Below are positions 1 through 64,000 of a stretch of DNA of 64,000 nucleotides, piece by piece. Positions within the stretch are counted from its first letter, which is position 1, and the number at the start of each line of letters is the position of its first letter. Made by a program: the position numbers and the translations under genes. The DNA is from Alphaproteobacteria bacterium (GTDB lineage: Bacteria > Pseudomonadota > Alphaproteobacteria > CALKHQ01). A model generated the notes under the pieces. The model was not told where the DNA came from and ran no database searches. It was given only the letters and a program-made list of their open reading frames with translations. The stretch covers positions 96,001 to 160,000 of the forward strand of contig CBDDFZ010000001.1 of NCBI GenBank assembly GCA_965227515.1. The letters are read 5' to 3'.

Positions 1-2
1 TC

Positions 3-326
3 GCTTTCGACCGGGATGGCCGGGCATGCGGGATGCTGATCTGGCGTCAGGTGTTGGAGACCGCCGATATCCTGGCTCTGGCGGTCGACCCGGCGGCGCG
101 TCGCCGCGGCATCGCCCGCGCATTGCTGACGCTGATGATCAATGGCATCCGTTTGGCCGGTGGCCAAACCGTGATGCTGGAAGTCGCGACATCGAACGCG
201 GCTGCTATACAATTGTATGCATCTTTGGACTTTCAGCCGGTCGGCCAGCGCCGTGGCTATTATCGCCGGCAGGACGGCGATCGGGAGGACGCACGGGTAA
301 TGTCGCTTAAGTTGTGTAACAAATGA
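3..326 (+). CDS. rimI: RimI-like GNAT N-acetyltransferase (5' truncated by window edge)
   Basis: ILALAVDP..RRRGIA (acetyl-CoA motif A) and LEV..SN..AI.LY...F..VG.R.GYY; frame is open to the window start. Confidence 0.8.
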   Translation, partial: AFDRDGRACGMLIWRQVLETADILALAVDPAARRRGIARALLTLMINGIRLAGGQTVMLEVATSNAAAIQLYASLDFQPVGQRRGYYRRQDGDREDARVMSLKLCNK

Positions 327-591
327 TGCATTGCACGTTTGCGTTGCTATGTGACACTTGGCCGCCGCCGTCATTTTGGAATGCAATAGCACTATCTTGA
401 GCGCCAATTGGTCGTTGCCTGCATGTTCATCCTGGCCAGCATAAATATTACACAACATTTCAAGAAAAACAGTTGCATTGGAAAAATCGGTCGATGTATG
501 TCTGGCTGATCTTTGCAGACTCAGAGGTCATGTGAAGACTGCCGCGCGCCAGCGGGGCAATCTGACTATCATTACAGAAGAAGGGACAAGA

Positions 592-1002
592 ATGGCTGAA
601 ACCGACGCGAGGGGCGAACTGTTGGCTTTGGCATCATCCATCGTTGCAGCGCACGTATCCCACAACAATCTGCCATCTTCAGAATTACCGCAGTTGTTGA
701 AGGACGTGTATACGACGCTGGATGAGCTCGGCAATGAACAGCAGGAACCGCAACCAAAACTTGAACCCGCGGTTCCGATCCGGAAGTCGATAACTCCGGA
801 CTTCATCGTGTGTCTGGAGGATGGCAAGAAGCTCAAGATGCTCAAGCGCCATCTGAAGACTGCATATGACCTCTCGCCAGAAGAATACCGCGAGCGTTGG
901 GGACTGCCGTCGGATTATCCGATGGTTGCACCGAACTACGCGAAGCAGCGCAGTCAACTCGCCAAGGAAATCGGCCTCGGCAGTCGCAAGCGCAAGCGCT
1001 AG
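592..1002 (+). CDS. mucR: MucR/Ros family zinc-finger transcriptional regulator
   Basis: PAVPIRKSITPDFIVCLEDGKKLKMLKRHL...YR.RWGLP.DYPMVAPNY signature; ATG at 592 after AAGGGA. Confidence 0.93.
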   Translation: MAETDARGELLALASSIVAAHVSHNNLPSSELPQLLKDVYTTLDELGNEQQEPQPKLEPAVPIRKSITPDFIVCLEDGKKLKMLKRHLKTAYDLSPEEYRERWGLPSDYPMVAPNYAKQRSQLAKEIGLGSRKRKR

Positions 1003-1313
1003 AGCTCCGCAGCCGAACGACGGCCCAGGCACGTATCGTCGCGCGCGGTCACGCTCAGCGGGGTAGCAGACGCCCCGTCAGCAGCCGATCCGTCCGCAGA
1101 TGCGCCGCCCGGCCAGACCGGCATCGGACCTCACACCAAGACACCCCCGCTTTCATGCAAGGCGGGGGTGATTTGATTCCGGCCGGGCGCGTCGGCGCAC
1201 GGAACCCGCGCCGAACCCGAGCAAGACCCGATCCGTATATTTGGCGCGTTTGGTTGGCCAATTTCGGCGATCAGCGCTATATTCCCCGCAGGCAAAATTA
1301 CCTGGGCTTGTGC

Positions 1314-1742
1314 ATGCTGGATCGTATCGAACGATTGGCATCGGAGAAGGGACTTAAGATGACCGACCAGCGGCGCGTCATTGCGCGCGTGCTGTCGTCG
1401 TCTGAGGACCATCCGGACGTCGCGCTGGTGCATCAGCGCGCGCAGGAAATCGACCCCAAGATCAGCATGGCGACGGTGTACCGCACCCTGCGCCTGTTCG
1501 AGGACGCCAAGTTGCTGGATCGCCACGACTTCGGCGATGGGCGCGCGCGCTACGAGGAGACCTCGAACGAGCACCACGATCATCTGATCGACGTGAATAC
1601 CGGCGAGGTCATCGAATTCCAGAACGAGGCGATCGAGAAGCTGCAGCGTTTGGTGGCGGAGGAACTGGGCTACGACCTGGTCGACCACCGGTTGGAGCTC
1701 TACGGCACCCGCCGCAGCGCCAAGGGCGGTCGCTCCCGATGA
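1314..1742 (+). CDS. fur: Fur family metal-uptake transcriptional regulator
   Basis: MTDQRRVI..DHPD..ISMATVYRTL..HHDHLID..HRLELYG; start placed at ATG 1314 inside the longer ORF. Confidence 0.92.
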   Translation: MLDRIERLASEKGLKMTDQRRVIARVLSSSEDHPDVALVHQRAQEIDPKISMATVYRTLRLFEDAKLLDRHDFGDGRARYEETSNEHHDHLIDVNTGEVIEFQNEAIEKLQRLVAEELGYDLVDHRLELYGTRRSAKGGRSR

Positions 1743-2632
1743 CGAGCAAGCCCGCCGTGCGCCTGTTCGGCAACCGCCGCATGCGCGACGACCGCGAGGC
1801 GATGCAGGACGCCGACGCCCTGCCGCGCCAGTTGGTCGACGGCCTCAGGTTCAGCAACCTGTCGGTCCGCCTGGCCCGGTCCGAGGACGAGATCGTCGCC
1901 TCGCAGCACCTGCGCTACCGCGTGTTCTATGAGGAAATGACAGCGACACCGACGCCGGAGATGAAGGAAAACCGGCGCGACTTCGACACCTACGACAATA
2001 TGTGCGACCACCTGCTGGTGCTCGACATGGACCGCGGCGACAACGCCAGCGGTGTCGTCGGCTCCTATCGCTTGCTGCGGCGCGGGCCGGCGATTGCGCA
2101 CGACGGCTTCTATACCGCCAAGGAATTCGACATCACGCCGCTGGAGAACTATGCCGGCGAGATCCTGGAGGTCGGCCGCAGCTGCGTCGACGTGGCGTAT
2201 CGGTCCGGCCCCACCATGCAACTGCTGTGGCGCGGCATCGCCGGCTACATCGCGCACCACGAGATCGCGATCCTGTTCGGCTGTGCCAGTTTCCCCGGCA
2301 CCAATCCGGAAGAGCACGCCGAGGTGATGTCGTATTTGCACCATTATCATCTGGCACCACCGGCCCTGCGTCCGAAGGCCCTGCCGGAGCGATATGTGAG
2401 CACGAACTTCATGCCCGCCAGCCAGGTCGACCGGCACCGCGCGCGGTCCGGCGTGCCGCCGCTGATCAAGGGCTACATACGGCTCGGCGGCGTGATCGGC
2501 GATGGCGCGGTCATCGACGAGCAGTTCGACACCACGGATGTGTGCATCGTCGTGAATACCGACCTCATTACCGACCGGTACTTCCGGCATTACCAGCGCG
2601 CCGTGGTCGATCGCATCACCTATGAAGAATAG
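1739..2632 (+). CDS. olsB: GNAT-family N-acyltransferase, ornithine lipid synthesis OlsB-like
   Basis: LRYRVFYEE, DFD.YD..CDHLLV, LEVGRSCV, PPLIKGYIRLG; adjacent to an OlsA-like gene; ATGA overlap with fur. Confidence 0.8.
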   Translation: MTSKPAVRLFGNRRMRDDREAMQDADALPRQLVDGLRFSNLSVRLARSEDEIVASQHLRYRVFYEEMTATPTPEMKENRRDFDTYDNMCDHLLVLDMDRGDNASGVVGSYRLLRRGPAIAHDGFYTAKEFDITPLENYAGEILEVGRSCVDVAYRSGPTMQLLWRGIAGYIAHHEIAILFGCASFPGTNPEEHAEVMSYLHHYHLAPPALRPKALPERYVSTNFMPASQVDRHRARSGVPPLIKGYIRLGGVIGDGAVIDEQFDTTDVCIVVNTDLITDRYFRHYQRAVVDRITYEE

Positions 2633-3569
2633 TCTGACGGCCTATGATCCGGTGCCCGATGTGGCGCCGTCGTCGCCGTTTCGCTCGTTCTGGCGGCTGA
2701 TCGTCTACCTGTTGTGGAACCTGCTGATGGTGCCCACCCAGGCACTGGCGGTGCTGGTGTCGAAGCGGCTGTCGAAGCGAGTGCCGATCGTCTACCACCG
2801 CAACTGCCTGCGCGCGCTGGGTTGCCGGGTGCGGCGCCATGGCCGGCCCGCGCGCGGCAAGTCGGTGCTCTACGTCGCCAACCACACCTCCTACATCGAC
2901 ATCACGGTGCTCGGCTCCATCCTGCAGGCGTCCTTCATCGCCAAGTCGGAGATCAAGGACTGGCCGATCTTCGGCACCCTGGCCAAGCTGCAACAGTCGA
3001 TCTTCGTCGACCGCAAGCCGCAGAACGCGCGGGCGCACGCCGAGGAAATGACCAAGCGCATGATGGAGGGCGACAGCCTGATCCTGTTCCCGGAGGGCAC
3101 CACCAGCGACGGCAACATGGTGATGCGCTTCAAGAGCGCGCTGTTCAAGGTGGCGGACACCCGGATCGACGACAAGGCGGTCACCGTGCAGCCCATCTCC
3201 ATCGCCTATGCGCGTGTCGATGGCTTGCCCATGGGCCGCCATTTGCGCCCGTTCTTCGCCTGGTATGGCGACATGGACATGGTGACCCACCTCTGGCAGC
3301 TGCTGGGCATGAGCCGGGTCGGCATCGACGTGATCTTCCACCGCCCGGTCACGCTGGACGAGTTCGAGTCCCGCAAGGCCCTGTCGGACCACTGCCAGAA
3401 CGTCATCGCGCGCGGCGTTTCCGATTCGCTCGCCGGCCACTACGCCAAGCGGCGCCAGCGGCGGCGCCTGCTGTCGCGGCGCCAGAAGGACCGGCCCGGA
3501 ACCGGGGCAGCGGGCGGGGCCACGGCGCCGGCCGCCGCGTCGTCGGCGATGGCCCAACAGGCGGAGTGA
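2622..3569 (+). CDS. Lysophospholipid / lyso-ornithine lipid acyltransferase (PlsC/OlsA family)
   Basis: NHTSYID (HX4D) and FPEGT motifs; follows olsB-like gene. Confidence 0.85.
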
Positions 3570-3645
3570 GGACCATCGCAACCGCCTTCAATACCGCCAT
3601 CTGTTCCGCCACGGCGCGCTTGGCCCTGCAGGGAGCACGACCGGC

Positions 3646-5069
3646 GTGACGAAGCGGGTCTACGTCAAGACCTATGGCTGCCAGATGAACGTGTACGATT
3701 CGGAGCGGATCGTTGAGGCACTGGCGGCCGGCGGATATCGGCCCACCGAAACGCCCGAGGACGCCTCGCTGGTGGTGCTGAACACGTGCCATATTCGCGA
3801 GAAGGCGGCGGAGAAGGTCTATTCCGACCTCGGCCGGCTGCGCAAGCTGCCGCGCGCGGACGCCAGCCAACCGGTGCACACGGTGGTCGCCGGGTGCGTC
3901 GCGCAGGCCGAGGGCGACGAGATCGTGCGGCGCGCGCCCAACGTCGACATCGTGATCGGGCCGCAAGCCTATCACCGCCTGCCCGAGCTGCTGGACAAGG
4001 TGGCCGGCGGTGAGCGCGGCATCGTCGCGACCGATTTTCCGGCCGAGAGCAAGTTCGACCACCTGCCCGAGGAGCGGGCGACCAGCGGGGCCAGTGCGTT
4101 CCTGACCATTCAGGAAGGCTGCGACAAGTTCTGCACCTTCTGCGTCGTGCCCTATACCCGTGGCGCCGAGCAGTCCCGACCGGCGGCCGACGTGGTTGCC
4201 GAGGCACGCCGGCTGGTGGCAGGCGGAGCAGTGGAACTGACCCTGCTCGGCCAGAACGTGAATGCCTACCACGGGCTTGCTCATGACGATGCGGCAAGTT
4301 CTGGCGCAACCTGGGGCCTGGGCCGGCTGATCCGCGCGCTGGCGGAGATCGAGGGCCTGGCGCGCCTGCGCTACACCACCTCGCACCCCCGCGACGTCGA
4401 CGACGAGCTTGTGGAAGCCCACCGCGACGTGCCGGCGTTGATGCCGTTCCTGCACCTGCCCGTGCAATCGGGCTCGGACCCGGTGCTGGCGGCGATGAAT
4501 CGGCGCCATAGCGCCGACGACTATCGCCGCATCGTCGCGCGGCTGCGCAACGCGCGGCCCGACCTTGCGTTGTCGTCGGACTTCATCGTCGGCTTCCCGG
4601 GCGAGACCGATGCCGACTTCGCCGCCACCATGGCGCTGGTGCGCGAGATCGGTTTCGTGCAGGCCTATTCCTTCAAGTACAGCCCGCGCCCGGGCACCCC
4701 GGCGGCGGACCGCGAGGACGCCGGCGAAGGCGCGGTGCCGGAGGCGGTCAAGGACGCGCGACTGGCCGAGCTGCAAGCGGAACTGCGCCAGCAGCAGACT
4801 GCGTTCAACCGCGCCCAGGTTGGCCGCACCCTGCCGGTGCTGATGGAACGCGCCGGGCGCTATGACGGCCAGATGGTCGGCCGCAGCCCGTTCATGCAGC
4901 CGGTGCATGCCACCGCGGCAGCCGCCACCGCCGGCACCGTGGTCGACGTGCACATCACGGCAGCGATGCCGAACAGCTTGGCCGGCGAACTTGCCGGCGT
5001 TCCACCAGCTTCCGAACCACCGGCGTCCGAACCGATACCGGCGGCGGACCTTGCCACCGCGGTCGGCGC

Positions 5070-5073
<4 letters not shown>
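3646..5073 (+). CDS. miaB: tRNA 2-methylthio-N6-isopentenyladenosine synthase
   Basis: [29 protein letters not shown] radical-SAM motif, C-terminal TRAM domain. Confidence 0.96.
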
Positions 5074-6086
<1,013 letters not shown>

Positions 6087-6157
6087 AACATGCCAGAATG
6101 CAGCGGGGTCGACGTGCGCGGGCAACCGCGTCACCCACCCGTGACGGTGTAGCGAAG

Positions 6158-6793
6158 ATGGAAAGCGAGCACCCTCCCAGTCCTGTGCCGGCCGTAGAGC
6201 GGTCGGCTGACCTTGATGACCAATCCAACGACGTGCAAGCGGTCGCGATCTGCGTGACGGTGGACGACGATGGCTGGCGCGCGGCGCTCGCCACGGCGGA
6301 CGGCCAACCGCGCGATGACGTGGAAGCGGTGGCCGAGCAGGCCGCGCGCGCCGCGCTCGCCGCGCGGGGCCCGGTGCGGGCAGCGGCCGAACTCGGCATC
6401 ACCCTGACCGGCGACGCCGCCGTGCGCGACCTCAACCGCGACTGGCGCGGGCGCGACGCGACCACCAATGTGCTGGCGTTTCCGATGGATGCGCCCGACG
6501 ACGTCGCACTTGGCGGGTCCGACGGCGACGCATCGCCCGTGCTGTTGGGCGACGTTGTGCTGGCCTGGCCAAGGGTGGCCGAGGAGGCCGCCGCCGCCGG
6601 CCGGCCGGTCGCCAACCACCTGCGCCACCTGGTCGTCCACGGCGTGCTGCACCTTCTGGGCTACGACCACATCGACGAGGCCGACGCCGAGGAGATGGAA
6701 TCGATGGAGCGCACCGTGCTGGCCGCGCTCGGCGTGCCGGACCCGTATGCGGACCCCGAAGCGCCCGGAAACGAGCCGGGAGACGCGCCATGA
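6158..6793 (+). CDS. ybeY: rRNA maturation endoribonuclease YbeY (start uncertain)
   Basis: LNRDWRG...TNVLAF, LGDVVL, HGVLHLLGYDH metal motif. Confidence 0.93.
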   Translation: MESEHPPSPVPAVERSADLDDQSNDVQAVAICVTVDDDGWRAALATADGQPRDDVEAVAEQAARAALAARGPVRAAAELGITLTGDAAVRDLNRDWRGRDATTNVLAFPMDAPDDVALGGSDGDASPVLLGDVVLAWPRVAEEAAAAGRPVANHLRHLVVHGVLHLLGYDHIDEADAEEMESMERTVLAALGVPDPYADPEAPGNEPGDAP

Positions 6794-7704
6794 GCGCCAG
6801 CGGTAACGGCCACGCTTCCGGCGGCGGCAACGGCCCGGGCAACGGGCGGCGGTTCGGCTGGCTGAAGGCGCTGTTCCGGCGCCGCAACGGCGACACGTTG
6901 CGCGACGTGATCGAGGAACTCGCGGTCTCCGACCACGCCGACATCGATCCCGACGAAGGCAGCGAACAGGCCCTGCTCGCCAACGTGCTGCGCATGAGCA
7001 GCCGCACGGTGGAGGACGTCATGGTGCCGCGGCCCGACGTGGTCGCGGTGGAGATCACAACGCCGCTATCCGAATTGATCAGCGTGATCAGCGTCGAGGC
7101 CCATTCGCGCATGCCGGTCTACAAGGAGAACCTCGACAACGTCGCCGGCTTCATGCACATCAAGGACTTGATCGGCTGGTGGGACCGCGCCGAAAGCTTC
7201 CGCCTCGAGGACATCATGCGGGAGGTGCTGTTCGTGCCGCCGTCGATGCCGGTCCTGGACCTGCTGCTGGAAATGCGCCAGTCGCGGGTGCACATGGCCA
7301 TGGTGGTCGACGAGTTCGGCGGCGTCGACGGGCTGGTCAGCATCGAGGATGTGGTCGAAGAGATCGTCGGCGACATCCGCGATGAGCACGAGGACGAGGA
7401 AGACCTGGAAATCGTGCGCCGCGCCGACGGCACAGTGATCGCGGACGCGCGCATGTCGCTGGACGCGTTCGAGGAGGCGGTCGGGCAGTTCGCGACACCC
7501 GAGGAGCGGGACGAGGTGGAGACATTGGGGGGCATGGTGTTCACGATCGCCGACAGGGTGCCGGGCCGTGGCGAGGTGCTGACCCACGACTCCGGCGTCG
7601 AGTTCGAGGTGCTGGACGCCGACCCGCGCCGCATCAACAAGCTGCGCATCCGCCGGCTGCCGCCGGGGGGTAGCGACGCCTCCCACGCGGCGTCCGGCAA
7701 ATGA
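6790..7704 (+). CDS. corC: CBS-domain HlyC/CorC (YbeX) family protein
   Basis: MVPRPD, HSRMPVY, VVDEFGGVDGLVSIEDVVEEIVGDI.DEHE, C-terminal transporter-associated domain. Confidence 0.88.
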   Translation: MSASGNGHASGGGNGPGNGRRFGWLKALFRRRNGDTLRDVIEELAVSDHADIDPDEGSEQALLANVLRMSSRTVEDVMVPRPDVVAVEITTPLSELISVISVEAHSRMPVYKENLDNVAGFMHIKDLIGWWDRAESFRLEDIMREVLFVPPSMPVLDLLLEMRQSRVHMAMVVDEFGGVDGLVSIEDVVEEIVGDIRDEHEDEEDLEIVRRADGTVIADARMSLDAFEEAVGQFATPEERDEVETLGGMVFTIADRVPGRGEVLTHDSGVEFEVLDADPRRINKLRIRRLPPGGSDASHAASGK

Positions 7705-9407
7705 CGGCCACGCCGCCGCCTGCAGGCCAGCACGCGGTGGCGCCCGCCTGGACCCACAGAACAGCGGACTGGTTTGCCGGCCTGACCGGCCTGCGCCGCC
7801 TGGGCATGGCGTTCCTGGCCGGCGCGCTGTCGGCGGTCGCGATGCCGCCGCTATATGCATTTCCGGCGCTGTTCGTCGGGCTGATCGTGTTCGTGTGGAT
7901 CGCCGACGGCACGCTTGCCGCGCGCAAGCCGCGGCGCAGCGCGTTCTGGACCGGCTGGTTCTTCGGCTGGGGCTATTTCATCGTCGGCCTGTGGTGGGTC
8001 GCCAACGCCATGCTGGTCAACGCCGACCGCTGGTGGTGGATGATCCCGTTCGCGATCGCCGGCCTGCCGGCGCTGCTGGCCGTGTTCTGGGGCATCGCGC
8101 TGACCTTCTGGCGCTTCTGGGCCCGGCGCGGCCGCGCGCGGATTCCGGCGCTGGCGGTGGCGCTGGCCCTGGCCGAGTGGCTGCGCGGCCACGTGCTGAC
8201 CGGCTTTCCGTGGAACCTGCCCGGCCAGACCTGGGGACCGTTCGACAGCCTGCTGCAGTCGAATGCCTGGATCGGCGCCTATGGGCTGACCGCGCTGACC
8301 CTGCTGGCCGCCGTATCGCTGGCGGTATTTGTGCCGTCGCGGGCCGAACGCATGGCTGGCGCGGCGGCGACCGGGCGCTGGTGGCTCTTTCCCGCCGCGA
8401 TGGTCGTGGTCTTCGCACTGATGGCCGTCGGCGGGCACATCAGGCTGGGCGGCGCGCCGGCGATCGACCCAGATGCGGACGGGCTCCGGGTGCGCCTGGT
8501 GCAGCCCAACATCGGCCAGGCCGAGAAGTGGGAAGACGTCCGCCGCATCCCCAATGTTTACGACCAGATTGCCCAGTCACAGGGCGACGGCCTGGACGAC
8601 ATCGACCTGGTGATCTGGTCGGAGACGGCGGTCACCTTCCCGGTCGACCTGGACCCGGACTGGCTGGCCCAGCTCGCGGCGGCGGCCCCGCCCGGCGGCC
8701 ACCTGCTGACCGGCGTGCTGCGCGCCGAGCCGGCGACAGCCCCCGCCGACCAGGACGACGCGGCACAGTCGGTCCCCAACGCCAATGCCACGCCGCCCCC
8801 GCCGCGCCTCTATAACTCGATGCTGGTGGTCGACGACCAGGGCCAGGCCGTGGCGCACTACGACAAGAGCCATCTGGTCCCGTTCGGCGAATACATGCCC
8901 GGCGGCGAGCTGCTGTCGTTCATGCTGGTCACCGGTGGCGGCTTCACCCCGGGGCCCGGCATCCAGACTTTGGCGCTGGACGGCGTGCCGGCGTTCAGCC
9001 CGCTGATCTGCTACGAGGTCATCTTCCCCGGCGCGGTGACGTCGGGCGACGGCCCGCGCCCGGAATGGCTGCTGAACATCACCAACGACGCCTGGTACGG
9101 CGACAGTCCCGGCCCGCGCCAGCACTTCCAGATCGCGCGCCTGCGCACGATCGAGGAAGGCATGCCGCTGGTCCGTGTGGCCAACACCGGCATTTCCGGC
9201 GCGGTCGACGCCTATGGCCGCGTCATCGACACCGTGCCCCTGGTGACATCGGGCGTGCTGGACGTGACTGTGCCGCCGCCATTGCCGGACGGCACCCTCT
9301 ACACCCTATGGGGCGATCTGCCGTTCTTGCTGCTCTGCGTTGCGGTGCTGGCCGCGGGCTTGTTCGTGCGCCCCGTATTGACCGCGGCCACCGGCAGCGT
9401 AAGTTGA
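7701..9407 (+). CDS. lnt: Apolipoprotein N-acyltransferase
   Basis: N-terminal TM helices, GFPWN, VQPNI, W.E, YDK.HLVPFGEY, ICYE, NDAW, ANTGIS. Confidence 0.95.
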   Translation: MTATPPPAGQHAVAPAWTHRTADWFAGLTGLRRLGMAFLAGALSAVAMPPLYAFPALFVGLIVFVWIADGTLAARKPRRSAFWTGWFFGWGYFIVGLWWVANAMLVNADRWWWMIPFAIAGLPALLAVFWGIALTFWRFWARRGRARIPALAVALALAEWLRGHVLTGFPWNLPGQTWGPFDSLLQSNAWIGAYGLTALTLLAAVSLAVFVPSRAERMAGAAATGRWWLFPAAMVVVFALMAVGGHIRLGGAPAIDPDADGLRVRLVQPNIGQAEKWEDVRRIPNVYDQIAQSQGDGLDDIDLVIWSETAVTFPVDLDPDWLAQLAAAAPPGGHLLTGVLRAEPATAPADQDDAAQSVPNANATPPPPRLYNSMLVVDDQGQAVAHYDKSHLVPFGEYMPGGELLSFMLVTGGGFTPGPGIQTLALDGVPAFSPLICYEVIFPGAVTSGDGPRPEWLLNITNDAWYGDSPGPRQHFQIARLRTIEEGMPLVRVANTGISGAVDAYGRVIDTVPLVTSGVLDVTVPPPLPDGTLYTLWGDLPFLLLCVAVLAAGLFVRPVLTAATGSVS

Positions 9408-9432
9408 CTGACGTATGTAACCACCTTTCCCT

Positions 9433-9471
9433 GGTTGACTGAATACATAAGTATGACGTATTCAGCCAACC
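9433..9471. promoter_or_regulatory. AT-rich inverted repeat, candidate operator upstream of the XRE regulator
   Basis: GGTTGACTGAATAC-11 nt-GTATTCAGCCAACC (13 of 14 positions complementary); extra GTTGACTGA copy at ~9403. Confidence 0.45.
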
Positions 9472-9646
9472 GGTTGCTCGCAGACTCGGGCCATTGGCCG
9501 CTCGAGGCGCGTCCTGTCCATTTGCCCGCACAGGTATGGCGGCACATGGCCAGTGTGGCCCGTCGGGCGGCATGATGCAGGACGGTTGGGGGGATGGGAA
9601 TTTTCCCATCGCCGGATTGCTGTGCTTGACGGAGGTTCCAGTCACG

Positions 9647-10114
9647 ATGCCCGCACCGAAGAAGAAGCGAATCGACACGACACGGCGCGGACGCGGTGGC
9701 AAGCCGCACCCGGTGGACATGCATGTCGGATCGCGGGTGCGCCTGCGCCGGACCCTGCTCGGCATGAGCCAGGAGAAGCTGGGCGAGGCCATCGGGCTGA
9801 CGTTCCAGCAGGTCCAGAAATACGAGCGCGGCGCGAACCGCATCGGATCGTCGCGGTTGTACGAGTTGAGCCGGGTTCTGGACGTGCCGGTGTCGTTCTT
9901 CTTCGACGACATGCCGGACGATGTGGCGGCGGGCGACTACAGCGGCGGGCTGATGGAAGGCACGGACGAGTATGATGCCGGCGATCCGCTGACCAAGCGC
10001 GAGACCCTGGAGCTGGTCCGCGCCTACTACAAGATCACCGATGCGCCGGTCCGCAAGCGCCTGTTCGAATTGACGAAGTCGCTGGCCAAGGCGAACGAGG
10101 ACCCGGCGGGCTGA
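9647..10114 (+). CDS. XRE-family helix-turn-helix transcriptional regulator
   Basis: PHPVD.HVG.RVRLRR...GMSQEKLGEAIGLTFQQVQKYERGANRI; usual lnt-HTH-metK position in alphaproteobacteria. Confidence 0.92.
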   Translation: MPAPKKKRIDTTRRGRGGKPHPVDMHVGSRVRLRRTLLGMSQEKLGEAIGLTFQQVQKYERGANRIGSSRLYELSRVLDVPVSFFFDDMPDDVAAGDYSGGLMEGTDEYDAGDPLTKRETLELVRAYYKITDAPVRKRLFELTKSLAKANEDPAG

Positions 10115-10291
10115 ACGCCGCGTCCGGCCGGTCGTTCCGTGTCGATTGATCCAAGGCGCTTGACGACGCACCTGACGGTTGCGTAAGTAGCCCGCCGATT
10201 TGGGCAGCGCCGTGTGGCGCACGAATGTCCGTAGTGCGGCATTCCACACTGCAGTTTTCCAGACACAGCAACGATACATTCTCCGGGGGTC

Positions 10292-11467
<1,176 letters not shown>

Positions 11468-11489
11468 GCGACGCCGCCCGGCTGCGCCA

Positions 11490-12221
11490 ATGCCGGAAGC
11501 ACCCCCGCCCGACAAGACGCCGATCCGACGGGTCTATGGTCGTCGCGCCACCCGCAAGCTCCGGCCCGGACTGCAACGCCGGCTGACCGAGGATTTGCCG
11601 CGGCTCGCCGTGCCCATGCGGCGCGCGGCAGATGGCGGCTGGCAACAGATCGACCCCGCCACGCTGTTCGCACCGGCGGTGCGCGAGATCTGGCTGGAAA
11701 TCGGCTTCGGGGCCGGCGAGCACCTGGCATGGCAGGCCGCACACAACGCCCAGGCCGGTGTCATCGGCTGCGAGCCCTACAGCAACGGTGTGGCGAGCCT
11801 TCTGCGCTATGTCGCCGAGCAGGGCCTGGCCAACGTGGCCGTCCACCATGGCGATGTGCGCGACGTGATCGACGCGCTGCCCGATGCGTCGTTGTCGCGC
11901 GCGTTCATCCTGTTTCCGGACCCCTGGCCGAAGCGCCGCCATCGCGACCGCCGCATCGTGTCGCCCGAAACGCTGGACACCCTGGGCCGCGCGATGGCCG
12001 ACGGCGGCGAATTGCGGCTGGCCAGCGACGACCCGACCCAGATCGCCTGGATGCTGCAGACCGCGCCGGCGCACCCGCTGTTTCAGTGGCACGTGAGCGG
12101 ACCGGCGGACTGGCAGACCCGCCCCGACGACTGGCCGGAGACCCGTTACGAGGCGAAAGCGCGCGCCGCGGGGCGTGCGCCGGTGTTCCTGCGGCTGCGC
12201 CGCCGGCGAAGAAAAGCTTGA
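11490..12221 (+). CDS. trmB: tRNA (guanine-N7)-methyltransferase
   Basis: LEIGFGAGEH, FPDPWPKRRHR.RR, TRYEAKA. Confidence 0.94.
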   Translation: MPEAPPPDKTPIRRVYGRRATRKLRPGLQRRLTEDLPRLAVPMRRAADGGWQQIDPATLFAPAVREIWLEIGFGAGEHLAWQAAHNAQAGVIGCEPYSNGVASLLRYVAEQGLANVAVHHGDVRDVIDALPDASLSRAFILFPDPWPKRRHRDRRIVSPETLDTLGRAMADGGELRLASDDPTQIAWMLQTAPAHPLFQWHVSGPADWQTRPDDWPETRYEAKARAAGRAPVFLRLRRRRRKA

Positions 12222-12300
12222 AGTTTTCCGCCAAACGACCATAAATAGCCGTGGATGCACAAACGCTGAGCATCTGCTCCGACAAACCGTGATCTAACGC

Positions 12301-12330
12301 GGGTGGGCGAAAGCCCGCCTTTTTTGTTTT
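12301..12330 (+). terminator. Intrinsic terminator-like hairpin in the rimP leader (possible attenuator of rimP-nusA-infB)
   Basis: GGTGGGC-GAAA-GCCCGCC stem-loop followed by TTTTTTGTTTT, ~70 nt before the rimP start. Confidence 0.7.
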
Positions 12331-12397
12331 GCAAGCGCGGTGTCCCGGGGCCGCCCGGATACCGGGCACGAACGATTTGAGACTTGAGCCGATTTTT

Positions 12398-12997
12398 ATG
12401 GTGGCTGTCGCGGAAGGAATTGGCGCGCGGGTCGCGCGGGAGATCGAGCCGTCGCTCGAGGCGATGGGCTTCATGCTGGTGCGGGTTCAGTTGTCCGGCA
12501 CCGGCACCCGCACGCTGCAGATCATGGCCGAGCCGCTGGATGGGCGGACGATGACCGTGGACGATTGCGCGGAAATCAGCACCAACGTGTCGGCGCTGCT
12601 GGACGTGTCCGATCCGATCAGCGGGCGCTACCAGTTGGAGGTGAGTTCGCCCGGCATCGACCGGCCGCTCACCCGGCCCGTCGACTTCGCCCGATTCGCC
12701 GGGTTCGTCGCCCGCATCGAGCTCGGCACGCCGCTGGATGGGCGCAAGCGCCTGAAAGGGCGGTTGATCGGCGCCGACGACGCCACCGCGCCGGCGCGGG
12801 TGACCGTCGACGTTGACGGCGCGCGACTGGAGCTGGAGATCGGCCATATCGCGCGCGCCAAGCTGGTGATGACCGACGACCTCGTGGACGCGGCCACCAA
12901 GGGATTGCTGCCGGCACCGGGCGATGCGCCGCCCGCCGGCACCGCCGAGGCCCAGAACGAGGCCGAGGGCGGTATCGATACACATGCGCGGAACTGA
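12398..12997 (+). CDS. rimP: Ribosome maturation factor RimP
   Basis: LQIMAE..DG..MTVDDC, LDV.DPI...Y.LEVSSPGIDRPL; upstream of nusA. Confidence 0.94.
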   Translation: MVAVAEGIGARVAREIEPSLEAMGFMLVRVQLSGTGTRTLQIMAEPLDGRTMTVDDCAEISTNVSALLDVSDPISGRYQLEVSSPGIDRPLTRPVDFARFAGFVARIELGTPLDGRKRLKGRLIGADDATAPARVTVDVDGARLELEIGHIARAKLVMTDDLVDAATKGLLPAPGDAPPAGTAEAQNEAEGGIDTHARN

Positions 12998-13053
12998 GGC
13001 CGAAACAGGACCGGACGATAAGGTCCGAGGCCCGAACCAGGGGTAACAAGCTC

Positions 13054-14697
13054 ATGGACGATTTTGCGATCAAGCGGACCGACCTTCTGCAAGTGGCGGA
13101 TACGGTCGCGCGGGAAAAGGCGATCGACCGGGAGGAAGTGGTCGTGGCGCTGGAGCAGGCCATCCAGAAGGCCGGCCGGTCCAAGTACGGCCAGGAGCAC
13201 GACATCCGCGCCACCATCGACCGGCGCTCCGGAGAGATCACGCTGGCCCGCTATCGCGAGGTCACCGACGAGATCGAGAACGAGATGACCCAGATCACCC
13301 CGGCCGAGGCCCAGGCGATCCAGCCCGGCATCGAGGCCGGCGAGTTCATCATCGAGCCGCTGCCGCCGATCGACTTCGGCCGCGTTGCCGCCCAGACCGC
13401 CAAGCAGGTGATCTTCCAGAAGGTCCGCGAGGCCGAGCGCGCGCGCCAGTACGAGGAATTCAAGGACCGCGTCGGCGAGATCGTCAACGGGCTGGTCAAG
13501 CGGGTCGAGTTCGGCAATGTCGCCGTCGACCTGGGCCGGGCCGAGGCCGTGCTGCGCCGCGATGAGTTGCTGCCGCGCGAGAACTTCCGCAACGGCGACC
13601 GCGTGCGCGCCTATATCTATGACGTGCGCCAGGAAGTGCGCGGCCCGCAAATCTTCCTGTCGCGCACCCACCCTGAGTTCATGAAGCGCCTGTTCAGCCA
13701 GGAGGTGCCGGAGATCTACGACGGCATCATCGAGATCCGCGCGGTGGCGCGCGACCCCGGCAGCCGGGCGAAGATCGCGGTGCTCTCCAACGACAGCTCC
13801 ATCGACCCGGTGGGTGCGTGCGTCGGCATGCGCGGCAGCCGCGTGCAGGCGGTGGTCGCCGAACTGCAGGGCGAGAAGATCGACATCATCCCGTGGTCGC
13901 AGGACCCGGCGACGTTCCTGGTCAATGCGCTGGCGCCGGCCGAGGTGACCAAGGTGGTGCTGGACGAGGAAACCCAGCGCATCGAGGTGGTGGTGCCCGA
14001 CAGCCAGCTCAGCCTGGCCATCGGCCGCCGCGGCCAGAACGTGCGCCTCGCCTCCCAGCTCACCGGCTGGGACATCGACATCATGACCGAGGACGAGGAA
14101 AGCGAGCGCCGGCAGCAGGAGTTCCGCGCGCGCAGCCAGCTGTTCATGGAGGCGCTGGACGTCGACGACGTGATCGCGCACCTGCTGGTGACCGAGGGCT
14201 TCTCCACCATGGAGGAGCTGGTCCTGGCCCCGACCCACGAGCTGGCCGAGATCGAAGGCTTCGACGAGGATGTTGCCAGCGAACTGCAGCGGCGCGCCAT
14301 CGGCTTCCTGGAGGAGCGCGAGCGCCAGCAGACCGAGCGCAGCCGCGAACTGGGCGTTACCGACGAGCTGGCCGCCATCGAGGGCCTGACGCCGGCAATG
14401 CTGGTCAAGCTGGGCGAGAACGAGATCCGCACCCGCGACGACCTGGCCGATCTGGCCGGCGACGAGCTGGTCGAGATTCTGGGCGACGGCTCGCTGACCC
14501 TGGACAGCGCCAACGAAATCATCATGACGGCGCGGGCGCACTGGTTCGACGACGAGCCGGCAGCGGCCCCAACCGGCGAAGCCGCGGCCGAGGAAACCCC
14601 AGCCGAGGAAACCCCAGACGAGAAAACGGCGACGGACGAGGCGGTGGCTGCCGCCGAAAGTGCGGGCGACGCCGCCGGCGAGGAAGTACAGGCCTGA
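13054..14697 (+). CDS. nusA: Transcription termination/antitermination factor NusA
   Basis: [49 protein letters not shown], acidic C-terminal repeats. Confidence 0.98.
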
Positions 14698-14743
14698 GGC
14701 GCACGACGACGTGGCATTGAGCGCAAGCACAGCACTGGCCGAC

Positions 14744-15511
14744 ATGGGCGCGCCTGACGAACGCCGCGAGGACGGCATCGTGCCCGAGGACGGCATTTTG
14801 AACGGCGGCCCAGACCAAAAGCACGCGGCCGACCACGGGCCCGAGGACGAGCAGGGCCCGGAGCGGCGCTGCATCGTGACCGGCGCGCGTGCCCCGCGCG
14901 ATGCGCTGTTGCGCTTCGTCGCGTCGCCGGACGGCGACGTGGTGGTGGACCTGGATGCCAAGCTTCCCGGTCGCGGCCTGTGGGTCACGCCGTCGCGAGA
15001 GGTCGTCGAGACCGCGGTGCGCAAGGGTGCGTTTGCCCGTGCCGCCCGCCGCGCGGTGCGGGTGGACAGCAGCCTGCCGGCGCGTGTCGAGGCGATTCTG
15101 GTCGACCGTCTCGTCGACCTGATCGGGTTCGCGCGCCGGGCCGGAATGGCCGTCTGCGGGTACGAAACCGTGAAGGCCCGCTTGCACTCCGGCACCGCTT
15201 CGGTCTTATTGTCTGCGTCCGACCGTGATGGCGATGGGCCATCTCGGTTGCGTCGGGCGTCCGCCGCGGCAGGAGTGCGGGTCGTTGCCGCGTTGACGTC
15301 CGAGGAATTGGGCCGCCCATTCGGACGGTCTGACGTCGTCCATGCCTTGCTGTCGCAGGGCCGTCTCGCCGATCACGTGGTGGCCGGCGCTGACAGGCTG
15401 TTGCAGTATCGCCCGAAGGGGTTGGCCGGTGGCGGGCCGACCGACGACGGGCCGACCGAAATTGATGCCGGCGCAGGTGTGCCGGCTGGAGTATCGAACG
15501 TAGATGAGTGA
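14744..15511 (+). CDS. ylxR: YlxR/DUF448 RNA-binding protein fused to an L7Ae-like domain
   Basis: [34 protein letters not shown]; between nusA and infB. Confidence 0.85.
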
Positions 15512-18062
15512 CGACCAGAAAGAAAAGACGAATAAGCCCCTGAGTTTGTCGGGTCGCGGTCGCCTGCAGCTCAACCGGCCTGTCGAGACCGGTCAGGTGC
15601 GACAGAGCTTTTCGCATGGGCGCAGCAAGACCGTGGCCGTCGAGGTGAAGCGCAAGCGCACGGTCGACCGCCCCGTCGTGGAGACGGCGAAGGGATCGGG
15701 CCGTTCCGGCAAGGGATCGACCGCGCCCTCCGGCCTGACCGACGCCGAGCGGGAGACCCGCGTCCGCGTCGTGCAGCAGGCGCAGGAACAGGCGAAGCTG
15801 CGCCAGGCCGAAGAGGAAGAGGCCGCGCGCCGCGCGGAAGAGGAAGCCAAGCGCGAGGCCGAGCGCAAGGCGCGCGAGGCCGAGGAGCGTGCGAAGGCAC
15901 CGCCGCCGCCCGAGGAGCCGGCGCCCGCGCCCGAAGCAACGCCCGAGGCCGAGGCGGACACGCCGCAGCCCACGGCCGCGCCCGCTCCGCCGGCCGGCGA
16001 CGACCAGGGACGCGCCGTCAAGCGCGGCCCGGCCCGTGCGCCCGCGCAGACCTCGGCGCCCGCCCAGACGCCCGAAGATGCCGACCGGCGCGACGACCGT
16101 CGCCGCACCGACCAGCGCCGCGTTGCCGGCGGCCGGCGCGGCGAGCAGCGCCGTCGTTCCGGCAAGCTGACCATCGCCCAGGCCCTGGACGACAATGCGG
16201 AGGAGAGGCAGCGGTCTCTGGCCGCCGTCCGCCGCGCGCGCGAGCGCGAGAAGCAGCGGCAGATGGACGATCAGAACCGTGGCCAGCAGGAGCGCAGCAA
16301 AGTGATCCGTGACGTGGTGATCCCGGAATCGATCACGGTCCAGGACTTGGCCAACCGCATGGCGGAACGGGCCGCCGACGTGATCAAGGCCCTGATGAAA
16401 AGCGGCATGATGGTGAACATCAACCACGTGCTGGACGCCGATACGGCCGAGCTGATCGTCGAGGAATTCGGCCACCGCTTCCGCCGGATCAGCGAATCCG
16501 ACGTGGAGATGGGCCTGGAGGGTGGCCCCGACGAGGACGAGACCCTGCTGTCGCGGCCGCCGGTGGTGACCGTGATGGGTCACGTCGACCACGGCAAGAC
16601 CTCGCTGTTGGATGCGTTTCGCAAGTCGAACGTCGCCGCGCGCGAGGCCGGCGGCATCACCCAGCATATCGGCGCCTATCAGGTGAAGACCGAGAGCGGC
16701 CACCTGATCACCTTTATCGATACGCCGGGCCACGAGGCGTTTACCGAGATGCGCTCGCGCGGCGCCAAGGTGACCGACATCGTGATCCTGGTGGTCGCGG
16801 CCGACGACAGCATCCAGCCGCAGACGGTGGAGGCGATCCGCCACGCCAAGGCGGCCGAGGTGCCGATTGTGGTGGCGATCAACAAGATCGACCGCCCCGA
16901 CGCCAACATCGACAAGGTGCGCACCGACCTGCTGACCTACGAGATCCAGGTCGAAGAGATGGGCGGCGACGTGCTCGACGTACCGGTATCGGCGTTGAAG
17001 GGCACCAATCTCGACAAGCTGGAAGAGGCATTGGTTCTGCAGTCGGAACTGATGGACCTGAAGGCCAACCCCGACCGCGAGGCCCAGGGCGCGGTGGTCG
17101 AGGCCCAGGTCGAGCGCGGCCGCGGCACCGTCGCGACCGTGCTGGTCCAGCGCGGCACGCTGCGGCAGGGCGACATCGTGATCGCCGGCACCGAATGGGG
17201 CCGAGTGCGCGCGCTGCTGAACGACGAGGGCGAGCAGATCGAGGAGGCCGGACCATCGCAACCGGTGTCGGTGCTCGGCCTGCAGGGCACGCCGGCGGCC
17301 GGTGACGATTTCCAGGTCATCGACAGCGAGGCCCGTGCCCGCGAGATCACCGAGTTCCGGGCGCGCAAGCTGCGCGAGGCCGACAGTGGCGGCGCCCCGC
17401 GCGGCACGCTGGAGCAGATGTTCAGCGCCATCAAGGCGGGCGAGGCCAAGGACCTGCCGGTGGTGATCAAGGCCGACACCCACGGTTCGCTGGAAGCCAT
17501 CAGCGCCTCGCTGGAGAAGCTGTCGAACGACGAGGTCACGGTGCGCGTGCTGCACGCTGCGGCCGGCGGCATCAACGAGTCCGATGTCGGCCTGGCCAAG
17601 GCAAGCCAGGGCCTGATCGTCGGCTTCAACGTCCGCGCCAATCCGCAGGCCCGCGAGATGGCCAGCCGCGACGGCATCGACATCCGCTACTACTCGGTGA
17701 TCTACGACATCATCAACGACGCCAAGGCCCTGGTGCAGGGCATGATGGCGCCGACCGAGCAGGAGAATTTCCTGGGCTACGCGGAGATACGCGAGGTGTT
17801 CTCGATCTCCAAGACCGGCAAGGTCGCCGGTTGCCGCGTGACCGAGGGCATGGTGCGCCGTGGCGCGCGCGTGCGCCTGCTGCGCGACAATGTCGTGGTG
17901 CACCAGGGCGCGCTGTCGTCGCTGCGCAGGTTCAAGGACGAGGTCCGCGAGGTCCAGAACGGCTACGAGTGCGGCATGGCGTTCGAGAACTACCAGGACA
18001 TCCAGGTCGGCGACGTCATCGAGTGCTACGAAGTGCAGCACGTGGCGGCGGAGATCGACTAG
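15504..18062 (+). CDS. infB: Translation initiation factor IF-2
   Basis: [37 protein letters not shown]-terminal SL.RFKDEV.EV. Confidence 0.98.
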
Positions 18063-18087
18063 CAGTCAACGCGCCTATCCCCAATTC

Positions 18088-18203
18088 CGTCATGCCCGCA
18101 CTTGTTGCGGGCATCCACGTCTTGCATCATTTGCACTGGTAAAGACGTGGATACCCGGGTCTCGGTCCGCCGGAAATTCGGCCGGACCGGCCCGGGCATG
18201 ACG
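18088..18203. repeat. CGTC-tagged palindromic repeat, family A, copy 1
   Basis: CGTCATGCCCGCACTTGTTGCGGGCATCCACGTCTT...GACGTGGATACCCGGG...CCCGGGCATGACG; first ~36 nt identical to the reverse complement of the end of copy 3. Confidence 0.85.
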
Positions 18204-18345
18204 AGAGAATGTTGTTTCGACGACCATGCCTGAGAATACGCGCTCGGCATTCCTTTGGCCGAACAGCAGCGCAATCGCCTCCCTCGCGACATCGCAAATC
18301 GAGCGGTCATCGATAGGCCAATTTATCCGGAAGCAACGTATTGTC

Positions 18346-18765
18346 ATGAGCACCCCCCACGACACCGGGCCATCGCAGCGCCAATTGCGGGTGGCCGAAG
18401 CCATTCGCCACGCCCTGGCCGACATCCTGCTGCGCGGCGACTTTCGCGATCCGGCGCTGGCCAACACATCGATCACCGTGACCGAGGTGCGGATCAGCCC
18501 CGACCTGAAGCATGCACGCGTGCTGGTGTTGCCGCTGGGCGGTGTCGCCGCCGACGAGGCGGTGGCGGCCCTAAGCCGGGCGGCGCCCTATCTGCGCGGC
18601 CAGCTCAACCGCCACACCCGGCTGCGCAGCCTGCCCCGCCTGCAGTTCATTGCCGACGACCGGTTCGCGGAGGCGGAGGCGGTGAACGCCAAGCTGCGCA
18701 CGCTCGACCTGCCACCGGAAATCGACCAGGACGAGGACGACGAAACCCCTGCGAGGGAGGCCTGA
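18346..18765 (+). CDS. rbfA: Ribosome-binding factor A
   Basis: SQRQLRVAE.IR, ITVTEVRISPDLKHA, P.L.F..D. Confidence 0.95.
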   Translation: MSTPHDTGPSQRQLRVAEAIRHALADILLRGDFRDPALANTSITVTEVRISPDLKHARVLVLPLGGVAADEAVAALSRAAPYLRGQLNRHTRLRSLPRLQFIADDRFAEAEAVNAKLRTLDLPPEIDQDEDDETPAREA

Positions 18766-18767
18766 TC

Positions 18768-19781
18768 ATGCGGCAGCGACGCGCGAAGGGCCGCCCGATC
18801 GACGGCTGGCTGGTGCTCGACAAGGATGGCGGCATGACGTCGACCGACGCCGTCAACGCGCTGAAGCGCATCACAAATGCGCGCAAGATAGGCCATGGCG
18901 GCACCCTGGACCCGCTGGCCACCGGCGTGCTGCCCATCGCCTTCGGCCAAGCCACCAAGACCGTCCAGTACATCATGGACGCGGGCAAGTCCTACAACTT
19001 CACCGTGCGCTGGGGCGAAGCGCGCGACACCGACGACGCCGAGGGCAAGGTGATCGCGACCAGCGATGTGCGCCCCGATGCGGACGCGATCCGGGCGGCG
19101 CTGCCGTCGTTCGTCGGCGAGATCGCGCAGGTGCCGCCGATCTTTTCCGCGATCAAGGTCGACGGACGCCGCGCCTATGACCTGGCCCGCGCCAACGAGG
19201 AGTTCACCCTGGAGGCGCGGCCGGTGCGCATCGACCGCTTCGAGCTGGATGAGATCGTCGATGCCGACACCGCGATCTTCTCCGTCGACTGCGGCAAGGG
19301 CGCCTACATCCGCGCGCTGGTCCGCGACCTGGCCGAGGCGCTGGGCACGTGCGGCCACGTTGCGGCATTACGCCGCACTCGCGTGGGCTCGATGACCCTC
19401 GATTCGGCGATTTCGCTGGAGACTTTTGCCGGCTTGGGGCATATATCCGAGCAATTGAAGCACCTGCAACCGGTGGCGATGGCGCTGGACGACATCCCGG
19501 CGGTTTCGCTGACCGATGAGGAAGCGGCTTGGTTGCGTAGCGGCCGGGCCGTGCAAGTGCTTCGCACCACGGATCTGCAACACGTTGCAAATCTCAGCGA
19601 TGGGGAACATGTGCGCGCCCTGATAGGCGATGCACTGGTTGCCATTGCGCGGATCGAACGTGAGGCCGAGGACACCGACACGTCCGACCCATCGCCAAGC
19701 AAGGCGGGGCCGGGCATGGTGGCATCGGTAACGCAGCTCCGGCCGGTACGTGTGATGCAACAGGACCAACGGAGTCACTGA
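18768..19781 (+). CDS. truB: tRNA pseudouridine(55) synthase
   Basis: [47 protein letters not shown]. Confidence 0.96.
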
Positions 19782-20050
19782 TGTCGATTACGGCTGAACG
19801 TAAGCAAGAACTGATCGAAACCTATGGCCGCGTCAGCGGCGATACCGGGTCGCCGGAAGTGCAGGTGGCCATTCTGAGCGAACGCATTCGCAACCTGACC
19901 GACCATCTCGGCACCCACAAGAAGGACCACCACTCGCGCCGCGGCCTGCTGATCATGGTCGGCCAGCGTCGTCGCCTGCTCGACTATCTGAAGCGCAAGA
20001 ATGCGGAGCGCTATCAGTCGCTGATCGAGCAACTGGGCCTTCGCCGCTAA
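19781..20050 (+). CDS. rpsO: 30S ribosomal protein S15
   Basis: [39 protein letters not shown]; TGATG overlap with truB. Confidence 0.98.
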
Positions 20051-20112
20051 CTCTCTTGCCCCGGCGCGCAATCGACAGCATGGCCAGGGCAGTCTAAGAA
20101 CATCCGTCGGGG

Positions 20113-20137
20113 GCCACGCGAGTTTCGCGTGGCTTTT
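20113..20137 (+). terminator. Intrinsic terminator-like hairpin after rpsO
   Basis: GCCACGCGA-GTT-TCGCGTGGC then TTTT. Confidence 0.6.
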
Positions 20138-20387
20138 GGCATATGCCGGTCATGGAGACCGGTTCCCGCTGCGGCCCCCGCGCCAGACCGCCCGCAGCGC
20201 CAATTCCAAAACAAAGGTCCGGCAATTCGCAGGCAGCGTGTAACGCGCTGCACGAGCGTTCCACCGATGGAACGCCAAACCGATCGGCCCCGAGAAAGAC
20301 GAACCGGCCGATCCATCGTTGCCCGACCATTGGTATCCGACCGATGGCAGCGGGCACCGATCGTAGGAAGAAGGTGAGATAGACTAG

Positions 20388-22616
<2,229 letters not shown>

Positions 22617-22631
22617 TCCGGCAATAGCTTT

Positions 22632-22661
22632 GACGCCCTCGCCCTCGCGGCGAGGGCCCAT
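22632..22661. repeat. Solo palindrome related to repeat family C
   Basis: GACGCCCTCGCCCTCGCGGCGAGGGCCCAT versus GTCGCCCTCGCCCTTGTGGCGAGGGCCCAT at 57020. Confidence 0.65.
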
Positions 22662-22791
22662 TGCTATCCAGGACTGTACTGAACCAGGGAGCCTGCCACT
22701 GACCGTGGCGGGCTCCAAGTGTTGGAACTCCAGGCGTTTGAAGCTGTCCTATTGACCCTGCGCGGCGGCTGCGGGAATAGTCGTCGCCGCC

Positions 22792-23445
22792 ATGTCCGAC
22801 TCAAACAATCTCAGCCGCACCGCCGCCGACGCCCTGATCGACGCCGAATGCCTGTTGCTGCGGACAGACCCGCCGTTCCGCATGACGTCCGGCATGATGA
22901 CCCCCTACTACGTCAATTGCCGCCAGGTGCTCGGCGCGCCCGGCCCGCGCAGCGCCATTGCCGACGCCATGGCCGCCGCCGCACGCAACCTTCCCCCGGC
23001 CGATGTGATCGCCGGCGGGGTGACCGCCGGTGTGCCGTTCGCCACCATGCTGGCCGACCGGCTGGCGCTGCCGCTGGCCTACGTGCGCGGGGCACCCAAG
23101 GCACACGGCACCGGCGACCGGATCGAGGGTGCGGCCGTTGCGGGGCGCCGCGTGCTGCTGGTCGAGGACCTGGTCACCACCGGCGGCAGCAGCCTGGATT
23201 TCGCCGCCGCCCTGCGCGACGCCGGCGCGGAGGTCAGCCACGTGATGGTGGTGCTGTTGCGCAGCGCCACCGACGTTGCCGCCGCGTTCGACGGCGCCGC
23301 ACTGACCATGACCCCGCTGACCGATATCGACATGCTGATCGCCCGCGCCGCGGCGCGCAACGCGGCCAGCGCCGAGGTCATTGCCGCGGTCCATGCCTAC
23401 CAGGCCGATCCCAAGGCGTGGTCGGACGCCCACGGCGGCACCTGA
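22792..23445 (+). CDS. pyrE: Orotate phosphoribosyltransferase
   Basis: F..TSG..TPYYVNCR, YVRG.PK.HG...RIEG, VLLVEDLVTTGGS PRPP-binding motif. Confidence 0.85.
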   Translation: MSDSNNLSRTAADALIDAECLLLRTDPPFRMTSGMMTPYYVNCRQVLGAPGPRSAIADAMAAAARNLPPADVIAGGVTAGVPFATMLADRLALPLAYVRGAPKAHGTGDRIEGAAVAGRRVLLVEDLVTTGGSSLDFAAALRDAGAEVSHVMVVLLRSATDVAAAFDGAALTMTPLTDIDMLIARAAARNAASAEVIAAVHAYQADPKAWSDAHGGT

Positions 23446-23449
23446 CTCT

Positions 23450-23566
23450 CGTCATTGCGAGGAGCGGCGACTTTGGTCGGCGCGACGCGGCAATCCACAG
23501 CAACGTCGCGGCCGCCACGGCAATCGCCTGGATCGCCGCGCCGACATGTGTCGGCTCGCGATGACG
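23450..23566. repeat. CGTC-tagged palindromic repeat, family B, copy 1
   Basis: CGTCATTGCGAGGAGC...GACGCGGCAATCCA...CAATCGCCTGGATCGC...CTCGCGATGACG. Confidence 0.85.
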
Positions 23567-23704
23567 CCAATTTCTTGGTTTGCAACCAGCCCTATCGCTG
23601 ACCCGCCACACGCGCCTGATGGCGCCAAAATGAACATTTTCCGCTTCCCGCACGACTGACAGACAAGGAGCCAAGTCGGCACCCACAGGAACGGGGGCGC
23701 TGTC

Positions 23705-24040
23705 ATGCGTGCGAAGCGATTTTTCGGAAGCATAGCCATTGCGTGCGTTGCAGCACTGCTGAGCAGCGCGCAGGCCTGGGCCGACCGCGATCCGCCGCCG
23801 AGCGCCGATGACATGCGCCGCTTCGCCTACGACGCCATCGCGCCGCAGCCGGACGTCAACCTGCCAAATGGCAACGACGCCCCTGCTCTCGCCGTCGTCC
23901 CGGACACGGACCTGCCGCGCCGTCCCGAGAACATGCTGGACGCGGAAATCGACAAGCTGATGGGGCTGGCCCCCGGCCTGCCCGGCACGGATGGCATCGT
24001 GCTGATCGGCGAGCGACGCGTCGAACCCGGCAGCGAATAG
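23705..24040 (+). CDS. Small exported hypothetical protein
   Basis: Signal-peptide-like N terminus (MRAKRFF...AQAWA), GC-rich third codon positions, GGGGG upstream of start. Confidence 0.6.
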   Translation: MRAKRFFGSIAIACVAALLSSAQAWADRDPPPSADDMRRFAYDAIAPQPDVNLPNGNDAPALAVVPDTDLPRRPENMLDAEIDKLMGLAPGLPGTDGIVLIGERRVEPGSE

Positions 24041-24148
24041 GACCTTGGCGCGCTCTGCCCCATATCCGGTCAAGGGTGACAAGGGTTGTTGCGGAGCGAT
24101 ATAAGGTCCGCCACCTTGTCGGCACGACATCGATCTCGGGAGCAGACC

Positions 24149-25444
24149 ATGAGCGCCGTCGTAGCGCTGGACACCATTGGGGATAGCGGCGACATCGAAG
24201 CCGCGATGCTCGCGCTGGGGCGCGACGCAAAGGCGGCCGCCCACACACTGGCCATCGCCACCCCGGAGACCAAGGCCGCCGCCCTGCGGGCGATGGCCGC
24301 CGCGATCCGCGATGCCGTCCCGCAGATCCTCGATGCCAACGCCAAGGACATGGCCGCCGCGACCGAGCGGGGCCTGCGCCCCTCCATGCTCGACCGCCTG
24401 AAGCTGGACGATCAGCGCATCGAGGCGATGGCGAAGGGCCTGGAGGACATCGCCGCCTTCACCGACCCGGTGGGCGAGGTCACCGCCGCCTGGACCCGGC
24501 CCAATGGGCTCAGGATCGAGCGGGTGCGCGTGCCCATCGGCGTGATCGGCGTGATCTACGAATCCCGCCCCAACGTCACCGCCGATGCCGGCGGCCTGTG
24601 CCTGAAGGCGGGCAACGCCGCCATCCTGCGCGGCGGGTCGGAGAGCTACCACTCCACCCGCGCCATCCACGCCTGCCTGCAGCAGGGCCTGGACGCCGTT
24701 GGGCTGCCGGCTGCGGCGATCCAGCTCGTGCCGACCACCGACCGCGCCGCCGTTGGCGTACTGTTGAAGATGGCCGAGTTCGTCGACGTGATCGTGCCGC
24801 GTGGCGGCAAGTCGCTGATCGAGCGGGTGCAGAACGAGAGCCGGGTGCCGGTGTTCGCCCACCTGGAAGGGCTCTGCCACACCTATGTCGATGCCGCCGC
24901 CGACCTGGAGAAGGCGCGCGCCATTATCGTCAACGCCAAGATGCGGCGTACCGGCATCTGCGGCGCCACCGAGACCGTGCTGGTCGACCGCGCCATCGCC
25001 GGTACCGCCCTGAAGCCCATCGTCGCCTCCTTGATCGACGCCGGCTGCGCGGTCCGCGGCGACGCCGACACCCAGGCCGCCGACGACCGGGTGGAGCCGG
25101 CCGAGGACGCGGACTGGACCACGGAATACCTGGAGGCCATCGTCTCGATGAAGGTGGTGGACGGCGTGGCCGGGGCCATCGCGCACATCAACGCCAACGG
25201 CTCGAACCACACCGACGCCATCGTCACCGAGGACAATGCCACGGCCGACCGGTTCCTGCGCGAGGTCGACAGCGCCATCGTCATGCACAACACCTCGACC
25301 CAGTTCGCCGACGGCGGCGAGTTCGGCATGGGGGCCGAGATCGGCATCGCCACCGGCAAGCTGCACGCGCGCGGGCCGGTGGGGGCCGAGCAGCTCACCA
25401 GCTTCAAGTACCTGGTGCGCGGCACCGGGCAGGTCCGGCCCTGA
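24149..25444 (+). CDS. proA: Gamma-glutamyl phosphate reductase
   Basis: [51 protein letters not shown]. Confidence 0.97.
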
Positions 25445-26109
25445 CGTCCGACACGTCTTCCCAACTGCTGCCGGTGCCGCCATCGCGCTGGACCCGGAAA
25501 CGCATCGGGCTGCTCGGCGGATCGTTCAATCCTGCCCATGACGGCCATGTGCACATCAGCCAGGTCGCGTTGCGCCGGTTGCGGCTGGACGAGGTGTGGT
25601 GGCTGGTGGCGCCGCAGAACCCGCTGAAGTCGACCGATGGCATGGCGCCGTTCGAAGAGCGGGTCGCCGGGGCGAAGGCACAAGTGGCCGCGGCTGGCGC
25701 CGCGCGGCGCATCCGCGTCAGCCGGTTCGAGCACGACATCGGCGTGTTCCACACCGTCGACACCTTGCGCGCGCTTTGCCGCCGCTATCGCCGCGCACAC
25801 TTCGTCTGGCTGATGGGGGCGGACAATCTGGCCGACATCCATCGCTGGCGGGCGTGGTCATCGATATTTCACATCACGCCGATTGCGATCCTGGATCGGC
25901 CTTCATATTCTCTCAGGGCCTTGATCAGCGTTGCATCGCGTCGGTTCGCAAGGGCTCGACAGCGGCCGCGGCTGGCCGTAGGCTTGGCCGGAATGACGCC
26001 ACCGGCATGGATGTTTCTCCCCATCCGGCGGCATGCGGCATCGGCCACCGCGATCCGAGCGCAAGGCGCAGCGGACGCGCCGCGCTCGGTTGGCAATGGG
26101 TCCGCATAA
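25441..26109 (+). CDS. nadD: Nicotinate-nucleotide adenylyltransferase (start CTG 25441 or GTG 25474)
   Basis: [38 protein letters not shown]. Confidence 0.93.
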
Positions 26110-26119
26110 GGAGGGCGCA

Positions 26120-26500
26120 ATTTCCGCCACAGTGTTGCCGTTCGGCAAAAGGCCGCTTGCGGCCGACGCAGTGCTGCAGATTGTTCAGCACTCTTTGGAC
26201 GACGACAAAGCAGAAGATGTCGTCGTGATCGATCTCAAGGGAAAAACCAGCATCGGCGACTTCATGGTCGTGGCCAGCGGGCGATCGCACCGGCATGTGA
26301 ATGCGATCACCCAGCACCTGGCAGCGGCCCTGAAGGACAACGGCGTGCGCGGTGCGCGCGTCGAGGGCGCCGAAAAGGGAGACTGGGTACTGATCGACGC
26401 CGGTGACGTCATCGTGCACATCTTCCGCCCCGAGATCAGGACGTTCTACAACCTGGAAAAGATGTGGCAGATGCCCGGACCGCAGGAAGCTGCGGTTTGA
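26120..26500 (+). CDS. rsfS: Ribosome silencing factor RsfS (start ATT 26120 or GTG 26132)
   Basis: LDDDKAEDV..IDL, D.MVVASGRS.RHV, WVLIDAGDVIVHIFRPE.R.FYNLEKMW. Confidence 0.94.
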   Translation: MSATVLPFGKRPLAADAVLQIVQHSLDDDKAEDVVVIDLKGKTSIGDFMVVASGRSHRHVNAITQHLAAALKDNGVRGARVEGAEKGDWVLIDAGDVIVHIFRPEIRTFYNLEKMWQMPGPQEAAV

Positions 26501-26544
26501 GGGCCCGTCGTGCCGCCCAGGGGCCAACGTTGAGCTAGGCCGCC

Positions 26545-27000
26545 ATCCGTATCGTCATCGCCGCGGCGGGGCGCCTGAAGGGCCACCCGCTGCAACCGGC
26601 GTTCGATGCCTATGCCACCCGGCTGACCTGGACGCTCGCTGTGCAGGAAGTGGATGTGCGCGGCAATCTGTCGGCGGGCGAGCGCGCCGCCAAGGAAGCG
26701 GCCGGCCTGCAGAAGGCAGTCGCACCGTGCCAGACCGTGGTGGCGCTGGACAGCCGGGGTGAGCGCGCCACCAGCACCGCGATCGCCAAGCGCCTCGCGG
26801 GCTGGGCCGAGGAGGCCCGCCTGCCGGTGGGCTTCCTGATCGGCGGCGCCGACGGACTGGCGCCCGGCCTTCTCGACACCGCGCATTGGCGGCTCAGCTT
26901 CGGCCGCCAGACCTGGCCGCACCTGCTGGCCCGGGTGATGCTGATCGAACAGCTCTACCGCGCCCAGCAGATCCTCGCCGGCCACCCGTATCATCATTGA
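26545..27000 (+). CDS. rlmH: 23S rRNA pseudouridine(1915) N3-methyltransferase (no canonical start at the expected N terminus)
   Basis: (I)RIVIAAAGRLK N terminus, FLIGGADGL, TWPHLLARVMLIEQLYRAQQILAGHPYH. Confidence 0.9.
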   Translation: MRIVIAAAGRLKGHPLQPAFDAYATRLTWTLAVQEVDVRGNLSAGERAAKEAAGLQKAVAPCQTVVALDSRGERATSTAIAKRLAGWAEEARLPVGFLIGGADGLAPGLLDTAHWRLSFGRQTWPHLLARVMLIEQLYRAQQILAGHPYHH

Positions 27001-27013
27001 TGCCAATACAGTG

Positions 27014-27128
27014 CGTCATGGTCGGGCTTATCCCGACCATCCACGTCTTATTGGCCGCTTCGCGGCCAGCTCGTGGATGCCTCCTCGGATCAAGTCCGAG
27101 GACAGGCTTCACACGTGCGGGCATGACG
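27014..27128. repeat. CGTC-tagged palindromic repeat, family A, copy 2
   Basis: CGTCATGGTCGGGCTTATCCCGACCATCCACGTCTTATTGGCCGC...CGTGGATGC...GGGCATGACG. Confidence 0.8.
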
Positions 27129-27295
27129 ACGGAGATTGGGCAGCAGCCAGAAACGCTAACAACGACAACCTCATCAGGTACGTAGATGGGCTAACGGCCC
27201 TTGTTTGGTGGCGTGCATGAGTGGTCGTCCCTCAAGATGTCGGTGTCATACACGGAGTCGGGTTTGCCGCTCCAAGACATCGAGGAGAGACGACC

Positions 27296-28339
27296 ATGAA
27301 CTACTATGCCGGGATTGACGTTTCTTTGGAATGGTCATCGGTATGCGTTGTTGACGGCGCGGGCGGGATTGTCTGCGAGGCTCGTATTGCGAGCACGCCG
27401 GCGGGTTTGTTGTTGTGGTTTGGGTCTTTGGGGATTTCGGTTGAGCGGATTGGTCTTGAGGCGGGGCCGTTGTCGCAATGGCTTGTGCGGGAGTGCGCGC
27501 AGGGCGGTCTTTCGGTTGAGTTGCTGGAGACGCGTCATGTTGCGCGGGCCCTTTCGACGATGCCGGTGAAGTCGGACCGCTCGGACGCACGCGGGATTGC
27601 TCAGCTGATGCGTGTGGGCTGGTTTCGGCCGGTTCACTGCAAGTCTTTGGCGGCCCAGGAGATGCGGGCCCTTTTGAAGGGTCGCGACCAGCTCCGCGCG
27701 AAGCTGCACGATCTTGAGATGCACCTTCGTGGTCAGCTGCGGAACTTCGGGCTGAAGGTAGGGCACACCACCAGGCGCAGCTTTTCGACACGTATTTCGG
27801 AGCTTGTGGCGGGGCATCCGGTACTGGAGGCGGTGGCGGGGGCGCTGCTGTCGGCACGCGATGGCCTGTTGCTATCGTTCACGGCGCTGGACCGGCAGGT
27901 CCGGGCGGCGGCGCAGGCCGACGATCGCGCTCGCCTGCTGATGACGGTGCCGGGCGTGGGGAGCATTGTCGGACTGACCTACTTGTCGGGAGTGGACGAC
28001 CCCGGGCGGTTTGCCTCGTCGCGCCTGGTGGGTGCGCACTTCGGCCTGACGCCGACCAAGCGCCAGTCGGGCGAGAGCGAGGTGATGGGGCGGATATCGA
28101 AGGTAGGGGACGCCGATGTGCGCTCGGCCCTCTATGAGGCGGCACACGTGGTTCTGACCCGGCCGATCGAGGGCGGCTGGCTGAAGAGCTGGGCGATGAA
28201 GCTGGCCAGGCGTGCGGGCATGAGGAAGGCGAAGGTCGCGCTGGCGCGCCGGCTCGCCGTCATCATGCACCGGATGTGGGTTGACGGCACACCGTTCAAC
28301 CATGCCGGACCGGTGCGCCCGGCGATGGCGACAGCATGA
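27296..28339 (+). CDS. IS110-family DEDD recombinase/transposase
   Basis: YAGIDVS (D), GLEAG (E), KSDRSDA (D,D) RuvC-like tetrad; TVPGVG, GL.P...QSG (conserved Ser), G.ISK.GD, KA.VALARRLA; GAGGAG RBS; ORF uninterrupted. Confidence 0.95.
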   Translation: MNYYAGIDVSLEWSSVCVVDGAGGIVCEARIASTPAGLLLWFGSLGISVERIGLEAGPLSQWLVRECAQGGLSVELLETRHVARALSTMPVKSDRSDARGIAQLMRVGWFRPVHCKSLAAQEMRALLKGRDQLRAKLHDLEMHLRGQLRNFGLKVGHTTRRSFSTRISELVAGHPVLEAVAGALLSARDGLLLSFTALDRQVRAAAQADDRARLLMTVPGVGSIVGLTYLSGVDDPGRFASSRLVGAHFGLTPTKRQSGESEVMGRISKVGDADVRSALYEAAHVVLTRPIEGGWLKSWAMKLARRAGMRKAKVALARRLAVIMHRMWVDGTPFNHAGPVRPAMATA

Positions 28340-28419
28340 TGGCCGCGGCATAAGGAGAACCGACACACGAGCTTCGACGGGCACCGACACCGGCCCGTCG
28401 AGCGCCGTCCCGCGCCGGG

Positions 28420-28560
28420 ACGATGGATCAGGTCAGGCCGCCATCCGGGATGTCGCCTCGCATGAGAGCACGCTTCCGTAGATTGGACCGACCGATCCTC
28501 GCATATCCATCTTGGCGGCGGCCCTGCGCCGACCCCGTACAGAAGCATGACCCAGGCGCC
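28420..28560 (+). ncRNA. Predicted bridge/seek RNA in the IS right end (boundaries approximate)
   Basis: Segments CCATCCGGG (28441-9), CGTAG (28477-81), CCATCTT (28507-13), TACAGAAG (28538-45) match target and donor junction sequences; GGATCAGGTC/GACCGATCC and GGCG/CGCC stems. Confidence 0.8.
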
Positions 28561-28605
28561 GGGACGACGAAAAAGGGATTGACCAACAATGGCCCGTTAC
28601 AGAAG

Positions 28606-28693
28606 CCCGGATGGAGCGCAACGTAATCCGGGGACGACAAGACTGCGTCGTTACGAATTGCCCCGGATTTCACGTCGTATCATCCGGGCTACG
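28606..28693. repeat. Inverted GTAG-REP dimer (REPIN-like); left REP split by the IS
   Basis: (CGTAG)CCCGGATGGAGCGCAACGTAATCCGGGG at 28606-28633 and CCCCGGATTTCACGTCGTATCATCCGGGCTACG at 28661-28693 (reverse complement begins CGTAGCCCGGATGA). Confidence 0.88.
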
Positions 28694-28730
28694 TGACCGA
28701 GCCCAGCGGCAGAAGTCATCGACCCGTTGC

Positions 28731-28854
28731 CGTCATTGCGAGGAGCGCCGCCCATCTCTTGGAATGGGGGGCGCGACGCGGCAATCCAGAGCAACCTATG
28801 CGACGTCACGTCAATCGCCTGGATCGCGTCGTCGTTTCACTCCTCGCGATGACG
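28731..28854. repeat. CGTC-tagged palindromic repeat, family B, copy 2
   Basis: CGTCATTGCGAGGAGC...GCGCGACGCGGCAATCCAGAGCAACC...CAATCGCCTGGATCGC...CTCGCGATGACG. Confidence 0.85.
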
Positions 28855-28905
28855 CCACACGTAGTGGGTGTGTCAGAGAATAGTGCCGGTGGTATGAGCC
28901 GGCGC

Positions 28906-29349
28906 CTACTCCGGGGCCAGGCGGCGCAGTATCTCGTAGAGACGGTCGAAGTCGGCATCGCCGATCTGCGCGCGGATGTCGGCCTCCACCTGGCGCTTGA
29001 CCCGTTCCGCATCCTGCTGCGCCTTCAGGCCCTTGTCGGTGTAGACGATGATCTTGGCGCGGCCGTCGTCAGGGTCGGGCCGGCGCGCCACAACGCCCTC
29101 GCGCTCCAGGTCGTCTACCATCTGCTGCACCGCCTGTTTGGTGAGCCCGATCCGCTGCACCAGCACCGACTGCTTGGTGCCGCGCGGGTCGATATACGGC
29201 AGGATCGAGCCACGCGCCTCCGCGTACCAGCCATGCCCCGCCGCGACCATGCCCTGCGCGAACGCCTGCTTCCAGCGCGCGGTCGCGTTCCACAGCCGCC
29301 AGCCGATGTGGTCGATGCGGGTACTGTTGAGGGTGTTTTCATGGTCCAT
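28906..29349 (-). CDS. MarR family transcriptional regulator
   Basis: L.QRIGLTKQAVQQMVDDLE..G.V.R.PDPDDGRAKII..T.KG winged-HTH pattern. Confidence 0.9.
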   Translation of the reverse strand: MDHENTLNSTRIDHIGWRLWNATARWKQAFAQGMVAAGHGWYAEARGSILPYIDPRGTKQSVLVQRIGLTKQAVQQMVDDLEREGVVARRPDPDDGRAKIIVYTDKGLKAQQDAERVKRQVEADIRAQIGDADFDRLYEILRRLAPE

Positions 29350-29351
29350 TA

Positions 29352-29403
29352 GTCAAGTCACTTGACGAAGTGCGTTCATGGTCATATGGTCAAGTTACTT
29401 GAC
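29352..29403. promoter_or_regulatory. Two perfect palindromic operators GTCAAGTNACTTGAC, likely bound by the adjacent MarR
   Basis: GTCAAGTCACTTGAC 29352-29366 and GTCAAGTTACTTGAC 29389-29403 in the divergent intergenic region. Confidence 0.8.
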
Positions 29404-29471
29404 GAGTTAATCCACGTCCAGCGCAGCCACCACCGCGAACGCTCGACGCCATGCCAACGAAGGAAAGAGCC

Positions 29472-29795
29472 ATGCAATTCCTGATCAAGGACATCCTGCT
29501 CACCGTCATGCTGGGCAGCACCCATTATGTCGATATCGGCCAGCCGCAGCAGGCCGTGATCTACTACCAGACCGAGGAAACCGCCTACATCCGCTTTCCC
29601 GACGGCAACGTCCTGCAGGGCGACTGGAACCTGACCGAGACCGGCTATCACGTCGCCTGGCAGGGCGGGCCGAGCGCGGAATGGCGCATCGCCCATCAGC
29701 CGGGCCGGTTCTGGTATGTCGACGACACGGGCGCAGAGCGCGGCGACATCACCATGATCGTGCCTGGCGACCCGGAGGGATTGGCAGCCAACTAA
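29472..29795 (+). CDS. Small hypothetical protein, probably beta-rich
   Basis: AAGGAAAGAG RBS, host-like codon usage, divergent from marR. Confidence 0.75.
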   Translation: MQFLIKDILLTVMLGSTHYVDIGQPQQAVIYYQTEETAYIRFPDGNVLQGDWNLTETGYHVAWQGGPSAEWRIAHQPGRFWYVDDTGAERGDITMIVPGDPEGLAAN

Positions 29796-30883
29796 CGGTC
29801 CGGGTTGAAGGGGCCGAGGTCGATTGTCGTGCGGCCGTCCGCGATCAGTTCGGCGATCGCCTCCCCCGTCGCCGGGGCATCGAGGATGCCCCACACGCTG
29901 TGGCCGGTGGCGACATACGCGCCGGCCACCCCGCCGACACCGCCAACCGGGCCGATCAGCGGCAGCCCGTCGCGGGTCACCGGCCGGTAGCAGGCCTGCT
30001 CGGCGAGGATCTCCGACGACTTCAACAAAGGCGCCACCGCCGCCGCCGCATCGCGCAGTCTCTCCGCCGCGCCATCGTCGGGCGTCACCGCCGCCGCATC
30101 GGCGGTCAGCGGCTGCTCGCTGGACAGGCCGCAGACATAGACCGTGCCGTCGGGCCGCGGGTAGATCTCCGGCGACAAAGTCCCGCCCCCGCCCAGCTCC
30201 ACGTCCGCAAAGACGGCATGCGCCGGCACCTCGCGATCGGGCCGAAACACCACGCTGTTGCCCTTCAGGCCGTAGACCATCGGCAGCGGCAACCACTGGG
30301 TCGCCAGCACCGACCAGGGGCCGAGCGCGATCACCGCCGCATCGCACCCGTGCGGCTCGCCATCGACCACCACCGCTTCCACGGCGTCGCCGGCGTCGTT
30401 GAGATCGACCCCATCCACACTGCCGGACAGCAGCTGCGCGCTGGCCTCCTGGGCCATTTCCATCATCGCCTTTGTGAATTCGCCGGGATGCACCTGGGCG
30501 GTGGTCTGGGTGCCGCCGAGCCGGCCCTGCAGCGCGGCACCGGCCGAAACCCAGGCCGGCAGCTCGCCGCGCCCATGGGCGGAGATGTCGCGCTGGCCGC
30601 TGGCGGCGATGCTCAGGGTCTCCATCCGCCGGTAGCCCCAGTCACGGCCCGACGTTTCGGCCGCCGTCTCGGCCAGCTCGGCATGCAGCGCGAAGCTGCG
30701 CCGGGCGAGCGCGCTGAGCGGCGAATGGTCGTTCCAGTCCAGCGCCAGGAAGCCGCCCGACTTGCCGGAGGCGGCACAGGCCACGCCGGTGCGCTCGACC
30801 ACCGTGACCTCGATTCCGCGCAGCGTGAGGAAATACGCGCAGCACGCGCCGATCACCCCGCCGCCGCAGACGATGACATGCAT
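29792..30883 (-). CDS. FAD-dependent oxidoreductase (DAO / glycine oxidase family)
   Basis: VIVCGGGVIG FAD motif, ASGKSGGFL, ACYRP.T.DG.P.IG, ATGHSVWGIL. Confidence 0.88.
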   Translation of the reverse strand: MHVIVCGGGVIGACCAYFLTLRGIEVTVVERTGVACAASGKSGGFLALDWNDHSPLSALARRSFALHAELAETAAETSGRDWGYRRMETLSIAASGQRDISAHGRGELPAWVSAGAALQGRLGGTQTTAQVHPGEFTKAMMEMAQEASAQLLSGSVDGVDLNDAGDAVEAVVVDGEPHGCDAAVIALGPWSVLATQWLPLPMVYGLKGNSVVFRPDREVPAHAVFADVELGGGGTLSPEIYPRPDGTVYVCGLSSEQPLTADAAAVTPDDGAAERLRDAAAAVAPLLKSSEILAEQACYRPVTRDGLPLIGPVGGVGGVAGAYVATGHSVWGILDAPATGEAIAELIADGRTTIDLGPFNPDR

Positions 30884-30914
30884 CAGCGCGCGCTGCCCGG
30901 GATGGCCAGAGACC

Positions 30915-31421
30915 CTAGTGCCACAGTTTCGGCAGGCCCTCGCCCGCGCCCCACATCGGGTCGGAGGCCGGCACCGGCACGGCCGCCGTCTCGCGCACCG
31001 CGCGTTCCAGGTCGACATCGCCGGCATTGGTCACCGCGCCGTTTTGGCCCGGCGGGTAGCCGCCGACCACCTTGAACCCCGGCGCTTGCGACATCCGCTT
31101 GTGGCCGACGCCGGCCGGGATGATCACCACGTCACCCTCGTTGAAATCGGCAACGATGCCGTGGTCGCCGCCGAAGCCGACCCTGGCACTGCCGGAGATG
31201 CAGCCCAGCACCTCGTGCGCGTGCAGGTGATAGTGCCAATAGGCGAACACGCCGTTCAGCCAGGTGCCCTGCCAGCCATTGCCGTGGAACACGCCCGCGC
31301 AGCCATCGGCGCTGACCGCGTCGCTCGACAGCGCACCGCGATAGACGACCAGCGGAAACCGGTTGTTGGGAATGCCGTCGCCGGCCTCCAGCACGTAGGT
31401 CTCGACGTTCATCTCAGCCAT
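30915..31421 (-). CDS. Cupin-domain protein (YjlB-like)
   Basis: IPNN.FPL..Y, W..GVF.YWHYH..AHEVLG, GDVVIIPAGVGH, VVGGYP. Confidence 0.85.
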   Translation of the reverse strand: MAEMNVETYVLEAGDGIPNNRFPLVVYRGALSSDAVSADGCAGVFHGNGWQGTWLNGVFAYWHYHLHAHEVLGCISGSARVGFGGDHGIVADFNEGDVVIIPAGVGHKRMSQAPGFKVVGGYPPGQNGAVTNAGDVDLERAVRETAAVPVPASDPMWGAGEGLPKLWH

Positions 31422-31486
31422 CGGCCCGCCCCCGCATGTTTAAGGATGCCGCCGCAGTATAGCCGCCGAACGCTCGGACGGCGACG

Positions 31487-31547
31487 TGCCCATGACTCGT
31501 GCACATGACTCGGGCACTTCGGCCACGAAATGATCAAGACTCGGGCA
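31487..31547. promoter_or_regulatory. NtrC-like enhancer boxes (TGCAC-N7-GTGCA type)
   Basis: TGCCC-ATGACTC-GTGCA 31487-31503, TGCAC-ATGACTC-GGGCA 31500-31516, TGATC-AAGACTC-GGGCA 31531-31547; upstream of a sigma-54 site. Confidence 0.65.
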
Positions 31548-31589
31548 GACGCAATGCAACAGCCGGTTGATTCGGCGGCCATCCAGCCT

Positions 31590-31604
31590 TGGCACGAGTC
31601 TTGC
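31590..31604 (+). promoter_or_regulatory. Sigma-54 (-24/-12) promoter
   Basis: TGGCAC-GAGTC-TTGC matches TGGCAC-N5-TTGC; predicted +1 near 31616, just before the riboswitch. Confidence 0.85.
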
Positions 31605-31622
31605 CCCGTCGAACGCCATAAT

Positions 31623-31763
31623 GCGCCTAGGGTTCCGGTCGCCACCGGTCCGACGCACGGCTGGCGGCGATGCCTGGTCCGAGAGGTGCACTCCCGGTAC
31701 GCCCCCATGTGAGAAATCATGGCTGGGCTTGCCGGAGCCACGGCGGGACAAAAGCCCGGGAGG
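31623..31763 (+). ncRNA. Guanidine-I (ykkC-yxkD) riboswitch
   Basis: CTAGGGTTCCG...CTGGTCCGAGAG...ACGGCGGGACAAAAGCCCGGGAGG hallmark segments upstream of an ABC importer and ureohydrolase. Confidence 0.92.
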
Positions 31764-31859
31764 CTCGACCGGCGACGCTCGAAAGGCGGTCGACCGGCGA
31801 CGCTCTCCCATGGCGTTGCTTCCGGAAGGGCCTCCCCCGACACGAGAAGGGGGTCTGAC

Positions 31860-32933
31860 ATGCGCATTTTCCGAACACTGGCAGGCGGCGCGCTGGTCGC
31901 GGCGGCACTCGGCATCGCGATGGCCGCGCCATCGGGCGCCATGGCGCAGGAGAAAACGTCGTTCCGCATCGCCTGGTCGATCTATGTCGGCTGGATGCCG
32001 TGGGGCTATGCCGCCGACCAGGGCATCGTCGACAAGTGGGCCGAGAAGTACGGCATCGAGATCGAGGTCGTGCAGATCAACGACTACATCGAGTCGATCA
32101 ACCAGTACACGGCCGGCGCGTTCGACGGCTGCGTCATGACCAACATGGACGCGCTGACCATCCCGGCGGTCGGCGGCGTGGACTCGACCGCGCTGATCGT
32201 CGGCGATTTCTCCAATGGCAATGACGGCATCGTCTCCAAGACCGCGACCGACATCGCGGGGCTGGCCGGCGGTTCGGTGAACCTGGTCGAGCTCAGCGTC
32301 TCCCACTACCTGCTGGCGCGCGCGCTGGAGACCGCCGATCTGACCGAGCGGGACCTGACCGTGATCAACACCTCCGACGCCGACATCGTGTCGGTGTTCA
32401 CCGCGTCGGACGAGGTGGAAACGGTCGTCACCTGGAACCCGCTGCTGGCGGAAGTCGGCGCCTTCCCGGGCGCGACCGCGTTGTTCGACTCAAGCCAGAT
32501 CCCCGGCGAGATCATCGACATGATGGTGGTCAACACCGAGGTGCTGGCCGCCAACCCGGACTTCGCCAAGGCGCTGGTCGGCGCGTGGTACGAGACCATG
32601 GCGCTGATGGCGGGCGACGACGAGGCCGCCATCGCGGCGCGCACCGCCATGGGCGTGGCGTCCGGCACCGATCTCGCCGGCTACGACGCGCAGCTCGCCA
32701 GCACGCAGATGTTCTTCGAGCCGGCCGCGGCGGTGGAGTTCGTGCTCAGCCCGGCGCTGATCGAGACCATGGACAACGTGCGCCGCTTCTCCGACGAGCA
32801 CGGCCTGATCGGCGCCGACCTGGACTATGTCGGCATCGGGTTCCCCGGCGGCGAGGTGCTGGGCGACGAAGGCAACGTCAAGCTGCGCTTCGACGAGACC
32901 TACATGCAGATGGCGGCCGACGGGGCGCTGTAG
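31860..32933 (+). CDS. ABC substrate-binding protein ('putative urea ABC' family; likely guanidine-binding)
   Basis: Signal peptide, AWSIYVGWMPW, NDYIESINQYTAG, SNGNDG, SSQIPGEIID; directly under the riboswitch. Confidence 0.9.
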   Translation: MRIFRTLAGGALVAAALGIAMAAPSGAMAQEKTSFRIAWSIYVGWMPWGYAADQGIVDKWAEKYGIEIEVVQINDYIESINQYTAGAFDGCVMTNMDALTIPAVGGVDSTALIVGDFSNGNDGIVSKTATDIAGLAGGSVNLVELSVSHYLLARALETADLTERDLTVINTSDADIVSVFTASDEVETVVTWNPLLAEVGAFPGATALFDSSQIPGEIIDMMVVNTEVLAANPDFAKALVGAWYETMALMAGDDEAAIAARTAMGVASGTDLAGYDAQLASTQMFFEPAAAVEFVLSPALIETMDNVRRFSDEHGLIGADLDYVGIGFPGGEVLGDEGNVKLRFDETYMQMAADGAL

Positions 32934-32969
32934 CCCGGCGGAGACGGTGACCTTGCGTGCGGGTGGCCC

Positions 32970-33782
32970 GTGCCCCGGCTGATCAACCGCAAGCCGGGGC
33001 GCGAGGCGCGCCTGCTGCTCGGCATCCTGCCGTTCATCCTGCTGATCGTCGGCTATCAGGTCGCGTCGTCGGCGCGGCTGGCCGAGAACGAGGCCGACAA
33101 GCTGTTGCCCTCGTTCGCGACCATGGCGGAGGCCATCGACCAGATGGCCTTCAGCGAGGACCGGCGCACCGGGGAGTATTTGTTGTGGGTGGACACCGGG
33201 GCGAGCCTGATGCGGCTGGCCATCGGCGTGGTGGCGGCGGCCATCATCGGTATCGGCCTGGGCGTGATGATCGGGCTGCTGCCCCTGATATCGGGCCTGT
33301 TGTCGCCGTTCATGGCGGTGCTGTCGATGATCCCGCCATTGGCGCTGCTGCCGATCCTGTTCATCGCCTTCGGTACCGAAGAACTGGCCAAGGTGGTGCT
33401 GATCGTGTTCGGCATCGCGCCATTCCTGGTTCGCGACCTGGCCATGCGCACCGGCGAGATTCCGTCCGAGCTGCTAATCAAGTCGCAGACGCTGGGCGCC
33501 TCGAGCTGGCAGATCTACACCCGGGTGGCGCTGCCGATGGCGCTGCCGCGGCTGATCTCCGGGGTGCGGCTGGCGCTGGGCCCGGCCTGGCTGTTCCTGA
33601 TCGCGTCGGAGGCCATCGCGTCGACCGAAGGGCTGGGCTACCGCATCTTCCTGGTCCGCCGCTTCCTGTCGATGGACATCATCCTGGTCTACGTCGCCTG
33701 GATCACGCTGTTGGCCTACGTGATCGACTACCTGCTCGCCATGCTGTCCCGGCGGGCGTTCGCGTGGGCGCACAAGACATGA
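32970..33782 (+). CDS. ABC transporter permease (NitT/TauT type)
   Basis: IPPLALLPILFI, TLGAS.WQ, AWLFLIASEAI...GLGYRIFLVRR. Confidence 0.9.
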   Translation: MPRLINRKPGREARLLLGILPFILLIVGYQVASSARLAENEADKLLPSFATMAEAIDQMAFSEDRRTGEYLLWVDTGASLMRLAIGVVAAAIIGIGLGVMIGLLPLISGLLSPFMAVLSMIPPLALLPILFIAFGTEELAKVVLIVFGIAPFLVRDLAMRTGEIPSELLIKSQTLGASSWQIYTRVALPMALPRLISGVRLALGPAWLFLIASEAIASTEGLGYRIFLVRRFLSMDIILVYVAWITLLAYVIDYLLAMLSRRAFAWAHKT

Positions 33783-34594
33783 GCGACGTGGCGGTGCGTG
33801 ACGTCGCGAAGTCGTTTGGCCCCAAGCCGGTGCTGGAGGGGCTCGATTTCACCGTCGACAGCGGCGCATTCTGCACCATGGTCGGCGCCAGCGGCTGCGG
33901 CAAGACCACGTTCCTGCGCATGCTGCTGGGGGTGGAGCAGCCCACCAGCGGGCAGATTCTCATCGGCGGCACGCCGCTGGCGCCGGAACCCGGCGTCGAC
34001 CGCGGCGTGGTGTTCCAGCGCTACTCGGTGTTTCCGCACTTGAGCGTGCTCCGGAACGTGATCCTGGGGCTGGAGTTCCGCGGCAATCGCTGGCTGGGAC
34101 AATTGTACGGCGCGGCGAGGGGCGCCGCTGTCGTGCGCGGCATGGAGGCACTGGAAGCGGTGGGCCTGGCGCAAGTGCGCGACGCCATGCCGACCGAGCT
34201 TTCCGGCGGCATGCTGCAGCGCCTCGCCATTGCCCAGGCGCTGATCGTGGAGCCGCGCTTCCTGCTGCTCGACGAGCCGTTCGGTGCGCTCGACCCCGGC
34301 ATCCGCAACGACATGCACGAGCTGATCGACCGGCTGTGGCGCGAGAACGACATGACCATTTTCATGATCACCCACGACCTGAAGGAGGCGTTCAAGCTGG
34401 GCACCCGGGTGCTGACCTTCGACAAGGTGCGCCATGACATCGAGGCACCGGATACCGTTGGCGCCACCATCACCTACGACCTGCCCGGCTACAACAACCG
34501 CCAGCGGCCCAGCCTGGCCGAGCGCAACACGAACGTGGCCGTGCCCAACCGGGGCGCGGCCGCCCCCACAGGAGGAAACGACCACCATGCGTAG
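33779..34594 (+). CDS. ABC transporter ATP-binding protein (NitT/TauT type)
   Basis: GASGCGKT, VFQRYSVFPHL, LSGGM.QR, LLLDEPFGALD; ATGA overlap. Confidence 0.92.
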   Translation: MSDVAVRDVAKSFGPKPVLEGLDFTVDSGAFCTMVGASGCGKTTFLRMLLGVEQPTSGQILIGGTPLAPEPGVDRGVVFQRYSVFPHLSVLRNVILGLEFRGNRWLGQLYGAARGAAVVRGMEALEAVGLAQVRDAMPTELSGGMLQRLAIAQALIVEPRFLLLDEPFGALDPGIRNDMHELIDRLWRENDMTIFMITHDLKEAFKLGTRVLTFDKVRHDIEAPDTVGATITYDLPGYNNRQRPSLAERNTNVAVPNRGAAAPTGGNDHHA

Positions 34595-35792
34595 AGCCTG
34601 CCGGCCGGTCGCCGGCGCCCTGTTGCCGGAATACCGGCGCGGCGAGCGCCGCCGCCACCACCCCGATTTCGACAAGCTGCAATCCCAGGGCTGGAAGGCG
34701 CTGGAGGGCGAGGCGGACCTGCCGGTCGCCGGCTGGCTGCGCGAGCAGGAGCGCGCGCTGAAGCTGGGTCTGCCAGGCGCGGAGTCGATCAACGACAAGG
34801 CGATCCCCACCTTCGCGCGGGGGGAGCTGCCGCACTTCGCCGGCATCAACACCTTCATGAAGGCGCCCTACGTGGAGGATGTGCGCGACGTCGGCAAGTT
34901 CGATGCCGCGGTACTGGGCATTCCGTTCGACGGCGGCACCACCTACCGCCCCGGCACCCGGTTCGGGCCGCAGGGCATCCGCAAGATCTCAGCGCTTTAC
35001 ACGCCCTACAACTACGAGCTTGGCGTCGACCTGCGCGAGCAGATGACGCTGTGCGACGCCGGCGACGTGTTCACCATCCCGGCCAACCTGGAAAAGACCT
35101 TCGACCAGATCACCCGCGGCGTCAGCCACGTGTTCTCGTCCGGCGCGCTGCCGATCATGCTCGGCGGCGACCATTCCATCGGCTTTCCCTGCGTGCGCGG
35201 CATCGCCCAGTGCACCTCGCGGCGTATCGGCATCATCCACTTCGACCGCCACGTCGACACCCAGGAGAAGGACCTGGACGAGCGCATGCACACCACGCCG
35301 TGGTTCCATGCCACCAACATGCCCAACGTGCCGGCGGTGAATTTGGTGCAGGTCGGCATCGGCGGCTGGCAGGTGCCGCGCGAGGGCGTGCAGGTGGCGC
35401 GCGAACGCGGCACCACGGTGCTGACCATCGGCGACGTCGAGCAGCTTGGGCCGGAGAAGGTGGCCGAAGTGGCGCTCGATGTCGCCTGGAAGGGCGCCGA
35501 CGCGGTCTACATCAGCTTCGACATCGACAGCATCGACTGCGGGTTCGTGCCCGGCACCGGCTGGCCGGAGCCCGGCGGCCTGCTGCCGCGCGAGGCCTTG
35601 AAGATGCTGGGCCTGGTGGCTGCGGAGGGCATCTGCGGCCTGGAGGTGGTCGAGGTCTCCCCACCCTATGACACGGCGGAGATCACCGCCCTGATGGCAA
35701 CCCGCATCGTGGTCGAGACCCTGGGCACGCTGGTCGCCCACAACAAGCTCGGCGCGCACAAGGACATCATCGACAAGCCTGTAACCTACTAG
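34587..35792 (+). CDS. Arginase/agmatinase-family ureohydrolase, guanidine hydrolase (GdmH)-like
   Basis: GGDHS, DRHVD and DIDSID metal motifs; N-terminal extension with RGELPHFAGINTFMKAPY as I recall for GdmH-type enzymes; riboswitch context. Confidence 0.85.
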   Translation: MRRACRPVAGALLPEYRRGERRRHHPDFDKLQSQGWKALEGEADLPVAGWLREQERALKLGLPGAESINDKAIPTFARGELPHFAGINTFMKAPYVEDVRDVGKFDAAVLGIPFDGGTTYRPGTRFGPQGIRKISALYTPYNYELGVDLREQMTLCDAGDVFTIPANLEKTFDQITRGVSHVFSSGALPIMLGGDHSIGFPCVRGIAQCTSRRIGIIHFDRHVDTQEKDLDERMHTTPWFHATNMPNVPAVNLVQVGIGGWQVPREGVQVARERGTTVLTIGDVEQLGPEKVAEVALDVAWKGADAVYISFDIDSIDCGFVPGTGWPEPGGLLPREALKMLGLVAAEGICGLEVVEVSPPYDTAEITALMATRIVVETLGTLVAHNKLGAHKDIIDKPVTY

Positions 35793-35796
35793 AACC

Positions 35797-35923
35797 CGTC
35801 ATTGCGAGGAGCGACGCGAATGCGGCGCGACCCTGATAGCCAATGGGCAATCCAGAGCAACCTCTGCACGGTTACGGCAATCGCCTGGATCGCCGCGCCG
35901 GCAATTGCCGGCTCGCGATGACG
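35797..35923. repeat. CGTC-tagged palindromic repeat, family B, copy 3
   Basis: CGTCATTGCGAGGAGC...GGCAATCCAGAGCAACC...GGCAATCGCCTGGATCGCCGCGCCG...GGCTCGCGATGACG. Confidence 0.85.
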
Positions 35924-35950
35924 GCTGAGTTATTGGGATAGGAAACCACT

Positions 35951-36442
35951 ATGGCACCGCACGACCATCCGCATCACCACCATCACCACCCGCACGCCAT
36001 CGGCCATAACCGGCCGCCGCCGGACCACACGCCGGGCCACACCCAGTGGCAGACGCCGCACCTGGACCACGCGCCGCCCACCGACGCCGGCAACGACGAT
36101 GCCGCCGCGGTCGACTTCGACCTGGTGGAGGCCGCGTTCATGGAAGGGTTCGCCACCGCATCCGACCCGGTCAGCTTCCTGCGCCTGGCCGGTGTGCCGC
36201 TGGTCGGCGCCACCGACGACGGGCGCGAGCTCTGCCTGCTCAGAATCGAGGCCGGCCGCACCACCGATGTCGGCGCGCTGACGCCACAGCTCGGCGGCGG
36301 CGCGCATAGCTATGCCCCGCTGCCGAAGTCCATGGTCGGCCGCCGCGACCGGCTGGACCTGATCTATACCGACGGCGAGGCACCGGTGGCGCTGTCGCTG
36401 GCCGCCGCCCGCCGGCTGGCCGACCGCACCCCGAGCGTGTAG
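35951..36442 (+). CDS. His-rich hypothetical protein
   Basis: MAPHDHPHHHHHHPH..GHN, QWQTPH, DFDLVEAAF.EGF..ASDP.SFLRLAG; AGGA RBS. Confidence 0.8.
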   Translation: MAPHDHPHHHHHHPHAIGHNRPPPDHTPGHTQWQTPHLDHAPPTDAGNDDAAAVDFDLVEAAFMEGFATASDPVSFLRLAGVPLVGATDDGRELCLLRIEAGRTTDVGALTPQLGGGAHSYAPLPKSMVGRRDRLDLIYTDGEAPVALSLAAARRLADRTPSV

Positions 36443-36475
36443 AGTCCGTCGATCAAGTCACGTTGAGCGGACCAC

Positions 36476-37363
36476 ATGACAGGCACATTCACGGTCGGAT
36501 GCGTGCAGGTGACGGCGGGGCCGGAGTTCGAGCCCAACATCGCCGCAGCGGAGCGCTTCATCCGCCAGGCGGTCGACCAGGGCGCGGACCTGGTCTGCAC
36601 GCCCGAGAACGTGGCGATGATCCAGAACCGCCGCCGGCTGATCCTGGAGCATGCGCTGCCCGAGGACGAGCACCCGGCGCTGCCACGCCTGCGGGCGGTG
36701 GCGCGGGAGACCGGCGCCTGGCTGCTGATCGGCTCGCTGCACATCCGGCTGGATACCGAGATGGCCGCCAACCGCTCGTTCCTGATCGACGACCGGGGTG
36801 AGATCGCCGCCCGCTACGACAAGATCCACATGTTCGACGTGACCCAGAAGAACGGCGAGCGCTACCACGAATCCGCGACGTTCCGGGGCGGCGACCGCGC
36901 CATGCTGGCGGCGACACCGTGGGGGCCGACCGGGCTGACCGTCTGCTACGACGTGCGCTTCCCGGCGCTCTACCGGGCGCTGGCCCAGGCCGGCGCACGC
37001 TTCCTGACCGTGCCGTCGGCGTTCACCCGCTTCACCGGCGAGGCGCACTGGCACACGCTGTTGCGCGCCCGCGCCATCGAGACCGGGTGCTTCGTGTTCG
37101 CGCCGGCGCAGTGCGGCGAACATGCCGGCGGGCGCAAGACCTATGGCCACTCTCTGGTCGTCGACCCCTGGGGCGAGGTGCTGGCGGACGGCGGCACCGA
37201 ACCGGGCGTGATCACCGCAGAGATCGAGTCGACTCGGATCGAGGATGCGCGCGGCATGGTGCCGTCGCTGGAGCACGACCGTGCATTCGCCGAGCCCGTG
37301 CCGGTGCAGCCGCTCGCAGAGCCGCGCCCCGACATGGAACCCGAAGGCGCCGGGCACGGTTGA
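36476..37363 (+). CDS. Carbon-nitrogen hydrolase (Nit1 / deaminated glutathione amidase-like)
   Basis: PEN, YDKIHMFDV, CYDVRFP (E-K-C triad), TG.AHW..LLRARAIE, TYGHSLVVDPWG. Confidence 0.9.
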   Translation: MTGTFTVGCVQVTAGPEFEPNIAAAERFIRQAVDQGADLVCTPENVAMIQNRRRLILEHALPEDEHPALPRLRAVARETGAWLLIGSLHIRLDTEMAANRSFLIDDRGEIAARYDKIHMFDVTQKNGERYHESATFRGGDRAMLAATPWGPTGLTVCYDVRFPALYRALAQAGARFLTVPSAFTRFTGEAHWHTLLRARAIETGCFVFAPAQCGEHAGGRKTYGHSLVVDPWGEVLADGGTEPGVITAEIESTRIEDARGMVPSLEHDRAFAEPVPVQPLAEPRPDMEPEGAGHG

Positions 37364-37367
37364 GTTG

Positions 37368-37406
37368 GCAACAGTTCGGCCAGCAACAGTTCCACTGGCA
37401 ACAGTT
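37368..37406 (+). repeat. Short tandem repeat, GCAACAGTT x3 at 15-bp period
   Basis: Copies at 37368, 37383 and 37398. Confidence 0.8.
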
Positions 37407-37495
37407 GAACTTGGGCCCGATCCGCTTCATTTAGGACGGATTGTCATCTGGCTGTCATACTGGCGGCCGCCACCAGGGCGCAGGAGCGCGCACGC

Positions 37496-38053
37496 ATGAT
37501 CGTTTTCCAACTCCGCTGCGGCCAGGACCATGAGTTCGAGGCATGGTTCCGGGACGGCGCCACGTTCGACGCCCAGGCCGCGGCCGGCGAGGTGACCTGC
37601 CCGATGTGCGGCGACACCGAGGTGGAGAAGGCGCCGATGGCGCCGCGCATCAACAAGGGCTCGGCCGCGCCGGTGCGCGCACAGCAGGCGCAAGCCGATG
37701 CCGATACGGCCAGCACCGAGGATGCCGGAGCGGACCAGGCACCGAACACACCCTCGGACAGCAAATCGGTCTCGGTCCCCGAAGGCGCGAAGGAACTCGC
37801 CCGTGCTGAGATGGCCAAGGCGATGCGCGAGATGGCGCGCCTGCGCACCGCGCTCCACCACGTCAAGAAGGTGGTGGAGGAGAACTTCGAGAACGTCGGC
37901 GACGGCTTCCCAGCCGAGGCGCGCAAGATCCACCATGGCGAGGCCGAGGAACGGCCGATCTACGGCAACGCCACCGATGCCGAGGCCGAGGAACTGGCCG
38001 ACGAGGGCGTGCCGGTGGCGCGCCTGCCCTGGCCCGGCCGCTCGGACGCATAG
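37496..38053 (+). CDS. DUF1178 family zinc-ribbon protein
   Basis: MIVFQLRC..DHEFEAWF, CPMCG..VEKAPMAP, VGD.F..EARKIH.GE...R.IYG; usual position after Nit1 in alphaproteobacteria. Confidence 0.88.
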   Translation: MIVFQLRCGQDHEFEAWFRDGATFDAQAAAGEVTCPMCGDTEVEKAPMAPRINKGSAAPVRAQQAQADADTASTEDAGADQAPNTPSDSKSVSVPEGAKELARAEMAKAMREMARLRTALHHVKKVVEENFENVGDGFPAEARKIHHGEAEERPIYGNATDAEAEELADEGVPVARLPWPGRSDA

Positions 38054-38240
38054 AGCGGCTGGTGCAGGCCCATAGCCTGCTAGATCGTTTTTCCCTCTCG
38101 CTGAATCGGCACCAGCCCTCACCCATTCCCATGCGGTCGCGCATCCGCGCTCCAGTTTGGCACCCGGCCGCCCAACGCTAGTCTCCTCTCAGGTTGGCCG
38201 GACGGAGGTGAGGGCCGGCACAGATCAACCGGCAGGCCCT

Positions 38241-39800
<1,560 letters not shown>

Positions 39801-39951
39801 TCATCCAGGGTGTGAGGTGGATCACACTGTGATTCCGGTCACTTAGCGGCCCGAAGGGGGCTTGAAAGCCACGCAATTCGGGGGTTTCGGCAAGCTGCCG
39901 ATTGACCGGGGGCGCGTTAGCTTGCAGGTTGCGCCCAACGGAGGTACGCCG

Positions 39952-41016
39952 ATGATCGCAACGTTGAAATGGCTGGGCCTGTGCGCGCTGGCCGGCCTGT
40001 TCGCGGCCCAGTTCGCCGCGGGCGCCGCGGCCCAGGATGCGCCCGGGGGAACGGTCGACACCATCGCCATCCTGACGCCCGAGCAGGGCACGGACTACGG
40101 CTGGAACCAGCAGGGCGTGGAAGCGGCGCGCGCGGTGGCGGAGGCGTACGGCCTGGAGTTCCTGCCGGCCGAGGGGCTGGGCTATGGCGACGTGCGACCG
40201 ACCTTGCGCGAGCTGGCCGAGGAAGGTGCCGACCTGATGATCGCGCACGCCAGCGGCTACAACACCGCCGCACCCGAGATCGCGGCGGAAACAGGCGTGC
40301 CGGTGGCGATCACCGACCGGCCCGACGATCTGGTGCCGGGCCAGGTCGCCGACTACACGCTCTACGGCCACGAGGGCGCGTTCATGGCCGGCGCGCTTGC
40401 CGCGCGGATGACGCGCACCGGCACGCTCGGCATCGTCGTCTCCGGCGAGCCGCCGGGGTGGAACGCGCATTCCGGCGGCTTCGCGCTCGGCGCGCGGCGC
40501 ACCGACCCGACGGTCGAAATCGTCTACGCCGTCATCGGCCCCGCCGCCTATGCCGACGCCGAGGGCGGACGCCGGGTGACCGAGACCGTCATCGCCGCCG
40601 GCGCCGACATCGTCTTCGGCCAGGGCGACGGCTCCAGCTTCGGCATGATCCAGGCGGTGGAGACCACCCCGGCGGTCGACGGCGGCAAGGTCTGGTTCAT
40701 CGACGTCATCGGCGACAAATCGGAGCTGGACCAGGGCCACCTGCTCTCATCCGTGCTGTGGAACATGGAGCCGGTGTTCAGCGCCATGGTGGACGATCTC
40801 GAAGCCGGCACGTTCGGCAGCCGCGGCTATGGCATCCAGCTCGCCGACGACAGCGTGCAGTTGCTGCGCACGCCACACATCCCCGACGAGGTGTGGGCGG
40901 AGTTGATGACGCTGCGCGACGACATCATCGCCGGCGAGGTGTTCGTGGAGCTGATCGCCGACGCCCGCGAGGTGCGCGACCTGATGAATGCGGTCGCGGA
41001 GGACGGTGCGCAATAA
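39952..41016 (+). CDS. BMP family ABC substrate-binding protein (nucleoside/purine type)
   Basis: Signal peptide, D.GWNQ.G, F.AG.LAA.MT.TG.LG, GADIVF. Confidence 0.85.
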   Translation: MIATLKWLGLCALAGLFAAQFAAGAAAQDAPGGTVDTIAILTPEQGTDYGWNQQGVEAARAVAEAYGLEFLPAEGLGYGDVRPTLRELAEEGADLMIAHASGYNTAAPEIAAETGVPVAITDRPDDLVPGQVADYTLYGHEGAFMAGALAARMTRTGTLGIVVSGEPPGWNAHSGGFALGARRTDPTVEIVYAVIGPAAYADAEGGRRVTETVIAAGADIVFGQGDGSSFGMIQAVETTPAVDGGKVWFIDVIGDKSELDQGHLLSSVLWNMEPVFSAMVDDLEAGTFGSRGYGIQLADDSVQLLRTPHIPDEVWAELMTLRDDIIAGEVFVELIADAREVRDLMNAVAEDGAQ

Positions 41017-41032
41017 CGCGCGCCGGGCCAAT

Positions 41033-42635
<1,603 letters not shown>

Positions 42636-42646
<11 letters not shown>

Positions 42647-43664
42647 CCCGGTCCGTGGCGCGCTGCGCGCCATCGTCCCCATCCTCGCGGCGCTGGTCGC
42701 AGGCGGTGTCGTGCTGCTCGCGTTCGGCGCCGATCCGCTGGCCTATTACGGCTATGTGGTGGAGCGCGGCCTGTTCTCGCCGAGCGGCCTGGAAGCCACC
42801 CTCACGCGCATGGCGCCGCTGCTGCTGATCGCGGCCGGGCTGATCGTCGCCTTCCGCGCCGGGCTGTGGAACCTGGGCGTCGACGGGCAGTTCCTGCTGG
42901 CAGCGGTCTGCGCAGCCGCAGCGGCGCCCGCGTTGCTGCCGCATCTGGGCGGCGGGCTGACGCTCGTCGCCGCGTGTGTCATCGGCATCGTGGTCGGCGC
43001 GGCGTGGTCGCTGTTGCCCGCCTTCCTGAAGGCCGCCCAGGGCATCAACGAGATCATCTCGACCCTGATGACGAGCTTCCTGGGTCTCGGGCTGGCCAAC
43101 CTGCTGATCAAGACCGTGTTCGACGACCCGACCACCACCTCGCCGCAGACCGCAACCCTGGACGTCGCCGACAGGCTGGGCCGGATCGGCGGCACCACCG
43201 TGCATTGGGGCGTGGTGCTGGCGGCGGTGCTGGTGATCGCGGTGCACCTGATGATGCGCCACACCGCTATCGGCTTGCGGCTGCAAATGATCGGCGCCAG
43301 CCCGCGCGCCGCGCGCCATTTCGGGCTCAACGTGGGTGCTCTGACATTTCTCGCCTTCGCGCTCAGCGCCGGGCTGGTCGGGCTGGGCGGCGCGGTCGAC
43401 GTGCTGGGCGTCCACGGCAACGTCGCCGCCGACTGGAACCCGGCCTATGGCCTGTTGGCGATCCCGCTGGTGTTCCTCGCCCGCTTCAACGGCTACGCGG
43501 TGATCGCGCTGGTGTTCGTGTTCGCCATGTTGCTGATCGGCGGCGAGAGTGCCGCCCGGCGCACCGACGTGCCGACCTTCTTCGTGCCGGTGCTGATCGC
43601 CTTGATGCTGGTGTTCCTGACCCTGGTCGAGGTCGCCGGCCAGCGCCGCAAGGTGGTGGTTTGA
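42636..43664 (+). CDS. ABC permease (nucleoside/sugar type)
   Basis: AFRAGLWNLGVDGQ, INEIISTLM, multiple TM helices. Confidence 0.88.
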
Positions 43665-44533
43665 TGGAGGCCCTGCTCACCGCGACCTTTCTCGGCGCGC
43701 TGCTGACCGGTGCCATTACCGCCGGCACGCCGTTGCTGCTGGCCGGCCTCGGTGAGCAGGTGTCGGAGAAGTCCGGGGTACTGAACGTGGGGCTGGAGGG
43801 CATGATGCTGCTTGGCGCCCTTGCCGGCTTCGCCGCCGCGCACGGCACGGGGTCGTTCCTGGCCGGCTATTTTGCGGGCGCGCTGGCCGGGCTGGCAGGA
43901 GCGGCGGTGATGATCGTGCTCTGCGTCGTGCTGCGCGCCAACCAAATCGTGGTCGGCATCGCGATCACGCTTGGCGCCGGCGGCCTGACCGCGCTGATGC
44001 ATCACTTCGCCTACAGCCGCGCCCGCCCGCGCCTGCCCGATGCCGCCGACTGGCCGATACCGCTGCTGGCCGTGGCACTGGTGGCGGCGGTGTGGTGGGT
44101 CTTCCGCCACACCCAGGCCGGCCTCAACCTGCAAGCCGCCGGCGACCGGCCCGCGGCCCTGGATGCCGCAGGCGTCAGCGTCACGCGGACCCGCGCCATG
44201 GCGCTCGCCGTCACCGGGCTACTGGCCGGGCTGGGCGGCGCCTATATGTCGACCGTGGGCGCCGGGCTGTTCGAGCCGCGCATGACCGGGGGCGCCGGCT
44301 TCATTGCCATTGTGCTGGCGATGCTGGCGCGCGGCCAGCCGTTATGGGTGCTGGCCGGCGCGTTCGTGTTCGGGCTCAGCCTGGAGTTGACCACCGCGCT
44401 TCAGCTTGCCGGCATCGACGCGCCGACCGACCTGGTGCTGATGCTGCCATTCGCGCTGGTACTGCTGATGCTGCTGGTGTTCGGGCGGCATAGCCGCTTG
44501 CCGCCGGCACTGGGGATACCGTATCGGCGGTAG
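43664..44533 (+). CDS. ABC permease (nucleoside/sugar type)
   Basis: PLLLAGLGE..SEKSGVLNVGLEGMM, G.GFIAI, P.ALG.PY; TGATG overlap. Confidence 0.88.
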   Translation: MEALLTATFLGALLTGAITAGTPLLLAGLGEQVSEKSGVLNVGLEGMMLLGALAGFAAAHGTGSFLAGYFAGALAGLAGAAVMIVLCVVLRANQIVVGIAITLGAGGLTALMHHFAYSRARPRLPDAADWPIPLLAVALVAAVWWVFRHTQAGLNLQAAGDRPAALDAAGVSVTRTRAMALAVTGLLAGLGGAYMSTVGAGLFEPRMTGGAGFIAIVLAMLARGQPLWVLAGAFVFGLSLELTTALQLAGIDAPTDLVLMLPFALVLLMLLVFGRHSRLPPALGIPYRR

Positions 44534-44558
44534 ATCGGGTACTGGCAACAAATGAAGT

Positions 44559-44649
44559 CGTCATGCTCGGGCTTGTCCCGAGCATCCACGAGATGGCCGC
44601 CTGAGCGGCCAATAAGACGTGGATGCCCGCAACAAGTGCGGGCATGACG
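44559..44649. repeat. CGTC-tagged palindromic repeat, family A, copy 3 (inverted relative to copy 1)
   Basis: CGTCATGCTCGGGCTTGTCCCGAGCATCCACG...GACGTGGATGCCCGCAACAAGTGCGGGCATGACG between convergent genes. Confidence 0.88.
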
Positions 44650-44678
44650 TCATGTGTTTCTTGCCGTGAAAATCATAC

Positions 44679-46745
44679 TCAATTCATCCCGGCGAACGTC
44701 CCGCCCTTGGCCACCAGGTCGCGCAGCAGCGGGCTGATCGGCCACATCGCCGGTTCCTGTTCGGCGAAGCGCTCCAGATTGGCCAGGATCGACGGCAGGC
44801 CGATCTGGTCTGCCGTCCACATCAGCCCGCCGCGCCAGCGCGGGAAGCCGTAGCCGAACACCTCGACCAAGTCGATGTCGACCGGGCGGCGGGCGATGCC
44901 CTCGGCCAGGATGTCGGCGGCCTCGTTGATCATTGCGGCCAGCACCCGGGTGCGGATTTTCTCGTGGCTGAACGGGTGGCGGTCGACGCCGGCGCGCGCC
45001 GCCTCGTCCATCACCAGGAGCTCGATCTCCGGGTCCGGCTGCCCCACGCCATCCTCGCCATAGACGTACCAGCCCTTGCCGGTCTTGCGCCCGAGGCGGC
45101 CCATCTCGCACACCTTGTCGGCGATGGGCACATAGCGGCGCGCCGGGTCGCGGGTCGGCGCCAGCCGCTGGCGGTTGGCATAGGAGATGTCGAGCCCGCT
45201 CAGATCCTGGGTCTGATAGACCCCCATGGCGAAACCGAACTCGACCATCGCGGCGTCGATCTGCCAGGGGAGCGCACCGTCGATCAGGATGGTGTCGGCG
45301 ACCTCGCGGTAGCGCGCCAGGATGCGGTTGCCGATGAAGCCGTCGCAGACGCCCGCAATCACCGGCACCTTGCCGAGGCGGGCGGCGAGTGCCAGACCTG
45401 TCGCCAGCGTATCGGCCGAAGTCATATCGCCGCGCACGATCTCCAGCAGTTTCATGATGTGGGCCGGACTGAAAAAGTGCAGCCCCAGCACCTCGGCCGG
45501 GCGGCCGGTGCCGGCGGCAAGGCGGTTGACGTCGAGGTACGAAGTGTTGGTGGCCAGCACCGCGCCAGCCGGCAGCACCGCGTCCAACGCGGCGAATACC
45601 TGCGCCTTCAAGTCCATGTCCTCGAACACCGCCTCGATGGCGAGATCGGCGGACCCGGCGGCGCCATAGTCGCTGGACCAGGCGATGGCGGACTGGCGCT
45701 CGCGCGCCGCCTCCGCGTCCATCAGGCCGCGCTTGACCGCCGCGTCATAGAGCCGGGCGATATTGGCTCGTCCGCGCGCGATGCCGGTTGCGTCGGCCTC
45801 GATCACCGTGACGGCGATGCCGGCCTGGGCGAGCGCATAGGCGATCCCGGCGCCCATGGTGCCGCTGCCGACCACGGCAGCGGATGCGATCTCGCGCGCG
45901 GTGCCCTCGCTGGCCTCCGGCGCTCGGCGGGCGGCACGCTCGGCGAAGAATATGTGGCGAAGCGCCTTGGCCTGCGGGCCGGCGCGCAGTTCCAAGAAGG
46001 TCTCGCGCTCCTGGCGCGCGCCATCCTCGAAGTCGGTCGACGTGGCCAGTTGCACCAGCCGGATGGCGTGCTCCGGCGCGATCTGGCCGCGCATACGCTT
46101 GGCAACAATCGCCTGCGCGTCGGCCAGCGCGGCCTCGTCCAGTTCAGGCGACGGACGTTCCGACAGCGGGTCAGGCGGCGTGCCGGCCAGCCCTCGCGCG
46201 GCGGCGATGGCGGCGGTCACAGGATCGTCCTCGATGGCATCGACGATGCCGAGCGCCAGCGCCGTGTCGGCCTTCACCGCCTTACCCTGGGAGATCAGAT
46301 CGAGCGCGGCGGCGAAACCGATCAGTCGCGGCAGGCGCTGGGTGCCGCCGGCGCCCGGCACCACGCCCAGCGTCACCTCCGGCAGGCCAATCATGGCGCG
46401 CGGGCCGGCGATGCGCTGCCGGCAGCCGAGCGCCAGCTCGCAGCCGCCCCCCAGTGCGGCCCCGTTGATCGCCGCCACCCACGGCTTGGCCGACGCTTCG
46501 ATGGCGTTGACCGCGTCCGGCAGGTGCGGCGGCATCGGCGGCGCATCGAACTCGCGGGTATCGGCCCCGGCGATGAAAGTCTTGCCCGCACCGGTCAGCA
46601 CCGCGCCGACGACGGCATCGTCGTCGGCCACTTGCGCGACCGCGGCCAGCAGCCCCTCGCGCTCGGCCTTGCCGATGGCGTTGACCGGTGGCGCATCGAC
46701 GGTGACGACGGCGACGTCGCCCTGGTTCTGTACTGTGACGGGCAT
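44679..46745 (-). CDS. Bifunctional enoyl-CoA hydratase / 3-hydroxyacyl-CoA dehydrogenase (FadB/PimF-like)
   Basis: FIAGAD, ALGGG.ELAL, PEVTLG..PGAGGTQRLPRL, GSGTMGAGI, NTSYL, LHFFSPA, GFIGNR. Confidence 0.92.
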   Translation of the reverse strand: MPVTVQNQGDVAVVTVDAPPVNAIGKAEREGLLAAVAQVADDDAVVGAVLTGAGKTFIAGADTREFDAPPMPPHLPDAVNAIEASAKPWVAAINGAALGGGCELALGCRQRIAGPRAMIGLPEVTLGVVPGAGGTQRLPRLIGFAAALDLISQGKAVKADTALALGIVDAIEDDPVTAAIAAARGLAGTPPDPLSERPSPELDEAALADAQAIVAKRMRGQIAPEHAIRLVQLATSTDFEDGARQERETFLELRAGPQAKALRHIFFAERAARRAPEASEGTAREIASAAVVGSGTMGAGIAYALAQAGIAVTVIEADATGIARGRANIARLYDAAVKRGLMDAEAARERQSAIAWSSDYGAAGSADLAIEAVFEDMDLKAQVFAALDAVLPAGAVLATNTSYLDVNRLAAGTGRPAEVLGLHFFSPAHIMKLLEIVRGDMTSADTLATGLALAARLGKVPVIAGVCDGFIGNRILARYREVADTILIDGALPWQIDAAMVEFGFAMGVYQTQDLSGLDISYANRQRLAPTRDPARRYVPIADKVCEMGRLGRKTGKGWYVYGEDGVGQPDPEIELLVMDEAARAGVDRHPFSHEKIRTRVLAAMINEAADILAEGIARRPVDIDLVEVFGYGFPRWRGGLMWTADQIGLPSILANLERFAEQEPAMWPISPLLRDLVAKGGTFAGMN

Positions 46746-46827
46746 TTCGGTCGGGGTTCGAGCTAGCGGGTTGATTTGACCGACAACACCCTAGCCGCGT
46801 GTCGCGTCCCGATACAGCGTCTATGCG

Positions 46828-47727
46828 CTACTCGATCAGCGATGGGTCGTCACGCCAGTCCCTCTCAAGCTCAACGGCGATGGCTAATTCGCTTGCTGAG
46901 AGAAGTTCCTGCACGGACGCCTGATCAAGATAATTGTTCGACAGTCCAAACAAGGCATACGCTTTCACCAGGTCTGCTCCAACCTCCGTTCCGTCAATGT
47001 AGATTCGGCCAAGTCGATATTGCGCCCCCGCATCGCCTTGCCGAGCCGCGAGTAGATACCAAGCGGCAGCTTCCGAAATATCCGGCGCAGTGCCCTGGCC
47101 GGCCTCATGCATCAGGCCAAGATTGTATTGCGCGAACATATAGCCTTGGTCCGCTGCCAGGCGATACAACCTGATGGCCATACCGAAGTCTTGCTCGACG
47201 CCAAGACCCTCAGCATACAGTTGAGCCAAGTTGCTCTGAGCTTGGGCCATCCCTTGTTCAGCGGCCTGCTGCAACCAACGCGCAGACTCCAAATAGTCCT
47301 GCGGAACGCCGCGTCCCAAATAATACATAACGCCAAGACTATATTGTGCGCTTGCCAAGCCTTGCTCCGCCGCCAACTGAAACCATTCGGCAGCCAGCTC
47401 AAGGTCCAGTTCTACCCCGATGCCTCTTTCGTACATCGACCCCAGAGCGGCTTGCGAAATGGCGTCACCCTGTGCGGCAGCCAGACTGTACCAACTGGCA
47501 GCCTCGAGGAAATCTTGCTGGACACCAAGTCCCATTCGATAGAAATAGCCCAGATTGTACTGGGCCAATACATCGCCCTGCTCCGCAAGCGGGCGCAAAT
47601 GTTCGGCTGCGGTTTCGTAGTCACCCGCCTGGTATGCAGCGATGGCCTCCTCCATGCCGGCGTCCGCGTGGTGGGGGTGAGATCCCATCAGAAAGGAGGC
47701 AACAAATATTGCTAATGCCTTTCGCAT
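46828..47727 (-). CDS. Secreted Sel1-like repeat (TPR) protein
   Basis: About six AQY.LG.MY..G.GV.QD...A..W...AA.QG repeats; signal peptide; visibly more AT-rich than neighbours. Confidence 0.9.
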   Translation of the reverse strand: MRKALAIFVASFLMGSHPHHADAGMEEAIAAYQAGDYETAAEHLRPLAEQGDVLAQYNLGYFYRMGLGVQQDFLEAASWYSLAAAQGDAISQAALGSMYERGIGVELDLELAAEWFQLAAEQGLASAQYSLGVMYYLGRGVPQDYLESARWLQQAAEQGMAQAQSNLAQLYAEGLGVEQDFGMAIRLYRLAADQGYMFAQYNLGLMHEAGQGTAPDISEAAAWYLLAARQGDAGAQYRLGRIYIDGTEVGADLVKAYALFGLSNNYLDQASVQELLSASELAIAVELERDWRDDPSLIE

Positions 47728-48041
47728 TGCTTTCGATCCCGCGAATCGTTCCTTGACCTAACTCGGGTGCGGCGGGAGAGTCAGCGAGACTTGCCGCTTA
47801 TTCGCGTTTGCAATACTGGCTTGTTTTGGCGCCAATTTTGAGTGGGCGGTCTCCAGATTGCTGACCATTGTTGATAAGAGTCCCATCGCTTGGTTCAATT
47901 GGCAAGCCGTTCAACGCGCATGCGTCGGGCAGAAGGGCCACTTGGGGTTGAGGGCTACAAACAGCCAGTGATGAAATGTGTTGGCGAGACCGCGACGAGC
48001 GATCCCGCCCGGCATTTTGCGCGGCTTACGCGGAGGCAGTC

Positions 48042-49229
48042 ATGAACAGGGTTGCCCGTTGGTCCATCGCTGCCGTCCTTGTTCTTGCTTTCGCTTCCGG
48101 CGCACACACCCTGGCCGCGCCACCGCCGGTGGCCGACGAGGACGTGATCCGGCGCATCGTAGAGGACCGCGGCGTCGATGCCGACTGGATCGCGTCGGTG
48201 GCTCGTGGTCAGTTGACGCCCGCCATCGTGGCGGCGGCGGTTGGCCGCGTGGCGGCGGACGCGGGCGCGCTGGAGGTCGTGGCACGCCAGGGCGACGGCT
48301 GGCGTCTTCGCTTCGAGAACGGCACGTCCAGCATGTTTCTGCTGCGCGACGAGGATGGGCTCATCACCGGCCTGTTCATCACGGAACTGGTGCCTGAGGA
48401 CACGAGCGTTGAGCAGCCACTGGCTGCGCTTGCTGAGTTGCCAGGCGAGACGGCGCTGATCGTAACTGCGGGCGACCAAGTGTTGGCGGCACACAATGCC
48501 GACAAGCCCCTGCTGGTCGCCTCGGCGTTCAAACTGGCGGTGCTGCTGGCCGTCCGGCGGTCGGTGGACGCCGGCACGCTGGCATGGGACCAGGTGGTGC
48601 GCTACGACGCCGCCGACGCCTCGGCCGGGTCCGGGCAACTACGTGGCTATCCCGACGGCCACCCGATCACCGTCGCCAGCCTGGCCGCGATGATGATTTC
48701 GCTCAGCGACAACACCGCCACCGACGTGCTGATCGATCTGGTCGGCCGCCGCGAGGTGGAAGCGGCCGGCGGCCCTGCACCGCTGACGACGACGGGGGAA
48801 TACTTCAAGCTGAAGGCCGATGCCGACCTGCAGCAGCGCTATCTCGACGCGACGCCCGAGGAACGCACGGCAATATTGGAAGGTCTCAGCGACGCTCCAC
48901 TGCCGGGCGTCGGCGACTACGCCAACGGACGCACGGCGCACGGCTGGCGGCTGTCGGTCAGCACCTTGTGCGAACTCATGACCGCCGTCGCCGACCTGGA
49001 CCTGATGACCATCAATCCGGGTGCCGCTATCCGCGAGGACTGGGCCCGCATTGCGTTCAAGGGCGGCAACGACTTCGGCATCACCAATCTGACGTACATG
49101 CTGCGCCCATTGGACGGCGGGCCGCCGTTTTGTATCTCGATGACCTGGAACGAGGCAGATCACTACGACGATGCGGGCTTCGCGCTAATCGCCACCCGCA
49201 TCTTCAACGTGCTGCGGGAAATCTACTGA
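48042..49229 (+). CDS. Exported serine hydrolase, class A beta-lactamase-like fold
   Basis: SAFK (SxxK), SDN, KGG in place of KTG; signal peptide; extra N-terminal domain. Confidence 0.8.
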   Translation: MNRVARWSIAAVLVLAFASGAHTLAAPPPVADEDVIRRIVEDRGVDADWIASVARGQLTPAIVAAAVGRVAADAGALEVVARQGDGWRLRFENGTSSMFLLRDEDGLITGLFITELVPEDTSVEQPLAALAELPGETALIVTAGDQVLAAHNADKPLLVASAFKLAVLLAVRRSVDAGTLAWDQVVRYDAADASAGSGQLRGYPDGHPITVASLAAMMISLSDNTATDVLIDLVGRREVEAAGGPAPLTTTGEYFKLKADADLQQRYLDATPEERTAILEGLSDAPLPGVGDYANGRTAHGWRLSVSTLCELMTAVADLDLMTINPGAAIREDWARIAFKGGNDFGITNLTYMLRPLDGGPPFCISMTWNEADHYDDAGFALIATRIFNVLREIY

Positions 49230-49237
49230 GGCAGCAC

Positions 49238-50689
49238 TCAGGCAGCCGCCAGCTTCACGTACTCGAAGTCGCCGGGCTTGTTGTCGATGCCTGATTTGGG
49301 CGGGGCGATCCAGCCGGCGTACTTGCCCGGCGTGTACTCCGGCACCATCAGCGACTGGATGAATGCGCCGTCGTCGGCGGTCGGCAGCCAGTCGTCGCGC
49401 CGGGCCGCCCAATCGTCGGCCGTCATCACCGTGCCGTCGGGCGCCACATGCGCCCCGGAGAAGGCGCCGATCTGGCGGTAGAACGCCTCGTGCGGCAGGG
49501 TGAACTCGAACGCCACACCTGCCTTGGCAACGATGGTGTTCCAGCGCCTGACGCCGGACATGCAGTCACTGACGTAATCGTCGCGCAGCCGCATGTTGAT
49601 TGCCGACAGGGCGGGCGCGTCCTCATGGACGATCCGGCCATTGCTGAGACCGGCCACCCGGTAGGTGGCCTCGGTCAGCTTGTGGTCGTCGTCGATGCGG
49701 GTCTCGCGGAAGCGGCCCTTGATGCCGGCGTTGTAGGCGTTGGCGGCGTTGGTCGAGACCTCGGCCCCGAACAGGTCCAGCGACAGCGCGTAGTGGAGAT
49801 TGAGTTTCTTCTGGATCGTCGGCAGGTCGATGACGCCCAGGTTGCGGATGCGCGCGACGTCGCGCGGGTCGTCGATGCCGGCCTCGGTCATCGCCTCGCA
49901 GGTGCGCCGGATCGTCCGCCCGATGCCGGTATCACCGACGAACATATGGTGCGCCTCTTCGGTCAGCATGAAGCGGCAGGTGCGGCTCAGCGGGTCGAAG
50001 CCCGACTGGGCGAGGCTTTCCAGTTGCATCTTGCCGTCGCGGTCGGTGAAGAAGGTGAACATGAAGAACGACAGCCAGTCGGGCGTCGCCTCGTTGAACG
50101 CGCCCAGCATGCGCGGCGCCTCGGGCGAGCCGGAATGGCGGTGCAGCAGGCCGTTCGCCTCCTCCCGCCCATCGGCGCCGAAATACTTCTGCAGCAGGTA
50201 GACCATCGCCCACAGATGGCGGCCTTCCTCGACATTGACCTGGAACAGGTTGCGCAGGTCATAGAGCGACGGCGCGGTCGCGCCGAGATGGCGCTGCTGC
50301 TCCACCGATGCCGGCTCGGTGTCGCCCTGGATCACGATCAGCCGGCGCAGCATGGCGCGGTATTCGCCCGGCACTTCCTGCCAGGCCGGCTGTCCCTTGT
50401 GCTCGCCGAAATTGATCGTGCGGCCTTCCTCCGGCGGCGCCAGCAGGACGCCCCAGCGGTATTCCGGCATGCGGACATAGCCGAACTGGGCCCAGCCCTC
50501 GCGCTCCACGCTGACGGCGGTGCGCAGATAGACTTGCGCGTCCTGAAAGCCGGCCGGGCCGAACTCCTGCCACCAGTCGAGATAGCCGGGATGCCAGCGT
50601 TCCAGCCCGCGCAGCACCCGCCGGTCGTCGGCAAGCCCGACATTGTTCGGGATCAGCGTGTCGTAGTCGACGGCGAGCGAGCCGGTCAT
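49238..50689 (-). CDS. boxB: Benzoyl-CoA 2,3-epoxidase subunit BoxB
   Basis: IPNNV.L, QGDTEPASVEQQ, NVEEGRHLWAM and TEEAHHM di-iron EXXH motifs. Confidence 0.95.
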   Translation of the reverse strand: MTGSLAVDYDTLIPNNVGLADDRRVLRGLERWHPGYLDWWQEFGPAGFQDAQVYLRTAVSVEREGWAQFGYVRMPEYRWGVLLAPPEEGRTINFGEHKGQPAWQEVPGEYRAMLRRLIVIQGDTEPASVEQQRHLGATAPSLYDLRNLFQVNVEEGRHLWAMVYLLQKYFGADGREEANGLLHRHSGSPEAPRMLGAFNEATPDWLSFFMFTFFTDRDGKMQLESLAQSGFDPLSRTCRFMLTEEAHHMFVGDTGIGRTIRRTCEAMTEAGIDDPRDVARIRNLGVIDLPTIQKKLNLHYALSLDLFGAEVSTNAANAYNAGIKGRFRETRIDDDHKLTEATYRVAGLSNGRIVHEDAPALSAINMRLRDDYVSDCMSGVRRWNTIVAKAGVAFEFTLPHEAFYRQIGAFSGAHVAPDGTVMTADDWAARRDDWLPTADDGAFIQSLMVPEYTPGKYAGWIAPPKSGIDNKPGDFEYVKLAAA

Positions 50690-50804
50690 GGCGGCCTCCG
50701 GGTGCTGACAAACGAGTATCTACTACCTGGCCAGCATACCCCGGAACCGCCCCGGTTTCAGCGCCGCGCGCGCCGATGCCGCACCATCGTGCGGACAGCG
50801 GAAC

Positions 50805-51365
50805 TCACCACGGCAGCTCCCAGGAGATCCGGCGGTTGGCCTGGTTGGGAACCTCGTCCTCCGTCGGGATCACGAGTTCGGTCTCGCCGCGGCCCTCAAC
50901 GTCGATGACGGCGGGGTCGATGCCCTGTGCGACCATCGCGTCACGCACCTCGCCGGCAACCTGCAGCGACAGCGCCATGTTGTCTTCGGCACTGCCGACC
51001 GTGTCAGTGTGCCCGATCAGCTTGACGCCACCGGCCAATATGATCGAGCAGAAGAGGTCCTCAACCATATTGCTGGTCAGCTGGTTCATGACCGGCTCGC
51101 CGCGATTGTACAGGAACGGAGCCCACTCAATGAAAACCCCGTCAAGTGCGGGCCAGCCTGCGGTTTCCTGGTCGATGCACCATTGGACATGCTCCGGATC
51201 GGCGAGGTCGGTGTACCCGGACGCCCGCACCTCTTCGGGCGCGGTGGTGTCGGCCTGCGGCCCCGCCGCCCCGCTGTCGACCGGTGTCGCCGTCGACCCG
51301 GCACACGCCGCCAGCACCAGCGCGCCAGAGCACAAAAAGCTGACGTTCAGAATTGTTGAGCGCAT
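50805..51365 (-). CDS. OmpA-family lipoprotein
   Basis: LAAC lipobox, GHTDTVGS..DN.ALS, GRGETEL, NRR. Confidence 0.82.
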   Translation of the reverse strand: MRSTILNVSFLCSGALVLAACAGSTATPVDSGAAGPQADTTAPEEVRASGYTDLADPEHVQWCIDQETAGWPALDGVFIEWAPFLYNRGEPVMNQLTSNMVEDLFCSIILAGGVKLIGHTDTVGSAEDNMALSLQVAGEVRDAMVAQGIDPAVIDVEGRGETELVIPTEDEVPNQANRRISWELPW

Positions 51366-51819
51366 GATCCACCTTCAAATCCGTTTGTTACCCCCAGCAT
51401 TAGGTCGCCACAGGCCGCAAACGGTTCATTTGAGGCCACCGCACGCTACGGAGATCGGGAGAACACGAACCATTCGCCGTCATATTCTATCCGAAAGGCG
51501 TTGCGGCCCTCGCCGACGAATTCGAAGTCCCAGTCGGACACGCGACTGCCCGCGCGCAGGAAAGCTGCCGTCCAGATCGGCGTTTCGGCGGCGTTGGACT
51601 CCGTCACCGACCAGTTGCCGAGAGCTTCACGGTCGTACGCATGTCTTCCCCCGCTCGTTGACGTCGTCCTTTTCTTGCCCATTGCGCCACATCGCGGTGG
51701 GGATTGCCAGCCGCACCGTCACGACGAGGGCTAGCGGACGCGCAGCGAAAAGACTCCTCGACCGACTGCGACGAGCGTAACCTGCCCGTTCGAGACCATC
51801 GGCAGTCTCGGAGAGCGTC

Positions 51820-53052
51820 ATGAACGTTCGTGCAGTCGATCTCGACGTCGCCGTCATCGGTGCGGGTTGGGCAGGACTCGGCGTGAGCTATGCGCTTCAG
51901 CAGGCCGGCTTGCGCCATGTCGTCTTCGAGCGTCATCGCATCTGCGAGACCTGGCGCACCCAGCGCTGGTCAACGTTCCGGATGAACACCCCTAACGTCC
52001 TGTCCGTGCTGCCCGGCGACCGTTACGACGGCGACGACCCGGAAGGCTACATGACGTGCGATGCCTTCGTGGCAATGGTGGAAGGCTATGCGAGGCGGCA
52101 TCGTCTTCCGGTTCAAGAAGGCAACGCTATCGCCGAGGTGCGGCCGCTGGGAGACCGCTTCAAGGTGGTGACGGCGGCCGATGAAGTCGTCGCGGGATCG
52201 GTGGTGGTGGCAACCGGCAACCTGAACGTCCCCCGCCGACCGGGCCTGGCAGCAAAGTTGCCGGACACCGTCACCCAGATCGACGGGTCCGACTACCGCA
52301 ACGTGGCCGCGCTGGCCGATGGCGCGGTCCTGGTGGTGGGATGCGGCAACTCAGGCGGCCAGATCGCGGAGGACATCGCGCTTGGCGGCCGGCGCGTGTA
52401 CCTCTCGACGGGCCGCAACGGCCGCGTGCCCAGAACCCACAGGAATCGCGACATTTTCCTTTGGCTGACCGACACCGGGCGGATGGCCAAGCCGCGCGAG
52501 ACCGCGTCCGGCCGGGGCCTGATCGGGGCCACCCACACGATCAGCCTGCAATCGCTGAGCGCCACAGGCGTCACGATGCTCGGCCGCCTGGACGGTGCGA
52601 CGGAAGATGGGACGCTGACCTTCGCCGATACGCTGGCGGAGAGCGCAGCCTATGGCGACCGGATGTCGGAAGCGCTTCGCCGCGAGATCGACGCCTACAT
52701 CGATGCGGCCGGGATAAGCGCGCCGCCGTCACGGCCCGACCCCGCCGAGACGGTGCCTTCACGATTCCCCGACCCGCCGATCCGCGAGCTCGACCTGTTG
52801 GCCGAGAATGTCACTACGGTGATCTGGTCGACAGGCTTCACCGGCGATTTCAGCTGGCTAAGGGTTCCCGGCGCGACCGATGACAAAGGTCAGCCACTGC
52901 AGCGAAACTGCGTGTCGACGCCCGGCATCTATTTCGCGGGCCTGGACAGCCTGGAGTCGCTGAGGGCGGGTACGGTTCTCGCCGCCGCAGTCGAGGTGGA
53001 GGCCATCGCCAGCCACATCATGGCACATCGCGGCCACGCGCTCGGCCGCTAG
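51820..53052 (+). CDS. Flavin-containing monooxygenase-like FAD/NAD(P) oxidoreductase
   Basis: GAGWAG FAD motif, W..QRW, VATG, GCGNSGGQI NAD(P) motif, IWSTGF. Confidence 0.85.
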   Translation: MNVRAVDLDVAVIGAGWAGLGVSYALQQAGLRHVVFERHRICETWRTQRWSTFRMNTPNVLSVLPGDRYDGDDPEGYMTCDAFVAMVEGYARRHRLPVQEGNAIAEVRPLGDRFKVVTAADEVVAGSVVVATGNLNVPRRPGLAAKLPDTVTQIDGSDYRNVAALADGAVLVVGCGNSGGQIAEDIALGGRRVYLSTGRNGRVPRTHRNRDIFLWLTDTGRMAKPRETASGRGLIGATHTISLQSLSATGVTMLGRLDGATEDGTLTFADTLAESAAYGDRMSEALRREIDAYIDAAGISAPPSRPDPAETVPSRFPDPPIRELDLLAENVTTVIWSTGFTGDFSWLRVPGATDDKGQPLQRNCVSTPGIYFAGLDSLESLRAGTVLAAAVEVEAIASHIMAHRGHALGR

Positions 53053-53212
53053 TGTGGTGGTTTCGAAGTTCGCCATACAACTGCGGTGGTACCAGCGCGA
53101 ACTTCGAAACCGAAAACCACACTAGAAACAATATTTTGCTAGTGTCCCAATCGAATCTGAAGTTCGATCGAGGCCAGCAGATACTGTTACGAACTTCAGA
53201 TTCGGGACACTA
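53049..53212. repeat. CTAG-bounded double-hairpin element (MITE-like) between convergent genes
   Basis: CTAGTGTGGT..TTCGAAGTTCGC...GCGAACTTCGAA..ACCACACTAG (53049-53125) and CTAGTGTCCC..GAATCTGAAGTTCG...CGAACTTCAGATTCGGGACACTA (53139-53212). Confidence 0.85.
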
Positions 53213-54871
53213 CACCCGCTTGCGGTCGAACTGCGGGCGTTGGCCGGTGCCGTACCGCCGGAGCGCGCCGTCCTCGCCGACCGCGTTCGGGCGCTGGAAC
53301 ACCCAGTTCTGCCAGGCGGTCAGCCGCCCGAAGATGCGGGTCGCCATCGTCTCCGGCCCGGCGAAGCGCAAATTGGCCTCCATCGCCGTCATCGCATCGG
53401 GAGAGAAGCTGGCGCGCTCCTCCAGGAAGATGCGCACCTCGTCCTCCCAATCGATGTCGTCATAAGCGAAAGTGACCAGCCCCAGCTTGTCGGCGTCCGC
53501 CGCCTCCAGCGCCTGGCCGATATGTTCCTCCGCCGCGCGCAGCGTCTCCGGCGCGCCGAGAAAGCGTGTCGCCAGCCGGCTGAGGTCGTTGGCCATCGGC
53601 AGCGCGCCGAAGTTCAGCGGCGACAGCGTGAGCGTGGCGACAGGGCGGTTGTCGCCCTCGAACACGCCATCGGCCATGTAGGTGCGGTCGCAGGCGAACG
53701 CGATCTCTGCCAGCAGACCGGCGAAGCAGGAACCCGGTTCGATCAGCGCGACCAGCGAGCGCGATGTCAGGTCGATGCGCTGCAAGACCCGTTTCCACAG
53801 AGCCAGGATCTCATTGGCCAGCCAGTGGCCGCGATTGGCGGTCAGCACGGCTTCGTGCGCCGCGACCAGGGCCGGGTCGCCGGCGGTCTTGAACACCAGC
53901 ACGCCAAGCTCGGTCTCGTTGAAGCGCAGGTGAAGCAGCGCGTCGTCCAGCTCGCGCGCGCAGCGCAGCGTCCAGGCGCCGGCCCCTTCGCGGTGCAACG
54001 CGTCGGCATCTGCGGGGGCCGGGCCGTCCGGCCCGGCGATCTCGATCGTCGCGATGCCGGCCTCGCGGTCGAGCGCGACCGAGACGGTCGAATAGGTGAT
54101 GGCGTCGTCGGAGATGGTGCGCTCGATGGGCGACAGCGCGATACCGCCATTCTCGATACCGCTGGCGGCGGTGCGCCCGCCCGCCATCGCGTCCGCCCGC
54201 GCGGTGACGGCGTCGGCGAACGTCGCGTTCGGCACCAACTCGTCGACAAGTCCCCAGTCCAGCGCCCGCGCACCGCGCACGCCCTCCTCCATGGTCGAGA
54301 ACACGTCGGCCCGGTCGCGCCGCACCTTGCGCTTGTCGGTCACCCGGGTCAGTCCGCCGGTGCCCGGCAGCACCGCCAGCAGCGGCACCTCCGGCAACGC
54401 CACCGAGGACGTGCCGTCGTCGGCCAGCATGATGTGGTCGCAGGCGAGCGCCAACTCATAGCCGCCGCCGGCACATGCCCCCTTCACCGCGCACAGATAG
54501 CGCTGCCCGGAGTCCTTGCCAGCCGTCTCCATCGCCAGCCGGGTCTCGTTGGTGAACTTGCAGAAGTTGACCTTGTGGTCGTGGGCCGCACCCGCCAGCA
54601 TGCGGATGTTGGCGCCGGCACAGAACACCCGGTCCTTGCCCGATTGCAGCACCACCACGTCGACCTCCGGGTGCTCGAAGCGCAAACGCTGGATGGCATC
54701 CGCCAGCTCGATGTCGACACCCAGGTCGTAGGAGTTGAGCTTCAGCGCATAGCCGTCGAACAGGCCAGCTTCCTCGTCCACGTCCATGATCAGGCGCGCG
54801 ACCGCGCCCTCGGTCTCGATCCGCCAATGGCGGTAGTGCTGCGGTTCGGTGCGGAAGTCGATATCGGTCAT
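53210..54871 (-). CDS. boxC: 2,3-epoxybenzoyl-CoA dihydrolase BoxC
   Basis: LKLNSYDLGVDIELADA.QRLRFEHPEV, KVNFCKFTNETR, LPEVPLLAVLPGTGGLTR, FGRLTAWQNW.FQRPNA. Confidence 0.95.
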   Translation of the reverse strand: MTDIDFRTEPQHYRHWRIETEGAVARLIMDVDEEAGLFDGYALKLNSYDLGVDIELADAIQRLRFEHPEVDVVVLQSGKDRVFCAGANIRMLAGAAHDHKVNFCKFTNETRLAMETAGKDSGQRYLCAVKGACAGGGYELALACDHIMLADDGTSSVALPEVPLLAVLPGTGGLTRVTDKRKVRRDRADVFSTMEEGVRGARALDWGLVDELVPNATFADAVTARADAMAGGRTAASGIENGGIALSPIERTISDDAITYSTVSVALDREAGIATIEIAGPDGPAPADADALHREGAGAWTLRCARELDDALLHLRFNETELGVLVFKTAGDPALVAAHEAVLTANRGHWLANEILALWKRVLQRIDLTSRSLVALIEPGSCFAGLLAEIAFACDRTYMADGVFEGDNRPVATLTLSPLNFGALPMANDLSRLATRFLGAPETLRAAEEHIGQALEAADADKLGLVTFAYDDIDWEDEVRIFLEERASFSPDAMTAMEANLRFAGPETMATRIFGRLTAWQNWVFQRPNAVGEDGALRRYGTGQRPQFDRKRV

Positions 54872-55689
54872 GTAGCGGCCTCCGAGGCGTGGCCCAGCAC
54901 GTCGGGCGCGGCGACGAATTCGGCGATCAGGTCAAGGGTGCGCTGCGGCTGGTCGATAAAGGGCGCGTGGCGGCAATCGTCCAGCATCGCCACCTGGACG
55001 GCGCCGGGCACGCCGTCCTCCACCGCCGTTATCTGGGCGCGGGTGCCGTACTGGTCCTGCTTGCCCTGGATCGCCAGCACCGGCACACCCACGTCGGCCA
55101 GCGGCGCTTCGATGTTCCAGGCTTCGAAATCCGGGTTCAGCCAGCTGTAGTTCCAGCCGCGGAACGTATTGTCGACATGGCTGTGATAGCGGGCCAGCCG
55201 GTCGCGCAAGTCGCCCTGGTCATAGGCGGCCTTGGCCTCGGCGATCGACGCCAGCCCCTGCGGCTCGGTGAAGAAGTGCGGCGCCATCAGCACGATGCCG
55301 GCAACGCGGCGGTCGCCGACCAGGCCCGCGTGGAGTGCTGCGATGGAGGCACCGTCGGAATGGCCGACCAGCACGCCGCGCCGGAACCCGATGCCGTCCA
55401 GCACCTGGGGCAGCACGCGCACCGCCTCGTCGGTCATGTAGTCGAGCGGGCGCGGCAGATCGCACGGATCGGACCCGCCATAGCCCTGGCGCGAATAGGC
55501 GAACACGCCGCAGCCGGTGGCCGCCGCCAGACGCTCGGGGACGTCGCGCCACAGCGCCACGCAACCCAGGCCCTCGTGCAGCAGCACGATGGTCGGCGCG
55601 CTGGCCGGCGCCGGCCCGACCGCGCGCGCCTCCAGCACCGCCCCGTCAACGGTCAGCCGCAGTGGCTTATCCGGTGTCCAATCCAACAT
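54868..55689 (-). CDS. Alpha/beta hydrolase linked to boxC
   Basis: LLHEGLG, GHSDGAS nucleophile elbow, QG..DQYGT, H.P; ATGA overlap with boxC. Confidence 0.88.
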   Translation of the reverse strand: MLDWTPDKPLRLTVDGAVLEARAVGPAPASAPTIVLLHEGLGCVALWRDVPERLAAATGCGVFAYSRQGYGGSDPCDLPRPLDYMTDEAVRVLPQVLDGIGFRRGVLVGHSDGASIAALHAGLVGDRRVAGIVLMAPHFFTEPQGLASIAEAKAAYDQGDLRDRLARYHSHVDNTFRGWNYSWLNPDFEAWNIEAPLADVGVPVLAIQGKQDQYGTRAQITAVEDGVPGAVQVAMLDDCRHAPFIDQPQRTLDLIAEFVAAPDVLGHASEAAT

Positions 55690-55811
55690 GACGGTCTCCG
55701 CATAATCGCAGGCAGCGCCACCGGTCAACGGCCATGGGCAACCCGCGCCCAATTGGGGTAGTGTCGGGACAGGTACTTCATCGCTGCGATGACGGTTTTT
55801 GGGAGGACACG

Positions 55812-56987
55812 ATGAAAATTCAAAAAATGGCTCTGCTGGGCGGGGCGGCGGCGTTCGGCGCGCTCGCGAGCATGCCGGCGCAGGCGGAGGATTACACGGT
55901 CGGGCTGCTGCTGCCCTATTCCGGTGTCTATGCCGCGCTGGGCCAGGAGATCGATGACGGCTTCGCGCTGGCGATGGAGCATTTCGGCGGCGAGGTCAGC
56001 GACCACACCATCGAGCTGGTGCGCGAGGACACCGAGGTCGATCCGCAGGTCGGGCTCGCCAAAACCCGCAAGCTGATCCTGGAGGACGAGGCCGATGTCA
56101 TCGTCGGCGTGGTCTCATCCGGCGTTCTGGGCGCGATGCGCGACTTCATCCACCAGGCGGAGACGCCGCTGATCGTCGCCAATGCCGGCAACGACGCCGC
56201 GACGGGCGAGCGCTGCAGCCCCTACATCACCCGGGTGTCGTTCTCCAACAGCCAGGTCAACCGCCCGATGGGGCAATGGATGTACGACCAGGGCATTCGC
56301 ACGGTCTACACGATGGCGCCCGACTACGCGGCCGGCCATCAGATGATCGACACCTTCACGGCGGAGTTCACCGCGCTGGGCGGCGAAGTTGTCGGCGGCG
56401 CCTACACCCCGTTCCAGAACACCCAGGACTTCGGCCCCTATCTGACCACCGCCCAGGAAGCCAACCCGGACGCGGTCTATGTGTTCTATGCCGGCGGCGA
56501 GGCGATCTCGTTCGTCAAGCAGTACGACAGCTTCGGCCTGAAGGCGGAAACCCCGCTCTATGGCGCCGGCTTCCTGACCTCGCCGCTCTACGTCAATGCC
56601 GAGGGGCCGGCGGCGGAGGGCATCATCGCCGCCCTGCACTACCTGCCGGTGATCGAAAGCCCGGAGAACGAGACCTTCGTGCAGGCCTACATCGACACCT
56701 ACAACCGGCTGCCGTCCGAATTCGCGGTCGCCGGCTACGACGCCGGCCGCGCCATTGTCGAGGCGATCAAGGGCGGTGCCACCGACCGCGCGTCGCTGGC
56801 CGCGGCGCTGTCGTCGATGAGCTTCACCGGCCCGCGCGGCCCGCTGGAGATCGACCCGGCCACCAACAACGTGGTGCAGAACATCTACATTTACGAGACG
56901 GTCGCCGCCGAGGACGGCACGCTGACCCAGGAAATCCTGGAGGTGGTCGAGGCCGTGCGCGACGCCCCCAACGGCTGCGAGATGTAG
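55812..56987 (+). CDS. Liv-type ABC substrate-binding protein (aromatic acid-binding candidate)
   Basis: Signal peptide, GLLLPYSGVYAALG, G.VSSGV, DYAAG, GPRG; GGGAGG RBS; divergent from the box genes. Confidence 0.88.
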   Translation: MKIQKMALLGGAAAFGALASMPAQAEDYTVGLLLPYSGVYAALGQEIDDGFALAMEHFGGEVSDHTIELVREDTEVDPQVGLAKTRKLILEDEADVIVGVVSSGVLGAMRDFIHQAETPLIVANAGNDAATGERCSPYITRVSFSNSQVNRPMGQWMYDQGIRTVYTMAPDYAAGHQMIDTFTAEFTALGGEVVGGAYTPFQNTQDFGPYLTTAQEANPDAVYVFYAGGEAISFVKQYDSFGLKAETPLYGAGFLTSPLYVNAEGPAAEGIIAALHYLPVIESPENETFVQAYIDTYNRLPSEFAVAGYDAGRAIVEAIKGGATDRASLAAALSSMSFTGPRGPLEIDPATNNVVQNIYIYETVAAEDGTLTQEILEVVEAVRDAPNGCEM

Positions 56988-57010
56988 TTACCTCGGGGAT
57001 CAAGCCTACA

Positions 57011-57196
57011 CCCAACTTCGTCGCCCTCGCCCTTGTGGCGAGGGCCCATATCCGTGCAGCGTTCGGCAGAAACTAGATTGAACCGGCGCTGCCGCCATTC
57101 GGGTAACGTCCATCCGGCTTCACGATCCCACTTGATCTGTTAGGGAGTTGGACGTGAATGGGTCCTCGCCACAAGGGCGAGGACGACAAGTTTGGG
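57011..57196. repeat. Inverted palindrome dimer, repeat family C
   Basis: GTCGCCCTCGCCCTTGTGGCGAGGGCCCAT (from 57020) and ATGGGTCCTCGCCACAAGGGCGAGGACGAC (57158-57187), between the SBP and permease genes. Confidence 0.85.
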
Positions 57197-57271
57197 TACA
57201 TGGTGATCCGCGGTCGGGACTCCACCCAGGTTTGCGCGTGATACTACCAATGGGATTGGAACGCAGACCAC

Positions 57272-58144
57272 ATGCCCAGTGACCCCTCGTTCTGGTTCGT
57301 GCAGGCGCTGAACGCGCTGCAGTATTCGATGCTGCTGTTTCTGCTGGCGATCGGGCTGACGGTCATTTTCGGCCTGCTCCACTTCGTCAACCTGGCCCAT
57401 GGCGCGCTCTATGGGCTGGGCGCGTTCGTCGGCGTGTCGGCGGTGGCGCTGGTCGGCAGCTACTGGGCGGCGTTCGCCTTCGCGCCGGTGGTGGTCGCCG
57501 CCATCGGGGTCGGTCTCTACCTGGCGCTGATCCGGCGCATGCGGCGTGCCGGCCCGATGAACCAGGTGCTGGTCACCTTCGGCCTGATCTTCGTGTTCAT
57601 GGACGTGTTCCGCATGATCTGGGGCGACATCGCACTCTCCATCGAGGAGCCGGCCCTGTTCACCGGCCAGACGACGCTGTTCGGCATCGTCTACCCCACC
57701 TACCGCCTGTTCATCATCGGCCTGGGCCTGGTGGTGATGGCGGCCCTGTGGCTGGTGCTGTCGCGCACCCAAATCGGCGCCATGGTGCGCGCCGGGGTCG
57801 ACAACGACCAGATGGCGGCGTGCCTGGGCGTGAACGTGGAACGGGTGTTCTTCATCGTGTTCTGCGTCGGCTGCGCGCTGGCCGGGCTGGCCGGCGTGGT
57901 GGCGGCACCGATCCTGTCGGTCACCACCGACATGGGGGTCACCATCCTGATCCCGTGCCTGATCGTGGTGGTGGTCGGCGGGCTGGGCAGCCTGAAGGGG
58001 GCCATCGCCGGGTCGCTGCTGACCGGCTTCGTGCAGACGTTCGGCGCCGTGCTGGCGCCCGAACTGGCGGCGGTTGCGATCTACGCCACGCTGGCCGGTG
58101 TGCTGATCCTGCGCCCGGCCGGCCTGTTCCCCGCGCGCAGTTGA
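57272..58144 (+). CDS. Liv-type ABC permease (LivH-like)
   Basis: AIGLTVIFG...VNLAHG, VVVGGLGS..GA, RPAGLF. Confidence 0.9.
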   Translation: MPSDPSFWFVQALNALQYSMLLFLLAIGLTVIFGLLHFVNLAHGALYGLGAFVGVSAVALVGSYWAAFAFAPVVVAAIGVGLYLALIRRMRRAGPMNQVLVTFGLIFVFMDVFRMIWGDIALSIEEPALFTGQTTLFGIVYPTYRLFIIGLGLVVMAALWLVLSRTQIGAMVRAGVDNDQMAACLGVNVERVFFIVFCVGCALAGLAGVVAAPILSVTTDMGVTILIPCLIVVVVGGLGSLKGAIAGSLLTGFVQTFGAVLAPELAAVAIYATLAGVLILRPAGLFPARS

Positions 58145-58171
58145 CCGCCCGCAGCCTCGGATAGCCGGCCG

Positions 58172-59182
58172 ATGTTCCACCAGACCCGCCTGAAGTCGGC
58201 CACCATGGGCCTGTTGATCGTGGCCGGCGTGGTCTACGGCGTGTCCACGGGGTTCTTCGGGCGGGAGATCCTGACCGAGGTGGCGATCCTGGCGATCCTC
58301 GCCATCAGCCTGGACCTCGTCGCCGGATATGGCGGCATGGTCTCGCTGTGCCATGGCGCGCTCTATGGCGTCGGTGCGTACGCATACGGTGCCAGCACCG
58401 CGCTCCTGGAATGGGGCACGGCGGCCGGCATGGCGATGGCGCTTGTCATCAGCACCCTGTTCGCCGCCGCGATCGGCGCGGTCACCGCGCGCACCCACGG
58501 CATCTTCTTCATCATGGCGTCGCTGGCGTTCGGGCAGATGGCGTACGTGTACCTGTTCGAGAGCCCTTATTTCGGCGGCACCGACGGCATTTTCGGCGTC
58601 ACCCGGCCCGACCTGAGCGGCATCGGGCTCGACCTCAACGACTCGCTGACGTTCGCGCTCGGCTGCCTGGCGATGGTGGTGGTCGCCTACGCTGTCGCCG
58701 CCTGGGTGCTGCGGTCGGGCTTCGGCCGCACGCTGGTGGGCATCCGCTCGAACGAGGAACGCATGCGCGCCGTCGGTCTGTCGGTATGGCGCCACAAGGC
58801 GGCAGCGTTCGCGATCTCCGGCGCGCTCGCCGGGCTGGCCGGCGCGCTGGCGGCCCAGCACACCATGTTCGTTTCCCCTGGCCTGCTGCACTGGACCGTT
58901 TCGGGCGAGGCACTGGTGCTGGTCATCCTGGGCGGCCTCGGCACCCTGGTCGGCGCGGTGCTGGGGGCGGCTGTGTTCGTGTTCCTGAAGCACGAGGTCT
59001 CCGGCCTGACCGACCACTGGCACATCGTCGTCGGCGCGGTGCTGATCGCGGTGGTGCTGAGCGGCGGCCGCGGCCTCTACGGCCAGCTTGAGCACTTGGT
59101 CGCGCGGCGCGCACGCCGGGCCGCCCAGCCGGCCCCGTCGGGCGACGACGAGGACCTCCACGCCGGGCCCCGCCATGCTTGA
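58172..59182 (+). CDS. Liv-type ABC permease (LivM-like)
   Basis: GYGGMVSL.HG, GGTDGI, S.FGR.L..IR.NE.R, ILGGLGT..GA. Confidence 0.9.
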   Translation: MFHQTRLKSATMGLLIVAGVVYGVSTGFFGREILTEVAILAILAISLDLVAGYGGMVSLCHGALYGVGAYAYGASTALLEWGTAAGMAMALVISTLFAAAIGAVTARTHGIFFIMASLAFGQMAYVYLFESPYFGGTDGIFGVTRPDLSGIGLDLNDSLTFALGCLAMVVVAYAVAAWVLRSGFGRTLVGIRSNEERMRAVGLSVWRHKAAAFAISGALAGLAGALAAQHTMFVSPGLLHWTVSGEALVLVILGGLGTLVGAVLGAAVFVFLKHEVSGLTDHWHIVVGAVLIAVVLSGGRGLYGQLEHLVARRARRAAQPAPSGDDEDLHAGPRHA

Positions 59183-59951
59183 GGCGCGCAACCTGACCAA
59201 GTCGTTCGGCGCGCTGGCGGTGACCGCCGGCGTCAGCCTGAGCATCGGCAAGGGCGAGCGCCGCGTCATCCTGGGGCCGAACGGTGCTGGCAAGACCACG
59301 CTCTTCAACCTGCTGGCCGGCACCCTGAAACCGGACGGCGGCGCCATCCTGCTCGACGGCCGCGATATCACCCGCCTGCGTGTGGATGCCCGCGCGCGCG
59401 CCGGGCTGGCCCGCAGCTACCAGAAGAACAACCTGTTCGCTGGCTTGAGCGTGCGCGAGAACCTGGCGCTCGCCGCCGCCATCGCCCAGGGCAAGTCGGC
59501 CGGCCTTGGCCGCGATACCCTGCGCGACCCCGAAATCATGTCCACGGTGGACGAGGTCACCGCCAGCGTCGGTCTCGGCGACTGGCTGGACCGCCCGGTC
59601 GATGCCGTGCCCTATGGCGCGCGGCGCCAGCTCGAGGTCGGGCTGGCGCTGGCCTGCCGCCCCCTGGTGCTGCTGATGGACGAGCCCACGTCGGGCTTCG
59701 GCCCCGGCGCCATCGACCGCTTCCACGGCGTCCTGCGCAGCCTGCCGGCCGACCTGACCCTGGTCGTCATCGAGCATGACATGGACCTGGCGTTCGACAT
59801 CGCCGACCGCATCACCGTGCTGAACTACGGCGAGGTGGTGTTCGACGGCACCCCCGATGCGGCGCGGACCAGTGCGCTGGTGCGCGAGATCTATCTCGGC
59901 ACCTGGGGCGAACCAGCGGGGGGCGAAGAAGCGGGCGGCGCGGATGCTTGA
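59175..59951 (+). CDS. Liv-type ABC ATP-binding protein (LivG-like)
   Basis: GPNGAGKTT, LLMDEPT, IEHDM, V...YLG. Confidence 0.9.
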   Translation: MLEARNLTKSFGALAVTAGVSLSIGKGERRVILGPNGAGKTTLFNLLAGTLKPDGGAILLDGRDITRLRVDARARAGLARSYQKNNLFAGLSVRENLALAAAIAQGKSAGLGRDTLRDPEIMSTVDEVTASVGLGDWLDRPVDAVPYGARRQLEVGLALACRPLVLLMDEPTSGFGPGAIDRFHGVLRSLPADLTLVVIEHDMDLAFDIADRITVLNYGEVVFDGTPDAARTSALVREIYLGTWGEPAGGEEAGGADA

Positions 59952-60645
59952 GGTCGCCAACCTGTTTGCCGGCTATGGCGAAACCCGGGTGCTGCACGGC
60001 CTGTCGCTCACCGTGCGGCAGGGGGAGGTCTATGCTGTCCTTGGGCGCAACGGCGCCGGCAAGACCACCACCTTGCGCGCGATCATGGGCCTGCTGCCGC
60101 CCGCGGACGGCGCCATCGTTCTGGACGGCCAGCGGCTGGTCGGGCTGAAGCCCTATGAAATCGCCACGCTGGGCGTCGCGTACGTGCCGGAGACGCGGGA
60201 CATCTTCCCCTCGCTGACCGTGCGCGAGAACCTGGAGCTTGCCGGCCGGCGTGCGGGGACGGGCGGACCGGCCTGGACGATGGACCGGGTGATCGAGTTC
60301 TTCCCGGCCCTCGCCGACCGGTTGAACAACGGCGGCACCCAATTGTCCGGCGGCGAGCAGCAGATGCTGGCGATCGGGCGGGCCTTGATGATGAACCCGA
60401 GACTGTTGATCCTGGACGAGCCCACCGAGGGTCTGGCCCCCATCATCGTGCGCCGCATCCACGACAAGCTGGCGGAACTGAAAGCGTCCGGCCTGACGCT
60501 GCTGCTGGTCGAACAGAATGTCGGGTTTGCCACGTCCCTGGCCGATAGCGTTCTTATCGTGGGCCGCGGTACTGCGGTTTGGAAGGGTCCATCACAAGAA
60601 ATCAAGAACGATTCCAATATACAGGCCCGTTGGCTGGGCGTTTGA
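59944..60645 (+). CDS. Liv-type ABC ATP-binding protein (LivF-like)
   Basis: GRNGAGKTT, LSGGEQQMLAIGRAL, LDEPTEGLAP, VEQN. Confidence 0.92.
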   Translation: MLEVANLFAGYGETRVLHGLSLTVRQGEVYAVLGRNGAGKTTTLRAIMGLLPPADGAIVLDGQRLVGLKPYEIATLGVAYVPETRDIFPSLTVRENLELAGRRAGTGGPAWTMDRVIEFFPALADRLNNGGTQLSGGEQQMLAIGRALMMNPRLLILDEPTEGLAPIIVRRIHDKLAELKASGLTLLLVEQNVGFATSLADSVLIVGRGTAVWKGPSQEIKNDSNIQARWLGV

Positions 60646-60845
60646 TACTGCCATTTGTTTGCAAAATCGGCCCGGTCGCCTTCGCCGGGCTGTCTAACCC
60701 TTAACTCCTACTCGATTTCCGATCAATGGTCCGAATTCAGGGTCTATTGGCAGTTGTGTGCTCAAAGTATGTGCATTGCGCGGTCGATGGCTGTGCAAAC
60801 TGATCAACCGACACATCACATCTTGGGCAGACAAGGAGACTGGGG

Positions 60846-61445
60846 ATGGCCCTGCGCCACATCGTATTTTCGACCACCTGTGCCGTTGCACTGACCGCCG
60901 GCGTGGTCATGCAGAGCGCCGGTGCGGCCAATGACGGCCCGCACGTCGCGCCGATCACCGCGTTCGCGCAGTCCGAACTTCAGGCGCTGCTGAGCGACGC
61001 CGTCGTTCTCGACGCCATCCGCGCGCAGAACGCCGAGACCGCCGGCATGGCCGAGGCCGACATCATCGTCCTGGACGAGGCCTGGCGGGCCGAGACCGCG
61101 GCACCCGCGCGCCCGATGATCGACGAGGTCCTGGCCAACCCGCTGTCCGTGCATCTGCGCGACTGGCAGCAGGGCCAGGCCGGCCTGGTGACCGAGGTCT
61201 TCGTCATGGACGGCGTCGGCCTGAACGTCGGCCAGAGCGACATGACCTCCGACTACTGGCAGGGTGACGAGGCCAAGTGGCAGAACACCTACCAGGCCGG
61301 TCCGGATGCGCTGTTCATCGACGAGATCGAGATGGACGAGTCCACCCAGACCTTCCAGTCGCAGGTGTCGGCTTCCATCGTCGACCCGGACACCGGCGAG
61401 GTGATTGGCGCCATCACCGTCGGCATCAACGTCGACGCGCTTTGA
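60846..61445 (+). CDS. Secreted stand-alone PDC/Cache-like sensor-domain protein
   Basis: Signal peptide and no further TM; [35 protein letters not shown]; AAGGAG upstream. Confidence 0.72.
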
Positions 61446-61605
61446 TTGCAGCGGTGCACGGACGGCGGGCCCCAAGGCCCGCCGTCTTGCGCGCTGTCCA
61501 CGCAGTCAGTTAGCCGGACCAAGACCAAAGCCGCGCCCAAGGCGCAGAATTCAATCCGCAACCGGTCCGGCTCGTTCAACGCTTGGGGTGCGTAAGGGTA
61601 GTTCG

Positions 61606-63297
61606 ATGACAGCTGATACTGAGATGACCGATACGCCAACTGCGACGCAGACAGAGCAGAAGGCAGCGCCGTCGAAGACGTCCACCGCGAGCGTCAGCCG
61701 CAGGGTCACCACCTGGACTATCGCGGCCATCGTCGCTTGCTTCGTCGCGATCGGCGCCTGGACCATCATTATCGAGCGCGAAGCTCTGACCGACGATGCA
61801 AAGGCGAGCTTTGCCGACATCAGCACGCTGCTGGCCGACGGTGCGGCGGGCGGCTTGCGTTGGAACAAGGCTGAAGCGGTCGAGCAGGTCTACGCACAGT
61901 TCGTCACCCGCGATGGCTCGATGATCGCCGGCCTGCGCGCCATCGGTATCGATGGCAGTGTCGTCGCCGCCTATGATTCCGAGACCCTTGCGGCCGCCGA
62001 TTTCGGCATGACCGCGAATTGGTTCGCTGAGATGGCCGAAGGCGGCACGGTCGACGGCGAGAACCACATCTACACCTTCACGCCCGCTGCCGACGCCGAA
62101 GGCACCGTCTTTGGCTGGCTGGCGATCGCCTGGAGCACCGATGCCATCGACGAGACGGTTACCGCGTCGATGATCAGTTCGGTCGTTGCACTGTCGATCG
62201 TCCTTGTCGTGATCAGCGCGGCACTGGCCCTCATACTGCGCGCGCAGATCGGCCGCCCGCTGGCCCGCATCACCGATGCCATGTCGCGGCTGGCCCGCAA
62301 CGAGCTGGACACCGAGGTCCCGGCGCTGGAGCGGCGGGACGATGTCGGCGCCATGGCGCGCGCGGTCCAGGTGTTCAAGGAGAACGCGCTGGAGATCGAC
62401 CACCTCAGGTCGGCACAGGCTGCCACGGAAGCCGAACGCGACGTGGAGCGAAAGACCCAAACCCGGCGGATGGCCGACGATCTCGACAGCTCGGTGAAGG
62501 CGGTCGTGACCCAGCTGGATCAGTCGATCCAGTCGATGGAAAGCGATGCGCGCCACCTCACCTCGATGGCCGAGCGCAATCTGGCCCAGGTCAGCGAGGC
62601 CGGCTCGGGCTCCAAGACGGCAGCGGGCAGCATGCAAGCGGTTGCCGGCGCCATTCAGCAGCTCAATGCGTCGACCGGCGACATCAGCCGCAAGGTCGGC
62701 GAGGCCGCCAACATCGCCAACGCCGCCGCCGACAACACCAAGGCGACCAACTCCCAGGTCGGCAAGCTGTCGGATTCGGCAAAGCGGATTGGCGACGTCG
62801 TCAGCCTGATTTCCGACATTGCCGAGCAGACCAACCTGCTGGCGCTGAATGCGACCATCGAAGCGGCGCGCGCCGGCGATGCCGGCAAGGGCTTCGCGGT
62901 CGTCGCCGCGGAGGTCAAGTCGCTGGCCAACCAGACCGCCCGCGCAACCCAGGATATCGGCGACCAGATCGCCGCCATTCAGGCGGAGACCGAGCATTCG
63001 GTGTCGGCGATCGAGAGCATCGCCGGTACGGTCGAGGACGTGCGCAGCATCGCGGGCGACATCGCGGAAGCGGTCAGCCAGCAGAACGCGGCGATCGAGG
63101 ACATCGTCCAGAACATCAACGAGGCCGCCAACAACACCAACCGCGTGTCCGACAGCATCGGCGAGGCGGCCGACATCGCCTCCGACACCGGTCAGTCGGC
63201 GGCAAGCCTGCTGGCGGTGGCGGGCGACCTGACCGACAAGTCGAACCACCTGCAGGATGTGGTCTCGAACATCGTTGCCACCCTGCGCGCGGCCTAG
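61606..63297 (+). CDS. Methyl-accepting chemotaxis protein
   Basis: Two TM helices, HAMP ([17 protein letters not shown]), [35 protein letters not shown]. Confidence 0.95.
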
Positions 63298-63436
63298 ATC
63301 GTTCTTCGCTGACGCTGAGTCGGCACCAGCCCCCAGCGCACGCCGGGGGAGCCATGATCGAGGGGATGGGTCCAACCGGGCCCGTCCCCTCCTGCGTTTT
63401 GGGCCGTGATCCGCCTGTACTGTGCCCCGGGCTGCA

Positions 63437-63838
63437 CTATGCCTTGGGGGCAGGCCGCTGCTTGCGGCTCAAGACCTCGCGAACACGGGTCCGCAGATCC
63501 TGGATCGATATCGGCTTGCAGAGGTAGCCGTCGCAACCCAGATCCTCCACCTCGCGGCGCATCGATAGCCGGTCGTCGGCGGTCACCACCACCACGGCCG
63601 GCTTGATGTCGAGGTTGGAGTTCATCCACCGCAGCACGTCCGTGCCGTTGAACTCGGGCATGTGGAGGTCCAGCAGCACGAGGTCGTAGAAACCGTCGTG
63701 CAGGCGATTCACCGCGTCGCGGCCATTGCTGGCCATGTCCGGTTCACTCGCGATCTCCATCCATTCCAGCGCAGCGCGCAAGACCGCAGCGTTGGTTGGA
63801 TTGTCATCAACAATCAATGTCTTGATATCGGCTTGCAT
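63437..63838 (-). CDS. Single-domain response regulator (receiver)
   Basis: LIVDDN, DLVLLDLHMPEFNG, VVVTA, YLCKP. Confidence 0.88.
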   Translation of the reverse strand: MQADIKTLIVDDNPTNAAVLRAALEWMEIASEPDMASNGRDAVNRLHDGFYDLVLLDLHMPEFNGTDVLRWMNSNLDIKPAVVVVTADDRLSMRREVEDLGCDGYLCKPISIQDLRTRVREVLSRKQRPAPKA

Positions 63839-64000
63839 GACACGATGCGGGCAGCCTGCACCGGTCGCCATACAGCGTCGGCCAGTTCCCTTGCCCGGAT
63901 TCCCCAATTCATGGTTGCGCTGCACGGCGCGGGCAATAGAGCCCTAATCAGACCACCAATGCCGCGTGTTCCATGTCTATGTCAATTGCTATTGCGGCTT

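Follow-up and report, generated by a model that had tools for sequence, protein, structure and literature searches.

An IS1111-group element inserted at a REP-like repeat

We analyzed a 64,000-nucleotide stretch of alphaproteobacterial DNA (hereafter the window), in which an insertion sequence of the IS1111 group spans positions 27184–28605. Its transposase gene lies between two non-coding ends of unequal length, and the element abuts a REP-like repeat. The features are as follows.

27184–27185, + strand: left core dinucleotide AG (CT on the minus strand), assigned by comparison with the uninterrupted site, which has a single AG
27186–28603, + strand: element body, delimited by the junctions of 20 copies
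27186–27295, + strand: left end, 110 nt non-coding, beginning ATGGGC, which on the minus strand is the left donor half
27192–27209, + strand: left arm of the subterminal inverted repeat, TAACGGCCCTTGTTTGGT
27296–28339, + strand: gene for an IS110-family DEDD transposase of 347 amino acids, assigned by Pfam, NCBIfam NF033542 and alignment to IS621
28582–28599, + strand: right arm of the subterminal inverted repeat
28598–28605, + strand: right terminus TACAGA (28598–28603) followed by the right core AG (28604–28605), from the copy junctions
28606–28637, + strand: REP-like repeat bearing the target (CCCGGATGGAGCG...AATCCGGGG), from genome comparison

The transposase matches the Pfam domains DEDD_Tnp_IS110 (PF01548, E 1.6e-12) and Transposase_20 (PF02371, E 2.3e-20), and it scores 239 bits with the NCBIfam model NF033542 ('IS110 family RNA-guided transposase'), whose cut-off is 140. 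In phmmer alignments, residues D8, E55, D94, D97 and S258 fall on the catalytic residues of the solved IS621 (8wt6) and ISCro4 transposases; the alignment is weak in its N-terminal stretch (0.7 bits), so it is motif identity and the Pfam match that carry the DEDD assignment. The protein also carries the motif GLTPTKRQSG, and its 347 residues agree with the 330–350 amino acids and the GL-P----S(t)G motif that characterize the IS1111 group. Two further hallmarks of this group are present, namely subterminal inverted repeats and a longer non-coding region downstream of the transposase gene (264 nt) than upstream of it (110 nt). The two repeat arms have TAACGG..CC.TTGTT.GGT in common with one indel, the repeat being imperfect, and in relatives it differs on both arms (TAACGGGCC versus TAATCGGCC).

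The genome from which the window derives (two contigs, 5.52 Mb) was searched for further copies, and it contains 20 full copies of the element, 89.8–100% identical, together with one internally deleted copy. Read in gene orientation, all 20 full copies have the left junction NGT-AG|ATGGGCTAACGG... and the right junction ...CCCGTTACAGA|AG-CCYGGRTG, or, in short form on the + strand here, NGT-AG|ATGGGC... and ...TACAGA|AG-CCYGGRTG. AG thus stands at both junctions in 20/20 copies, and the insertion position within the REP-like repeat is invariant. The genome holds 114 uninterrupted NGTAG-CCYGGRTGN sites, each with a single AG; therefore, the element measures 1420 bp when one core dinucleotide is counted. 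Insertion is site-specific, with a core dinucleotide shared by both junctions and no further duplication, as in the IS110 family at large. Occupied and empty sites together amount to 134 natural sites (20 and 114, respectively) in four variants, of which CCTGG accounts for 45. The minus-strand reading of the target is CCATCCGGG-CT-ACG, and the target forms the outer edge of the REP-like palindromic repeat.

Several points of the earlier note, which was made from the letters of this DNA, could be settled at this stage. Its assignment of an IS110-family element of the IS1111 type agrees with the Pfam and NF033542 matches, the subterminal repeats and the downstream non-coding region, and the right end that it put at about 260 nt measures 264 nt. 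The empty target that it deduced, CCATCCGGG-CT-ACG, fits all 20 copy junctions and the 114 uninterrupted sites. The circle junction that it gave, GCCCAT-CT-TCTGTA, follows from the two element ends, and joined circle ends would accordingly read so by deduction from those ends. It had also called the element intact, and the transposase reading frame is indeed open in 20/20 copies. Since every gene is open and the 20 copies include two sets of three identical ones, the element appears to have been mobile recently.

The right end encodes a conserved, covarying RNA structure

A transposase search of species-representative genomes returned 29 related loci at 43–69% identity, 27 of them from alphaproteobacterial records and two (L036 and L058) acidobacterial. 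Further copies were found in 23 of the relatives' genomes. The comparative set drew on 118 extracted elements, 78 of which are unique by their guides and flanks; it includes relatives whose core is AC and others that have two target-loop modules. The downstream regions of the relatives have a common scaffold. We built a covariance model, R1, from 17 distant relatives belonging to a different clade, with the present element left out. When run against the 64-kb window, R1 gave one match only, at 28402–28577 on the + strand, with 64.8 bits and an E value of about 2e-15. The features of the right end, including the segments that we describe below as putative guides, are listed here.

28374–28401, + strand: hairpin between the stop codon and the RNA match (TCGACGGGC / GCCCGTCGA); a similar hairpin is visible in relatives
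28402–28577, + strand: putative bridge/seek RNA, full-length match to R1
28407–28419, + strand: 5′ arm of P1, the closing stem, pairing with 28552–28565 (helix 1; changes on both sides in 11/14 pairs)
28425–28434, + strand: 5′ arm of P2, GGATCAGGTC, stem of the target-binding loop (helix 2; changes on both sides in 7/10 pairs)
28441–28449, + strand: putative left target guide CCAUCCGGG, complementary to the + strand right flank CCCGGATGG (28606–28614); G28447 is A in seven copies
28451–28472, + strand: P3, inner hairpin between the target guides (helix 4; changes on both sides in 12/12 pairs)
28477–28481, + strand: putative right target guide CGUAG, identical to the + strand left flank CGT plus core AG
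28482–28483, + strand: candidate target-loop handshake guide AU, corresponding to the AT with which the left end starts, by the rule in PMC11208158 as excerpted here
28490–28498, + strand: 3′ arm of P2, GACCGATCC, pairing with 28425–28434
28500–28501, + strand: CG of the 2-bp donor-loop closure, pairing with UG at 28548–28549 (helix 5; columns 113–114/160–161; six sequences changed on both sides)
28507–28513, + strand: putative left donor guide CCAUCUU, matching the left end plus core in reverse complement
28514–28533, + strand: P4, donor-loop hairpin (GGCGGCGG...CGCCGAC; helix 6; changes on both sides in 6/8 pairs)
28538–28545, + strand: putative right donor guide UACAGAAG, identical to the right terminus TACAGA plus core AG
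28546–28547, + strand: weak candidate for a donor-loop handshake guide, CA, of which the first base alone fits the target (the flank begins CC)
28552–28565, + strand: 3′ arm of P1, pairing with 28407–28419
28579–28584, + strand: conserved −35-like hexamer TTGACC, located 19 nt from the right terminus; candidate half of a circle-junction promoter

RNAalifold, applied to the 17 distant relatives, predicted 48 pairs that make up P1, P2, P3, the 2-bp closure and P4, and all four guide stretches were unpaired in this consensus. In the MAFFT alignments A1, A2 and A3, the present element was out of register with the relatives at the closing stem and at the left donor guide; pairs were therefore counted on the model-based alignment A5, and A1 served for one RNAalifold run only. 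On A5, 21 sequences outside the training set had standard pairs in 90.0% of cells, compared with 35.5–42.9% when the partners were slid, and changes on both sides were seen in 38/48 pairs, although these counts come from an alignment fitted to the model, which favours structure. None of 500 shuffles reached the observed value in any of five measures. The fold and covariance model that the earlier note had proposed as a check thus yielded a conserved, structured and covarying RNA at 28402–28577 within the non-coding end, with the four segments unpaired in the consensus; the two stems it had picked out, GGATCAGGTC/GACCGATCC and a GGCG/CGCC hairpin, reappear with compensatory changes as P2 and P4.

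The free-energy fold of the whole right end was not unusual in comparison with shuffles (z = -1.58), and a search of Rfam with 26900–28900 at E up to 1 matched no family. The ensemble predicted for the naked RNA shows partial pairing among the guides, with mean unpaired probabilities of 0.33, 0.46, 0.57 and 0.72 for the left target, right target, left donor and right donor guides, respectively; forcing them open costs 8.6 kcal/mol.

Among 842 cells, G-U combinations outnumber A-C combinations by 95 to 19, so the strand that folds is the transposase-sense strand. A strand-specific fold would also fit DNA, and sequence alone cannot separate the two, which leaves room for a guiding strand made of the single-stranded DNA of the element end, comparable to the folded DNA ends of the IS200/IS605 family. 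We regard this as extremely improbable. The 95 G-U cells of 842 speak for RNA, and the transposase is a DEDD/serine enzyme rather than an HUH enzyme. The guide module, moreover, lies 60–200 nt inside the element, not at its cleaved tip, and the excerpts of PMC11187229 and PMC11208160 used here describe the mechanism with RNA for IS621, ISEc11, ISPa11 and ISKpn4.

Four loop segments match the target and the element ends

The earlier note had singled out four words on the + strand, and all of them are where it placed them: CCATCCGGG at 28441–28449, CGTAG at 28477–28481, CCATCTT at 28507–28513 and TACAGAAG at 28538–28545. The last of these recurs at the element end, at 28598–28605. As a chance control, we made 20,000 dinucleotide-preserving shuffles of 28340–28596. 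The 9-mer arose in 136 of them, CGTAG in 1476, CCATCTT in 159 and TACAGAAG in 18; all four words together arose in none. Among 5000 shuffles, 173 had a longest target match of at least 9 nt on either strand. The right target guide is short, just 3 + 2 nt, and since CGTAG turns up in about 7% of shuffles, this word by itself is weak evidence, and the case as a whole calls for comparison with relatives.

These counts bear on the view that the words are relics or chance captures of the REP target or of the element ends, the sites being recognized by protein–DNA contacts and the inverted repeats. Single words are not rare in GC-rich shuffles, as the 136 and 1476 of 20,000 for the 9-mer and CGTAG and the 173 of 5000 for long target matches attest, and REP fragments are plentiful nearby, as the element sits inside REP repeats. 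The joint occurrence of the four words, at 0/20,000, is not accounted for in this way, and the comparisons that follow bear on the same question.

The left target guide does not match the core completely, in that it misses the first core base and has AU for CU. The earlier note had raised this discrepancy (AT for CT) as a caveat. It is real and specific to lineages: across the core, L073 reads AT, L034 reads AA, and CT or C is found in other clades.

Guides covary with flanks and element ends across relatives

We compared each relative's guides with its own flanks and with permuted flanks. For the left target guide, in 26 classes, the match to the nine bases of the element's own right flank that adjoin the core averaged 7.12/9, as against 4.12 +/- 0.26 for permuted assignments, whose maximum was 5.29. 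The right target guide, in 20 classes, matched its own flank at 3.72/6 on average compared with 2.08 +/- 0.25 when permuted. For neither guide did any of 20,000 permutations reach the observed mean, both counts being uncorrected for shared descent. Individual pairs illustrate the trend: the guide TTTGTCCGCT occurs with AG-CGGACAAA, as opposed to CATGTCCGCT with AG-CGGACATG, and CAACCCGCC occurs with AG-GGCGGGTTG, as opposed to CAATCCGCC with AG-GGCGGATT. Likewise, elements with the right target guides CCCAATAG, CCCGATAG and ACTTAG have left flanks identical to each. The segments in the target loop match opposite target strands, overlap at the core and covary with the target.

Guide and site do not fit in L033/L068, L103, L040/L087 and L088. 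The guide of L033/L068 is unlike its own site, and a sister copy in the same genome, L062, carries a guide that fits that site. Such misfits may reflect guidance by the RNA of another copy.

The donor-loop segments follow the element ends. In every clade seen, the right donor guide repeats the right terminus together with the core (ACAGA-AG, AGAGA-AG, AGCGA-AG in L043 and ACCGA-AG in L149), and the left donor guide tracks the left end, with the left end/guide pairs ATGGG/CCCAU, ATGCC/GGCAU (L049), ATGCT/AGCAU (L149) and ATGGT/CACCAU (L140). Three further left-end variants, ATGGCG, ATTGGC and CTGGGG (L047/L054), are partly mirrored in the left donor guide. With these three as partial cases, the donor-loop segments match the predicted joined ends and covary with them. 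The core takes part as well: in L140, whose core is AC, the right target guide, the right donor guide and the left target guide (GU) all carry it, and L075 has the AC core in both 3′ guides and at the left junction.

The two nucleotides that follow the right target guide equal the first two of the left end, which are AT in most elements; L047 and L054 have CU after the right target guide, and their left ends begin CT. For IS621 it is described that, once strands have been exchanged, the two bases 3′ of each 3′ guide pair with the partner DNA (Hiraizumi et al. 2024, PMC11208158, in excerpt). By this comparison of sequences, the two nucleotides after the right target guide are candidates for a handshake guide of the IS621 kind. 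In the donor loop, one of the two handshake positions fits here, and the first position fits in about half of the relatives, as read by eye.

Relatives with unrelated targets thus carry words of their own flanks at the same positions of the fold, which a relic or chance capture does not explain, and we rejected on this covariation evidence the notion that the 9-mer is a captured REP fragment.

A one-base guide difference tracks a one-base target difference within the genome

The 20 copies in the genome carry two alleles of the left target guide that differ by one base: 13 have CCATCCGGG (G) and 7 have CCATCCAGG (A). Among the A-guide copies, five are closely related, one is a chimera and the last carries 102 or more differences. 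All seven copies with the RNA guide CCAUCCAGG lie in CCTGG targets; 11 of the 13 with CCAUCCGGG lie in CCCGG and the other two in CCTGG (Fisher p = 4.6e-4). A G-T wobble is possible for the G guide in these two copies. Occupancy by G-guide copies is biased in the same direction, as they fill 9/27 of the perfect-match CCCGGATG sites compared with 4/100 of the sites of the other three variants (p = 1e-4). The donor ends are the same in both guide subfamilies.

That a one-base difference in the guide tracks a one-base difference in the target is a further observation against relic or chance capture of the words, an explanation that we now consider very improbable. The co-variation of segments and sites that the earlier note had called for is found at both levels, guides tracking target flanks and element ends across relatives as well as within this genome.

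The two alleles also bear on whose RNA steers which copy. Under a simple model, free sharing of RNA among copies predicts about 55% of A-guide insertions in CCCGG, and 0/7 were observed (P about 0.004). Since none of the seven A-guide copies lies in CCCGG, there is a hint that copies use their own RNA. The coexistence of two guide alleles in one genome amounts to a natural reprogramming experiment, from which one may suspect that the RNA directing each copy is mainly its own.

Possible sources of the RNA

Of 11 runs listed for this stretch, none is of RNA. A promoter scan of 27100–28750 found no sigma-70-like site. Because no such promoter precedes the RNA, it is probably the 3′ part of the transposase transcript. 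Three terminator-like matches fall within the inverted-repeat arms and were not accepted as terminators.

The junction of a circular form could offer another source. Of 37 unique right-end tails, 30 have TTGAC at a distance of 19 nt from the right terminus and four more have it at 20 nt. On the circle, TTGACC would lie 17 nt upstream of a hexamer in which the core is flanked by the element's last two bases and its first two. In the IS110 family, junction promoters are reported to take their −35 element from the right end (PMC12288879, in excerpt). To judge by this arrangement of motifs, the RNA may possibly be transcribed from a promoter formed at the circle junction.

The position of the RNA directly downstream of the gene, without a promoter of its own, would also suit a 3′-UTR or regulatory element of the transposase mRNA that acts on stability, translation, processing or termination, its complementarity to the ends reflecting antisense regulation. 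There is precedent in related elements, as Asr9 and Ssr9 of ISPpu9 are regulatory small RNAs according to the parts of PMC12288879 drawn on here. Such a role leaves unexplained, however, why the loop words track flanking host DNA, which is absent from the transcript, and why the target words are directed at opposite strands with the core in common, in the manner of IS621 (PMC11208160, in excerpt). As the whole account of this fold, we deem it quite improbable. Regulatory and guide roles are not mutually exclusive.

Discussion

Our analysis points to a functional bridge RNA of the IS1111 type in the right end of this element, and we hold it to be very probable that its four guides are as assigned above. 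According to the scheme we propose, the 264-nt right end would encode a bridge (seek) RNA some 175 nt long, with the same orientation as the transposase gene. Its closing stem P1 would enclose two modules, a target-binding internal loop and a donor-binding loop. P2 and P3 would frame the 9-nt left (28441–28449) and 5-nt right (28477–28481) target guides, and the 2-bp closure together with P4 would frame the donor guides at 28507–28513 (left) and 28538–28545 (right). In each pair, the 5′ guide would address one DNA strand to the left of the CT core, and the 3′ guide would address the opposite strand across the core and rightward, as in IS621. The transposase, with its DEDD RuvC-like domain and serine-bearing C-terminal domain, would be expected to bind this RNA. 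Once loaded, it would bring the circle (GCCCAT-CT-TCTGTA) to the REP-borne CCATCCGGG-CT-ACG and exchange strands at the core, by a chemistry presumed from the known enzymes.

Published systems are compared here on the basis of excerpts from the papers cited. In IS1111 elements, a seekRNA arises from the downstream non-coding region and co-purifies with the transposase (Siddiquee et al. 2024, PMC11187229). The seekRNAs of ISEc11, ISPa11, ISKpn4 and ISPst6 come, like the RNA proposed here, from a non-coding region located downstream of the gene for the transposase in elements with subterminal inverted repeats, and the transposases in that paper have 330–350 amino acids and a GL-P----SG motif, compared with 347 amino acids and the same motif here. 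As in seekRNAs, two short segments address both target strands and overlap in the target. Their order agrees too: in seekRNAs the top-strand match is 5′ of the bottom-strand match, and here, with the gene strand taken as top, the segment complementary to the transposase-sense strand lies 5′ of the bottom-strand segment. The excerpted part of PMC11187229 describes target matches in an RNA of 82–96 nt; by comparison, the present RNA holds donor words and a handshake-like dinucleotide as well. Unlike in the seekRNA elements, the target is a REP-like repeat of this genome, and the closest transposase found is 72% identical.

IS621, for which Durrant et al. (2024; PMC11208160) defined four guides, provides the other reference. 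Shared with it are the order of the loops (target before donor), the CT core, a target in a REP, the conserved DEDD and serine residues, the lengths and strands of the guides (a 5′ guide of 8–9 nt for the bottom strand and a 3′ guide of 4–7 nt for the top strand including the core) and two nucleotides 3′ of the right target guide that fit the donor, not the target. The differences are of position and shape. In IS621 the RNA lies in the left end; here it lies in the right end, downstream of the gene. The gene-defined top strand makes the core AG, so the guides address mirror-image flanks relative to those of IS621. The donor guides stand in a multi-branch junction with a long stem and a 2-bp helix, unlike the simple internal loop of IS621. 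This shape is familiar from IS1111 orthologues, whose donor-binding bases are often in a multi-branch loop, and 93.0% of the ISfinder IS1111 elements are predicted to have a bridge RNA in the right end (both PMC11208160). Protein similarity to IS621 is low (E about 3e-11) and confined to the C-terminal domain.

A parallel in target choice is offered by ISPpu9 and ISPpu10 of Pseudomonas putida (PMC12288879), which are IS110-family elements inserted in REPs with an invariant AG at both junctions, as here, and for which circle junctions and junction promoters have been described. They belong to the IS110 group and have their RNA upstream of the gene, whereas the present element belongs to the IS1111 group and has it downstream. 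We sought a second or stand-alone copy of the RNA in the genome and found only the internally deleted copy; this is the sole additional right-end piece, so that separate Ssr9-like copies, such as those of ISPpu9, were not seen in this genome.

RNAs of this kind are already published, those of IS1111 right ends included, and the known mechanism is unchanged by this element. The earlier note had recognized that the class is known and left the newness of this member undecided; the former stands, and the latter we can answer in part. Among 5.8 billion clustered proteins, the transposase closest to this one has 72% identity, and thousands more fall at 66–70%, mostly from metagenomes, which supply roughly 8000 relatives; the transposase query returned no match in three other genomes of the same family (and order). 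The element may nevertheless already have a name, for example in ISfinder or in published supplementary tables. Because no transposase closer than 72% identity was found, it is a candidate for a further ortholog in recombinase engineering.

What the element offers is a natural example in which the sequence allows each of the four guides to be assigned, together with the core and one handshake position, with 134 natural sites from which specificity and wobble tolerance can be read. The novelty, as far as comparison of genomes can suggest it, appears modest and lies in the natural one-base guide/target pair, the occupancy bias towards perfect-match sites and the hint of cis use; the comparative set adds to this modest value. 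A broader proposal, in which copies steer themselves, a promoter active only at the circle junction couples guide and donor, and the handshake rule of IS621 extends to the IS1111 group, is in our view doubtful, though worth stating. If it were true, a circle-only junction promoter would explain how guide variants can diverge and specialize on different REP variants within one cell.

Empty target sites and their use

An empty site close to the target lies to the right of the element:
Window 28681-28693, + strand: empty near-cognate target, CATCCGGG-CT-ACG, in which the preceding base is T, not C.
The REP bearing the element has an inverted partner, within which this site falls; counted from the right core dinucleotide of the element, the site begins 76 nt further downstream. 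Across the whole genome (G000), we counted 114 uninterrupted NGTAG-CCYGGRTGN sites, which divide by variant into CCCGGGTG (60), CCTGGGTG (33), CCCGGATG (18) and CCTGGATG (3). Among the occupied sites of the same genome, the variant with a perfect match to the guide is strongly over-represented.

Core dinucleotide change in relatives

At two related loci in other genomes, L140 and L075, the core is AC (GT) as compared with AG (CT) here. L140 carries the matching change in both target guides and in the right donor guide, and in L075 the core change is visible in both 3′ guides.

Variant copies and sequences around the element

Two copies elsewhere in the genome depart from the usual form:
G000:C1:998352-999179: element copy with an internal deletion (L021/L022), which keeps approximately the element's initial 714 bp and final 120 bp.
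G000:C1:926328-927758: A-guide element copy, with a right end of the A-guide type and a CCTGG target.
Since only these end segments are retained, the deleted copy has lost the target-binding loop but still has its donor-loop portion and its right end. For the A-guide copy, comparison with the window copy gives 29 differences and comparison with the five closely related A-guide copies gives 31-44; from its sequence, this copy looks like a chimera.

Two short features accompany the element in the window:
Window 27100-27133: short repeat immediately left of the element, found in at least five other places in G000 at 91-93% identity.
Window 28374-28401: 9-bp hairpin that follows the stop codon of the transposase and precedes the match to the RNA model.
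The repeat belongs to a family distinct from the target REP. Hairpins resembling the second feature are present in closer relatives, and it may represent a processing signal or a stem-loop at the 5′ end of the RNA. In the right-end tail of the related locus L066, the subterminal repeat and the terminus are duplicated in tandem (…GGCCCGTTACAAAA GGCCCGTTACAGA).

A second target-loop-like module in distant relatives

In two more distant relatives, with transposase identities of 43-45%, the first RNA is followed downstream by a second target-loop-like module:
L047:2447-2790: second module.
L138:2381-2500: second module.
The actual right flank of L047, AG-GGACGGAA, is matched by the left guide of the second module, TTCCGTCCCT, and not by the guide of the first. 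As read from these sequences, the arrangement may constitute a two-target-loop architecture.
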